From Fonticula alba ATCC 38817 (Eukaryota; Protista; Nucleariida), in NCBI GenBank assembly GCA_000388065.2, contig KB932201.1: a DNA stretch of 64,000 nucleotides. The stretch is one strand, 5' to 3'. Numbering within the stretch: position 1 is the first letter of the stretch; every line of letters starts with the position of its first letter. The position numbers and the translations under genes are program-made. Below the pieces are notes generated by a model that saw only the letters and a program-made list of their open reading frames with translations, searched no databases and was not told the origin of the DNA. Below, one piece after another: positions 1-64,000 of the stretch.

Positions 1-313
1 GCGAATCGGCCCGCCCCCGGGATCTCGGAGGAGGTCCGAGAGTTTGAGCGCCTCTTCGCCCGGATGCGTGAGGAACTGCCCTTCACAGTTTCCAGTGTGA
101 TTTGCTCTCTTTGGTGCGTGCCTCTGCTACTCGAGCCCCATCGCCCTGCAGATCGCTGTCTGCCAGCCCCTCACTCACACACGCCCCCCACCCACCTTCA
201 CCCATGGCAGCCAGTGTCCCTTCAAGGATGCTGTGTCCATCCTGACCTGTGGCCACCACTTCTGTCGGTCCGTCATCTCGAGAAGACCGAGAAAGAAGAA
301 GCACAACCAACCT

Positions 314-355
<42 letters not shown>

Positions 356-2929
356 AGCTGTCTCGGCGGTTTGCCGTGGACTACTTCAAGGATCTCGGCT
401 ACAACTCCCCCCCCCCCTCCCTGATGCAGTACATCTCCCGGTCCTTTGAGGACAAGTGCTCCTTCTATGACATCGACAACTGCCAGCCGATCTACATGAT
501 GGGCATCCGCCACGACTTCCCCCCCCCCCCCCCCTGCCGTCAGTCGTCCACACCCTACTAACATCGGTCCCCCGCTGCCTCCCATTCCAAACACCCCCAA
601 TATTGGCTCCCCGCAGCGAGTGTCTTCTGGAGGAAGGCCGCTGGCGACAAACCTGCCCCGAGTGCGCGGCACCCTATTACCAGCGCGAAGTCACCGCATC
701 CACCAGTGTTCAGGCATTCTTGGACATTCTCCCGGAAATCCTGGCTCTCCTGGGGATCGACCCCTCGCCGCTCACGGCCGAACACGATCCCGACGACGAC
801 CGGGAGTTCTCCCTCCCGGTCGCCGTGGACTACGCACACTTCGCCCCCTTCCGCGAGCACATCCCTCGAGAGCCTTCGCTCTCGCCACCAGCACAGCCGG
901 GCCCGGCCCTGCTTGCCTGTACATCGGAGGCCGACCCGCCGGTGGACGCCGAGATGGCCGACCTGCCGCCGGCTCCTCCCGGACGGCAGAAGCGCCGCGG
1001 TCGTGCCGCACCCGTCGAATCGCCCCCGGCCACCAGCCCCGAAGAGCATGCACCTGCCCAAAAGGCGTGCCAGGCATGTACACTTCTCAATCCCCCCCGG
1101 GCACGTCTCTGCCGCGCTTGTCGAACCCCCCTCGCACCTCGGGCCCCAATTGCGGAAATCCCGCCGGATGCATCCGCGAGCGGGCGCCCGGCAAAGCGCC
1201 CGCGCTTGGCCTCTCCCCTTTCAAGCATGGAGGCCTCCACCAACGAGCCCACCACCGAGGATGAGGCTGGCCCCTCGACACCCCGGACACGGGAGCCGCG
1301 CAATGCCTCCGCCCTCGGTCGACGGGCTGCCCGGTCGCAACGTCTGCCGTCAGACATTACCAATCAGCCGAGCACCCCCACCCTCCCGGTGCCGGAGTCC
1401 CTTCTCACATCCTCCTCCCTTTCCAGTCAGGAAGAAGGGGGACGGGGAAATGGAGCCGAGCCCCTGGTGGAACTCCCCCCCAGTCAGGAGACTTCCACTC
1501 TGTCCGCGGGTCTTCCTCGGCGCTCGGCCATCCAAGATGCGGTGGTCATCTTCTCGGGCTTCCGGCAGGATGAGCGAGCCATCCTGGAACACTCGCTGTA
1601 CAATGCTCGCGCCGGGCTGGCCGAGCGCATTCGCGTGCATGATGACTTTGAGGATGCCTTTGCCAGTGTTCGGAGACCGAGCGGCCCCGGCCAGACCCCT
1701 GGCCGGGGCCGCTCCGCCGGGCGTGCATCCCCCCGGCCGTCGGCTGTCCTAGCGGACGCCGCCGACACATTGGCTGTCACGCACTTGGTAGCCAAGTGCT
1801 CGACGGATATCATCTCCTCCCTGCTTCCGGCCATGTCGACAGCTGATGCCCTGTCCCGATCGGCCGAGCTCCGGACCTGCAAGCGCACGGGCAAATACCT
1901 CCAGGCTTTGGCCATCGGGGGAATATGGATTGTTGATGAATTCTGTGCGTGCCACATCGCTGTGCGCCCTCTGACCACCTGGCCGCCACTGACCTGTGGT
2001 GCTCCCTTTCCCCTGCCTTTCGTTGTGCCCTCCCCCCCCCCCCTCCTCCTCCCGTCCCCCGTTCAACCTTCCTCCCCTTCGTTTGACGCCCACATCGCAC
2101 AGGGTTCTCGGAGTCCTGCCGCCGCGGCCGGCTTTTGGCTGAGAGCCCCTTCGAGGTTCTTGGTGACCGAACCTGCGGAATCACTCGCGGGCCGGAGCTC
2201 GCCCGGACCGGGCGTACTTCCAATACCATGGGGCTCTTTCGCGGGACGACATTCGATATCAGCCTGCTTCCGGCGGGGCTGCGGCACCAGATGGCCTCGC
2301 TCCTGCCGCTGGCTGGCGGGATCATCACTCAGCGCGACTCGCCGGGACTGCTGCAGCAAACCGCCTCGCCCCTGCGCACGCCCTCGCCCGCTCGCTGGGG
2401 ACGTGCGGGGACCGCGGGTGCTTTGGCTGCTGCCACTGCTGCGGCCAGCCTTGCCCGGCGTGTGAGCCCTCGCCAGAGGGCTCGGGCCCGGCAGATGACA
2501 CCAGTTCCCCTGGAGCAGCTGGATCTCAGTCGGCCCCTGATGCTGGTTGACAGTCGCGAGTGTGACGCCCAGGTTGCGGAGACTCTGCTGGCAGCGGCCT
2601 CCGGACCGCGCGGTCCAGCTCAGCTCGTTGAAGCTCAGGACATCCTCCGCTGCATCTCCGAGTGTCGCCCTCTTCCGGCGGGGCCCTGCCCCCCGGGCGG
2701 CAGCAGTGAAACCAGCGACAGCGACACCGAGTCCGATGGCGAAGAGCGACAAACCGACGACGATGAGGCCGATGTCGACAAGGAGGCCAGCTTGCAGTCT
2801 GGCCCTGCTGGGGTGGATGCTGTTCCTCCGGCCGCCGAACCCGAGTTGCTAGAGCCGCCGGTCACGCCATGCAAGGCTGGAGGGGGGTCGCGCGGCCGTG
2901 GTCGCACCCGGCTGGCCGGGAAGATCTGA
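1..2929 (+). CDS. BRCA1/BARD1-like protein: C3HC4 RING + RanBP2/NZF zinc finger + tandem BRCT (probably 5'-partial)
   Basis: Exons are about <1-113, 211-267, 617-1944 and 2103-2929, with GT..AG introns (donors gtgcgt, gtccgt, gtgcgt). Splicing builds the RING CSLCQCPFKDAVSILTCGHHFCRECLLEEGRWRQTCPEC, the finger CQACTLLNPPRARLCRAC, BRCT1 (VIFSGF..VTHLV..KRTGKYLQALAIGGIWIVDEFWFSES), the linker FEVLGD..RGPELAR and BRCT2 (LFRGTTF). The frame is open back to base 1. Confidence 0.85.
315..355. repeat. Poly-C homopolymer (~41 nt), representative of many C/G runs in the window
   Basis: Directly visible. Similar runs flank most N-gaps and sit in introns on the sense strand. Confidence 0.95.
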
Positions 2930-4079
2930 ACTACCCCCCCCCCCCCCCTCTCCCCCTTCTGCGTGGACACCGGCTGGCTCCCTTCGCACCCAAAATGTCC
3001 TTGAGTAAAATTGAAATAGACAGGAGCCCTCCAAGGCGGCGGGTGAGCTTGGCGTCTCCTCCCGCCTGCGCGCCATCCACTTTGATTGCCACGATCATCA
3101 GCCAGGCCCCGGAGCGAGCTCGGCAGGGGAATGCCTCCGAGCAAGGAGATCACCCCCAGTTACAGGACCGCGGATATTCTGGCACATCAGAACGGCAGGT
3201 AGTTAAGTATTGATCGCGCCTGTATTCTGCGACTTCGTGTAGGTGAGAAGCTCGGCATACTATTCAGCACGGCCGGGGGCTGCACTTGTCCAGGGGTGCC
3301 CTGGGCATCTCCGGGGGGGCCATCAGCACCCTTCGCCCGGATGTGCCGGAGACAAGCGCACGATCCCACCGTCAGGCGAGGGGAGCGCCCTGCTTGAAAG
3401 CAGCAGACCCCGCACTTTGCCATCCGGTGAAGAACTGCCCGGCCCTCCCTTCCCCGTGTATTGTGTTTTGGTTGCATGCGATTGGGGGAACAACACGCGG
3501 AGGGGCACACACTGCGCAGGCAAGAGACACGACACAGCACTTCGAGGCGGCGGTCGCTCTTTCCCCTGGCCATAGTATGTTCCCTTTGCGCGACAGGGGG
3601 GGCAAAAGTTGAGCAGCCGCGACAGGGAGAGGCGACCGTCGCAGTCTCTGGGCTTTTGCGCAGGCGAGAGAGAGAGAGAGAGAGCGAGGAAGCCTGGCTT
3701 TTTTTTTGCCTCGGCCCGAAAAAGGCGATCGCCTTACGTCTCCCCCCCCCCCCGCAGGCAAGTGAGGAGACGCCTCTCAGCACGACGACGTGCATCTTTT
3801 ACATTGCGCGGGGGGAGCCGCTGCCCGCCACACAGGCACATACAGGCACACAGTTCCCCCCCCCTCCCTTGGCGCAGAGCAGAGCAGCAAAAGCAAGACA
3901 GGGGAGAAAGATGACAAAAAAATGAGAGCATTTTTGTCCTATCTAGGATTGGAGATGAAGTATATTTCACACATCGCAACACAGGCCCTCCATTCGGGGA
4001 TGGGAAAGAACACCCCCGGGCGGAGGAGACGGCACAGCGGGGCGGCGACAACACAGCAAGACAAAGAGTGCGCAGACAC

Positions 4080-5383
4080 TTAGGCAGTGTTGAGCTCCTT
4101 GGCCTTGGCGCGCTCGCGCTTGATGATGGCCTGCTGGGACTTGTAGCCCAGGACACCACCACCCCAGTGGCGGCGGGCCTGTGAACAGCATGCATATATG
4201 TCCGGGGGGGGAGGAGGAGAGAGGAAGGGGAGGGAGAGAGAAGGCACACGCGCGAGGAGGAACGGGGTTAGACAGATGAAAGGGGGCGAAGTGGCCGAGG
4301 GGGAGAGAAAAAGAGGGTCCCACGCGCGCGCGTGCGCGCAAGAGGGCGGGGCGGCACACGGAGGGAGAGAGGAGAGGGCGGGGAGCGCTGTGAACGGACC
4401 TCGTCGAAGCGGTCGTTGTACTTGGCCTTGGCGAGCTGGGTGAGGGTGGCGAGCTCCTGAGCGTCCTCGGGGCGGACGTCGGTGATGGCGAGGGCAGCGG
4501 CGTTCTTCATGTGAACGACAGTGCCGAGGCGAGCCTTGCCCTTGACGATGACGTAGGGGACGTCCATCTTGCGGCAGAGGGCCGGGAGCCAGCAGACGAG
4601 CTCAATGGGGTCGACGTCGTCGGCGATGACGACGAGCTTGGCCTTCTTAGCCTCGATGAGGGCGGTGACGTGGTTCAGACCGTACTTGACGTAGACGGGC
4701 TTGGGGGTAGCCTCGGGCTCCTTGCCGTCGGCCTTGGCCTGGGCAATAGCCTGGAGGCGGGCCTTCTTCTCAACAGAGGTCTCGGGGCGGTACTTGTTGA
4801 GGAGCTTGAACAGGGAGACGGCTACGTGTGTGTGTGTGCGTGTGTGCGTGTGTGTGTGCCCGGGCGGGAGGAGACGGGGAGGAAGGGGGACATTAGAAAA
4901 ACTGCCGACCGGCACACGGAGAGAGATGGAGAGAGAGAGAGGAGAATCGGATGTAGAATGCATCCGATGGGTGATGAATGGCAGAGACCCTCCCCCATGC
5001 GCCCGATGATGAGGCACAGGCACTCCAGCGTGCGAGATGGCAGACGAGGGGGGAGAAGCAGCAGGAAGGGGGCGTCTCGGGCGAGGGAAAGGGAGAGGGG
5101 CACAGGCAGGGGAGGAAGCCGAATACGCACCACCGTTCTTGTCGAGGGTCTTCTTGAACTGGTTCAGGGTGGGGGGGACCTTGAGGCGGGCCTTGAGGAC
5201 GGCGCGCTGGCGCTGAACGCGAATGTACTTGGGCCACTTGACGTAGCGAGTGAGATCGCGAGTGGGCTGGACAGTACCACCGATCGAGAAGTTCTTGGGG
5301 CGGGACTCGAAGGGGGTCTCAGCGCTGGAGGCGGTGGCGGGCATCTTGCCCTTGGTGGCAACCTTAGACTGAGAGGAGGACAT
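4080..5383 (-). CDS. RPL7A: 60S ribosomal protein L7a (eL8)
   Basis: Exons 5383-5131, 4821-4400 and 4178-4080. The translation contains [64 protein letters not shown] and [14 protein letters not shown]. Confidence 0.97.
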
Positions 5384-5911
5384 GGCCAGGGGGAGGGGGA
5401 GAGGAGGAGAGAGGAGGCGTCAGAGAGGGAGGAAGAAGAGGCGAGGGCAATCGGCCTGAAGTGGGCGCATATAAAAGGGGAGAGCCGCCACTGTGTCGGG
5501 CCGCCAACCGCTGCCCCCTCTCCCCTCCAGCCAGAGGACCGGAGGAGGGGCCGACTGAATGGACGCGCGCTGCGTGGGAGACACACACACACACACACAC
5601 GCGCCGCCACCGGCTCACGGGGGAGAAACCCAACGGCCCCCCATGCGAGGGAGCCCGCGCGCGGGGGAACCCACTCACCCGCGTTCGGGGGCGCGCACAA
5701 ACGCGCAAGAGGGGACACGAAAGCGCACGCGGCCCCATCGCATGCTCGACATCATCGAGGTGGGTGTGGCCCGGAGAGGCCACAGGATGGATGGGCGGGC
5801 GCGGGGAGGGCTGCACAGGCACGAGCGGCGAACCAGACACGTCGCGAGGGGCGCGGAATGGCGCGGCGAAAAAGAGGCATGCATAGTGGGCGGAGGGGGG
5901 GGGGAGCGAGA

Positions 5912-5958
<47 letters not shown>

Positions 5959-6994
5959 GGGGGGAGAGAAAGCGAACCATTATTGGTAAGCACTCAACGG
6001 CGTTGGAACGGCGAAAACAAATCCAATAATGCTTGAGAGGGAGCGGGCTGGGGTGCCTGGCCGGGGAGGAGAGGCACAAAAATAACCCTCCAGCCGGAGC
6101 ACAAGGATCCGGCGCGCAGGCTGCTGGGCACTCTCTCAGCCCCCCCCCCACTCTCTGCCCCCTCCCACCGCCACACGGGGGGCGCGCGCGGACGGGGGCG
6201 GGCCGGGGGCGCACGGTCACTCCCCCCCCCCTCACCTCCGCCGGGCGCGCCTGTGGTGGGGCGCGCCTCTCTCGGCCTCGGCCAAGTGCGTGGGTCGCGG
6301 TGAGTTGGCGCCGGAGAGGGGCACGGAATGGCAAGCGCACGGGCCGGATAGTCTGAACTTGACGTGTGGGGCCTGACGCGGGTGCCTCGGCCGAAGACCA
6401 GGCCAGCCAGGAAGGCCTTGCATCCCCCCCCCCCCAGACGGATGCGCCGCACTGGACGCCCCTACAACTACCCCCGCCACCCTCCTCCCTGCCCGCCTCG
6501 CCCCGCCCGTCGCGCCCCGTAGCCCCCCGCTCGGGTCGCCCAGCGACCCCCCCTCCAAGGGAAGATCCCGCGCTGGGGAGCGACCCCCCGCACGGTCGAA
6601 CGGGGGGGGCGCCCGCGTTGCGTGGCGAGGGGGGGATGGCGTGCGGGATGCGCTGGGGATCGCTGCGATCTCGGTCGGCCAAAGCGGAACTCGCCTCAAC
6701 AAGAGGTGACGGGAAGTGCCTCTGCCCTGGGCAGGGGGCGAGGCCCATGTGTGTGCGACGCCGCAGACCAGCAGAAGAGAAGAACATCGACACCAGGCAG
6801 CCCATCCGGCCCGACGGGGAGAGCACCCCACCTTGGCACGCACCACCCTACACCGATCCTCCTGTGTTCAGTGCTCGCGACGGAGCCGGCTGCCGAGTGG
6901 CCGCCCCCCCCCCTTCCCGAGGACGGACCAAAGCACCAAGAAGCAGTGACTCCTATCCTGGCCGGCTCCTGAAGACAACGCACGATGGGGGGGA

Positions 6995-7032
6995 GGGGGG
7001 TCAGAGAGCAAGCGGGGGGTCAGAGAGCAAGC
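6995..7032 (+). repeat. Two tandem copies of the 19-bp unit GGGGGGTCAGAGAGCAAGC
   Basis: Directly visible in the intergenic region between RPL7A and RPS27A. Confidence 0.85.
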
Positions 7033-8015
7033 ATGTGCATGTAGGACGTGCTCAGTTCCCCCCCCCCCCGCCCTGGAGACCCCGCGAACCTGGAGGCCCT
7101 TTACGTAAAATGAATAGAACATCCAAGCAGCGCCCCCGGGGCCATCCTTCAGGAACCATCGCTCAGGGTCGCCTGCCTCCAGAGCATGGGTGCGGTGCGC
7201 AACGCTCCTGGGTGAGAAAGAGGGAAAGGCCCCTCGTCGGCCCGAAACTCGAGCCTAAAAAGGAGTATTTATTAATACGTAATATCGAAAGGGGGAGCTT
7301 CAGCATCTCGCGAGACGTGATCTGGTCCCATCAGACTCCCGAGGGTTATTGCACCTTGATTCCTAACCCCAGGCCGTGACCCTCAGAATGGTCATGGCAA
7401 TCCTCGCCCCTACGTCTGAGGGGTGGTTACATGTATTTCCGCGGTCTGCGCGTGCGTGCGCCGCCACGCAGGCGTGGGCGGGTTTAATACCGGACATTCT
7501 GGGATATCCTCCCCCCCCCCCCCCCCGCCTGTGTCCTCTTCTTCACCACCGAGTTCGCCGCGCGGTGCAAGCCAGTCCCTGCCACGCGCGGCGCAATACA
7601 AAAACGCCCTAGGTACGGGCCCTTCGGTGCTTGTGCGCGACCGAGGGCAAACCTGAAACGGCACATTACGGGTCTCTCTCCTGTGAGGTAGAGGCAGAGG
7701 CAGGGGGGGGAGGGGGGACTGGTGTTCTTTCTCACACCAGACGAATGCCCTGCGACGGAGCACGACCCCGATGGCATGTTCCGGGGCCCACGCGCGTGGG
7801 CTCTTCCCCCCCCCCCCTCCCCCCCTGCCGGGAGGAGAGACACATGCGTGGGGGCGCGGACGGGGGGGTGCCGCCCGCGAGTGTCTTGCCATATTTTCGT
7901 CTTCTCGGGCGCTTCGGCTTCCGGCCCTCTCTCTCCCCCCCCCCCACCTCTGGCGGGCTTTGCTCTGGCCGACCCCGAGCGCAGAGCACCCCCCGAATGC
8001 AGCATGGCCCTCGAG

Positions 8016-8023
8016 TATATAAA
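8016..8023 (+). promoter_or_regulatory. TATA-like box (TATATAAA) upstream of ubiquitin-RPS27A
   Basis: TATATAAA sits in GC-rich context about 95 nt upstream of the predicted 5'UTR intron donor. Confidence 0.55.
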
Positions 8024-8100
8024 CCGGCGCCTGCTGGCCCTGAGCGCCAGCCCTTCCGGTCCCAGCCATCCATCCTATGACAGCTCTCCCAGATAGCTAA

Positions 8101-8937
<837 letters not shown>

Positions 8938-10069
8938 GTGCCCCCTCCTTCCCCCCCCGGTGGAGATACTTCCTTCCTTGAGCGAGAGAGGCGTGTGCCT
9001 TCACTCTCCTGCCTTGCGCACGTGCATTGAGTGGCTCTCCCTCTCTCCCCCCCACTGCCACACAATGCTCGAGTCCCTTTCCCTTGTCCTGCCCCCGTGC
9101 GCATCTCCCCCTCTTCCGCGCGCCCCCTCCCCCCTCCTTCGGGAGAGACGCAGAGGGAGTGAGCATGCGTGCGTGCCGGTTGCCGTCCAATAAATTGGCT
9201 CGTTGTGTGCAGGCGCACTGGCCTCCCTTTCCCCTTTCCAGGGGCCGGGGGGGACTGGGCCGCCTGCACGCGCGTGCGTTTGACAAACACGCCGCCCCCC
9301 CCCCCTCCCTTTGTGTGTCCTTTGTTTTTCGCCCCTTTCCTGCGGGGTGTTGTCCCCGGTCTCTCCCCCCGTTCTTGTGTGTTTCTCCTCGCCGCGTGTG
9401 TCTTCTTTTCTTTTCGGGGCTCCTGTGGTTGTGGCTCCTGGTGTGTGTGTCTCTCTCTCTCTCTCTCTCTACTCCCCCCTGTGTATGTGGGTTGCACATG
9501 AGACACGACACACCAGCCCCCATCTTGGGCGGCGACCCACGCGACCCTCCCAGGCGTTTGCGCATTTTCTCTTTCCCCCCTTTTGCCAGAGGCTCCTCCA
9601 ATCACATCCATCACCTGGCAAGGGCGCGCGTGTAGGCTGGGGGGGGGGGGGGGGGCGCGGGGAAGGCCTGTCGGGGAGTGATGAAGTCATCTATTTTGAA
9701 GTATGGCAGGATTTTTACAACCAGGCATGTGCGTATATGCATGCGTACATGTGCGCACATGCATGGCCGGGCGCAACACGCGGTGTTGTGTATGTGCCCC
9801 CCCACAAGGCGATACACGCACATATTGCACGGCTTTATAATTGCAAAGGGAGAAAGGGGGACAGAGAACATAGGGGAGGAGAGGGGATGGAAGACGGCAG
9901 CCGGGAGGGGGGGGGGGAGGGGGGTGCATCTTTCCCACTTGTCCACCCAAGGCTGACATGGTTTGCCTCTGCACCCGGCAAGACAGACACCCATGCATAC
10001 ACGCATGTGGACATTTTCTCGCGGGGCCGCCACGCACGGAGGTCTGCCCGTGAACTCTCGTCACTTTAC

Positions 10070-11531
10070 TCAGATCTGGGCCGAGCCCCAGCCGAAGGCA
10101 CGGCGGATGGACTCGAAGACGCCCTGGTTCCAGCAGGCACGCACGCGCTCCTGGTCCTCACGGCACACACCGACCAGCTTGACGGTCACCTTGGTCGGAG
10201 ACCCAGGGCGCTCGCCAGGCACCAGGGTGATCTTGGCGTCGGCCGCCTGCGAGGCAGGCCACGAGCTCAGACGCCACTTCTGAATGATGGTCCCCGGGCG
10301 GTCGAGGGAAACCATCTCCCCAGCAACGCTGCCATTCAGCAGGGTGAAGGGGGCGCCCTCCACCGGGGACAGAACCACACCGTTCTGGGCCCAGGGGCGC
10401 GCGCGCTCGGCCCGAGTGAACACATCGAAGATTTCCTCCGGCGGGGCCAGCAGATCAGCGGTCACCGTCACCGAGACAGTGTCCTTGGCGGCGGGCTTCT
10501 TGGCAGCAGCCGGGGCCGGGGCCGTCGAGGCCGCCGTGGCCGCAGCCGGAACCGGGGTGGGAGCAGCGGCCTTCGGCGCGGCCGGCAGGTCCCCCGAGGA
10601 GGTCGAGTGGGTCGGCAGCAGGACACTCCCGGTGAATTGGACCTTCAGGTCCTCCATGAAGGCACCGATCAGGAAGCCAACCACGGCACCGAGAACATCC
10701 CGGCGAACCAGCTGGCGCAGCTTGGTTGCGTGCGGCGAGCTGCCGGTCACGGTGATATTGAACTGAGCCGGAGGGACCAGGCCCAGGGGGAGGGGAGGCA
10801 CGACAAAGGGAGGGTGCGGAGCAGCGAGCATAGGCGGTCAGTCCGGTTGCTTGGTGGAAGGGGAGGGGCCGCACAGGATGGCCGGGCATTGGGCAGCGTT
10901 GTGAGGCACACGCACATCGGCATCGCTGGCAGTCTCCTCCTGATTGAAGTCCATGAGCTTCAGATTGCCGGAAACCGTAGTCTCAGGATCACTTGCCAGA
11001 GTGGCTGTGTCACAATGTCGGGGGTCAGCTTAATGGAGGACGAGAGGGCGCATGATCGGCGAGAGGGGAAGAGGGAGGAGGGAAATGCACGCACCCTTCC
11101 ACTGGAAGTTCAGGGTCAGGTCGAAGATCGTGCGAATGCGCCCCTTGCGGTTGATGAGCGACACATCGCCCTCGACCTTCTCCAGGGACTTGATCAGGAA
11201 AGTCCACTCGGGGTCCGAGCTCGGCACCTCGAGCTGGGTGAAGTGCTTGCCGAGATGCTCGCTCGCCCAGGGGTAGACATTAGTCTCGGACCTGGGAATA
11301 GACGTCTTGGGGTGTTAGGGGGGAGCGGGCCGCGCCAGACGGGGCGAAGGGGGAGTGTGTGTGTGTGTGTGTGTGTGGGGGGGGGGGGGGGGAGGGTGCA
11401 GGCGCAGGTTCTCATGTTGGGGGTGTGCTTCCATGTGTGGGCCCTACGCACCAGTGCCAGTTGTTGACATTCGTGCTGTCCGGACGCTCCTCGACGATCC
11501 AACGAGGGTCACCTTGGCCCCACTTGGCCAT
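10070..11531 (-). CDS. AHA1: Activator of Hsp90 ATPase 1 (Aha1; N-domain + START-like C-domain)
   Basis: The N-terminus reads MAKWGQGDPRWIVEERPDSTNVNNWHW, followed by VEGDVSLINRKGRIRTIFDLTLNFQW. The C-domain has EEIFDVFT..IIQKWRLSSWP..WNQGVFESIRRAFGWG. There are about 4 exons with gtgcgt donors. Confidence 0.93.
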
Positions 11532-11821
11532 TTTTGTTGATGCGTATGTGGGAGGGGGAGGGAGGCAGAAAGACAGAGGGGGAAGAGTGATGGGGGGGAA
11601 TGGGGAGCCCTGCGCGCCGCAGGGCCCCCCACCTGCGCGCCCTTTTAACTACCTGCCACCAGATGCGGCCACATGCGCCCGCGCGTGCCGGGTGGCGACG
11701 CCTCACCAGCGCCCAACAGGCAGCTCGAGGGGCAAGAGCTGCGGCCCCTCTCTCAAGCAAGGGTGTATTTGTGAGTTTGTCCATGTGCGCGAGAGAGAGT
11801 GTGTGTGCGTGTGAGGGGGGG

Positions 11822-12143
11822 NNNNNNNNNNNNNNNNNNNNNNNNNNNNNNNNNNNNNNNNNNNNNNNNNNNNNNNNNNNNNNNNNNNNNNNNNNNNNNN
11901 NNNNNNNNNNNNNNNNNNNNNNNNNNNNNNNNNNNNNNNNNNNNNNNNNNNNNNNNNNNNNNNNNNNNNNNNNNNNNNNNNNNNNNNNNNNNNNNNNNNN
12001 NNNNNNNNNNNNNNNNNNNNNNNNNNNNNNNNNNNNNNNNNNNNNNNNNNNNNNNNNNNNNNNNNNNNNNNNNNNNNNNNNNNNNNNNNNNNNNNNNNNN
12101 NNNNNNNNNNNNNNNNNNNNNNNNNNNNNNNNNNNNNNNNNNN
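11822..12143. other. Assembly gap (N-run), the largest of about 9
   Basis: Other N-runs lie at about 13185-13265, 23602-23700, 32634-32662, 34057-34125, 36539-36689, 51404-51475, 60898-60997 and 61847-61872. Most are flanked by G or C homopolymers. Confidence 0.95.
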
Positions 12144-14557
12144 CCCGCCAGCGCCCCCCGCCCCCCCCCCTCGAGACGCCTGGGTGCATCACGAAGAAAA
12201 TGGAAAAAGCAAGACCCAGCAGAGAATGAACAAAGGCCTCTCCCTCCCGCGCGGTTCCTTCGCCAACCCAGGGAAGAGGGGGGTGTCAAGCGACAATCCC
12301 GCGTTCGGACGAGCGCCGGAAAATGCTGGAAGCTCTTGAGCAACAGGCCGGTGGCTGCACCACGCCCAGTGGTCCCGGCCGGGAGAGCGCACATCGACGC
12401 ATGCATGCATGCGTGCATGCATGTTTGCAAGGTGTGTCGCACCTCAAAGAGCGACCGGCCCGTGGCGATATCAGCCAGCATGGGGGCCGGTCTCTGTCGG
12501 GTTGTTCTCTTTCCTGGCGTTTCCCAGCGCAAGGGGGCCGGGGCGGGGTGAAACGCGCCCCGGGCGATACGGAGTGACCCGGGTCTGATCACATGTCCGC
12601 ATCATGACCAGGGAATGCTTAATTGGGAATATCGTGGATTTCCCCTCTTTCCTCCGTTGGCGCTTCCGCCCCCTCGCCCCCTGCTTCCGGCGATCGGAGC
12701 GGGTGCGGCACGGCCACTGACAGCTTGGGGAGGGACGCGAGGGGGGGGGCGGGGGGCGGGGGGCTTGGTGGTATCTTTCCGCGAGTAAGGGCAGCGTCTG
12801 AACTCCCGAGAATGCTTGGAAGATGCCAGACCCCCCTCAGAGCTCCCTTGCACTGCCTTTGCGTTTCTCGAGCACCAGCGGCGGTCATGACAAAGGGGAG
12901 GGGTTTTCTTGCGTCCTGTGTGAATGGGGGCATCCGTTCCCTGGCTCCAGGCATACACAACTGTGCCCTCCTCCACCCTTAATCAGAGAGGTGGGAGGGA
13001 GTAATTTGTCCCTCCCCTTGACCGCACAGGCGCTTGTCCTTCGGGCCCGTCTTCCGCTCGTTCCGACACCCGAGCAGGTCGTTCCTCCGGAGGTCGTTCC
13101 GCCCGAGGTCGCTCCTGCGCTGGCTTCACGATGCCAACGATCACCTGCGGACACTGACTTGAGAGTTGTGGATGGCTCGGGGGGNNNNNNNNNNNNNNNN
13201 NNNNNNNNNNNNNNNNNNNNNNNNNNNNNNNNNNNNNNNNNNNNNNNNNNNNNNNNNNNNNNNNNCCCCCCCCCCACGGCCCGTGCCACATCTAACCATT
13301 TTGTGGCACCTTGGCTGAAGGCCCAAGCTCATGATCAGGGGTCGTGCGATGTGCGAATTCGTCCTGCCACTGCGCCCATGTGGTGAGCTCCGGCGGGCCG
13401 GTCCCATCCACCTGCGCTTATGCCCGGCGGCTCGAGCGCGAGGGCCCTGTGGGGGCTGCTTGCTGGGAGGACGACCAGTCACACGGCACGGTCGAAGTAC
13501 CTCACCCCCTTCCGTGCGATCCGACTGTCCCTGCCCATCTTCCACCCTTCCACGAGCTGGTGATATGGTCATGGAGCGACATTGTCATCTCGGTGGTATT
13601 CTCGTCCGACGCTCACTGGCGAGGCTCCCCGGCATACCACAGCCAGGGATACCCCCGTTTCCTCTCTCCCGATCCTGTGCCCCCAAAGTCTTGGGTGTAC
13701 ACCACATGAAGGGGGGCGATGGTGTATAGGGGCATGATAGAGCGGCAAGGCCTGGCGCCACGTCCGAACGAGTGTCCTCCAATTAGACACGTGAGGCGGA
13801 GGGGGGTGGCGGTGGTGGTGGTGGTGGGAGGGGGACGGCAGTTACAGACATCCACCACCTCTGCGAGGGGACGGGGGGTATCCATGCCAACAACGACACC
13901 CGCCCTCGTCGCCAGAGGTCGGAAAACTGTGACGCATGCCACCCCAAGGGAATGCACTTCCCTTGACCTGGCTGTTTGTTTAAACGCGCCTGCCCTGGTA
14001 CTGGCCCCAGTCTGCGACAATCTGCCGAGTCTCCTGGCGTGTGCACACGCCGTGCGCACCTCGGCGACGCCGGGGCGCATCGCTTTTCGGGCCCCCAGAG
14101 GCTGCAACCTTTCCAGGTCCGGCAAGCAGCACGCTACAAGTACCAATGGGTAGGGGGGCAAGGACATGGGATCTAGCTTCAGGGGCCGAGGGGCGTGGGT
14201 GGGCTCGCGGTGGCGGGTGACGCCGGGCCGAGCACAAGGGCCCTTGCTCGGGGGGTTGTGGGGTAAGTGCGGGTGTCAGATCGCGGCTTTTATTTTTGAA
14301 AGCCCACAATTGCCTCTAGTCTCTTGTAACCACCTCCCTCCGTCCCGTCTACCTCTGCCCTTCCTCCCTCCTCGCTGTGGCCGATCTCGTGCCGCCTTTT
14401 TTTTTTTTCAAAAGTAAGAGCGGACTTCAAGACCTGCGAAAAGGAATATCCCCCTCCACCGAAAGAGCCCACCCTCGACTTTCGCTGTTGCCCCCTCTCC
14501 GGTTTCTCGTTTTGCTACCTCTCTGGCCGCCAGTGGCCCACCTGCGGGGAGCGAGCC

Positions 14558-17500
14558 ATGGAGGACTCTTTCGACGTCCTCAGCTTCGACGACGAGTATT
14601 CCCACCTCTACCAGGAGCCGCTGGCGACTGATGAATATGCCCAAGAAGAGACGCCACTTGACCCGATAGGTGAGACCTGGTACCCTTTCGATCTTTTTCA
14701 TGGCAAGCGCCTGGCCCGCCGAGAGTTACTTCCTCGGCCGGGGTCCCGCCCCGCCACGCGCCTCCCTTGCTCTCCTTGGATGCACATCCTTCCCCTTGCT
14801 CGCCATTACATGCTGACACCCTCCCACGGCAAAATTCTTATCGGAGCCAGACGGCGATTCATGCACCGACCTTTATGACCTGCAGAGTCGCGGCGATACC
14901 CTCGCAGGTTATCCCGGCCTGGGGTCAGCAGGTGGGACAGATGCCCCGGCCGAGCGTAAATTCTATCCCAGACACAAGCCAACTTCCAAGGGTTATTCCC
15001 GCCCGCCCAGCACGACGTCACCGGCCCCGCCGCCCGGTGCGCCGCCGCGCGTGGTCACCGTGGACTTCAAGTGCCTCTCGCCGTCTAATCTGGCCGAGAT
15101 GGTGCGTGCCGACACCCTGGCTCTCTCTTCCACGCTGGCCATCGACGAGGACATCGCTCTGTTGCTGCTGCTCTGCACTCCCAATGCCACCTGGCAGAGG
15201 GACAAGATTCTGGAAAAGTACTTCGACTCCTCGGAGTCGCTGGTGAAGCAGGTGCGAGCTTGACGACCCCCATGGTGATCCTGCGTATGGGCAGGACACT
15301 GGGCCGTCTGCCGGGGCTCGTGCTCCTTCTCCCCGGTCGCCACACTCACGCTCGCCTTCTCTTCACGCCCCTATTCAGCTGAATCTCGACACCGCCGACA
15401 CGCTGCCTGAGATCGAGTATTTCAACTCGCCAAGTAATCCCAACGAGCAGCTGTGTGACATTTGTGCGGACTACCCCTCGGGCCCCTTTCTTAAAATGAT
15501 GCCCTGCCAGCATACATATTGCCTGAACAACTGCTGGAAGGCGTATCTCCGTGGTGCGTGGCGGCCTTCTCGGCGGGGCTCGGCGCCCCTCTTTCGCGCT
15601 TGTTCGCCTTGCTCCTCCCCCCCTCTCTCTCCCCCCCCCCCGTGCCAGCCAGCTGCCCGTCTAATGGACCTCGCGGTTTTGTGTGCCATGTCCACGCCTG
15701 GGCTTATCCTTCTCTCGCCGAAGGCCATATTTCCTCCGGCCTGGCGGTCATCTCGTGCATGGCCTGCTCGCATAAGATGTCAGCCTCGACCATTCGCCTG
15801 ATCTGCGACGCCGAGGATTGGGAAAAGTGCGTGCCTCGGATGTCGACCGATGGCTTTGAATGCGCCGCATTGCAGCCTGCTGCCCTAAGATGCGCCTCAT
15901 TCTGACCGAGGCCGAGCTCGTCTCCCAGCTACGTGCACAACATGGTCCGGACGTACTTGATCGCCAACAGGCGGACCATTCGGCCCTGCCCCACGCCCGA
16001 TTGTACCCAGGTTTTTCGTTGGTCATTGGCCAGCAACAACTTGGAGATGGACAGCAGCGTGCCGATCGTCGCCTGCAATCGCTGCCACAAGTCCATGTGC
16101 TTCTAGTGCGTCGAGTCGCTTTTGCTCGCCCCCTCTCGGGCTGTCCGCGCATGATGGAGCCATGTGCCAAGGGGCCCGCCATGGATCTGACCCGCGTGCC
16201 TCGCTGCGAGATCCAGCTGCTCCATTGAGGGTGACCACCGACCGACCCCCTGCATACTGGCCCAAAAGTGGAAGGACCAATACCAAGAGGACTCCGGCAG
16301 TGCTTTGTGGATTGCCACCAACACGCGCGAATGTCCCAAGTGTCATGCCTCCATCGAAAAGTTTGGCGGCTGTAATCACATCAGCTGCAAGGTACACCCG
16401 CTCGCCGAGACGCCCCCCGCCCGCCTCCGGCTCCCTCCTCGATGCACCAGCCGATGTGTTTGCTCGCTGACAATCTCGCCCTTCCCGCGCCCCCCTTGTG
16501 CCCGCCCTTCGGCCCCCTCGGCCGACGCGATTGCAGTCCTGCCACCACGACTTCTGTTGGGTATGCTTCATGCCCTGGTCCTTGCATTCGCACGCATACG
16601 CCTGCAATCGGTACAATGGCTTGGATGCCGGGAACAAAAACAGCCAATCCCGCTCGCGTGTGGCGCTGGACAGATACGTCCATTACTTCACCCGGTACAG
16701 CAACCATCGAAATAGCGCGCGCATGGAACGCAAGACCGCTTTCAGCTATGTGCACACACGCATGGCCCGGCTGCAGGCTCGTGCAGATTACACATGGATC
16801 GAGGTGCAATTCCTGCTGGACGCCGCGCACATGCTGCTCAGCTGTCGCGACACCCTGGCCTGGTCGTATGCCTTCGCGCACTATCTCGACCCACAGAGCA
16901 ACTATACGTTGATCTTTGAGTCGAACCAGCGCGACTTGGAGTATGCCGTTGAGTCCCTCAGCCGGCTGCTGGAATACCGCGACGCCACGGCCTATGAGAT
17001 GCCCGTTGGGGTCGGCAGCGGTGGCGGCGGCAGTAGCAGCAGCAGCAGCAGCGGCAGCAACAGCACCAGCGGTGTATTGAGCGGTGGTGGCAATGCCAGC
17101 GGCGGCGGGTCACTTCCCCGTGGCAATCCCCGACCTGGGGCCCCCACCTCCGACAAGGAGACCAAGGCCAATGGCGGCTTGGAGAGCGCGACCCCTTCAG
17201 CCATGTCCCCTGGCCTGAAGACGGGCAACAGCGACACTCTAATGCCGACCGCCGAGGAAGCCAACCCGCCAGCCGGCCATGCAGCCGGCGTCCAAAAGCC
17301 CAGTGCACGCGATAGCGACCTCCCATCTGGGACAAGCCATCCCGGGAAGGCGGCTGCCCCGGAGCAAGATCACCCGGTCGAGGGTCCATCCAGTAATCGC
17401 CATGCCCGCACCAATTCCACAAGCAGCAGGGTGTTGGAGATGCGTGCCCAGCCTTCCCCGCGGCTGCTGGCCGTCGGCTCGGGTCACCATATGCCCCACG

Positions 17501-18387
17501 GTTTGGGCGGAGGGCCGGTGCCTGGCCAGACGGATTCCGGTGATCCTTGCGACGGTACCCTTGGCGGATCGGACAGCAGTGACTCCGGCTGGGGCACCGG
17601 CCCCGCAAATCCCACGAGCCGTGCCGATGCTTCGAGCGTCTCCCCTTCCCAGCTGATGGCTGCCTACAAGAGCGACCTTCAACGGGACCTCCAAAAAAAG
17701 AGTGCCCAAACCCTGAGCAACTCCTTGACCCCCGGGGGAGCGGCCTACTCACCAGCAAGCTCCTCGAGCGGACCGACGACTTCCACTTCGGTGGCTTCAT
17801 CCCTGGCCTCGCTGACGTCCTTCCGGAGCGTCACCGATGCCGGCCTCGGCGCCTCGAGTGGCCCTCACTCGGCGTCAGCCTCCTCCGAGACGATTTCCCT
17901 CCCGGGGAATGGCCTCGCCGGCGGTGTTGCCAACAGCGGCAGCGGCAGCGGTGTCAACATCAGCACCGGGGGGGACGTGCTGAATGTGGGATTGGCCGCG
18001 GTCGCTGATGGCCTCTCCAGCATGGGCGCCGTCATTCCGGTTGCCAACGCAGCCGGCATGGCAGCCGGCACCACCACTGTCACCGCCGCCGCCGCCGTTC
18101 GGGCCATGAAGTCCAGCGCCAGCAGCGACGTCCTAGATGCCGATGGCCGGTTCAGCCAGTACAGCCATCTGCTGAACTCCGGGTCGGCCTCCTTCGAGGA
18201 GGATTTCTCCGACGTCGGATACATGCGCCGCTTGCGGCAGATGGTCATCGATCGCACGATGTTCGTCAAGTCCCGCCGGGCCATCCTCCTGGAAGATGTG
18301 GCCTCCGGCTTGGCCGAGAACCGGTGGGTGTTCCTTGATGAGTCGGAGCTGGTGGAGGGGGTCAGTCCTGGCCACCTTGGGACCTGA
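14558..18387 (+). CDS. Ariadne-family RBR E3 ubiquitin ligase (ARIH1/2-like)
   Basis: Acidic N-terminus, UBA-like segment (WQRDKILEKYFD), RING1 (CDICAD..PCQHTYCLNNCWKAYL), IBR (RPCPTPDC..ACNRCHKSMCF), RING2 (TRECPKCHASIEKFGGCNHISCK..CHHDFCWVC) and Ariadne domain (LDRYVHYFTRYSNH..CRDTLAWSYAFAHYL). Multi-exon. Confidence 0.93.
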
Positions 18388-18747
18388 AACCCCGCGGCTC
18401 GGGCCCGGCCTGGCTGTCGGGGCGCCACATGTGTGCTTCGCTCTCCGAGGTCGAGGAAGGCAATCTCGCAACCATAGAAGGGGCAATACATTCACATGAG
18501 CACAGCCACTCCCACTCTGGCACGTACGCACAGGCACCACAAAGCAGACACCGCACATCGCGACATGGCTTGATGTCCATTTATTTGTGGCGATGTCCCA
18601 ACATAAGGCAGGGGCCGGGTCGTGTCCGACGGGTGGATGCGCGCTTTCGGCGGGGGTCTATTGAAGGGCGAAGTGAATGGGGGCAAGGCATGAAGGGTGA
18701 AGAGGGAGGGGGAAGGGAAAGAGAGACTGGCAATCGAGGTGTGGAAA

Positions 18748-21700
18748 TCATTTGGAGGATCGAGAGGCGCCGGGTGAGGGAGATCTCGAGCCGGAGGAGC
18801 GACGACGCCGGCGTCGGCGCTTCCGCGAATCGACCTGGCTCTCAGGCCCCGGGGAGAGGGAGCCCCGTCGCCGATGGCGGCGTCTCTCCCGACGGTCGGG
18901 CTCGGAGCTGCCAGAGCGACGATGTCGGCCCCGGCTGCGAGCCGGCGGACGTTCCACGAACAGCTCCATCAGGTTGCCCTCACCGGCCAGGGCAACCAAG
19001 GGGAGGTCCAATTCACCGGGAGCCACCGTCGGCAGGGGTGGCAGATGTAGCAGGTCATCAGTCATGCTGGCGGGGCCGGCTGCCGGAGCAGTGGGCCCGT
19101 CTGACGGAGCCGGTGCAGTCATGATGACCTTCGAAGGCTCCGGTTCTGGCTGCTGGGCATTTGGGACACTTCGTGGTGCGGGAGGTTCATGGGTGGATGG
19201 TTGCTGCGCGGTGGTGGCCGGCTGCAAAGGCAAAGCCGGCTCGATGGAGGCACTAGTCTCGGTGTCGGAGTCCGAAAGGTCCGAAGCAGAGATCTCACTC
19301 TCGGCACCAAAAACCTCGTTGAAAAGGTCCAGAAAGGCGGACTCCGCCGCGCCCACATCAACCGATGGCCGCTCCAACGGGGCAGCGACCGGGACACCCA
19401 CTGCAGGGTCCGTCGGAGGGGGAGTGCCATCACCCGCAGCCGAGGGGGAAGGGGGAGCGGGCTCCTGCGCCTCGGTCACCGAAGAGGGTGGTGTGTCGGC
19501 GCGCGCCACGGGCATGATGGGCGCCGATGTGGAGGGTGCAAGGGTGGCAGGCACAGGGACATCGACCGCGGCCGGACCAGCTGGAGCAGGTGTCGGGCGC
19601 AAGAGCATTGGGGTCGGCGGGCAGAAGCCGTCCGGTAGTGCCAGCACCGACGGCCCGGCCGGAGCCGCTGGTAGGGGGCCCAATAGCACGGGGGCCTTCT
19701 TCTGAAGGAGGGGATTGGCAACCGGCCGAGAGCCAGGAGTCGCCACCGGTCCTGCTTGGCCATTTGCTGTTGCTGCGGCTGCCTTCGCCGCCTCCGTCGC
19801 CACTGGGGGCTTCAGACCAAAGCGCTGGCAGAGCAGAGGCTCGGGCTTCCAGGGGATCACTGTCCGCCCGCCGGCCGGCCGACCGCGGTCATTGAGATCG
19901 CGCGCGCGTAGAGGTCCAGAGCCAGCAGCGACTGAGATGTCACCCCCCTCGGTCGCAGAGCGCCGGGCCACATCATCTGGTAGGTCGCGCGCTGAGACGA
20001 AGATTTCCTCCAGCTGCGGGCCACTCCACAGTAGTCGCCAGGCATCCTTGCCGGCATAATCGAAATCCCGCCCAGGAGGTTGGACGGAGGCATCGCCACC
20101 AGGCGCCGGGCGGAGTAGTCCATCCAAATCGACGCCCTGCTGCTGTTCATATTGTTGTTGTTGTTGTTGTTGTTGCTGCTGCTGCTGCTGCTGTTGACTT
20201 GAGGCAGCGTCCGGGTCCAATTCGGCGCCCTTCTCCATCAGAGCACGAGAGGCATGGGGGGCGAATGTGATGCCGATAGTCTGCTGCTGCTGCTGCTGCT
20301 GCTGCTCCAGGCTCAGCTGAAGAGAGGGCCTATTGTGAAACATGTCAAAAGGGAAGAAGGAAAGAAGTTAGACCGCAGTGCAAGACCGGATCGGATCCCC
20401 CCCCCCCCCATCCCTCCGCAACCCGCCTCGCAGTCCTTCGCCCGATCTTCCCGTCCCCCCCCCCTCCCTCCTCTCCCTGCCATCCAGAAGGGCCAGCGAG
20501 TTCTGACGCACATGTGAAGGAAGGCCACGAGGACACCAGTCCACTTGGTGTGAAAGGCCGGGGCCAGAAGCAACAAAAAGGCATTTCGTGCCATGTCCTC
20601 ACGCTCGAGGCCGGCATACTCCGGAAGGATACCCCCGTCGGAGGTATTCCCACTGGCGGCGATAGCCGACAAGACTTGATCAGTGTTTTGCACTGCGCGA
20701 CGAGAGTCTTGGTACTTGGAGGCCATGCGCTCAAGCGCGTCGGCCAGCCCGCCGCCGCCGCCGCCGCCACCGGGCCTTGACGAGGACCCACCCCGTCCAC
20801 CAGGCCCAGAGCCCCGGGCTTCGGCGAGGGAAAATTCCTCATCCGAATCAATGTACTCCATGTCATCAAAGTCCCCGGACAGGGACATGCTCTGGGCGGT
20901 GGGCAGCTGGTGTCGAACAAGGGCTTGTGTTTTTTTGGCGGTCGTGGCCAGCTCTCGCCCGGTGAGCATCTCCACCGGATCCTCATCCAGGTCAGGCATT
21001 TCCTGACTGGGCCCCGGGCCGCGGGCCAGAGATCCAGATAGGTGCAATCCGAATGGAACGGCGCGAATGTGCTCTCCGATAGAGGCAGGCACCTTTATCC
21101 CAAAGACGGTGGCCAAGTGGGGGGCTTGAGGGTAGGAAGGGCGGGGGAGGGGGCAATGCCATGGGGGCGGGGGGGGGGGGGGAATGCCAAGAGCCTTAGT
21201 ACCAAACAAAGAGACTACCGTGATACCGGGGCTCGGAGAGCGGGAAGTGGGGAGAACGCACCCACGCGGAAGGCGTTCGGGTCGGTGGGCGTGGCGAACA
21301 GATCACCACCCTCAAGGGAAGCCGCTGCTTCGGTGGCTGCGCGCCCCGGGTCGCCCGAGGCCACCGGACGAAACTCCGGCCGAATGGAGATCCGCCCGAA
21401 ATCCAAGATGTCCCGGTCGTCCAGCATGCCAAAGAAGGCTCGCGCGTCGGCATCCTCCGAGCGGGCGCCCGTGGCCGCTGGCCGCGAGGCGGACGACACA
21501 AAAGAGCGCGGTCTAAAGCTATCCTCCTCGAAGCCGTCCTCCTCTTCATCCTCCTCGTCCTCCTCGCGGTCTCCGTGATAGTGGTCCCCGGAGCTGGCCC
21601 GGGTGCGCACTGGCCGGCGTCGACGCCGTGCGGCCGCACTCTCCAGGTCCCCGCCACGCCCTTCAAACCAGGACCCATGGTGAGCACCGGCGCGACGACC

Positions 21701-21820
21701 GCCAGCCTGCCCAGACCGGTCATCTACGGCTGTCTGTTTGGCATAGAGGGCCGAGAGGGGAACGGCGCCGGCGGACTCCACCGAGCCGAGTCGAGTGCCA
21801 AGTGGGACGATCTGGGCCAT
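18748..21820 (-). CDS. Divergent GPATCH1-like protein
   Basis: The C-terminal half has RTVIPWKPEPLLCQRFGLKPP, LERPS..DLFNEVFG and an Arg/Ser-rich tail. The N-terminus has MLDDRDILDFGRISIRPEF and GIKVPASIG. These resemble GPATCH1 motifs as recalled. About 3 exons; the boundaries near 21130-21230 are uncertain. Confidence 0.6.
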
Positions 21821-22517
21821 GATCGACTGGAGACGAGACCTCCCCTTTGGGCGAGGGAGGCGAAAGGGGGTGAGGCTGCTCGGCGGAGAAGATGTGCTTC
21901 GATGGCCAGGCGGAGAGGGACGCGGGAGTAGGGAAAGACAGCGAGACGAGGAGGGGGAGAGAGCGAGAGACGGAAAGTCAGAGAGAGGGAGGGGCGGAGG
22001 AGCAGCGAAAAATAGACAGGGCGACTGGTGCGCTATGCCCCCCGTCCCACCGGCCACCGGCAATCAGTCCGCCTCGAGAAAGGACCCACCCACGCACATC
22101 AGCGTCCTTGATCGATTAGGTCCCAACGTACGGGGCTTCCGCACGCGCGCCCCCCTAGACCCCAGTGCCCGGTCCAGGGGGGGGGGGGGGGGGGGGGATA
22201 GCAACCATGACCGATTCTGTCTGATCGGCGAGCACGCGAGTCGCCGTTAGAAAATCCCCGCGCCCCAGAAGTGGGCGGAGGAGACCCCTGTGGCGCTCGC
22301 CCGTCGCGCTCGCCCTTCGCATGGTCAAAAGGCTGGTGCCAGATCGAGCTCACCTGTGAAGTACACTCTGCGTATGCGCCTGTGCCCCTCTCTCTCTCTC
22401 TCTCTCTCTCTCCCTCTCTCGCCCCGGCTCCCCTGTTTCTTCGCCCCTCTGCACCTTCTCCGCCCATTCGCGTCTCCCCACACATACTCCCCACTATCGC
22501 CCGCATACGCAGCCAAG

Positions 22518-23489
22518 ATGGACCTCCTGCGGATAGTCGCCCAGTCGCGCATCTTTGCGCCGTTGACGCTCTTTGTCACGCTGCTCTTTGCGCCGCTGCC
22601 CTTCTCGGTGCCGCGCCTGTCGCTACCGATGCCGCAACTTCTGGCACTCCCCTCACCGGCGGACATCAACCACTTGCTGGATGGAGCGTCGCGTGAGCTG
22701 GCCGTGTGGATCCCCTCACCGAAGACCAACTTCACCTTCGCCGATCTGGTGCAGGACATTGTTCAGCGCCTGCGGCCCTACTTCGAGCCCCTTCCCCGGG
22801 GAGACTATGATGCCAGGGTGGCCCAGGAGGCTGGTCGGTCGACCGACCCGCATCCCTCGGAGGAGGAGGAAGCCGCCAGCCAGGCGGCCTACGGGACGCC
22901 GAGAGAGGCCACTCACGAGGTCAACCAGTCTGCCGATCCCCCAGCCGGGGAGTCCGATATGATTCCGTCTTCGGAGGAGGAGGAGGAGGCCGCCGCATGC
23001 GAGACTGATGCCCCGGGGGAGGTCCCCGTCCCGGAGCCCGACACGTCGACCGACTGCGAGGCTGACGAGCCGGAGGTTGTGCATGAGGAGTCGCCGGCCA
23101 TGTATGAGGAGCCGGGGATCACCCCCGAGGCCGCGCCCGAGGAGCCGCCCGAGGAGCCCCTCGAGGTTGTGCCTGAACAATCGACTCCCGAAGAACCTGT
23201 GGTTGAAATTCCTCCTGAGCCTGAGCCTGAGCCCGAGCCTGAGCCTGAGCCTGAAATGTCCAGCGGCTGCACGACTGCCGAGCCGGAGGTAATTCCCGCC
23301 CCACATACCCCCTCGAAGGCCGCGGCCGCCCAGCCAGTTGTTGCATCGCCTAGTCGGGAGGAATTCGACATGTTGACTGCCGAGCAAAAGGATCTGCGTG
23401 TGTTGCCGCTTGCCTCCATTGGGCTGATGATTGTCTGTGCTCTGGTTATCTTCGCCATCCTCGGCCTCCTCTTCGGTGGGCGCGGCTGA
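22518..23489 (+). CDS. Hypothetical acidic membrane protein with a C-terminal transmembrane helix
   Basis: ATG at 22518 opens a 323-codon frame with host-like codon use. It has a hydrophobic N-terminus, an E/P-rich middle with PEPEPE repeats, and ends in VLPLASIGLMIVCALVIFAILGLLFGGRG*. Confidence 0.75.
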   Translation: MDLLRIVAQSRIFAPLTLFVTLLFAPLPFSVPRLSLPMPQLLALPSPADINHLLDGASRELAVWIPSPKTNFTFADLVQDIVQRLRPYFEPLPRGDYDARVAQEAGRSTDPHPSEEEEAASQAAYGTPREATHEVNQSADPPAGESDMIPSSEEEEEAAACETDAPGEVPVPEPDTSTDCEADEPEVVHEESPAMYEEPGITPEAAPEEPPEEPLEVVPEQSTPEEPVVEIPPEPEPEPEPEPEPEMSSGCTTAEPEVIPAPHTPSKAAAAQPVVASPSREEFDMLTAEQKDLRVLPLASIGLMIVCALVIFAILGLLFGGRG

Positions 23490-24247
23490 AAGGACCCTGT
23501 GCACACCTCTGCCCCCTTTTTTTCTTCTCCCTCTTACTGGTTCTTCTCCCGCCACCGCTGCCGCCACCGCCTGTGTATTAGATAATAGTGACTTGTTTTT
23601 TNNNNNNNNNNNNNNNNNNNNNNNNNNNNNNNNNNNNNNNNNNNNNNNNNNNNNNNNNNNNNNNNNNNNNNNNNNNNNNNNNNNNNNNNNNNNNNNNNNN
23701 CTCCCGCCCTCACACCTGGGTCTCACAAGCCCGGGGCAGATGTCTGCCTGCTCTCTCTCCCCACAGGGGGATCGACTGCTGTCTCTCCTCTGCCGTAAGA
23801 AGAGGGGTGATTGGTCCGGATGGATACATGAAGGCCGGCTGCCACAGGGGGCGCAGGCACGAGGTGGTAGCGGGGGGTCTGTATTGTTGACCATTGGCTC
23901 TCCATGGCGAAGGGAGGGAGGGTGGAGGAGGCTGCGAAGGAAGGGAACATGTTGATGGGAGAAACAGGCAGCACACGGGGGCACTTAGCAGGCAACAAAG
24001 ACCGCACTGACCGAGAGAAAAGGCGAGGCCTCATTTGGTCTTCGACGACCGGATGTCCTTTTTTCCGGTTGCCAAAAGACACCCTCCTCGGACAGCAACA
24101 GGCTCCTGCTCAGGAGCCGCCTCGCGTGCGTGCGTGCGTGCGTGCGTGCGGCCGTCAGTTCGTGCTACCGGTCTGCTTGGTGCCCAAATACACTAAAACC
24201 ATGCCAAGTCTGTCCATGGGGGATAGGTGAAAGGGGACACACAACAT

Positions 24248-24281
<34 letters not shown>

Positions 24282-24282
<1 letters not shown>

Positions 24283-27200
24283 CAGGGGTGCTCGATGACC
24301 ACGAGGTCCTCATCCTCGACATCGCTCTCAACAATGACCACATCCACAAGGTGGCTATCCTCGTCGCCCTCCTCCCCCTCCCTATCCGAGGGGAAGGTGG
24401 TGGAGGGAACAGTCATTGTCGAGACCCGGGGATCGGCGGAACTCCCGACACTCGGCGACGGACAATGCCCGGTGGTGGTGGTGCTGGTGGTGGTAGTAGC
24501 GGCCGTGGCGGCCGCCCCCCCACGTAGCCACCTCACAAGAAAGGTGTCGGGAAATTGCCGGATCCCATCCTCGCTGTTGATGGCTGGGGCATGGGCCGGG
24601 AGCCGATCGCTCGCGGCCACGGCACCATGATCAGGCTGCAGAGTACCCACAGCCGGGGGGCGTGCGGCAGGGCGGAATCGCCCGGCCGAAGCACGCCCCT
24701 GCTCGCTGGAGTCCAGCGCCTCGATCACCTCCCAAAGCCGGCTCTCCAGATGGAACGATTCGTCCGTCCCCGGGCCATCGTCGTTCACAGAGCCCACATG
24801 CTCCCCGGCGGTTGGGACAAAGTGCCAGTCCCCGGGACGGTCAGTAGCCAGGTAGGCTGGCGGAACAGCATCATCGGCAGACGCCTGCTGTGGTGCCACC
24901 GAGTCGTGTCCCCCCAAGGGCAGCGAGGCAGCGCCAATGCGCCCGACGTGGCCACTCGAACGGCCAACACTCCGGGGCCCGGTGAAAAGGTTGTCCCGGT
25001 CCCCGGCGAAATCCTCCTGGCTGGCGGTAGCTGTGGAGGCGGTGGAGTCGGCCTGGTCATCGACGAGGACAACGACCTGGCTGTTGCGCCGAGTGGTGGC
25101 CGGTGCGCCGGAAAGCGGGTGGATGGTCAGGTTCTCGCGCGAGGAGGAGGGCGACGTGCGACTTGACCAATCCGAGCGCGGGGCAGTCGGAATGGACACC
25201 CAGGCCATGTGGGTGTCCATCAGCTCCAGCAGCTCGGACTCCAATTGATGATTGGCCGATGGCGAAGAGGGAGAAGCGGAGGTGACACTGGCCGGTGAGG
25301 AGGGCGACCGGAGGGGCAACACCAGGGTCACGGACATCCCGGTCGGGGGGGGCTGGAAGGCCGCACGCGCTTCGCCACTGCCCGCAGGCGGAGGGATGGC
25401 CGCCAGCAGGGCTGCCAGATGGATATCATCCCCGGATCCCGCATACAAAAGACGATCACCGAGAGACCGATGGCCGGTTGCCGGCGAGGGGGGATGACCG
25501 CCGGGCGCGACACCAGGCGGCGGTGATGCCGGCGCAAAGAACCCGGCACCCTCGGTGTGCAGAGCAGCACCCTGAGGAGGGCCATCGGACCGGCCCGACT
25601 CGTCCTCGGAGGAAGTGGAACCCGAGTCGGCTCCGCCGCCGATCCAGAAGGGACGGAGCTCGGCAAGGCGAGCCTCCAATCCTCGCGGGTGCAAGTCCCC
25701 CCAGGGGGCGCCGAGGATCTCGGTGGCTGGAGGAGTCGGGGCAGAGCCGCCGACATCCGGCGACAGGCCGCTGGTCCCGGAAGTGGGAGAGATCAAGGCC
25801 ATCAGCGAGTCGGACGAGAGGAACTCCGGGGTCGGGGCCGCACGAGCGGCAACATGCGGGAATGCGGCCATCAGGTCGCCCTCGCCTCCGGTGGAAAGTA
25901 GCCCATTCAGCGGAGGGAAGGCGACCGAGGCAGAACCCGGAGGAGCAACGGCCGGTGCTGCCATCCAGGTTGGCCGCGCGGTGATGGATGCCAGCTGCTG
26001 GTGTAGCAGCAGATCAGCCAGCTTGGCGGCCGCGGGTGACCAGGCCGATGACACCGGACTGCGCGGGCTACTCCCTGGCGCCGGCCACAAACACCGGAGG
26101 CACGGGCCGCCGACGAGGGCAGGCGCCTGCCCCTCCGAGGGAGATCCATCGCCAGAAGACGCCTCAAGGCGTGGCGAACGCGACCCCAGCTCGGGTGGCT
26201 GGCTTGGTGCCAGCTCGCACATGCATGTCACGTCCAGCGGGGCCGGGGCCGGAGCACGGCGCCGTCCCGGGAGACCGGTGTCCTGGTCGACGGTGGTCGA
26301 CATCTCCTGGCGAGCCATGCGCTGATACTCGCCAAGTGACAGCATGTAGCGCACCATGCGCTCGTAGTGGCCGGCACCGCCGGCCTGGGTTCCGCGCGAG
26401 GTTTGCCCATCAGGGCCAATCTCGGGGACATCCTCATCGCGATACGCCGAGGAGAAGGACACCCGCCGGTGGGAGCCGCGCTCGAGGGCGGGCCTGGTCG
26501 GCCGAACGGCTGGACGCGTCTCCGGGGCCACCTTAGACAGTGAGGCCATGCTGCCGGTGAATCGGCGCCGGCGCTCAGGGACCTCGGTTTGGACGCCGAT
26601 CTCGCGACTACCGTCGGCCTTTGATGACATGGACGACGTGGCGGGGATGCGCAAAGCGCCTGGAAGGACTTCGGCCCGGACCGGTGGCTCCTCGCCATCG
26701 ATGGTGCACGCGAGCCACTCGAGAGCCGAGGACGCGATTTTGGCCGGGCCCCGAAGAAGCTGCTCAGCACGCTCACTCAGGCTGCGAATCCCATCATCAA
26801 GGTGCCGTGGCGAAAGGAAGGTTGCCGCTGTGTGGAGAAGATCCTCCTGCTCCAGGAACGAGCGTGCCGGTGAGGCACTGGGATTGATGTGGGCACTGGC
26901 GGCGGCACGGGCCGCCTCGGTCGGGCAGGCCTCGCCAGGAGGGAAAAGAGCTCGCGCGGCCAGGGGCAAAAGCCCGGAAGCTGGAGTGGCCTCACTCCGC
27001 GAGTCGGAGATGGCACTCTCCACTGCACGATACATGGACGAGGCAAAGTCCGACACGCGGCTGATCACCACCGGGTCCAGACCGGGGAGCAGGGCATCAC
27101 GGATCGGGAGGGGGGTCGGGGCGGCCGGCTCACTGGCTGAAGATGGGACGAAGTCGCCCATGGACTGGACACTCGGTTGGGCGGGGCACTCGGCAATCAG

Positions 27201-28229
27201 CTCGGTGGCAGGGGGCTCAGTGACAGCTGGCTGGGCGACAACAGGCTCGGCGGTGGCGGGCTCGGCGGTGGCGGGCTCGGCGGTGGCGGGCTCGGGGGTG
27301 GCGGGCTCGGGGGTGGCGGGCTCTGCAGTAGTCTGCCTGGGGAGGAGGGCACCAGATGGATGCATCGGAGCCGGCTCCTCTGAGGCGCGGCCCTCCTCCG
27401 GCAGGTCGATCTCCCCCTCGAAGCGCAGGGCATCCAGGATTTGGGGCATCTCAATAACGACACTGGTCAGGCTGAAAGGCTCGGGAGGAGGACAGGAGGA
27501 TGCCTCCTCGGGGACATCCTCCACCGGGGTCATGCGCGGGAGAAGATGCTGGTCCTCGGCCACCGAGAAATCGATGGTCTCGCGCTCATCAATGTAGCTC
27601 TGGGCCCGAGGGAAGTATCCGGGCAGACGATGGCCCTGAAGCAAGTGGGATGGGTCCGACACGCGGACCGCCGCCGGGGCTGGAGGAAGGCGAACCGAGG
27701 ACACGAGGGCGGGAACGGTAGCCAGTGGACTATGACCAGTCACACTTGCCAGGTCCATGCCAGGGGAAATTGGCGCCATCTGGGATTGATCCATGTGCAG
27801 GCTCGATGGAGTGGCGAAGTGCCCAGCGGCGGATGCCAAATCGAAGGACCGGATCTCCGGGAAGCTGACGCTGAAGGGCTGGTATCCGGATTGGTTGGAG
27901 GTACTGGCAAACATGCAGGACGCCGTGGTCGGGGAAGAGCCACATAGGAGAGTCAGGTCAGTCCCCGGCATGGAAACCTCGTAATACATCATCGACACGG
28001 AAATGGGAGGCTGCGACTGTGACTGCGGCTGCGGCTGCGGCTGCGGCTGCGGCTGCGGCTGCGGCGGTGGCTGCGAGGTCGGCTGGGATTGCGGCTGGGA
28101 AGGTGGTTGTTGCACGGAAGGTGTGGAGGGAGATGCAGGGGGTGATGCGCCTGGCGCGGAGCCAGGGGCACCGTTGCACTCCTCGGGGTCGGACATGGCC
28201 CTGGAGCCAGGGGGAGAAGAGTCAGGCAT
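24282..28229 (-). CDS. Large hypothetical low-complexity protein (~1315 aa, apparently intronless)
   Basis: Uninterrupted 3.9-kb ORF that is S/P/A-rich, with QP and PATxE repeats and an acidic C-terminus. No family was recognised. Confidence 0.7.
27241..27320 (-). repeat. 15-bp coding minisatellite (PATPE/PATAE, about 5 copies)
   Basis: On the + strand the unit GGCTCGG(C/G)GGTGGCG repeats in tandem. Confidence 0.85.
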
Positions 28230-28340
28230 CGACAGGACTATATGTATGGGGAGGGTTAGTTTAATAGAAGAGAGGGGAAGTCATGTCTGGAGCTTGGAAA
28301 TAAAGAGAGAGAGAGAGAGAGACGGAGAAGAGGAAAAGAG

Positions 28341-28402
28341 GGAAGGAGGGAAGGAGGGAAGGAGGGAACGAGGGAAGGAGGGAAGGAGGGAACGAGGGAA
28401 AG
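28341..28402 (+). repeat. 8-bp tandem repeat GGGAA(G/C)GA
   Basis: Directly visible purine-rich array upstream of the 1315-aa ORF. Confidence 0.85.
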
Positions 28403-28953
28403 AGAGAGAGAGAGAGAAAGAGAAAGAGAAAGGATGAGGGAATATATCGGGGACAGTTGTGTTTACGTGCGCGTCTTGAGAGTGTTTGTGTGCTTCCGCG
28501 GATGCGGCTGGGAGTGCGTAATGCGGAGGGGAAAGAGGGGAGAAATGTGTATGGAGGACCCTCCCCCAACAGGAGGGAACTTGGCGGGAGGGGGCCCTTG
28601 AGTGTCCCTGCTGCATCCGGCGGCCCCCGCTGGCCGGGCCCCCCTAACGCGCAGACCCACCCCCCAAGAGCAAAGGAAGGGGGAGACTCGCGTCACGAAC
28701 TGCAGGCGGGCAATCGCTCAGATCATTGAGGCGAGGGGAAAGCGGGGGAGGGGTCTTACACATTCTGCCATGCGAACAACATTGGGCCTGCCACACGCGC
28801 GGGGTATGGCGAGATCTGTCCCGGCATGCCAGATCGATTCGCGAGCAAGAAGGCCCGGCCCCGAGACAGGTTCGAGTCGAGATCTCGGGTAGAAGCGTCC
28901 GTGCAAGATCTCCGGGATCGTGCTCTCTGCGAATAGAGCAACAGGGGGGACGA

Positions 28954-28985
<32 letters not shown>

Positions 28986-29498
28986 ACACACATACACACA
29001 CACACAAACTCCCGTACTCCCGCATGTGCGCACGCGTGCACGTTGAACAATCGGCCCGGCTCCAAGAACCCTTTGCCGTGAATGATGCGGAGGCTCGTCA
29101 TGCTATCTCCGGGATCTCCACCGCGCGACCACAGTCGGTGAAGGGCAAACGAACGGAGCCCACCCACATTCTCCGACCCCTGGCCCGAGGCCGCCCGGGC
29201 ACACGCCATGGCCTTTTTCACCCAGCCAGGTCACCTTTACCGTCCCCGAGGGTGGGGGAGCGCATGGGCGGCCCCGCCACAGGGGCGCCCTGGCAAAGAC
29301 CCCGCACTGACCCCCCCCCCCTTTCCCGAACATAGGAGGGCCGAGTGCGTAGAGACCCCAGCTGCCGATCAACCACCGAGGAGTAGGCCCCTCCGCTTCG
29401 GAAATCTACGCCAGGGGGGGGGGGAGGCGGCGCATTCGCACAGGCGCCGACTCGGCTCCCGATTGCAGGCTGGACCGAGGCGCGGAGAGGATGCAGGC

Positions 29499-29529
<31 letters not shown>

Positions 29530-30899
29530 GCGGGGTTGGGGTGGCCCCCCCCCCTTCCCCGGGGAAAAAGACACAGGGAACAGCTCACACACGCACACAC
29601 CCACACCCGCCCTGGGCGAAGCAATTTGAATTTACTCGGCCCACGGGGGGATGGGAACGAACGGAGGGAGCCTGCGACCGGCTGGTCGGCCAGGAGAGCA
29701 TGGTGCCCAGAGGTCCCCGGGCAGGGTAGGGGATGCAAGTCTCCCAGGCATCCTCCCCTGGCAGGGGGAGCCCGGAGACGGGCCCAACCCTCAAGGTCTC
29801 GAGGCACTCGCACTGAAACATCCAGCGGCAGCGGCCTTGGCGCCTGCGGGGAGGCCGGCACACGCACCCAACAAAGGGAGGGGCTCGTGGCATACACGTG
29901 CAGGCGTAGACTCACACATCCGGGGCACAACACAGGCGGAACACACCACTCAGCCTTGCCCGGCCAGCGCGGCTGCTGGGGGGGGGGGGGGGACGGGGGC
30001 CGATCCAGCGCGCCCACCCGCGAGCGCTCATTCCTCCGTGCCCCGCGGCGTGGGACCGGCGGCCCCCATAATTCGAGTTAAGTCCTGGCGGGCCGTGCCC
30101 GGCGCATGCTCCGGTGAACAATGCGGACTCGGACGATTAATGTCCAGCAAGTTTGTATCGTGTGATTTTATTTTGACGCGTGATCGGACCTTCTGGATCT
30201 GCCGGCGCAAGCGCAGCTCGATCTGGAGCAGTGATGCGTGGGGGCGCCCGCCGTCAAGTGGCCAGCTTGCCAAATCAACACACAGCTCTCCCGCTCCAGG
30301 GCACGACAACATTCTGGAAGGGCCCGCGCCAGGATCTAGTGGAGATCAGGTCGCCCGGCGCCGCGTACCCATATCCCCGGCTCAGGCCATGCTCCGGGAG
30401 GAGAACAAGAGTTCACTCGCACGCTTGCACACCCGCCTCAAGCCTCCAGCTTTGAAGGTCCGGGCGCCGCTTTTACCGCTACGTGGTGGAGGGGACTGGT
30501 GAAAAGGCGAGGGGACCGGGGGCGCGTCGCTCTTTCCAGAACGCGGGGGTGGCCCAAACAGCGGCTTGCCTCCGACCGCGTTTGGAGGGGTCCTCTCTGG
30601 GGGCGAGACACGCGCTCATCGCAGGCCCGCCCCGCTGGCGACCGCCTCCTCTTGTTCCCCGCTACTGGCCGCCAGCCCTACGAAAGCCGGAAACGAGGAA
30701 CGCCAACAAACCTCGACCGACGAATCCACAAGGCGTGTCCCCGCCGCTGGGCACATCCCTCCCCCTCCCCTGTCCGCACTCTACCGGACACCGCCGCAGA
30801 TGGCGCAGAGAAGGGCAAGGGGGCACACAGAACCGGGCCCCTGCCGCCTCGGACAGGGGGCGTGCACAGCCTCCCCCCTCCCTGGCTGATGGGCTGGGA

Positions 30900-30935
<36 letters not shown>

Positions 30936-31274
30936 GACGACGCCCTGCGCACTCCCCTCCTCCTCCTCGCTGGACACAGACATACACACACGCCCGCACC
31001 AGACACGCGCGGGGAGGGGGAGAGAGGGGGAGAGGCGCGCGCAAGGAGGAGGAGGAGGCGCGAAAGGATGATGATACAAAAAACACAGACACACGAGAAG
31101 AGACAAGGGGGGGAGGGGGGCGCGGCTCTGGGGGGATATGTGGTGATAGGAGAGTGAAAAGTTCGCTCTATTTGAAGAGTAACAGGACGAACCCATTCGC
31201 CTTGCACAAAGTTCATCAATACAGAAGAATGGGAGTGTTGCTGGCCAAGACTAGAGAGCTCAAGTCTAAGACTC

Positions 31275-32399
31275 TTAAGCAGAGATGCTGGGGAGGTTGG
31301 CCTTGAGGACGGTCTTGAAGGACTTGGAGGTGGCGCGGACGCGGCGCTGGGGCAGAGGGAACTTGATCTTGGAGTTCTGTGGGTGGGAAAATGGGGAAAA
31401 GGAGAAAAGCGGGGGGGGGGCACGCGCGAGGGACAGAAGGTGTGTAAGTTACGGGGGGCGCGGCAAAAGAGCAATCAGACGCAATAGGCAGCGGGGGGAC
31501 GACTGTGCACGCACGAGGAACTGCTGGACGTAAGCGCGGCGGAGATCCTCGGACTTCTCAACCTCCTGGATGCGGATGATCTGGATGGAGCGAGCGCGGG
31601 CGCGGTGGCGACCGGCGAGATCCATGTAGCAGGCGGAGACGGCATCAGCGCGAGAAAGCTCACGGTACTCCTTGTACATGTTGTGGGTGCCAGAGCGAGA
31701 GTCGTAGCGGATCCAGATACCGAAGTTCTTGACGACGTTGGGGTTCTTCTCAGGGACCTGCGGAGAGAGGGAGAGAGGCGCGCGCAGGGGACAACAACAA
31801 AGGCCGGAGAGGGCGTTAGTATGAGACGTGTGAGAGATCATGCAGAGGTGAGGATTGGCATCCAGTGCATCGCCATCGTCGATGCACTGCGCGCGCGCGC
31901 CGGTCGGAAATGGCCCAGCTCGCGGCGCGGATCCCTCGGATGCATCTTGCTGGAAATGGCATCCGACCGGCATGCCCGCCACAAGATGCGCGGAGAGGGA
32001 GGAGGAGAACCAAGGACGCACCTCACCGACGTGGAGGATCTCACCAACGGACTTCTTGATGCGCTGGAGCTTCTTCATGTACTGCCAGTAGCGAGACTTG
32101 GCGACAAGGTTGTTGGGGGCGAAGATGCGCATGCGGTAGAGCTTGGGGGAAGGCTCGGCCTCGGTGGGGACGTGGCGACCCACAACAACAAACTCAGTGA
32201 GCTGCGAGGCCGGGCGAAGACGAGCGTCATGGGGGGGAGGGAGGGAGGGAGAGAGCGAGGGAAAAGGGCGTTAGAAGGGGAACATGATGGCCTCTCCATC
32301 GGCCCGATGAGAGGAAGAAGCAAAGGGCATGTATCGAAGATGGCGGTGTGAACGATAGATGCGATGCCTAATAGAGGGGGAGAGACAGACTCCTGCCAT
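31275..32399 (-). CDS. RPL18A: 60S ribosomal protein L18a (eL20)
   Basis: The spliced product reads MAG|LTEFVVVGRHVPTEAEPSPKLYRMRIFAPNNLVAKSRYW..|..VKNFGIWIRYDSRSGTHNMYKEYR..RHRARARSIQI..|NSKIKFPLPQRR. The 9-nt first coding exon (32399-32391) is inferred. Confidence 0.95.
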
Positions 32400-32440
32400 G
32401 CCCCCTGCCGTCCATCTGGTCTGGTTGTGGCGCGCGCGCG

Positions 32441-32853
32441 CAGTCTCTCTCTCTCTGGTGCGCGTGCCCCGAGACGAGCATGGGCACGTATAGGCCCATC
32501 ATCATCTACTCGAGCGCACGACCCTCCTCTCCTTGTCAGGGGGGACTCCCCTGCGTAGCTCCCTCCTCCGGGAGAGGCGCCAGGGTGCACGACGAGGAGC
32601 AAGAAAGGCAGAGCGAAGGGACCGCTCCCTCCCNNNNNNNNNNNNNNNNNNNNNNNNNNNNNCAGTCTCTCTCTCTCTGGTGCGCGTGCCCCGAGACGAG
32701 CATGGGCACGTATAGGCCCATCATCATCTACTCGAGCGCACGACCCTCCTCTCCTTGTCAGGGGGGACTCTCCTGCGTAGCTCCCTCCTCCGGGAGAGGC
32801 GCCAGGGTGCACGACGAGGAGCAAGAAAGGCAGAGCGAAGGGACCGCTCCCTC
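32441..32853. repeat. Near-identical direct duplication (~190 bp) either side of an N-gap; probable scaffolding artefact
   Basis: 32441-32633 matches 32663-32853 except for one substitution and the CT-repeat length. Confidence 0.85.
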
Positions 32854-32930
32854 CTCCGAATGACAAGGGCGCAAGCGAATCTGCCGGGGAGGGGGAGAGA
32901 GAGAGAGAGCCCGACAGGAAGCGCTCAGGC

Positions 32931-33271
32931 ACGCGCATGAACCGAACGACCAGAAGGACGGGAGATAGGGCCGGACAGAAGGAGCCTCGCCGCACGGAGG
33001 CAAGAGGGAGAGGGGTGGAAGGGGACGGATTGTGTGCGTGTGCGTGTGCGTATGCATGCGGCACACGCCACACGGCACACACACACACACCAGATCGGAA
33101 GAGCACACGTCACGCGCATGAACCGAACGACCAGAAGGACGGGAGATAGGGCCGGACAGAAGGAGCCTCGCCGCACGGAGGCAAGAGGGAGAGGGGTGGA
33201 AGGGGACGGATTGTGTGCGTGTGCGTGTGCGTATGCATGCGGCACACGCCACACGGCACACACACACACAC
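32931..33271. repeat. Tandem duplication (~160 bp x2) separated by an adapter sequence; assembly artefact
   Basis: 32931-33090 matches 33111-33271, with AGATCGGAAGAGCACACGTC at the junction. Confidence 0.9.
33092..33111 (+). other. Illumina TruSeq adapter contamination
   Basis: Exact 20-nt match to the start of the standard adapter AGATCGGAAGAGCACACGTCTGAACTCCAGTCAC. Confidence 0.95.
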
Positions 33272-34820
33272 CCCAGAGGGAGGATTGAGGTAACAGAGAG
33301 GGGAGGGGAAGAGGGGAGACCAATACGTACGTTACCCATCTTGTATTACTCTTCGGGACCTAGAATTTGAAAAACAAAAGCAAATCGAAGAGATGGAGAG
33401 AGAGCGCCCATGCTGGGGGCAGGTACTATGCCTTCAGATCAAACACAGCCCCGGCCGTGTCCCACCCCCCTTCGGCGCCTGGCGGCGCTGCCCCCTCCCC
33501 GTCGCCAGGACGCTCGCCCCCACCTCTCCCCCACCCCCCTGTCCGTCGGGGGGTGGGGGGGGGAAACAAGCCACGGAGGGAAGCCCGCTGCGCGGCTGAC
33601 CACCGCCACAGGCCTCCCCCCGCCTCCGCCCCTCTTCCCCCCCCTCCCCCCCCCCCGCTCCCACCCCCGGCGGACGGGGGAAGGGGTCCCACCAGGGGAG
33701 GGGGGGCTGCAGTGTTCCGTCCCACCGCCCCTGCAGGCCCCCATCATCCCCCATCCCCGCCACCCCCACCCCTTGCCGGAGGATGGGCTGGCACAGCCCC
33801 GCTCGCCCCCTGGAGAAACACCCTCCGTCGCACGGGCCCTCGCCCGCACCACGGACGGCACTCAGCCATCCGCTCCTGCAGGGCGAACTAGTTGCCTCAC
33901 CACCACCACCACCACCACCCGTCCCCCCGTGAACACGCATGCACACTCCTCCTGGGGGCCATCCCTCTCTCTGTCTCTCTCTCTCTCTCCTGGCCTTGCT
34001 CACCCGACCGGGGACCGACTGGCCGAGAAGCAGGCAAAAGGGATGCCCCCCCCCCCNNNNNNNNNNNNNNNNNNNNNNNNNNNNNNNNNNNNNNNNNNNN
34101 NNNNNNNNNNNNNNNNNNNNNNNNNNCCCCCCCCCCCTCCGGCCATCCCACCTTGCTGGCGTGCACACCGCCGTCTGCCGTCAACAAGGAGAATGTGGGC
34201 CGGCTCTCGGCAGGGCAGCTTCACCCAGCCCCCCGGCCCGGAAAGCAGAGTCCACTGGCACCTGGCCATCACCCCTTCGCCCGGCGAAACTTGGCCCATC
34301 CTCGCGCGCGTTGTTGAGCTGTTCCCCCTAACTGCGCCCCGGCCGTGTGCCCTGCGAGACTCCGGGCCAAGCCCTGGCTCGTGAACAAAGGAAAGCCCCG
34401 TCCCAAATCCCGCCACATACTTGCTGGATTATTTTCTTTCGAATTTGCCCAGCATCTCTCCTTCTTCCTGGCGCATTCGCTGTCGAGGCCTGGACCGAGC
34501 AAATGCCGTTGGCCCGACCACACGGCAAGCTCGATGTCGGTGTCACGTGCCCGACCTGAAAAACGAGAACATAACCTAGAAACTGAAATATATAAGCATA
34601 TATATCCTCTTAACCAACCCCCTGCACGAAAGTCGAGAGAAAGCCCAGCGAGAAAAGCGAGACGAGAGAGAGAGAGAGAGAGAGGGCCGCCGAGGGGCAG
34701 GACAAAGTGCCCGGTCCCCTCTTGCCGGGAGTTTATGCTGTTTCACAAAGGTAGTCGCGCGAAAGTAGAGGAGGCCGCCTTGGGCACAAATGACCGAATC
34801 CGGTTCGCGGGCATGCGTGC

Positions 34821-36689
34821 TCAGATGAGCGAAAGGAGCTGCTTGATGGCAACCGAAAGGCCATCCACCTCGGCAGTACCGGCATGCGTGGCGATGGCCA
34901 GGTGGGTGCTGCTGCAAAGAGCGCGATTGTGGCTGGCCAGGGCGGCGGCAAAGTCCCGAACCAGGGCCAAGATCTCGGGGCTGACATTGCCACGGCGCAT
35001 CCGCGGGAAGAGCCCATCAGAGGTGGCCATCGTGGGCGAGTCGCCGTCGGCGGCGATGCCAAGGCGCTTGTTCAAGTCCCGCACAGTGCGCGTGACGCGG
35101 GGGTCCTGTCATGAGGCCAGGCAGCGGGTGAAGCTTTGGTTAGGGAGCCAGATGCGAGGTATGGAGAGCCGGAAAGCGCATCAAGGTGTGGGGTTGGGCA
35201 TGTGAGGAGGCGATGGGGCATGGGAGGGTGTGTACCTGGCTTTGGGCCGCCTGCGCCAGGAAGCCGGAGAGAGTGCGAACGATCTCTTCGACCACTGCAC
35301 AAGCAGGCCGACACATGCATATACGGAGGAGCGGCCAGGGGAGGGGGGGGGGGAGGGGGAGCGGTGTGCGGGAACACCCGGCGAAGGAATACGGTCAGGA
35401 GACTGGGAGGAAAGAGCGAGGGAGTCACCCAGCGGGGGTACATACCTGCGTTGTCGATGGTGTACACCTTGGGCTGGGCCAGGGTCGAGGGGCGCTGGAA
35501 CGAGGACAGCGGCATGGCCGTGGTCCCAGTGGGGCGGGTGAGCTGATCATTGCCAAGCGGCGAATGCGGCTGCTGGCCACCGAGCGGGGGGCCACCCGGG
35601 CGACCTGGGGTCATGAGTCCGGGCACATGCGGAGGCTGCTGCGAGCCACCACCCGAAACACCGGCCATCATCGGGCGGTTGTGCGCCGACGGCGGGACAA
35701 AGGTAGCCACGCCCGGGGGCGGGGCCACGAAGGCCGGCTGAGCCCCGGTGGCCGAGGGCTGACCCGCAAAGAGGGTCGGGCTGGAGGTGGGCGGCTTGCT
35801 GCCAGTCGGAGGGGGCGGGGCCACGGCAGCCGCGCTCGGCGAAGTGACACTGGCCGCCGGGTTGAACAGCTGCACCGGCGCAGGAGCTGCGACTGGCGGC
35901 TGGTAGACGCCACTGCCGGCGCCACTGCCACTCATGCCACCGGCCGCCAGCGGGGCAAAGGTGCCAGTGACGGCGGGGCCCGGCTGGGGCTGATAGCCGG
36001 GGGCGGCCGGGCCTGGCTGAGGCTGGTACGGCTGGAACTGTTGCTGCTGGGGCTGCTGGGGCTGGTACTGCTGCTGGGGCTGGTACTGCTGCTGGGGCTG
36101 GTACTGCTGCTGGGGCTGGTACTGCTGAGACTGCTGCTGGGACTGCGGCGACTGGTAGTGATGCTGGGGCTGCTGCTGGGCGACCGGGGCGGCGCGCGCC
36201 GCCGGTGCCGGGGTCGCCGTGCTCAGGGCAGTGAACTTCTCCAACAGGGCGCGCAAGTGGGCCAAGGCGTCCGGCGTGCCGGGAACAGGGTTGCCCGAGT
36301 GGGATACCGCCACCTGCAGGGTGTGGCAGGCCAAATCCAGGCGACCACCGGACGCCAAGCGCTCCGCATGCTCGGCGAAGATCATCTGCACACCGACAGG
36401 GAGCCTGCGATGCGGGTTGAAAATGCCACATGAAAGGGGAACATGATAAGATGCAGGGGGCGGGGGGGTTGGTGAGTAGGCGGAAGTAGGAGGCCCGTGT
36501 GGCAGGAGCATGCCGGCGCTTTAGATGGGCTGGGGGGGNNNNNNNNNNNNNNNNNNNNNNNNNNNNNNNNNNNNNNNNNNNNNNNNNNNNNNNNNNNNNN
36601 NNNNNNNNNNNNNNNNNNNNNNNNNNNNNNNNNNNNNNNNNNNNNNNNNNNNNNNNNNNNNNNNNNNNNNNNNNNNNNNNNNNNNNNNN

Positions 36690-36729
<40 letters not shown>

Positions 36730-39700
36730 CATACGCACCTGCCAGTTCTCCACGCCCAAAACGTCAAGCAGACGCGACAGGTCGCCGGCCAGGAGAACAG
36801 CCGCCACCTTCATGGCGACGCTGTGCTGCTCGCCATTGGCCGCCACAGTGGGCGAGGTCAGCACATGACGGAGCATGATATCCAACAGGGAGGGGGCGGC
36901 ATCGGGACCGCCAGCAGAGGCAGGCCGACCGCCAGCCATGGCAACCAACAGCGCCTCGGACACGAAGGACCCATGAGCCAGGGATCGGGCGGCCCCGGCG
37001 AAATTCCCGCCCAGGAGGCAGGCCAGCGGCCCGTCGGAGCCGGTGTCGGCGCCACCGGCAGCATCGGCCGCGAGATCAAGCTGCGCCAGAGGAGCAGCCA
37101 GATCCTCGACACTGCCAGCCAGGCTGGACAGATGCCCACGCGCCGGGGGGGTGTACACCCCGGCAAAAACCCCGGCCAGGGACTTGTAGTCGGGCGAGGC
37201 CAGCATCGCCTGCAGGAGGCGATACACGTCGGCATCGGCAGACCGACCGGCAGCAGCGGCAGCGGCCTGCTCGGCGCCACAGAAGGCCCCCAGGGACTCG
37301 ACCACGCCGGTGTCAGTCGGCGCGACAACTCGACTGAAGGATGCGGCGCGCTCGATGTAGGCCGCATCGGTGGCCACCGAGGTCAGCTCGATCGAGTGGC
37401 TGTCAGCCGAGGCACCAATCCCCGGGCCGAAGCGGACCAGCCGACCACCGAAGCCGAAGCACACACCGGCCGGGCGCCGGAGGAAGGCCGGGGCGTCCGG
37501 CAGGCACAGAGTGCCGGAGTCCTGGATGGCGGCGGTCGGCAGGGCAGGGCCGTCGTCCAGGTGCCCGGCGCCGCCAGGACCACCGGCCGTCGGAGGCGGC
37601 GCGAAGGGGTCAATGTTTTCCAGCTCCCCGGCATCCAGGGTACCAGTGGGATGCCCATGCAGCAGGGGGTCCCCCCCGGTCGGGGGTGCCGGAGCCAGGC
37701 GGATGGCACACACCCGGACTCGGCCGTCATAGGACGACGTCAGGGCCAGGGAGCTGTGCCGGGGGGAGATGGTCACGTCGAAGACCCAGTTCTCGGCGAT
37801 ACCGCCACCCAGCCGGCCGCGATAGGCCCCGGTGGCCGGGCACCAGCCGCGCACGACGCCATCCTTGCCGGAGGCCAGCAGCAGGCGATGGTCATGCGGC
37901 GACCAGGCCAGCGACAGGACACCACAGCCAGAGGGGGGCATGGTATGGTCGGGCTCCGGGGTGATGATGCGCTCGGGGGCACTGAGGGGGACGCAATCCG
38001 ATGGGCAGGGTCACACATGGAGGCGTACGAGTCGGCATATGCCCGATGCGTGGTTGTGTGCGTGTGTGTGTGTGTGTGTCTGTGTCAGAGACAGGGGAAG
38101 GGCGTGGTGGGAGAGGCGACAGTCGAGGCCATGCTGGCGTACCGGGCGTTGCGGACGTCCCAGATGAAGATGCGCCCGGTGGGATCATGCTCGTAGGTGG
38201 TAGCCAGCTGGGTGGGAGTGACCGGGTTCCAGGCAATGGCGGACACGGCACCGAAGCCAGCCCCAGCGCCAGGCATCATGCCGGCCGGGCCACCCGGGTA
38301 GGCACCCATGTGGGAATGGTGCTGGGGGCCGCCGTAGCTAGTATGGGCCAGATGCGGTGGCGGGGTGAGGACCATGAGCTCGCGCTTGTGTGCCAGGTCA
38401 AAGACGACGACATTGCCTTGAGGGGTGGAGAGAGAAGGCCAGAACCGAAAGGCCCTTGCTTCTGTTAGTATCGCAAGCCGAAGGTCCAAAGTCGAACATG
38501 TTCCCCCCAGAGGCACAGGCGGACCATTCATGCTGCCGACGGCAATGATGTGGGAAAACTGGGAGTTCCAGCTGAGAATGGTGGCCGGCACGTTGGGAGC
38601 ACCCAGGCGCGAAGAGGGCAGCGCCGGCAGCCGGGCGAGAGGCTGCATGTGCATTGGTGAGATGGGGGAAGAGCAGGGAGACAGACAAGCGGGAGGGAGC
38701 AGCAGGTGCGCATGGCAATGGTCAGGGCCATGGGGTGAGACGTTGCAAGTGAAAAGCAGAGGCCCAACGCACGGCATCCGGACGCGAGATGTCCCACAGG
38801 CAAACCTTCAGGTCGCCATTCGGGCCACCGAAGCCGCAGCTGGCCAGGAGGCTCGGGCGGCTCGGGCAGAGGGAGATCGAGTAGACCGGGCTCGGTGGGG
38901 GGGTGGTAGACCCAGGAGCCACGGTGTCGGCGGCGGCCGGATGGGCCACGCTAAACTGGCTCAAAGGAGTGGCTGCCAAGGAGGAGGGGGAGGAAGAGGG
39001 GAGAAGTTATTGCATGTTAGCATACGTATGTGTGGCTGTGTGGCTGTGTGGATGTGTGTGTGTGTGTGTGCTCGTTGGAAAGGGAGAGGGCAGTGGGTAG
39101 CGTACTGGTTTTGCCGGCCAGTAGAGCGACAGGGTCCCAAAGCTCAATGGCGCCGGACTCAAGGCCAGCCACGATGATACCCTTCGGGAAGGCGGGGTTC
39201 ACAACGCCAGACCAGAGGATCTTGTTAAAGCGCGAGGCCACCGGAATGGACACCTTGCTAACGATGGGCTGGGTGATGGTATTTGGGCACATCGATGCGT
39301 GCGTGTGCGTGTGCGTGTGCGTGTGCGTGTGTGACGCGTGAACATGTCAGAGGGGAGGTGACAGTCAGCGGGATGGTTCTCCACAGGGGGGAGTGGTAAT
39401 GCAAAGAGGAGGTCGCACATGCTCCGCGCCGAGGGACAAGTCCACAGCGGCGATCTCCAGCGAGGAGGAACTGGAGAAGCCCGGGTCCAGGGCGCCAGCG
39501 GCCGTGCCAAGGGCAATATAGTGACGACCATGACCGAGAGCCAGATCATCGGCCGCCAGATCGAGCGGACACCAGGCAGCCGTGGCAGTGCGGCGCAGGC
39601 CGAAGGCCGAGGAGACAAAGCGCGGGGGCAGGCGCTTGGCCTTCGGGGCGCCGGCCGGCTGGTCGGAAGGAGGCGCGGCGCCACCGGGAACCGGGCTGCC

Positions 39701-39871
39701 GAAGGGGTGCTGAGCATCCGAAGCTCCGGCATCCGAGGTGCCATTCAGACCGAAGACATCCGAGGCCGAGGAGGCGGCCGTGGTCAGGAGGCTAGAGAAG
39801 ATGTCGCCAAAGCCGCCAGGCGGAGCGGCGGTAGCGGGGGCACCCGCATCAGCAGGCGGGAAGACGGACAT
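34821..39871 (-). CDS. SEC31: COPII outer coat protein Sec31
   Basis: WD40 region: LRRTATAAWCP..IALGTAAGALDPGFSSSSSLEI, SRFNKILWS..GIIVAGLESGAIELWDP, VSAIAWNP, GVLSLAWSPHDHRLLLASGKD, NWVFDVTISP, RRPAGVCFGFGGRLV. A Pro/Gln-rich region follows, then the C-terminal helical domain (DLNKRL..VAIKQLLSLI*). An internal N-gap at about 36539-36689 probably hides exon(s). Confidence 0.93.
36050..36125 (-). repeat. 15-bp coding repeat (QQYQP, about 4-5 copies) in the Sec31 Pro-rich region
   Basis: On the + strand the unit GGCTGGTACTGCTGC(T) repeats. Confidence 0.85.
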
Positions 39872-40577
39872 GGCCGGACGGCAGGGGGGGGGGGGGGGGT
39901 CTCGACGACGACTGAGAGTCGGGAAAGATACACGGATGCAGGTGAGTGGGCCAGGCGGATAGGGGGACACAGCTGACGGCGGCACTGCGTGAGAGGGTGG
40001 GCGAAATGGGGCAAGGAGGAAGGGGGGAACCTTGCGGCGGCGGCGGCGGCGGCGGCGGCGAGGGGGAGAAAGGAGATGCGTTCGCAGTAGCGGGGACACA
40101 CACACTGTGAACATGTCCTCGGGACCGGTGGCACAAGGTGGATCCTCTCGACTGGTTCCTCCGACCTGCTTCTTTCTCCTCTGGGCTCTGGATTGGGGGC
40201 GGAGGAGGGCTGCCCTCGGCCAGCCTCCCCCCTCCCTTCCCCCCCCCCCCCACTCCAGCTAGACCTTCCTGGGGCCTCGTCTAGTCGTTTGTTGAACGAA
40301 TGAGAGCATCTCGAGGAAAAGGGAACTTTAAAAATAACGCAAAAAATAGCACGAGCTCCAGGTCTTCCCCCGGGGGATGAATTAATGTCACACACCCAAG
40401 CAGGGCAAAGGTCCTTTTCCGGCGGAGGGCCCACATTGGAGAAATGTGCGTTGCGTTGAAGTGGGGTGTCTCTGATCTGGGTGCTGGGGTGTCCCCCCAA
40501 TGGCTAAATCGGGGAAGCTTGGGAGCCGCCTGCTTGCCTTGCACCTCTCTCTCTCCCTCTCTCCCTCTCTCCCTCTT

Positions 40578-40622
<45 letters not shown>

Positions 40623-42513
40623 CGCTCCCTCCCCTGCTCCGTTTCCTTCGTGCAAGTCAGCAGCATGCAGGGACCTGATCGGGGCTGCTCCCCAACGGCA
40701 GGCAGAAAGAAGCCCCAAATAGGGGGAGGTGTATTTTTGGTGTGGATCAAAACACGTAGCCGCCTTCCCTGAGGGGAATCCCCGAGCCTTTTTCCTTGTA
40801 TCCCTCTCTCTCTCTCTCTCTCGGTCTTGTCCCACATCCGTCTGGAGGTACACCATCGTTGCCGGGGACGGCGAGCAAGGTGCGGGGCAGGGAGAAAGAG
40901 AATGCCAGGAAGCGGAGCAGCGCCAAGGGGGACGCGCCGGGGGAAGAAGGGGCACCGGCGCCAGGGAGTTGACACTTCTCTGCGAACCACCGGAGTCACA
41001 CCGCTTCTCACGTGTCACGAGAATGCCAATAGCGGAATCACACGACAGGGACCTCAGGGTTTTGCCTCTCGACCCTGTTGGCAATAGGGTTGTATCCAAA
41101 TGAACAACTTAAAGGGTGGTGGTCTCCTCCCGGTTGGTCTCTTGACCCAGGCGGGGGATTTAACCTGGGAGGCGGTTGTGTGGCGGACAAAAGGGTTGGC
41201 TGCTATCAGGATCATTGGTAGCTCTTTTGCGTTTCACCCTTCTCCGGATCTGTCCTTTCTCTTCTGCCCGCCGGCTCTGTGGGCCTTGTCGGGATCTTTA
41301 TCGAAACGCCGGCAGTTCGGCCGGCCGCGATCCACCCTCCCCGCCGGGGTGCATCCTGGCGTGACTATTTCCCCCCTCGGGGCGTTTAGGCGGGTCCTGG
41401 CCCTGAGGCCTGCGTGTTCTCCTCGGCGGCCCCACCCTCCCCGGCTCACCGGAGGCATCTCTGTGTGCACCCCGCGCGACGCCCCCTCCGGAGACTCGGA
41501 CCGGCGGAGGGGGGTCGATTGGCAGCACCTATTTCCTTCCGCGTCTCGTCCCCCACAAGGGAACGGAGGTGGGGGGGCTCTTGCGCCAGCATTCCCCCCC
41601 CCCCCCCCCCCCCCCCCCAGATTTAACCCTCGCCGGCCAGCATGCTGCGGGATGGGCGCGAGGGGGCGCTCCCCTTCCCCCACATTGTGCCCGTCCCCTG
41701 GGAGTAGTGGGTCGCCCAGGTTGTCGAGACTCCTTTCTCTCCGCCTCCCCTGCCGGGCTCTGTCATCGTGGGGTCTGGTCGGCGTGGTCCTGGTGTCGGG
41801 CCCCGCGTTCCAGCTCGTCCCCTGGTCCCCCGCCACCTCCGAGCCGCATGTGGTGAGTTCCTCCCCACCTCCTAGATGGGCGGATGGTACACGGCGGGGG
41901 GGGGGGGGGGGGGGGGCATGAGGATCGCCCTCACGGAGGGCAGGCCACCGCGGGAGAAGAGCAGCCGGTCCGCCGTCCGCGGCCAGGAGGGAGCTCCCAA
42001 CTGAGAGTTTCTGTTTCGTTGTTTCCTGTGAGTCCTCCCCCCTCCCTGCCCTGCTTCTCATCTGTTGCTCCCTCCTTCCTACCCTCCTTTCTCTCTCTCC
42101 CTCTCTCTCCCTCCCCCCCCCTCTCTCTCTCTCCCCCCACTGCTCGCGTCCACGGGCTGTGCATGTCTATCAGCCCCCCTCCCCCCCACGATCTCATCTA
42201 TCTTTCCCCAACCGGCGGCCTGGCTCCGATGGCTGACCGGGGCCGGTGATGCAGACAGGAGGGAGGCCTGGCCACGCGCCTTCCTCCTTTATGTCTCTCG
42301 TGCATGGGGGCATCATCGCTTCACTTCCTCCCCTCCTTCCCCTCCCCCTGTCGGGACTTGTGCGTCGCCTCGGCGCTTCGCCCTCCCTCCATGCCAATGG
42401 GGGCTTTGTCGTCGATGTTGCCGAGGGGATCGCCTGGTCGCTGCTCCACCACACACCCGGCTCCTCGGGTTCTCTCTCTCTCTCTCTCTCCCCCTCTTTC
42501 TTCCCCTCTTTCT

Positions 42514-42544
<31 letters not shown>

Positions 42545-42690
42545 CCCTCTCTCCCCCTCTCTGTGTATATGCATGCCTGCCGCATGAGGTCTGACTTTCG
42601 CTCCTCTCCTCGCCTTTTCCATGTGTCTCTGTTCTTTTTCTCCCATGACTGCTTGCTGCCCAGGCGCAACCCCTCTCCCTCTAGCTCATC

Positions 42691-44387
42691 ATGCCGCCCA
42701 AGGCAGCTCCCCCCAAGTCCAAGAAGGTCACCGAGGACAAGGTATCCCCCCCTTTCCCCCAAGTTTCCCGCCCCTCCCCCCCCCCTCAGCGACTTCCACT
42801 TTCGATGGTGTGCGATGCCTAACCTCCCTGTGCCCCGCCAGACCTTCGGTCTCAAGAACAAGAACAAGTCCAAGAAGGTCGGCAAGTATGTCGATGAGGT
42901 GAAGCGCCAGCAGTCAGGCCAGCAGGGTCCTCGCGTTGACCCGCTTGCCGCCCGTGCCGTACGTGGTCGTTCCCTTCGTCCCCCGTTAGCGATGCACTTC
43001 CTCCGACTGCTCATCCCGTTGTCCACCTGCCATCTAACGCTTCCCTCGGTCAATGCTACGCTGCTTTTGGCGGATTTCCCTCCGTCATCTCTCTCTCCCT
43101 CTGTCTGTCTGTCTCGCCTCCCTCTTGTTCCTCCAGGCCCGCAAGGAGGAGGAGGCCGCTCGTAAGGCCGAGCTGGCCCTGCTCTACCGCCCTGCCGCCA
43201 CCGCGCAGAAGGTTACTCCCGGTGCGCTTGCCCTTCTGTCCCTCCTGCCCTCCGCCGGGCGCTTTCCCGACTAACCTCCGCTCATTTGGTGTTCCTCCTG
43301 CATGAATGGTCCCTGCCGTGCTCTCCCGCAGGTGTCGACCCGAAGTCCATCCTGTGTGAGTTCTTCAAGGCCGGCACCTGCCAGAAGGGCAACAAGTGCA
43401 AGTTCTCCCACGACATCGCTGTCGAGCGCCGCAGCGAGAAGATCGATCTCTACAACGACCCGCGCAAGGAGGAGCAGTGTGCGTCTTCTCTCCTCCCCTT
43501 TCCCCGTCCCCCCCCCCGATCCCCAGCCACTTCTCTTGATCCCCCCCCCCCGGTCCAAGTGTACTCACCCTTCGGCTGTCTTCCTCTGATCGCACTTGCC
43601 CTGCCATCTCATCTGCTTCTTTCCTTCCCTCCTCTTCCCTTCTCTCCAGCCACCATGGAGTCTTGGGATCAGGCTACCCTGGAGGAGGTGGTCCAGAAGA
43701 AGCAGGCCGGCCAGAAGGTCGCCACCGACATTGTGCGCGCCCCTCCACTCGATTGCTTTTTTTCCCCTCCCCCTTGCTTTCTCCCAATCCTCCTCCCTGC
43801 TGGCTGCTACTGCGCTGCTGCCACCCCGCCAGCTCCTCATGCTAACCGCGCCATCTGGCGTCCCACAGATCTGCAAGTACTTCCTTGATGCGGTCGAGAA
43901 GTCCCAGTACGGTTGGTTCTGGGAGTGCCCGAATGGCTCGACCTGCCACTACCGCCATGCCCTGCCGCCGGGCTTCGTTCTGAAGAAGGACCGTGTCAAG
44001 GAGAAGGCCTCCACCGAGGAGTTCTCCCTGGAGGATTGGATCGAGACCGAGCGCGGGAAGCTGGACCACTCCAAGCTGACTCCGGTGACCAAGGAGAGCT
44101 TCGAGGCTTGGAAGATCGCGCGCATTGCGAAGCGCACCTCCGAGGAGAAGAAGTCTCGCGACCAGAAGGAGGCGTCCGTTCGGGCGGGCCGCATGGCCGG
44201 TCTCTCCGGTCGCGATCTCTTCTCCTTCCGCCCTGATCTCTTCGTGGATGATGACGACGCCGCCGATGATGATGTCTACGCCGATCGTGCCTCCGACGAT
44301 GAGGGTGAGACTGATGCCGCTCTGGCCAGCGCCGCTGACGCCCTGGCTGATGTGGACCTTGGCGACCTGCCCTCCGACGAGGAGTAG
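42691..44387 (+). CDS. ZC3H15: Zinc finger CCCH protein 15 / Tma46 (DFRP1)
   Basis: Spliced translation: [17 protein letters not shown]|[47 protein letters not shown]|[71 protein letters not shown]. Confidence 0.95.
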
Positions 44388-45785
44388 ACACCACGAGCTG
44401 GTGACACTGTTCTCCGTTCGCGGATTTCCGTGGCCGTCTTGTGTATTATGGGTGTCTCTTTTTTTTTCTCCCCTCTTGTGTTTGTGTATGTACTTGTGCA
44501 TGCTGGCCCCTTTTTCGTGTGGCGGCTGGTGTGCGCTTGTGGGCGCGCCACCCCAGTGGTGGGTCCTCGCGCCACACATGCACCCCCCCCCCCTCTTCCT
44601 CTCGGCCGGCCAGCCGGCCAGTTCTTCAAATCGGCCCCAAGACCCGGGAGAGGCCTTCCCCTCGGCTGGGGAGGCGCCTCTCCCCCTTGGGACTGGGCTC
44701 GGGGTGGAGAGGCGGTGCACACGTGTACTCCCTTCCCGTGTAGTGGAATCCCCATGTAAACGATAGATGAAGCAACACGTGAGTGAATTGCCACACGTGT
44801 TACATCGTGGGAAAGATAGCATCCCAGAACAGCATTCCTCGGAGAGGAATGCGGGGTAGAACAACAGCCAGGTGGCCGCCGAGGCCGAGCGGCATAAACG
44901 CTCGACCGAGGACGGAGATACGCGGGTGGGCGGGCCCAGCCGCGGGGTTCTCAGTTCCAACCCCTGACCGAGCCCAAAGGTCAAAAAGGGGGACTCTCGT
45001 TGAGAGCCTCCTGAGAGCGAAAGCCTTAGCAGCTGTGTGTCGAAGAGTATACGGAAGTATAGCCGAAGCACCAGTTAGGCCGACGAACACCTGTTCTAAG
45101 GCTTCCTCTCGAACCCTTTTTAACATCCGAGTTCCTTTCTATTTTCGCTTGCCACTAACTCGTCTCAAGCCGAGTTACTGACTCATCTGGTAACAGACGA
45201 CCGTGAACCGCTGGTTGGTATGTCCCCTCCTTCATGCCAAGAGGTTACTAACCAGGTGGCAGATCACACTGGTACCCTTCGTCAAGCCTCACTCACTTGA
45301 CTTAGGCTTAACCCGTGTGAACCCTGCTACATCCCGCCTTTGCATGGGGATGTCGGGGCTGGCACTATGCCTCTCTTTATCGCTAGCTCTCCCCTCCTCC
45401 CCGCCCGCCAATCCGCATGAATGCATGCGTAGGTGTGTATACTTTCATATATATATTTATATACTCCATCTTTCCCTTCGTGTCGTGTGTCCCCCCCCCC
45501 CCACCGCATCTCGTTTTCCTCTCTTGTGTCCCGTGCTGCTTCCCTCGATGGATGGCTCGCTCCCTTGGCGCCCCAATGCACTTGCAAATATCCGGGTCAC
45601 CCTGGCATATGAGCAAGCATACTACTTTCGCCCTTCTGTCTTTGCTCATTTCCTGCCCTCGCATCGTGCCGGAGGGTGCCATTGTGGTGGTGGTCGTAGT
45701 GGCGGTGGTTCAGGCGTTTTTTTTTCCCGGGTCTGCTTTTGGTGGCTGTTTCTATTGCAAGGCGGGTGTGTCAATCTTGCGGGGG

Positions 45786-46710
45786 TCAGGTCGACCGATC
45801 GCCACGGGCGGTCTCCGGGGCAGTGGTGGCAGTGGTGTCGGCCGTCGTCACAGCGCTGGCCACCTCCGGGCCATGCTTCGAAATGAGATGCCGGGTGCAG
45901 ACCGCACGAACAAGAGCAAAGGGCAGGTGCGCCCAGCGGCCCCAGTGATTGTTGATGCCCCAGACGGCCGCCGGGAATTGGGGTGACGAGATTCCGGAGA
46001 AAATCATGGCCACGGAATGGGCGATCCGATCGATGACATCCTGCGGCAAGAAGGCAGGGGCCTCTGGGTTGACTTGGGCATGTTCCTCCTTCACGACAGC
46101 CGGCATGGAGAGGATCGATCTATGAAAAGAGAGGCAGGGATGGGAGCAGCCATCCGCCAATGGACCCACCCATGCACGTGAGGGGGCGGGGGAGGGGGAG
46201 CAAGGGGCAGCGCCACAGAGGATGCGGGGGTGAGAGTCCGTTATGGTGGCGTTGAGGCGAAAGGAGGAGGAAAAAAAAAGAAGGAAGCAGCAAGGGGGGA
46301 AAGAAGGAGGAGGAAGAGGTGAGAAGTCAGGATTGGGCATACTTCAGATGAGTGGTGATGAACACTCGAACATCGAGCCAGAGCAGCACTCGATCCCGCT
46401 TGGACAGTTGCTGCAGCATCTCTTCCTCGGATTGGGGATCGCCAGGATCCGGAGATGGGCCGGAGGAGAAGAAGTAGGCATCATCATTCGCATCATCATC
46501 GAAGGGGATACCGCCGATGTTCTTCCCGGTGATCAAGTGCGACCAAGGCATCTGAGCAATGGCATCCTCAAGGGCCGTCTCTGTCGCATGGCCATTGAGG
46601 AGCATGGTGACATTGAAGGACTCCCGATCAGTCGAGGGGCCACTGCGATATCCGGCGAAGGTAGCCAGCTCAGCCATCTACCATGCGGGTGGATAAGTCG
46701 GTAGTTGGTG

Positions 46711-46764
<54 letters not shown>

Positions 46765-49483
46765 GGTGAAAGGGAGGGGAAGTAGGAGAGCAGAGCATGT
46801 GGCAGCGGAGAAAAACCCCGGGAGACGCGGCAAAAGAGAAGTGCAAGCGGAATCAGCGAGGAGGATTGCCCCTGCCCCCTCTCATCCCATGCCCAGAGAG
46901 GCGTCCAGATGAAAGACGCACCACTTGTGCCTGTCGTGACAGCCGGGCATCCAACGCGTCAAAGGCAAAGGTCAGCCGCTCAACGGCGGGCTCCTCTTCA
47001 CCGGGAGCGCCTGGGGTGGGGATTTGTCGGGAGGCCAGGCGCACCATGACACACGGCTCCGAAATGGTCAACACACGAGCCACAATGGGGTCCGCGCGTG
47101 GGTCGGTCGGAGGCCGAGGGGCTCGGGCACCGCGCGCCAACCTCGGCGGCTGCACAACGCCCAGGCTCGTAAGTTGAGCCAACTGGCTGAGGACGGCTGA
47201 GAGCCCGCTTGGCAGGCCGGCGACTGCCTGTCGAGCGTCAGCTTCTTGCGGCTGATCGGCGCCACCGCCGGCGCCAAGTAGGCACTGGCGTAGAGCCATG
47301 GAGCCGGCCGTGCAGGGAAGCCCCTCTGGGAAGTGCGTGGCGAGGAACTCCGCCAGGACCCAAGTGTCCACAGTCAACAGGAATTGCAAATCCGACATGC
47401 CGGTATCCAGGGGATCGGAGCTGCCCTCGGGTTCCGGGTCAGGGTCGGTCGCGGCGCGGATCTTCGTTCGACGACGGGCGCCAGCCGATCGGCGCTGGCC
47501 GGATGCCATGCGCCGAACAAGGAGGCCGGGCAGCGGAGCAAATAGCAAACCCACAGCAAGCCCGGCTGCTGGGTGTTCGCGTCCGATGCCGGCTTCCAAA
47601 CCGGCCAGGATCCCCGGGGCGAAGGTATTCTCGGCGAAGATGCGCCATGCCAGCAGATCAGCCGGCTGGTCGATCGGCCGGCCGGATGAATTGCGCGTAA
47701 GGTGTTCTCCAAGTGTGGCCAGCTCGGGGCCCGACGCGCGCAGACGCAGCAAGGCCGGTACCGCCAGACGCCGGAGCTGCCCGGGATCGCGCACCAGGAA
47801 AGTCACTCGCCGGGGAACCCAAGGAGCGGTCCGAGTCCCGGCACTCGGGCCAGCAAGGGACCCGGCCGCTGCGAGCAAATAGTCCAGGGCATACGAATCC
47901 ACATTGAGGGTGTGCTGCAAAGCGGCGGTGGGTGCCAGTAGAACCGGCCTGCTCCCCGGCACGTGAAGTACTCGACTGCCGGGGGCCAATGCCTCGCCCA
48001 AAGGCCCGGCTGTGGCATCGCCAAGCAGCGTGCACACATGGGCGAGTGTTTCCTCGCGGAAGCGCGACGAGTGAAAGCGTCCTTGGGAGAAGCGGGCAAT
48101 TTGGCTGGCCGTCTTACGGAGGGTGGCCATGGCATCGGCCGCGGCTTCTGGCAGGAGCAGCAGCGTCCCGACGCCGTCGGGGTCCAGCAAATGCGCCGCA
48201 TCCAACACCAGGCGATCGGGCGAGGGGGGGGCATTAAGATAGATGATCGCACGGAAGGCGCCTCGCCGGCGCTGGCGGCCCAACTGGGCGCTCATGTTGA
48301 GGCTGGTTTGGGGGGTGGAGATGACCACATTGACAAGGCCGTTGCGAATGGATGTCTATGCAGTAGTGGTAGATGGCGGACAAGGGGCAAGGGGGGGGGG
48401 GGGGGGGGGGGAGGGAGAATCAGAGCACAATATGGTCAGTCGGTGACCGAGGCCGACGGGAGGATGGTTGGTACAGATGGCGGAAGGGGGTGGCGGCGGA
48501 CGTACGGCGAGGCGAGCCCGTTCATCCAGGCTCATGCCAGCATGAAGGGACACACAGTGGCCAGCACGGCGCCGGTTGCGAAGCAGCTCAGCCAGCGAGT
48601 CAGCGGTTTCACGACGCTCACAAAGGACCAGCACCGGAGCCGAAGCAGGCGCCCCGGGAGCCGGGAGGCCGGGGGCCGGGGCCAGCTCGGGCAAGTTGCT
48701 CAGCTGCCCAGCGTCCAGGGAGTATTTGACCCCGAGCTCGGGATGTGGCAGCACCAGAAGGTCCAGGAGGAAGGCATTCCTTCGGGCGGTGGTGGTCATT
48801 TGGTGAGCGGGCATGGGGGAGGATGGCGGGGCGGACGCCTTGTTACGCACTGATTTGAGCAAGCATGCGCGGTGAGGGTCACATTGTTGGGCAGGGCCGG
48901 GCAGGGGAACACCTGGGGGGGAGTCTGCCCCGGGTTCGAGCACATGGTCCGGGCGGTCCACTCAAGCGAAGCCCGGCCAAGAGGCAGGGATGCTGACAGG
49001 ATGGTGGCCGAGTCCAGGCGAACTGGCCCCAGGTGGATGCCAGATCGCAGGCTGGTCACGGCGCGCAGGAATTCCGGTCTGTGTCGTGGTGTCAGGGAAG
49101 ATGGAGGGAGGCATGTGTGTGTGTGTGTGCGGGTGGGGGGGGGGGGGGGGAGAAATGGGTGGCGGAGGAAATGGCGGGCACAGAAAAGTGGGCAGCATAC
49201 TTGAAAGTGGCGGACAGCGGGTGAGCATGCTCACTGCCGGCAAGATACACGAAGGAGGCTTCGGGGAAAAGCCCGTTTCGGCCGGTCTCTCGAGCATGTG
49301 CCGCCAGGGTGCGGTCATGATGCAGGTGTCCGGCCATGTCTGCGGACCATGCCAGAAGAGGGCTATTGACACGGAGAGCCGAGAGAACAACCACATCAAC
49401 CGAGCGTTCAAGCAGGCGGGCCAAGAGCCCGGGCTACGGGTATGTGTGCGCGTGAAGTGAAGGGAGAGAGAGGGTGAGACAGA

Positions 49484-49514
<31 letters not shown>

Positions 49515-51276
49515 GGGAAGGAGGCAACACGACAATCAGCATGGGGCATTCAGGACGACGATGCACGGAGGAGGGGAGGGGGCGGGGGGGTGCCATCACA
49601 CGCACGGTGTCTGGAGATCCGGGGGTGAGCACACTCAGGCCAAGCTGGCGCAGGGCGCTGGCCTCTTGCTCGGCGGCTGGGTCGTCTGGAACGACGATAA
49701 TGGACAATGGCCGTGGCGCGCCGGTGGCCGCGCCAAGCTCGAGGCACCGAGACCGAAGCAGCAGGCAAGCAAGTCGCGCGGCCCGAGTTAGCTGGTCCAG
49801 TCGCTGGACTGTGTGGAGCAGGGCGCCCGCCCGGGCCCCATTAAACAAGGCCTCCAGGCAGGCCATCTCGGCTGGCAGTATGCGAAGAAAGGCAAAGTGT
49901 TAGCCTCCGAACGGACCCCCCCCCCCCCTTCCCCCCGAATCGCGAGCAGGCACACGGGCGCACAGCCAAGCAGGGGATCCTCGCCCAAGAGACCGGCCTC
50001 GCGAAGTACATTCAGGGCAGCCTGCATCTCGCCATCTCGGAGTGGGCCCTGACGCTGGCGCAGGTGGCTTTGAGCCTCAGGGACTGTCAGCCGACTCAGG
50101 GGAGCCAGCTCGAACATGGCAGCCGAGGCTAAAAGTTACACAGGGCGAAGGGGTGCATGTTAGCATGGCGCACGGCCACTCGACTTGCCAAGTGGTCGAG
50201 CAGGACACATCAGCAGGGAGGGAGAAAGGGAGAGAGAGAGAGAGAAGGAAAGAAAGAGAGAGGGAGAGAGCGAAGGGGCCGCGGAGGGGAAGAGGGGGCA
50301 TACCATCAGCGATGTCCATCCACTCGGACAGGTCTGCCTCAGTGCCGGAGCCAAACCCCCGGCGGAGGCCGGCCGGCGCATCGGGGTCCGCCTCCGAGGC
50401 GTGGGACTCCTCGATGTCGTCCTCATTTTCGATCTCAGCATCAAAATGTAGATCGGACTCGCTGGATGTCGGGGCACGGCGATCGTGCCTGGAGTTTGTT
50501 TTTTTGTTTTTTTTTCATCCGCCCGCCCCCAAACAAAGACATTAGCAGGAGGCAAGAGCGCGAGGTAAGATGCCGGAGGGCATATCACAGCAGGGAAGGA
50601 CATACCAACCAGAGGCCGGGCCTCCGGAAAAGCGCCCACCGCGAGCTGATCGACCGCCAAATCCGCGACCACGCTTGGAGAGGTTGAGGCGCTTGAAGTT
50701 TGCGGCTGGGCGTTTGGAGGCCAGGGACCCGAGGACCTCGCTGGTCGGCGACCGGGGAGCAAGATCTGGCGCACAGGCGGCCGAACGTGCTGTCGGGGCA
50801 CCATCGCAGGATGTGCCCTGCTTCGGGAGGCCCGAGCCTGACGCAGGGCTGGCAACACTCGACACTTGGCGATTGAGCCCGAGACTCGTTTGTTGTGCAC
50901 TAAACAGAAGATTGTCGGTGGGAAGTGCGGGAGTCGGGGTGGGATCGCGCAAGCCCGCCGATGGTGGCCCCGCTGCGCGGGCTGTTTCGACAAGGCTACG
51001 CTGGAGGGAGGACACCGAATCCATGTCAGCCCGAGGGCCAGTTGAAGCCGACTGGAGGGCAGGCACGGACGGGTTCTTTTTGACCAGCCCGCTGCCGGAC
51101 GCCAGAGATGACGGCCGACGGAAGTCCCATGACGTGGTACTGTGTGAAAGCGAGGCCGAGCCGGTACTGCCTGACCGGCCTAGACCCATGGTCGTGGCCA
51201 TTATTGGGAGCCGGGATCGGGCTAAACCGGCGGCCAAGGGGGGCGGCTGCCCGCCCTTGTTCGGCAGGCCAGACAT
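45786..51276 (-). CDS. RECQL4-like protein with degenerate helicase motifs (putative pseudo-helicase)
   Basis: About 10 exons that splice in frame with GT..AG boundaries. RECQL4-like segments in order: NFKRLNL, SIIVVP..EQEASALRQLG, FKPEFLRA, PALPNNVTL..AFLLDLL, VLVLCERRETADSLAELLRN, LHAGMSLDER, RAIIYLNAPPS, LDVRVFITT, and SVAMIFSGISSPQFPAAVWG..WGRWAHLPF. The start may lie further upstream, across the N-gap at about 51404-51475. Confidence 0.85.
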
Positions 51277-52228
51277 TTGACTCCAAGCCAGGGGAAAGGA
51301 CAGCAAGGGGGGGGGGGAGGGGGCAAGCGAAGGAGACAGGCGAAGGAGACAAGGGAAGGGGAGAGGAGGCGGAGACAGGGGCGTAGCCTGGGTCGTGGAG
51401 GGGGNNNNNNNNNNNNNNNNNNNNNNNNNNNNNNNNNNNNNNNNNNNNNNNNNNNNNNNNNNNNNNNNNNNNNNNCCGAGATCGCATCATGCCCCCGGGT
51501 CTTTGCCAGACGGAGTCCCTTGCCGGCGCCAGATCGTGACGGGCGAGGGGGGGGGGAGCTGGGAGGGAATTCAAAATCGAACGGTCTTGCGGTCTCGTGA
51601 TGCGAGGTCTCGGTAGCTAATCCGATCGCGTCGGTGCTGTTGGATGGCCATTGTGATGGACTTGCGATAGAATGGCCACCGGGGCGGGTGTCATTGCGCT
51701 CTTCTGCGCCCCGGGCGGGCGGGGGGAGGACGCCGGGGCAAAAGTGCGAACAAGCAAAGAAGGAGGCACGGCGGCAGACGAAGGGAGGACCGGGGGGACA
51801 AAAGAGGGACCAACCTCTGGGTCGCCTCACAACACCTCCCCCGGGAGTCCCTGGCACAAGAGAGTGAGAGAAAGAGAGAGAGAGAAACGATGTCGGTGTA
51901 GATTGGCAGGAGCGCGTGTGCATGTGTATTGACTTTCCTTCGCGCGGACAGATGCGCGTGCTCGCACGATTCTCCTCTCCAACTCACCGGCTCTGCGCGC
52001 CGCCAGCCTTTTCTCTTTCGGGATGGGGCGGGGGAGAGACAAGGGGTGCGGCCACAAAGAAGGACACAGGTGGCCCTCCTCGTTGCGCGGGCGAGACTAC
52101 AGAGGGCAAAAGGGCGAGCCAGCTCAGTGAGTACACATGCGAAGGCACAGGGGGAAGGAGGGAGGGGAAGTAATGCAGGAGCGGGAGAATCATCACGACC
52201 TCCCTCCCCTCCCCCCCAGAGGAACAGC

Positions 52229-52263
<35 letters not shown>

Positions 52264-52455
52264 GAGGCGTGCAACCTGCGCAGTCGCGAAGAAGCCGCAG
52301 CACATGGGGGACACGCGCATGCACAGACGCGCCATCGCGCGGGTTTGCCTCGCCTCGCTCCTCCTCCTCCTTCGCCGTCACTACTGTCCCCGCTCGCGCC
52401 CCTCGCTCCCCTCACGCCTCGCGTCTGGACCAGCGGCGGCCTGGGCTCCTGCTGC

Positions 52456-55287
52456 TTAGAGGGTGTACAGGCGATGGTCGACGACGGCCGGCATGGGCTC
52501 CAGGGTGGTGGACAGCTCCTCCTGGATCTTCATGAGATTCGGCATGTCATGCGGGGTGACCAGGTTGACGGCAAGGCCCAGATGGCCGAAGCGACCAGAC
52601 CGGCCAATCCGATGGAGGTAGGTCTCGGCGGTGGACGGGAAGTCGTAGTTGATGACAACATTGACCGACTGGACATCAACACCACGGGTGAGCAGGTCGG
52701 AGCACACCAAGTTTCGGAACTTGTTCTCGCGGAAGTCGTTGAAGATGCGGTTCCGATCCTCCTGGAGCATCTTCGAATGGATGAAGTAGCAAGACAGGCC
52801 GAGCTGGGTGATCTGCTGGGCCAGATTCTCCACGCGGGTGTGGCTCCGGCAGAAGATAATCGACTGGTTGATGCGAAGCTTGGTGAAGAGGCTGTACAGG
52901 CACTGGAGCTTGTCGCGCTCCTGCATGTAGGCATAGTACTGGGTCACACCGCGCAGGGTCAGATCATCCATGAGGTTGATCATGCTGGGCTTGTGCATGG
53001 CCGCCGTGACGAAGTCCTGCACCGACACCGGGTAGGTGGCCGAGTAGAGCAGGAGCTGCGGCTTCTCCGGGAAGAGAGTCAGCAGCTGCTGGATGGCCGG
53101 CAGGAAGTCCTGGGAAAGGAGCTTGTCGGCCTCATCGAGGACAAACATGCGGCAGGCATTGAGCGACACCCGCTGGCGGTTGAAGAGGTCCAGCATGCGG
53201 CCGGGGGTGGAGACAATGATGTGCACCGGGCGCTTGAGGCGGATCAGATCGTCACGATAGTCGCTGCCACCGAAGGAGGTCATCAGCTCGACGGCCGGCT
53301 TGAAGTGGCGCGAGAGCTCCTTGCAAACGTTGCCAGTCTGCAGGGCCAGCTCGCGGGTCGGGACAAGGATGATGGCTGGGTGGGGTGGGGTGAGGTGGGG
53401 GGGGGTGAGGGGGGGGGGGAGGGAGGGGGGATGGTGGCGATCATGGAAGGACTGTAAGCGGGCAAGGAAGGGAAATGCATGGGCCGGCCCCGGTCCCCTG
53501 CTCAGGGGCGAGGGGTTGTTCCCGAAGCAAGGGCAAGGGAGCAGCAAAGGAAAGCCCCCTCCCCGGCCAATGTGTGCGCACCCTGGAGGTGGTTCGACCG
53601 GGTGTCCAGACGCTCGAGCACCGGAATCAGATAGGCACAGGTCTTGCCGGTTCCGTTCTTGGCACGAGCAATGATATCCTTGCCGGCGATGGCAATCTGG
53701 ATGGACTCCTCCTGAATGGGAGAGGGCTTCTCAAAGCCCATGGTGTGCAGGCCGAGCAGGAGCTCCTTCTTCAGGTCGAAGTCCGAGAAGTCCAGGCACC
53801 GGGTCCGGGTGACGTCCTCGGTCTTAAGGCGCGTGTCGACCGGGGGCCGGGGGATGTTGGAGAAGTCGTCCGGGATGTTGGGGCCGCTGAGGTCCAGCTT
53901 CTTGAGCGAGTCGGCAACGTGAGCGGTGCTGGGGGTCTGGCGCGCCGCCGGCCGGCCGCCGGCCGACGACGACGACGAAGAGGGAGCCACCGTCACAACA
54001 GTAGAGGTGACAGTGGCCGTGCCACCGGAGGGCGGCTGCCCGGCCTTGCTGGCAGCCACCGCGGCGAAGGACATGACGGCGGGCTTAGCCGGAGGGGCGG
54101 CGACGGTGGCGGGCGCGACAGTCGGGCTGGAGGTGGCGGCCGCGGTCTTCTTGTGGGACTCGGTGGACTTGCCATGGGCGGCAGCCGGCGAGGGAGCAGG
54201 AGTAGGAGCAGGAGCGGCGGCCTTGACCGTCGGAGCGGCAGCGGCGGCGGCGGCGGTCGGAGCAACGGCGGTGGCCGAAGCAGCAGCAGCAGCAGCGCCA
54301 CCCGCCGGAAGGGGCTTCCGGCGGCCGGCAGCAATGTCGGCCAGGGTCGGCGGGGCAGCCGCCCGAGCAGCGGCAGCGGCGGCCTCCTTGGCAGCGGCGG
54401 CCTCCTTGGCGGCCTTGGCAGCAGCGGCCTCCTTGGCGGCCTTGGCAGCGGCGGCCTCCTCGGCAGCCTTAGCGGCCTTGGCGGCTTCGGCAGCCTTGGC
54501 GGCCTTGGCGGTGTTCTGCTTGGCAGCGGGCTCGGCCTCCTTAACAGTGACCGCAGAGGCGGCGGTCGGGGTGGCGACCGGACGAGCACGAGTGCCGGCA
54601 ACGGCGGCCGGCTGCGAAATGACGGTGGGCGCGGCGGCAACCGGGACGGTGCCAGCCGGAGCCGGGCGAGCAAGCATCGGGCGGACACCCGGCCGAACGG
54701 AAGGCATGTGCATCTGGCTGGGGCCGGAGCCGGCAAAGGAGGGGTCCGAGTAGGAAACCGGCATGGCGCCGGGCATGCCGGTGCCCTGGAAGGCAGCCGG
54801 ACGCGGGCGAATGGCCGCGCCGCTGGCAGGCTGTGCCGCCGGAATCGGCCGCTGCTGGGGCGACTGCTTGACATGGCCGGTGGCAGTGGTGGCGGTGGTG
54901 GTCGGGGTGGCGGCCGGGGCGGCGGTCTGGGAGGCGATCGGGGCAGTGGTGGCGGCGGTGGCCGGGGTGGCGGCCGGGGTGGCGGTGGCGGTGGTGGTGG
55001 TGGTGGTGCCGGAGGCGGCAGACTTCGAGTTGGTGCTGGGGGCAGCAGCCGAGCGGGAGGAGGAGGCAGTGGCAGTGTTGCTGGAGGTGGGGGTGGCGGC
55101 ATCGGAGGCGCCGCGAGACGAGGAGCTGGAGGCGGCCCCGGACTCGGCCGGGGAGGAGACGCCCGAGGGGGCCGGACCGGCCGCGGCGACGGACGCCGCG
55201 TGCGAAGCATTGCCAGCACTGCCCTGCGCCCGGGAGGAGTAGTTGTTCTTGGAGGAGGAAGAGGAGGAGGTGGTGGAGTGGCCGTCA

Positions 55288-55327
<40 letters not shown>

Positions 55328-56024
55328 GCTGCTGCTGCTTGCTGCCGGCAGCGGCCGGCGAGGGGGCATTCTGCGGTGGGCCGGCGGGGAAGGACTGCTG
55401 CTGGTGCTGGGGCGCTTGGGTGGGGTGCTGCTGCTGCTGCTGCTGCTGCTGCTGCGGGTGCATGGGAAGCCCGGTGGTCGGGTCGATGGCGCCCGGGTGC
55501 ATGCCCATCATCATGGAGTAGTTGTAATACATGTCCGGCATGGGATAGTGCGGCATGCTTGGGTGGTGCATGCCCGGGTGGTAGTGGCTACCCGTGTGCG
55601 GCATGGTGCCCTGGCCGGTGCTCTGGCTGGTGCCAGCCGGGCCCATCATCGAATAGACCCCCTGGTGGCCGTAGGGCGACATGGAGGGGACCATCATGGC
55701 GGCGTTGGGGTAGGAGAGGTTGTACATGCCGGCCGAAGGGGGGGCCTGGTTGTACCAGTAGGGGACGTTGTGCCCGGCGCCGGACTGTGCGCCTATCGCG
55801 CCATAGCCGGCCGGATAGCCGGACATGTAGGGATTGGGATGGTACATGTGTGGCATGTGCTGCATCGAGGAGTGGGGGCCGCCCTGGGGGGTGTTGTTGG
55901 CACCGGTGTTACCAGTGCCGGGGGGATTACTGGCACCGGGGGCGCTGCCGGCGCCAGGGGCGCCGGGCATGGCCTCCTGGCCGCGACCTTGGTGGAAGTA
56001 ACCAGCGGAAGAGCCAGCTGACAT
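52456..56024 (-). CDS. DDX6: DEAD-box helicase DDX6/Dhh1 with a long N-terminal extension
   Basis: Exons 56024-53582 and 53375-52456. Motifs include [58 protein letters not shown] and [17 protein letters not shown]. Confidence 0.96.
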
Positions 56025-58582
56025 GACTTAAACTGATGGGAACACCAGCCGACGAGGGGGAATGGGTGTGAGGGGGCGGCGCATGGAGGGGAAAGCAAGA
56101 AAGCAAGGGGAGGAGGGGGGGGGGGAGCGGAGAGCCGGGGGCAACGAACAGTAGTAAGCCGTGAGTGGCGAGCCCAACTGCGGCGAAGGGGGAGAAGGGG
56201 AAGGGGCAAATGAATGGCCCAAGGGGGGTGAGCGGCGTGTCAGGGGGAGGTCAGGACGCGGGCGGCGGGCAGGGGGAGGGACGGGTGGGGGGCGCCAATG
56301 CTCGGTGGAGGCGACAATGACAGAGGCGACAACATGGGTCACGAACATGTGGGACGAGGGGGGGGGGAGGACGGGAGAGGAGGGGGGGGGACTGCTAGAG
56401 AGGAGGGAGGGGGGGGGGAAGGGAGAGAGGGGGCGGACAAGGCCAAACCTCAGATAGGCATCGGGTGCTGTGCGTCTGGCGAGAGGCAGAGCGCCTGGGC
56501 CGGGGTCTGAAAATGTGGGACTCCTCGGCCCGAGGAAAAGGCGAGAGCGTGTCCACACACTCCCCTTCGTGTTTCCTGTTTTGGAGGGCCCCCGCCGACC
56601 TCCTGTTGCGCGATACACCCGCAGGCGCACCGTGCACACATACGCTTGTCTATGTGCACGCACGCACACACGCACGCACACACGCACGCACACACGCACA
56701 CACGCACACACGCACACATACACCTCTGTACAGGGCCGCGGGTGATAGCCCCGGGACTCAGGGCCTGGCGGCCTCCGGGTGTCCAACAAGGGTGGACGTC
56801 TCCGTGGGGGGGGGGGGGGCCGAGGCGCAAGTGCGCGCCCTGGTGGGAGGGAAACCGTTTCTGCGCGCGCGCGCGCGCGCACGCCTGCACAAGCACGAGC
56901 GATGGCACCTTTCTGCGCACATGCATGAGCGTGAGCGAATGCGGCGGTATTGCGCCGGCGGCTATGTTCTCGAGTAGTCCCGGGGGAACTAGGAACACCG
57001 GGCGTGCAGCCGGGAGGAATGAATATGACTGGGAATATATTGGGTCCCCAAAGCGCAATATGTTGCCTCCTTCTCGCCGAGAACTGCCCGCCGGGGGGGG
57101 AGGGGGGGGGGGCGGGGGATGCTCCTGACCTCGCCCCTGAATTTATTTCTGCACCGACCGGCTCCAGGGGCGGAGGCATATTTCTTGTCACGATCGGGCC
57201 GGCTCTCCCCGCGCCTCCTCCCCACCCCGTTGAAGGGGTGTCCTGCCAGGGAGCCAGGAAGGCGGCTGGCCGGCGAAAGTGCCCGCGCAGTCGGGGCCGA
57301 ACCTTCGCCAGTTTGGGGCCGCCTCGGTGCCCGCGCACCGGGCGGGGATAGGCTCTAACGTCCCCCCCCCCTCGCCCCAGTGCTGCTCTCGGGGGCCTCC
57401 CCTCTCGGAGCCGGAGGGGAAAAAATATACGTTGACCCTGCGCGCCCGCCCGATAGAGGCGGCGAAGGGTGTCAGGCCCCGGTGTCAAGGCACCACGTTC
57501 CCCGCACAGCGGCCTGGCCCTCGCCGGCCGAGCGGTGCTGGGTAAGCAGGCCGACGTTTCTCCCAGGCCGCGCGCCAACTTTCGGGATGGCCCTTTCGTT
57601 CTGGGCGCGCTTGTCCCCCGAGTGCGCAGGGAGCCTGCGGGGAAAATGACTGCCGCGTTTTCCCGGTCGTGGGGGTCCAGCCGGCGAGAGGAGGGCGTGT
57701 CTCTTGTGGGGATCCCCCGCCCTCTCCCCTCACCACCACACCACACCACATCACCCGGGGGGAAGTTCGCTCGGGCAACGGCCCCGAACCGTTTCTCAAT
57801 GGGCCCCCTCCGGCGGCGTCCCGGCACACTTCCGCGTCTAGGTGCTGGGTGCCGCCTCTCGAGCGGGGGGGGGGGCGGGCCTGTCTTCCGTCCAGCCTGT
57901 TTGAGGGGCGCTCTTGGCATGCAGACATGTTGAACTCCTCCTCGCTCATGCTCAGGCCCGGCGGCCCGAGCACGATGCTTCATCTCGGCTCCACCCTGGG
58001 CGGGGGGGGGGGGCGTTTATTTTCTGGTGCCTGGCCGAGCGCACCTGGCCGTTTGCGCCCGCGCCCGCGCCCGCGTCCCCGCTCGGAACAGCTCGCCCTC
58101 CCGCCCAAACCAGTATACACTGGCCCCAGGGTCACTCTGTCCCTGGCGTCCTTCCAGTCCATTAATTCAGCACACCAGCCCCGTATGCCCTTCCCGGCTG
58201 GGCTCGCAGAACCCCACACCTGGGTCTCGCCCGGTCCGGAGCCACCCCCCACAAAGACCCCTGATCCCATGCGGATGCTGCTGATGGTTCTACACACTCC
58301 AGCATGCTGCACATCCATATCCCCCAGCTGTCAATGGAGACTCGGTTCTCATTTTCGTTGTACCCGGTCGACGGTGATTGGCCGGGCCCGAGAAATCTGA
58401 CCTCCCCGCAGCCCATTTTTCAGGGCGCCGTGGAGAGGAGAGGAAAGCCGAGTGTGCAACACACGGCGGCATTTGATCTCCGCCCCCCTCCCCCTCCCCC
58501 AGGCGAGCCCGATCGCCTGTCTCGGGTCTGGGCTTCGCGTCATCATTCGATCGCCCCCCCTCGCCTTCGCCCTCGCCCTCTC

Positions 58583-58620
<38 letters not shown>

Positions 58621-58951
58621 AAGCCCGCGACCTGGTGCGGGAAATCGTGCTGCCATTTTCCATTTTAGAGTGTGTATTTCGCGTGCACGCACAACAGCAC
58701 GGGCGCGGACAGTCGACACTGCCATCCCCTCCGCTGGTGACCCGCCTTTCCCACCAACAGGGCGGAGGAGCCCCCAGCCTGGAGCACCCTCACACGCAAA
58801 TGCATAGACACATGGTCATGCACGGAGACGTGCCTTGTACTTGTGGGCCCGTTCGCGCGCCCACACGCGGGGGGAAAATGGGGGCGATAATATCGGCAGG
58901 ATCCGGGTGAGGGGAATGGGGACAATCTTTGGCCCGTTGCCACCGTCCTGT

Positions 58952-60696
58952 TTAATCCTCAATGACGTCGTCCGACTCGCCGGGGATGACAACGCGGGCG
59001 GCGATCTCGCCGTTGACCGGGCCGGCCATCAGGGCATTGCCAAAGGCGTTGAGGGAGTCGGCACCGCGAATCTCACGCACCCGGGCGGCGATCGGCACGA
59101 TGTGGAAGTCGTCATCACCATAGAGCTCGGTAATCTGGGACATGTACTTCTGCTGGGACTTGTGGCGGTTGATGCAGTACTTGCAGCTGGAGGCTGTGCA
59201 TATGACACCGGGGTGGCGGGGATTTCCCAGACGGTCGTGTGAGTATCCAGCAGGAGGGGCAAGAGGGGCGCGGGAGCCGAATACGCACCCTGCTCCGGGA
59301 CGAGAAGCTGGTTGACGACGATGTTGTGCACGTCGATGTTGTACTTGGCCAGCTCCTGAATCAGGCGCTCGGTCTCGTAGAGAGACAGGAACTCGCTGAT
59401 GCAGACGCAAATGAAGGTGGTACGCTCCTGCGCGTGGGGGTGCGGGGGGGGGGACGCGACGGTGATGGTGGTGATGTGTGAGAAGCCAGACGCCCAATTC
59501 GGGGAGAGGGCGAAGCATGGGGAAAGACCGGATGATATCGGGCACATGGTGACGCACGGGGTTGGAGAACTGCTCGCGGATGTTCTCCATGACGACCTTG
59601 ATCTTGTCAAAGCGGTCGAAGGCCGAGGAGTCCATGCCGAACATGGAGGACATCTGAGTGATGAGCGGGCCGATCGGGCTGTCGGAGCCGAACAGCTGGG
59701 GGATGGAGTTCTCGAAGACGAAGGGCATCGAGATGAAGCGGAGCATGTGGCCAGTGGGGGGGGTGTCGAAGACGACCACCGAGTACTTGTCCTCCTGGGC
59801 GAGGCTGTGCAGCATTAGGGGGAGGGCGAAGTGTTGTTGTCAGTGGGAGGGCGTGCCAGGGAAAAAAAAAGAGGGCAGGAGGGTCGGCGGAAAAGGGCAA
59901 CGCACGTCATGACCTCCATCATGCCGGAAACCTCATCCATACCGGGCAGGTTGGAGGCAACGTCGCGCAGGAGAGTGCTGATGCTGTTCTCCTCCTCTGC
60001 AAGCACGAGGGGGAGACGGGGGGGGGAAGGTCGGAAGATCGATCCCAAAGAGAGGGCCGGACACGAGCCACCCAGCGAGGAGAGGTCAGAAATAGACATA
60101 AGGGGAGAGAGGGAGAGAGCACACAAGTGATGGGAGCCGACTGGCAACTCCGTGGCAAGACAGCGAGGCAACAGGGTGGTGGGCGTACCCTCCTCGCCAG
60201 GCATGTTACCGCCGGGCACGTCGACGGACGACTCGATCTCCTGGAGGCCGGCAGGGGCAGCGCCGCAGCAGCATGGGGAAGTTAGATCACGCAAGTGGGA
60301 AGCAGCCTGGCCGGATGCCCTGCATCAAAGAACGGACCATGACAAAGAGGTTGGAGAAGCCGTCGGCCAGAGTGGGGGTGGAGCTGAACTTCTGACCGAA
60401 GGCATCGCTCAGGTTGTGAGCGGGGTCGGTGGAAATCAGGAGGACCGACTCGCGGACCTTGGCCAGCTGGATGGCCAGCGAGCAACTGGTGGTGGTCTTA
60501 CCGACACCACCCTTGCCACCGACGAAGATCCAGCGGAGCGAGGTCTGGGCGCGGGCAAAGGCGAACCGGCGGATGGCGCCAGCAGGGTGATGCGGGGCAT
60601 TAGCACGAGCAGGAGAGAGGCGAGGCAAATGCGCGGCCGAGACCGTACCTGGTCCAGGATGTTCTGGAGGTTGCTAGCAGGGGCCGACATGGTCAT
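58952..60696 (-). CDS. GET3: ATPase GET3/ASNA1 (TRC40, ArsA family)
   Basis: [84 protein letters not shown], and the dimer motif CKYC. Multi-exon. Confidence 0.96.
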
Positions 60697-61438
60697 GGAG
60701 GGAAAGAGAAAAGGGCAGGGAGAGTGCTTGGGCAGGGAGAAAGGGAGGATGCCACTGGTGAAAACAGCTGAAGTCTGCGAAGGGCAGCAGGGGGGCGGGG
60801 GGCGGGGGGGGGGAGAGTCAACCAAGGGGTCGGCGTCAAGGCAAATCTTGGGAGCAGGGGGGCAATCGGCCTATACGAGCGGGAAGGAGGAGGGGGGNNN
60901 NNNNNNNNNNNNNNNNNNNNNNNNNNNNNNNNNNNNNNNNNNNNNNNNNNNNNNNNNNNNNNNNNNNNNNNNNNNNNNNNNNNNNNNNNNNNNNNNNCCC
61001 CCCCGCCTCGTGTGCCCCCGCGCCGGACAGACCAAACAAACCGCAGCCGATCCCCACCCCAAAGAGGGCCCCCGGGCCACGGCCGAATGTTCGTGACGGC
61101 CTTCCCGCCTGGCCGTCCACTTGCCCGCCAGCTCTCACCCCCCCGCCCTCCGCCCTCCGCCCTCGGCAGGCAAGCGCGGCGTGTCAGGGAGGAATTGCCG
61201 CCCGGCTGGCCGGGGGGGGGGGGAAGGTTGAGGGACCGGGAGCCGAAGGGGGTGCGAATGCACTTGGGGCTGGGCTCCGCCCTCGCCCCGGTGGAATCCC
61301 CTTCCCCCTCCTGCCGCGCGCGCGCCTGCCCCCATCCATCCCCATGCCCAGGGGGTTGAGGGTGTGATCCGGTCTCGAAGCGAGACAACACCGCCGTCAC
61401 CGGCCCCGCCGCCAGGCAGTCCCATGAGCCAGGGAGGT

Positions 61439-61469
<31 letters not shown>

Positions 61470-61926
61470 GGCCGGCGACCTATGGCTCGTCCGGCCGGCG
61501 GTGTCCGGGCGGCCCTTTTTGACATATCTGACACCCCCGGAGGGCGACTTCGTACCTCCGACGCCCTTCGCGGTCTGTTGGGGACCCACGAGAGCCCCCA
61601 ACAGGTCGTGTCCACCCCCCCCCCCCCTGCACTTATTGCGCCCTGCCCCTTGGCGCAGGCCCATCGGCGTGCCGGCTCGCGCCAGGACACACCCTAGTCC
61701 ACATTTCATCGGACGGATGGACAAGCTGCGCGCGGCGCCGGCTGACCCGATCACATGCGCAGAAAGTTCCATTGGCAATAGAGCGCCCTGCCCTGGTTAG
61801 ATTCTAACGGGCAGCGCCGTGTGCTCCCCCCCCCCCCCCCCCCCCCNNNNNNNNNNNNNNNNNNNNNNNNNNCCCCCATTCCCTCCCCCCTTCCCGTCTG
61901 CCCTTCCCCTCCCTCTTCCTTTGAGC

Positions 61927-63632
61927 ATGACGGCCACCGCGCCAGAGGCAACTGAGCCTCTTGACCGTCATAAGGTAGGCATCATTCTTCTCACCTGCCG
62001 GGCCATGCCTTCCCGGCCGCTCCTCCTGCCCCCTTCCCCGCTTCCCACTCCGCCCGGCTGCTTGTGTCTCTTTTCCCCCTCCAGGCCCTGAGGCTCACTG
62101 TGTACCCTCCTACTCGACCATCTCTAACACTTTCTACGCCCCGCCTCCCCCCCCCCCCTAGGTCTGTCCGTTCCTTCTGAATGTCTTTATCAAGAAGGGC
62201 GGCCACTACCCGTGCGTATGATTGGCTTATCACCAGCCTACTCCGCCCTTTCTCGTGTGTTCTTTCAACTCACCACATCTCATCTCCCCCCTCCCTTCGC
62301 ACCCCCTTCTCCAGTGCCTCCGTCTACGCGGCCAAGTCCGCTCACCGGGACAGCCTCCAGATTTACACCTGGTCCGTGTCTTACCTTCCCGACACCCGCC
62401 CATCGCCCTTTTCAGCTCCCATCCCTGACCATGTTGCTTGTTGCCCTCTTGTCCAGGCTCGATGCGAGCCTTGCTGAGCTCTTCCAACTTGTGAGCTCGC
62501 GCATTGATATTGAGCCAACCGCCGTGCTGCTCTTCGCCCGGGTATGCGCTTCCCGCCTCCTCCTCTTCCTTCCCGCCCTCTTCTCGCTCCGGCCTGCCCC
62601 CCCTCCCCCCTCCCCCGTCCACGCCCATCCTGTCTCCCCTTCACACATTGACTCAGTCCTCTCTGCCGCGTCCATGTGCTGCCTCGCCCTCCTCCCTCCC
62701 TATCCCTTGCCTCCCCCCTCGCCCCCGCCCCGGATGTGCCAACTGCGCAGGTCTTCCACTCCCCCGAGGGCCAGCTCACCTACAATGCCATGGGGTCTGT
62801 GCCGGCCTCCTTGCTGGATGAGGGCACCCGCGCCAAGCGCGCCACCGCGGCACAGATCCGCGAGTCCAGCCGCACACTCAAGGAGCTGGGCTTTGCCATT
62901 GGCGATTTCATCGACATCGCCGTGGTCGACGAGCGCAACCTGGCCAACCCGCAGGTGTACATCCGCGAGGCGATGGAGTCGCATGCGGGCAATGCGCGTC
63001 GCGGCAGCCAGGGCCCCCACCAAGGCGGCCACATGCACCGCGGGCGTGACGATCGGCCCGGCCGTGGTGCGCGCGGCGGCGGTGGCGGCGGCCATGGCGG
63101 CCACGGCGGCCACGGTGGCCACGGCGGCCACGGCGGCCACGGTCCTGGCGGTCGCGGCGGGCGTGGCAGTCGCGGCGGCGGCTTCCGCGGGCGCAGCCGC
63201 AGCCGCAGCCCTGGTCGGTACTATTCCGGCCGGCGTCGTCGGTCTTTCTCGCGCAGCCGGTCGCGTTCGCCCCCGCGTTGGGGTGGTGGCCCGGGCGGCG
63301 GCTACCGTGGCTACTCGCGTAGCCGGTCGCCCCCTGCCTTCCGGCCGTCTTACTATGGGAATCGCGGTCCAGGTGGCCCTGGGGCTGGTGGCTTCCGGTC
63401 GCGGTCGCGGTCGCGGTCGCCGGTGTATGCCCACGGCCGCTACCGGTCGCCGTCGCCGTATGGCCGCCGCTGGTCGCGGTCTCGCTCGCCCTCGCCTCCG
63501 CGCTCGCGTGGCGAGGCCTACCCCCCGGCCCATCGTCGGCGGTCCTTCTCTCGTGGCCGGAGCTTCAGTCGCAGCCGCAGCCGCAGCCGCAGCCCGCCCT
63601 CCTACCGCCGCCGGTCGCGTAGCCCGTACTGA
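61927..63632 (+). CDS. SAP18: Sin3-associated protein SAP18 with an RGG/RS C-terminal tail
   Basis: Spliced translation: PLDRHK|VCPFLLNVFIKKGGHYP|..LQIYTW|LDASLAEL..|..TLKELGFAIGDFIDIAV, which matches the SAP18 ubiquitin-like fold motifs. About 200 aa of RGG/GGH/RS repeats follow. Confidence 0.9.
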
Positions 63633-64000
63633 AGGGAGGGACCCCACGCGCAGCCGCTCCCCGCTCCCCGCCGCCCTTTCCTGCTCCTGCTTCCCTCCCA
63701 GGAAGAGGGCTCTGCTGGCGGATGGGGAATCACCCGGCGGCGCCATTTCCCTTCATGCATTGCTCGCCCGCCTTGCCCCTGGCCTTCTCCGCCTCCTCTC
63801 CCTTGTTGTCTCCCTGCCTCTGCGCATAAACATCATGGGTGCTGTGTCTTTGTGCCTCCCTGTGCGCGCCTTGTGCACGCGCATGCATGGGCACGGATGC
63901 CTGCACATACATGCGCAGCGCTCTTCCGCCTGTCCCTGGGACATGGGTCTGTGCGTCGACGCGCTGTCTCCCCCTTTGTCTCTCCCCCCCCCCCCCCCCC

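What the first reader, a model, noticed from the sequence alone, without database searches (positions are those of the whole stretch)
45786..50130. RECQL4-type gene with every catalytic helicase motif replaced: candidate RecQ4 pseudo-helicase
Seen in sequence: the exons splice in frame into one intact ORF with no stops. Compared with human RECQL4 as I recall it, the spacing and structural residues are kept but the catalytic residues are not. Walker A PTGAGKS becomes HTVQRLD (~49795-49816, same G-x7 spacing). Motif Ia VVSPLxSLMxDQ becomes VVPDDPAAEQE. Walker B FACIDEAH becomes FVYLAGSEH (~49228-49252) and is still followed by FKPEFLR. Motif III TAT becomes SAS. Motif V ATVAFGMG becomes STPQTSLN. 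The motif VI arginine finger QAVGRAGRDG becomes LDAAHLLDPDG (~48175-48215). The RECQL4-specific C-terminus is strongly kept (LDVRVFI; AMIFSGISSPQFPAAVWG..WGRW..LPF). Established knowledge: RECQL4's essential replication-initiation role maps to its non-helicase N-terminus, and in yeasts that role belongs to the separate Sld2 protein, with Hrq1 as the RecQ4-like helicase. Inference: this is an ATPase-dead RECQL4 kept as a scaffold or DNA-binding factor. In a lineage near fungi it could be an intermediate in the loss of the helicase. I know of no described RecQ4 pseudoenzyme.
Basis: partly seen in the sequence, partly recalled or inferred. Interest (0 to 1): 0.88.

Follow-up and report, generated by a model that had tools for sequence, protein, structure and literature searches.

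The report
Dead-helicase RECQL4 gene in Fonticula
The amoeba Fonticula alba has an intact, transcribed relative of the DNA-repair and replication helicase RECQL4 that has lost nearly all the residues needed to burn ATP but keeps the DNA-binding tail, so it is a natural case of this protein working, if it works, without its motor.

Summary
The stretch is part of a 10-exon minus-strand gene (45786-51276). It encodes the 1374-aa protein H696_00256 of Fonticula alba, annotated "hypothetical". RNA contigs confirm 7 of its 9 introns, and the frame has no internal stop.

Plain sequence searches see almost nothing: a sub-threshold Pfam Helicase_C hit and no relative among 1.84 billion representatives. 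I fetched real RECQL4 genes by scanning metagenomes for the tail motif and built a profile from 120 animal RECQL4 proteins. Against that profile, the protein aligns collinearly over residues 175-1348 (hhalign 95%, P 2.4e-8). Two blocks are significant on their own: the second RecA domain (P 3.6e-9) and the RECQL4-specific C-terminal tail (P 1.9e-7).

The ATP site is gone. Only 1 of 18 invariant residues of the Q motif, Walker A and motif VI survives. The D and E of DEAH are replaced and GRAGRDG is deleted. No hidden exon restores them.

It is best read as a RECQL4-derived pseudo-helicase kept as a DNA-binding or scaffold protein. It is not a step towards the fungal Sld2 split, because a chytrid fungus is reported to keep the Sld2-RecQ4 fusion.

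Still open: a second intact copy, a separate Sld2, and direct evidence of selection. The scan had already noted this same stretch (s1-065446).

The parts
45786..51276 (-). Whole coding region of H696_00256 (10 exons, 1374 codons plus stop).
   Evidence: Spliced model is identical to P0001. RNA joints support 7 of 9 introns. No internal stop in frame, against 23 and 36 in the other frames.
50620..50700 (-). NFKRLNLSK motif followed by an RGG box (aa 193-219). It matches the conserved NFxRLNLKxK motif and G/R-rich stretch just upstream of the helicase domain in RECQL4.
   Evidence: hhalign aligns aa 186-202 to this profile block (P 0.025 alone) and it is collinear in the full alignment. BLASTP E 0.23, collinear. 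In human RECQ4 the R/G-rich region of aa 341-480 is arginine-methylated (PMC13309783).
48919..49997 (-). Strongly degenerate first RecA-like domain (aa 330-560, exons 3-6). Q motif, Walker A, motif Ia, DEAH, the aromatic-rich loop and motif III are all replaced.
   Evidence: No Pfam DEAD hit. hhalign P 0.14 alone, but the domain is aligned within the collinear full-length match. 17 of 58 invariant columns are kept.
49750..49815 (-). Walker A region. The profile alignment puts TGxGKS opposite CLLLRS, aa 376-381 (49750-49767). No GK[ST] exists under either pairing.
   Evidence: An RNA contig covers 49731-49871 and joins the upstream exon.
49066..49253 (-). Walker B / aromatic-rich-loop region (aa 490-511), split by a confirmed intron. 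FVYLAGSEHAHPLSATFKPEFL lies opposite FvCIDEAHClSEWSHNFRPxYL. The D and E are lost; H500, S503, F506, P508 and L511 are kept.
   Evidence: Intron 49079-49200 is confirmed by RNA.
48098..48918 (-). Second RecA-like domain (aa 561-760), recognisably kept. Motif IV is VLVLCERRE..LAELLR, followed by LHAGM. Motif V is degraded to VVISTPQTSLNM.
   Evidence: Pfam Helicase_C 21.5 bits, E 3e-4, below the 23.5-bit threshold. hhalign P 3.6e-9 alone. BLASTP E 4e-5. AF2 pLDDT is 86-93 for about aa 579-709 when modelled with a RECQL4 alignment.
48173..48205 (-). Site of motif VI (aa 725-735, LDAAHLLDPDG). The invariant GRAGRDG lies opposite a gap, and no arginine finger remains.
   Evidence: Human motif V-VI sequence verified against PDB 5LST.
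46414..48097 (-). Very divergent middle region (aa 761-1240) where RECQL4 has its zinc-binding domain (R4ZBD). Five invariant Cys/His columns here, two of them in the FxpCkC string, carry other residues (S771, F773, T859, W911, A915).
   Evidence: hhalign is not significant alone (P 0.16). 4 of 18 invariant columns are kept. phmmer of this exon against 1.84 billion representatives finds only itself.
45882..46019 (-). RECQL4-type C-terminal tail (aa 1298-1343), the best-kept block. Upstream lie DVRVF (46345-46377) and a 34-aa lineage-specific insert.
   Evidence: BLASTP E 2e-8. hmmsearch 22.2 bits, P 1.6e-9. hhalign P 1.9e-7. 6 of 8 invariant columns kept. AF2 pLDDT 83-96. A degenerate DNA pattern of this motif hit 28 metagenome loci, and all 28 are RECQL4 gene ends.
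51405..51475 (.). Assembly gap (71 N) 129 nt upstream of the annotated ATG, so the true 5' end of the gene is not secured.
   Evidence: No RNA contig covers 50838-51400 in the four small runs.

Best explanation
This is a RECQL4 (RecQ4-subfamily) gene of Fonticula alba whose helicase core can no longer bind or hydrolyse ATP. It is nevertheless maintained as a full-length, expressed protein: a RecQ4 pseudo-helicase.

Shown:
- Homology to RECQL4 along almost the whole length.
- Loss of the Q motif, the Walker A glycines and lysine, the D and E of DEAH, motif III and most of motif V.
- Deletion of the motif VI arginine finger.
- Replacement of five invariant Cys/His columns in the region that holds the R4ZBD zinc site in RECQL4.
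- An intact reading frame over 10 exons.
- Spliced transcripts.

Kept:
- The basic NFxRLNLK plus RGG module in front of the core.
- The hydrophobic framework and motif IV of the second RecA domain.
- The C-terminal tail. In human RecQ4 this tail raises ssDNA affinity about four-fold.

Inferred: the protein acts without ATP as a DNA- or G4-binding, strand-annealing or protein-docking platform at replication or repair sites. It would use the RGG region, the RecA2 surface and the tail. The loss of catalysis happened within the Fonticula (Rotosphaerida) lineage, independently of the helicase loss in fungi.
For: Gene and expression:
- The 1374-codon ORF has no internal stop, against 23 and 36 in the other frames.
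- It is identical to the annotated protein H696_00256.
- 7 of 9 introns are seen as GT..AG joints in RNA contigs with no mismatches.

Family:
- BLASTP against an intact RECQL4 ORF (L015) gives three collinear hits: tail 2e-8, RecA2 4e-5, N-terminal motif 0.23.
- hmmsearch with a RECQL4 profile gives P 2.2e-11.
- hhalign gives 95% probability and P 2.4e-8 over aa 175-1348.
- RecA2 (3.6e-9) and the tail (1.9e-7) are each significant alone. Reversed and shuffled controls give 0.15-0.92.
- All 28 metagenome loci that carry the tail pattern are RECQL4 genes.
- Language-model neighbours are RecQ and RecQ4 clusters.
- Foldseek's best Swiss-Prot hits are human and mouse RECQL4. This is partly circular, because the model was built with a RECQL4 alignment.

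Dead ATP site:
- 1 of 18 invariant Q-motif, Walker A and motif VI residues is kept.
- 8 of 51 invariant residues are kept in motif columns, against 41 of 102 elsewhere (Fisher p 0.003).
- There is no Pfam DEAD hit, whereas real RECQL4 proteins score 69-90 bits.
- No G.GK[ST], DExH or GRxGR is encoded in any minus-strand frame of the locus.

Context from papers:
- K508A and D605A abolish human RecQ4 helicase activity, and the last 92 aa raise ssDNA binding about four-fold (PMC5490261).
- Recql4 K525A mice are normal, while truncations that also remove the C-terminal domain are pathogenic (PMC6636780).
- The Sld2-RecQ4 fusion is ancestral. The helicase part has been lost several times, and a chytrid keeps the fusion (PMC3926958).
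Against: - No relative close enough for dN/dS was found, so selection is argued only from the open frame, the splicing and the uneven pattern of retention.
- The first RecA domain and the 480-aa middle region are not significantly alignable on their own.
- AF2 is confident only for RecA2 and the tail (mean pLDDT 52).
- The rest of the Fonticula genome could not be searched. A second, intact RECQL4 or Hrq1 and a separate Sld2 may exist.
- Sld2 region I was not detected, so a replication-initiation role is not supported by sequence.
- The 5' end abuts an assembly gap.
- RNA depth is low, and the runs are only labelled 'RNA?'.
- No biochemical data exist.
Confidence: 0.72

Rival explanations
1. 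It is a lineage-specific paralogue. Fonticula also has an intact RECQL4 (and/or Hrq1) elsewhere, and this copy was released from catalytic constraint after a duplication. It then took on a new or regulatory role, for example a dominant DNA-binding competitor or a partner of the active enzyme.
For: - Nothing outside this 64-kb window could be searched.
- Pseudoenzymes commonly arise as paralogues of active enzymes (general knowledge).
- A catalytically inactive yeast Hrq1 allele has DNA-binding-dependent dominant-negative effects (PMC13586618, title and abstract). This shows that a dead RecQ4-family protein can still act on DNA.
Against: - No second copy lies in the window. A six-frame scan found no Sld2 region I. 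No scan for a second helicase core was run on the plus strand or outside the locus.
- Earlier scan notes on this genome list no other RecQ-type gene. That is weak evidence.
- The protein keeps RECQL4-specific end-to-end architecture, as expected of the orthologue.
Confidence: 0.25
2. It is an expressed pseudogene, or a protein drifting under little or no constraint, on its way to being lost as in nematodes and most fungi.
For: - Extreme divergence: phmmer sees no relative in 1.84 billion representatives.
- The middle 480 aa and RecA1 are not alignable on their own.
- The helicase part of RecQ4 has been lost repeatedly in evolution (PMC3926958).
- Transcript depth is low.
Against: - The frame is open for 1374 codons across 10 exons, while the other frames carry 23 and 36 stops.
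- All nine introns keep GT..AG, and seven are seen spliced.
- Retention is uneven: 6 of 8 invariant columns in the tail and 3 of 4 in motif IV, against 1 of 18 in the ATP site.
- Erasing every motif takes far longer than an unconstrained frame would stay open.
Confidence: 0.1
3. It is still an ATP-dependent motor that uses non-canonical residues, for example R380-S381 in place of K-S and other arginines in place of motif VI.
For: Under the profile alignment the Walker A Lys column holds Arg, and the Ser is kept.
Against: - The P-loop glycines are replaced by leucines.
- The D and E of DEAH and the Q-motif Gln are gone.
- GRAGRDG is deleted.
- Single Walker A or Walker B substitutions already abolish human RecQ4 helicase activity (PMC5490261).
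Confidence: 0.03

Closest known systems
Animal RECQL4 / RecQ4 (human O94761; PDB 5LST)
   Same: Same order of parts:
- NFxRLNLKxK motif plus a G/R-rich stretch.
- An acidic linker.
- Two RecA-like domains, with the RECQL4-type motif IV (CxRRE..A.L.R) and the HAG block.
- A long C-terminal extension.
- The conserved tail (A.IF.GI.SP.[YF]PA.V.G...W).

The match is statistically supported. Human and mouse RECQL4 are the best Swiss-Prot fold hits.
   Different: - The Q motif, Walker A and motifs Ia, III and VI are lost, as are the D and E of DEAH and most of motif V.
- Invariant Cys/His columns in the zinc-domain region are replaced.
- There is no zinc knuckle.
- No Sld2 region I is detectable.
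- A 34-aa insert lies before the tail.
- Identity over aligned columns is about 17%.
Helicase-less Sld2 proteins (fungal Sld2/Drc1, C. elegans SLD-2)
   Same: They descend from the same ancestral Sld2-RecQ4 fusion and have given up helicase catalysis (PMC3926958).
   Different: Those proteins lost the helicase domain outright and keep Sld2 region I. This protein keeps the whole dead domain and the tail, and shows no region I. A chytrid still has the fusion, so the fungal loss is reported as later than the chytrid divergence. It is therefore separate from the Fonticula event.
Engineered ATP-binding-deficient mouse Recql4 K525A
   Same: A full-length RECQL4 without ATPase. The mice are normal, whereas truncations that also remove the C-terminal domain are pathogenic (PMC6636780). 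The Fonticula protein shows the same pattern, with body and tail kept and motor dead.
   Different: The mouse allele is a single engineered substitution. Here nearly all catalytic motif residues are lost naturally and the sequence is very diverged.
Described pseudohelicases (yeast Utp25, Deinococcus radiodurans PriA)
   Same: Helicase-derived proteins described as lacking the catalytic motifs yet retained for a structural or binding role (titles and abstracts of PMC9539457 and PMC4504706).
   Different: They belong to different families (Utp25 resembles DEAD-box helicases; PriA). None of the six papers that use the word pseudohelicase concerns RecQ4. No paper pairs RECQL4 with 'pseudoenzyme'.
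Yeast Hrq1 (RecQ4-subfamily helicase of fungi)
   Same: It is regarded as the functional RecQ4 homologue in fungi (PMC5605238 and PMC8701316).
   Different: Hrq1 is an active helicase. No Hrq1 sequence was available here, so no direct comparison was made. Whether Hrq1 carries the RECQL4-type tail was not tested.

Membership tests
RECQL4 / RecQ4 subfamily | Overall sequence homology to RECQL4 proteins, collinear along the protein | tested here: met
   hhalign 95%, P 2.4e-8, aa 175-1348 against profile columns 397-1336 of 1338. hmmsearch P 2.2e-11. Three collinear BLASTP hits. Controls are not significant.
RECQL4 / RecQ4 subfamily | RECQL4-specific C-terminal tail (the CTD, last ~90 aa in human) | tested here: met
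   BLASTP E 2e-8. hhalign P 1.9e-7. 6 of 8 invariant columns kept. The tail pattern hits only RECQL4 genes in metagenomes, 28 of 28.
RECQL4 / RecQ4 subfamily | Catalytic SF2/RecQ motifs: Q motif, Walker A GxGK[ST], DEAH, motif III, motif VI arginine finger | tested here: not met
   1 of 18 invariant ATP-site residues kept. D and E of DEAH replaced. GRAGRDG opposite a gap. No Pfam DEAD hit. No alternative coding for these motifs at the locus.
RECQL4 / RecQ4 subfamily | Two RecA-like domains (fold) | tested here: inconclusive
   RecA2 is supported: Helicase_C at 21.5 bits is sub-threshold, hhalign gives 3.6e-9, and AF2 pLDDT is 86-93. RecA1 is not significant alone (P 0.14) and is modelled at low confidence. 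The AF2 model used a RECQL4 alignment, so the fold search is partly circular.
RECQL4 / RecQ4 subfamily | R4ZBD zinc site (three Cys and one His, PMC5490261) | tested here: inconclusive
   Five invariant Cys/His columns of this region hold S771, F773, T859, W911 and A915 in the profile alignment. I did not map which columns are the actual zinc ligands. The region is not significantly alignable on its own, so the pairing is of low confidence.
RECQL4 / RecQ4 subfamily | N-terminal Sld2 homology region I (Pfam Drc1-Sld2) | tested here: not met
   No Pfam PF11719 hit at E up to 10. hhalign of aa 1-185 against a region I alignment gives P 0.26. A region I HMM against the six-frame window gives no hit better than E 0.27. 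Caveat: an assembly gap lies 129 nt upstream of the ATG.
RECQL4 / RecQ4 subfamily | Basic NFxRLNLKxK motif and G/R-rich stretch before the helicase core | tested here: met
   Aligned at aa 186-202 (P 0.025 alone) and collinear in the full alignment. The RGG box follows at aa 203-219.
RECQL4 / RecQ4 subfamily | DNA-dependent ATPase and 3'-5' unwinding activity | not testable with these tools
   Needs recombinant protein. The sequence predicts no activity.
RECQL4 / RecQ4 subfamily | Orthology (single copy, reciprocal best hit within the genome) | not testable with these tools
Pseudoenzymes (pseudo-helicase) | Homologue of an enzyme family, lacking the catalytic residues, yet maintained as an expressed intact gene | tested here: met
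   Homology, motif loss, open frame and spliced RNA. Selection was not measured directly, because no close relative was found.

The most novel reading that the evidence does not exclude
This is the only RecQ4/Sld2-family protein of Fonticula. If so, whatever essential job RECQL4 does there is done by a protein with no ATPase and no recognisable Sld2 region I. The conserved platform would then be the basic RGG module, the dead helicase body and the C-terminal tail. That would make Fonticula a natural knock-in showing which parts of RECQL4 are really indispensable.
Probability: 0.2. Interest if true: 0.75.

Novelty: new variant of a known kind. Interest (0 to 1): 0.58.

Why it matters
What the helicase activity of RECQL4 is for remains an open question. 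ATP-binding-deficient mice are normal, yet truncations that remove the helicase body and the C-terminal domain are pathogenic (PMC6636780).

In several lineages evolution has deleted the helicase part altogether (PMC3926958). This gene is a third state. The motor residues are erased, but the domain body, the RGG module and the DNA-binding tail have been kept long enough for the rest of the sequence to become unrecognisable.

If selection on it is confirmed, it points to the parts of RECQL4 that carry its ATP-independent function. It also offers a naturally dead protein for binding and interaction studies.

In my searches of the held papers I found no described natural RecQ4 pseudo-helicase.

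Tried and rejected
Searches that led nowhere:
- Pfam on single exon ORFs gave only a weak Helicase_C hit.
- phmmer of the exons and of the whole protein against PDB sequences found no RECQL4 hit. The best matches were DDX41 and Hjm at E about 0.6.
- NCBIfam gave nothing useful.
- phmmer of the 491-aa exon against 1.84 billion representatives found only itself. In hindsight the whole protein would have been the better query for that single job.
- Word-indexed searches with the tail (aa 1236-1350) and the RecA2 region (aa 628-735) found only itself.
- The search for related loci in metagenomes found nothing.
- BLASTP against E. coli RecQ was not significant.
- AF2 without an alignment was unusable, with pLDDT 40.

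A caution: BLASTP of short, PDB-verified human RECQL4 peptides gave E about 0.01-0.1. One hit fell at the expected site and one at a wrong site. Such short matches are at chance level, so I did not rely on them.

Ideas considered and rejected:
- Hidden or alternative exons that restore the motifs. None exist in any minus-strand frame.
- An upstream Sld2 exon. The 1.2 kb between this gene and the DDX6-like gene looks non-coding, and a region I HMM finds nothing in the window.
- A CDK-site-rich Sld2-like N-terminus. There are only four S/T-P sites in aa 1-290, and the protein's one full consensus site lies outside that region, at aa 719.
- A direct evolutionary intermediate of the fungal Sld2/Hrq1 split. 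This conflicts with the chytrid Sld2-RecQ4 fusion (PMC3926958).

Full report
**What is there.**
The window is GC-rich eukaryotic DNA. On the minus strand, ten exons between 51276 and 45786 splice into a 4125-nt reading frame with a single, terminal stop. The other two frames of the same spliced sequence contain 23 and 36 stops.

The translation (1374 aa) is letter-for-letter the database protein P0001, 'hypothetical protein H696_00256 [Fonticula alba]'. Fonticula alba is an opisthokont of the order Rotosphaerida.

Contigs from four small 2012 runs of the same organism, labelled 'RNA?', lie on the exons without any base difference. They show GT..AG joints for seven introns: 46120-46342, 46678-46921, 48356-48505, 48780-48850, 49079-49200, 49872-49963 and 50489-50605. 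Introns 49434-49605 and 50129-50303 are supported by their splice signals and by the independent annotation. The gene is therefore real, spliced as modelled and transcribed at low depth.

**Why ordinary searches are blind to it.**
- Pfam finds only a sub-threshold Helicase_C match (aa 631-688, 21.5 bits against a 23.5-bit cut-off, E 3e-4). It finds no DEAD domain.
- phmmer against PDB sequences does not find human RecQ4 (5LST) at all.
- BLASTP against E. coli RecQ is not significant.
- phmmer of the largest exon against 1.84 billion representative proteins returns only the protein itself.
- Word-indexed searches with two regions also return only the protein itself.
- AlphaFold without an alignment fails.
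- A protein-language-model search places it nearest to RecQ-family clusters. These include a chordate cluster with a zinc knuckle and a plant cluster with an Sld2 domain. That is a lead only.

**How real RECQL4 sequences were obtained.**
I wrote the motif shared by the Fonticula tail and the human tail as I recalled it (IFxGIxSPx[FY]PAxV[YW]G) as a degenerate DNA pattern. I scanned the metagenome contigs with it.

All 28 loci found encode the same kind of C-terminus, ending about 30 residues after the motif. All 28 match the tail of a RECQL4 profile on the matching strand. Eleven of the contigs also show upstream exons matching earlier RECQL4 profile positions in order.

One locus (L015) holds a 928-aa uninterrupted ORF with every RecQ motif intact, together with the NYYKRLNLKRK motif and the tail. 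Using it as a query returned 120 named animal RECQL4 proteins. Genuine members score 69-90 bits on Pfam DEAD and 77-86 bits on Helicase_C.

**Test of family membership.**
BLASTP of the Fonticula protein against the L015 ORF gives three collinear hits:

| Region (aa) | E-value | Note |
|---|---|---|
| Tail, 1300-1335 | 2e-8 | 47% identity |
| Second RecA domain, 611-724 | 4e-5 | |
| N-terminal motif, 189-249 | 0.23 | |

An HMM of 25 diverse RECQL4 proteins scores it at 28.3 bits, P 2.2e-11 for a single comparison. hhalign gives 95% probability and P 2.4e-8. Its alignment runs from aa 175 to 1348 against profile columns 397-1336 of 1338.

Taken apart, the pieces score as follows:

| Piece (aa) | hhalign P |
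|---|---|
| Core, 290-760 | 4.2e-9 |
| RecA2, 560-760 | 3.6e-9 |
| Tail, 1240-1374 | 1.9e-7 |
| N-terminal motif | 0.025 |
| RecA1 alone | 0.14 |
| Middle, 760-1240 | 0.16 |
| Reversed and five shuffled controls | 0.15-0.92 |

AlphaFold with a 58-row RECQL4 alignment is confident only for RecA2 (pLDDT 86-93) and the tail domain (83-96). Foldseek then ranks RecQ-family structures first in the PDB, with 5LST second. In Swiss-Prot it ranks human and mouse RECQL4 first, aligned up to their C-termini. Because the alignment consisted of RECQL4 proteins, I count the fold result as consistent rather than independent.

**State of the catalytic motifs.**
I mapped the hhalign alignment onto the 120-sequence alignment. 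Of the columns that are at least 95% conserved in RECQL4, 143 face a Fonticula residue and 49 of those are kept. Ten more face a gap.

By motif:

| Motif | Invariant residues kept | Detail |
|---|---|---|
| Q motif | 0 of 3 | F, R, Q become E335, D336, S341 |
| Walker A | 1 of 5 | T-G-x-G-K-S becomes C-L-L-L-R-S, aa 376-381 |
| Ia | 1 of 9 | |
| DEAH plus aromatic-rich loop | 4 of 12 | D becomes A494, E becomes H498; H500, S503, F506, P508 kept |
| III | 0 of 4 | |
| IV | 3 of 4 | C636, R638, R639 kept |
| V | 2 of 8 | |
| VI | 0 of 10 | GRAGRDG faces a gap |

Motif columns keep 8 of 51 invariant residues. Columns outside them keep 41 of 102 (Fisher p 0.003). The tail keeps 6 of 8.

The profile alignment instead treats aa 354-368 as an insert, and it matches AHLL to the CHLFL that follows motif VI. 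Under either pairing there is no P-loop and no arginine finger.

My recollection of the human motif 0-I and V-VI sequences was verified against 5LST. No G.GK[ST], DExH, DEAD or GRxGR is encoded in any minus-strand frame between 45700 and 51400, so alternative exons cannot restore the motifs. In human RecQ4, single Walker A (K508A) or Walker B (D605A) changes already abolish helicase activity (PMC5490261).

**What is kept, and what that suggests.**
- In front of the core the protein keeps NFKRLNLSK followed by a canonical RGG box (aa 193-219). The matching human region (aa 341-480) carries R/G-rich motifs that are arginine-methylated. That modification promotes nuclear localisation of RECQ4 and stabilises the association of polymerase delta with MCM2-7 (PMC13309783).
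- The disordered N-terminal half of human RecQL4 confers annealing, strand exchange and G4 DNA binding (PMC4227796, abstract).
- The tail corresponds to the human CTD. Its presence raises ssDNA affinity about four-fold and helicase activity more than five-fold without changing the ATPase rate (PMC5490261).
- Mice with ATP-binding-deficient Recql4 K525A are normal. Truncations that also remove the C-terminal domain behave like null alleles (PMC6636780).

The Fonticula protein shows the same split made by nature: motor residues gone, body and tail kept. My best reading, as inference, is an ATP-independent DNA-binding or docking protein.

**Evolutionary placement.**
Gaggioli et al. [quoted passage not shown] They report that the helicase part was separated or lost several times (fungi, nematodes, placozoans, euglenozoans). 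They also report that the chytrid Batrachochytrium still has an Sld2-RecQ4 protein, so the fungal separation came after the chytrids diverged.

Fonticula lies outside Fungi (established knowledge). Its decay is therefore a separate, parallel event and not a stage on the fungal path.

Sld2 region I is not detectable in the protein (hhalign P 0.26). It is also absent from the six-frame translation of the 64-kb window, where the best hit is E 0.27 at an unrelated place. The 1.2 kb upstream looks non-coding. However, a 71-N assembly gap sits 129 nt before the ATG, and no RNA contig covers that end.

**What remains open.**
- I could not search the rest of the genome. A second intact RecQ4 or Hrq1, or a separate Sld2, cannot be excluded.
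- No close relative was found, so selection is inferred from three things: the open frame, the preserved splice sites and the uneven retention.
- Literature searches found no paper linking Fonticula with RecQ, Sld2 or RECQL4. They also found no RecQ4 among described pseudohelicases or pseudoenzymes.

**Verdict.**
This is a new variant of a known family and not a new kind of system. It is of moderate to good interest, because it bears on the unresolved question of what RECQL4 needs its helicase for.

Noticed in passing
window 52456-56024 (-): The next gene upstream on the same strand is a DDX6/Dhh1-type DEAD-box helicase with intact motifs ([20 protein letters not shown]). It has a very long N-terminal extension rich in Ala, Pro, Ser and Gln.
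   Followed up: no
window 51405-51475, also 11822-12143, 13185-13265, 23602-23700, 32634-32662, 34057-34126, 36539-36689, 60898-60997, 61847-61872: Nine runs of N (assembly gaps) lie in the window. One sits 129 nt upstream of this gene's start codon.
   Followed up: partly
window 45786-51276 (-), intron donors: Five of the nine intron donors have C at position +4: GTGCGT three times, GTGCGC once and GTACGT once. The other four are GTATG[CT]. Introns also hold (CA)n and (CT)n microsatellites, for example 46720-46790 and 49480-49535.
   Followed up: partly
L015:10324-13110 (-) and proteins P0002-P0041: A group of roughly 830-1000-aa RECQL4 proteins (named members are eriophyoid and other mites) starts almost directly at the NYYKRLNLK motif. 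They carry no Pfam Drc1-Sld2 or zinc-knuckle hit. They may be RECQL4 proteins that lack Sld2 region I, or upstream exons may be missing from the gene calls.
   Followed up: no
L002-L029: Coral, termite-gut and other host-associated metagenomes hold host RECQL4 gene ends. A 47-nt degenerate pattern of the tail motif picked out only this gene family (28 of 28 loci).
   Followed up: yes
P0001 aa 658-689 (window about 48311-48556): The segment CVSLHAGMSLDERARLATSIRNGLVNVVISTP can align to two RECQL4 blocks. One is the RecA2 block (YHAGL...G.LRVVVAT). The other is the similar RecA1 block (ClHSnm...G.v.VLllSP). HMMER chose RecA1 and hhalign chose RecA2. The two blocks of RECQL4 resemble each other.
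   Followed up: partly
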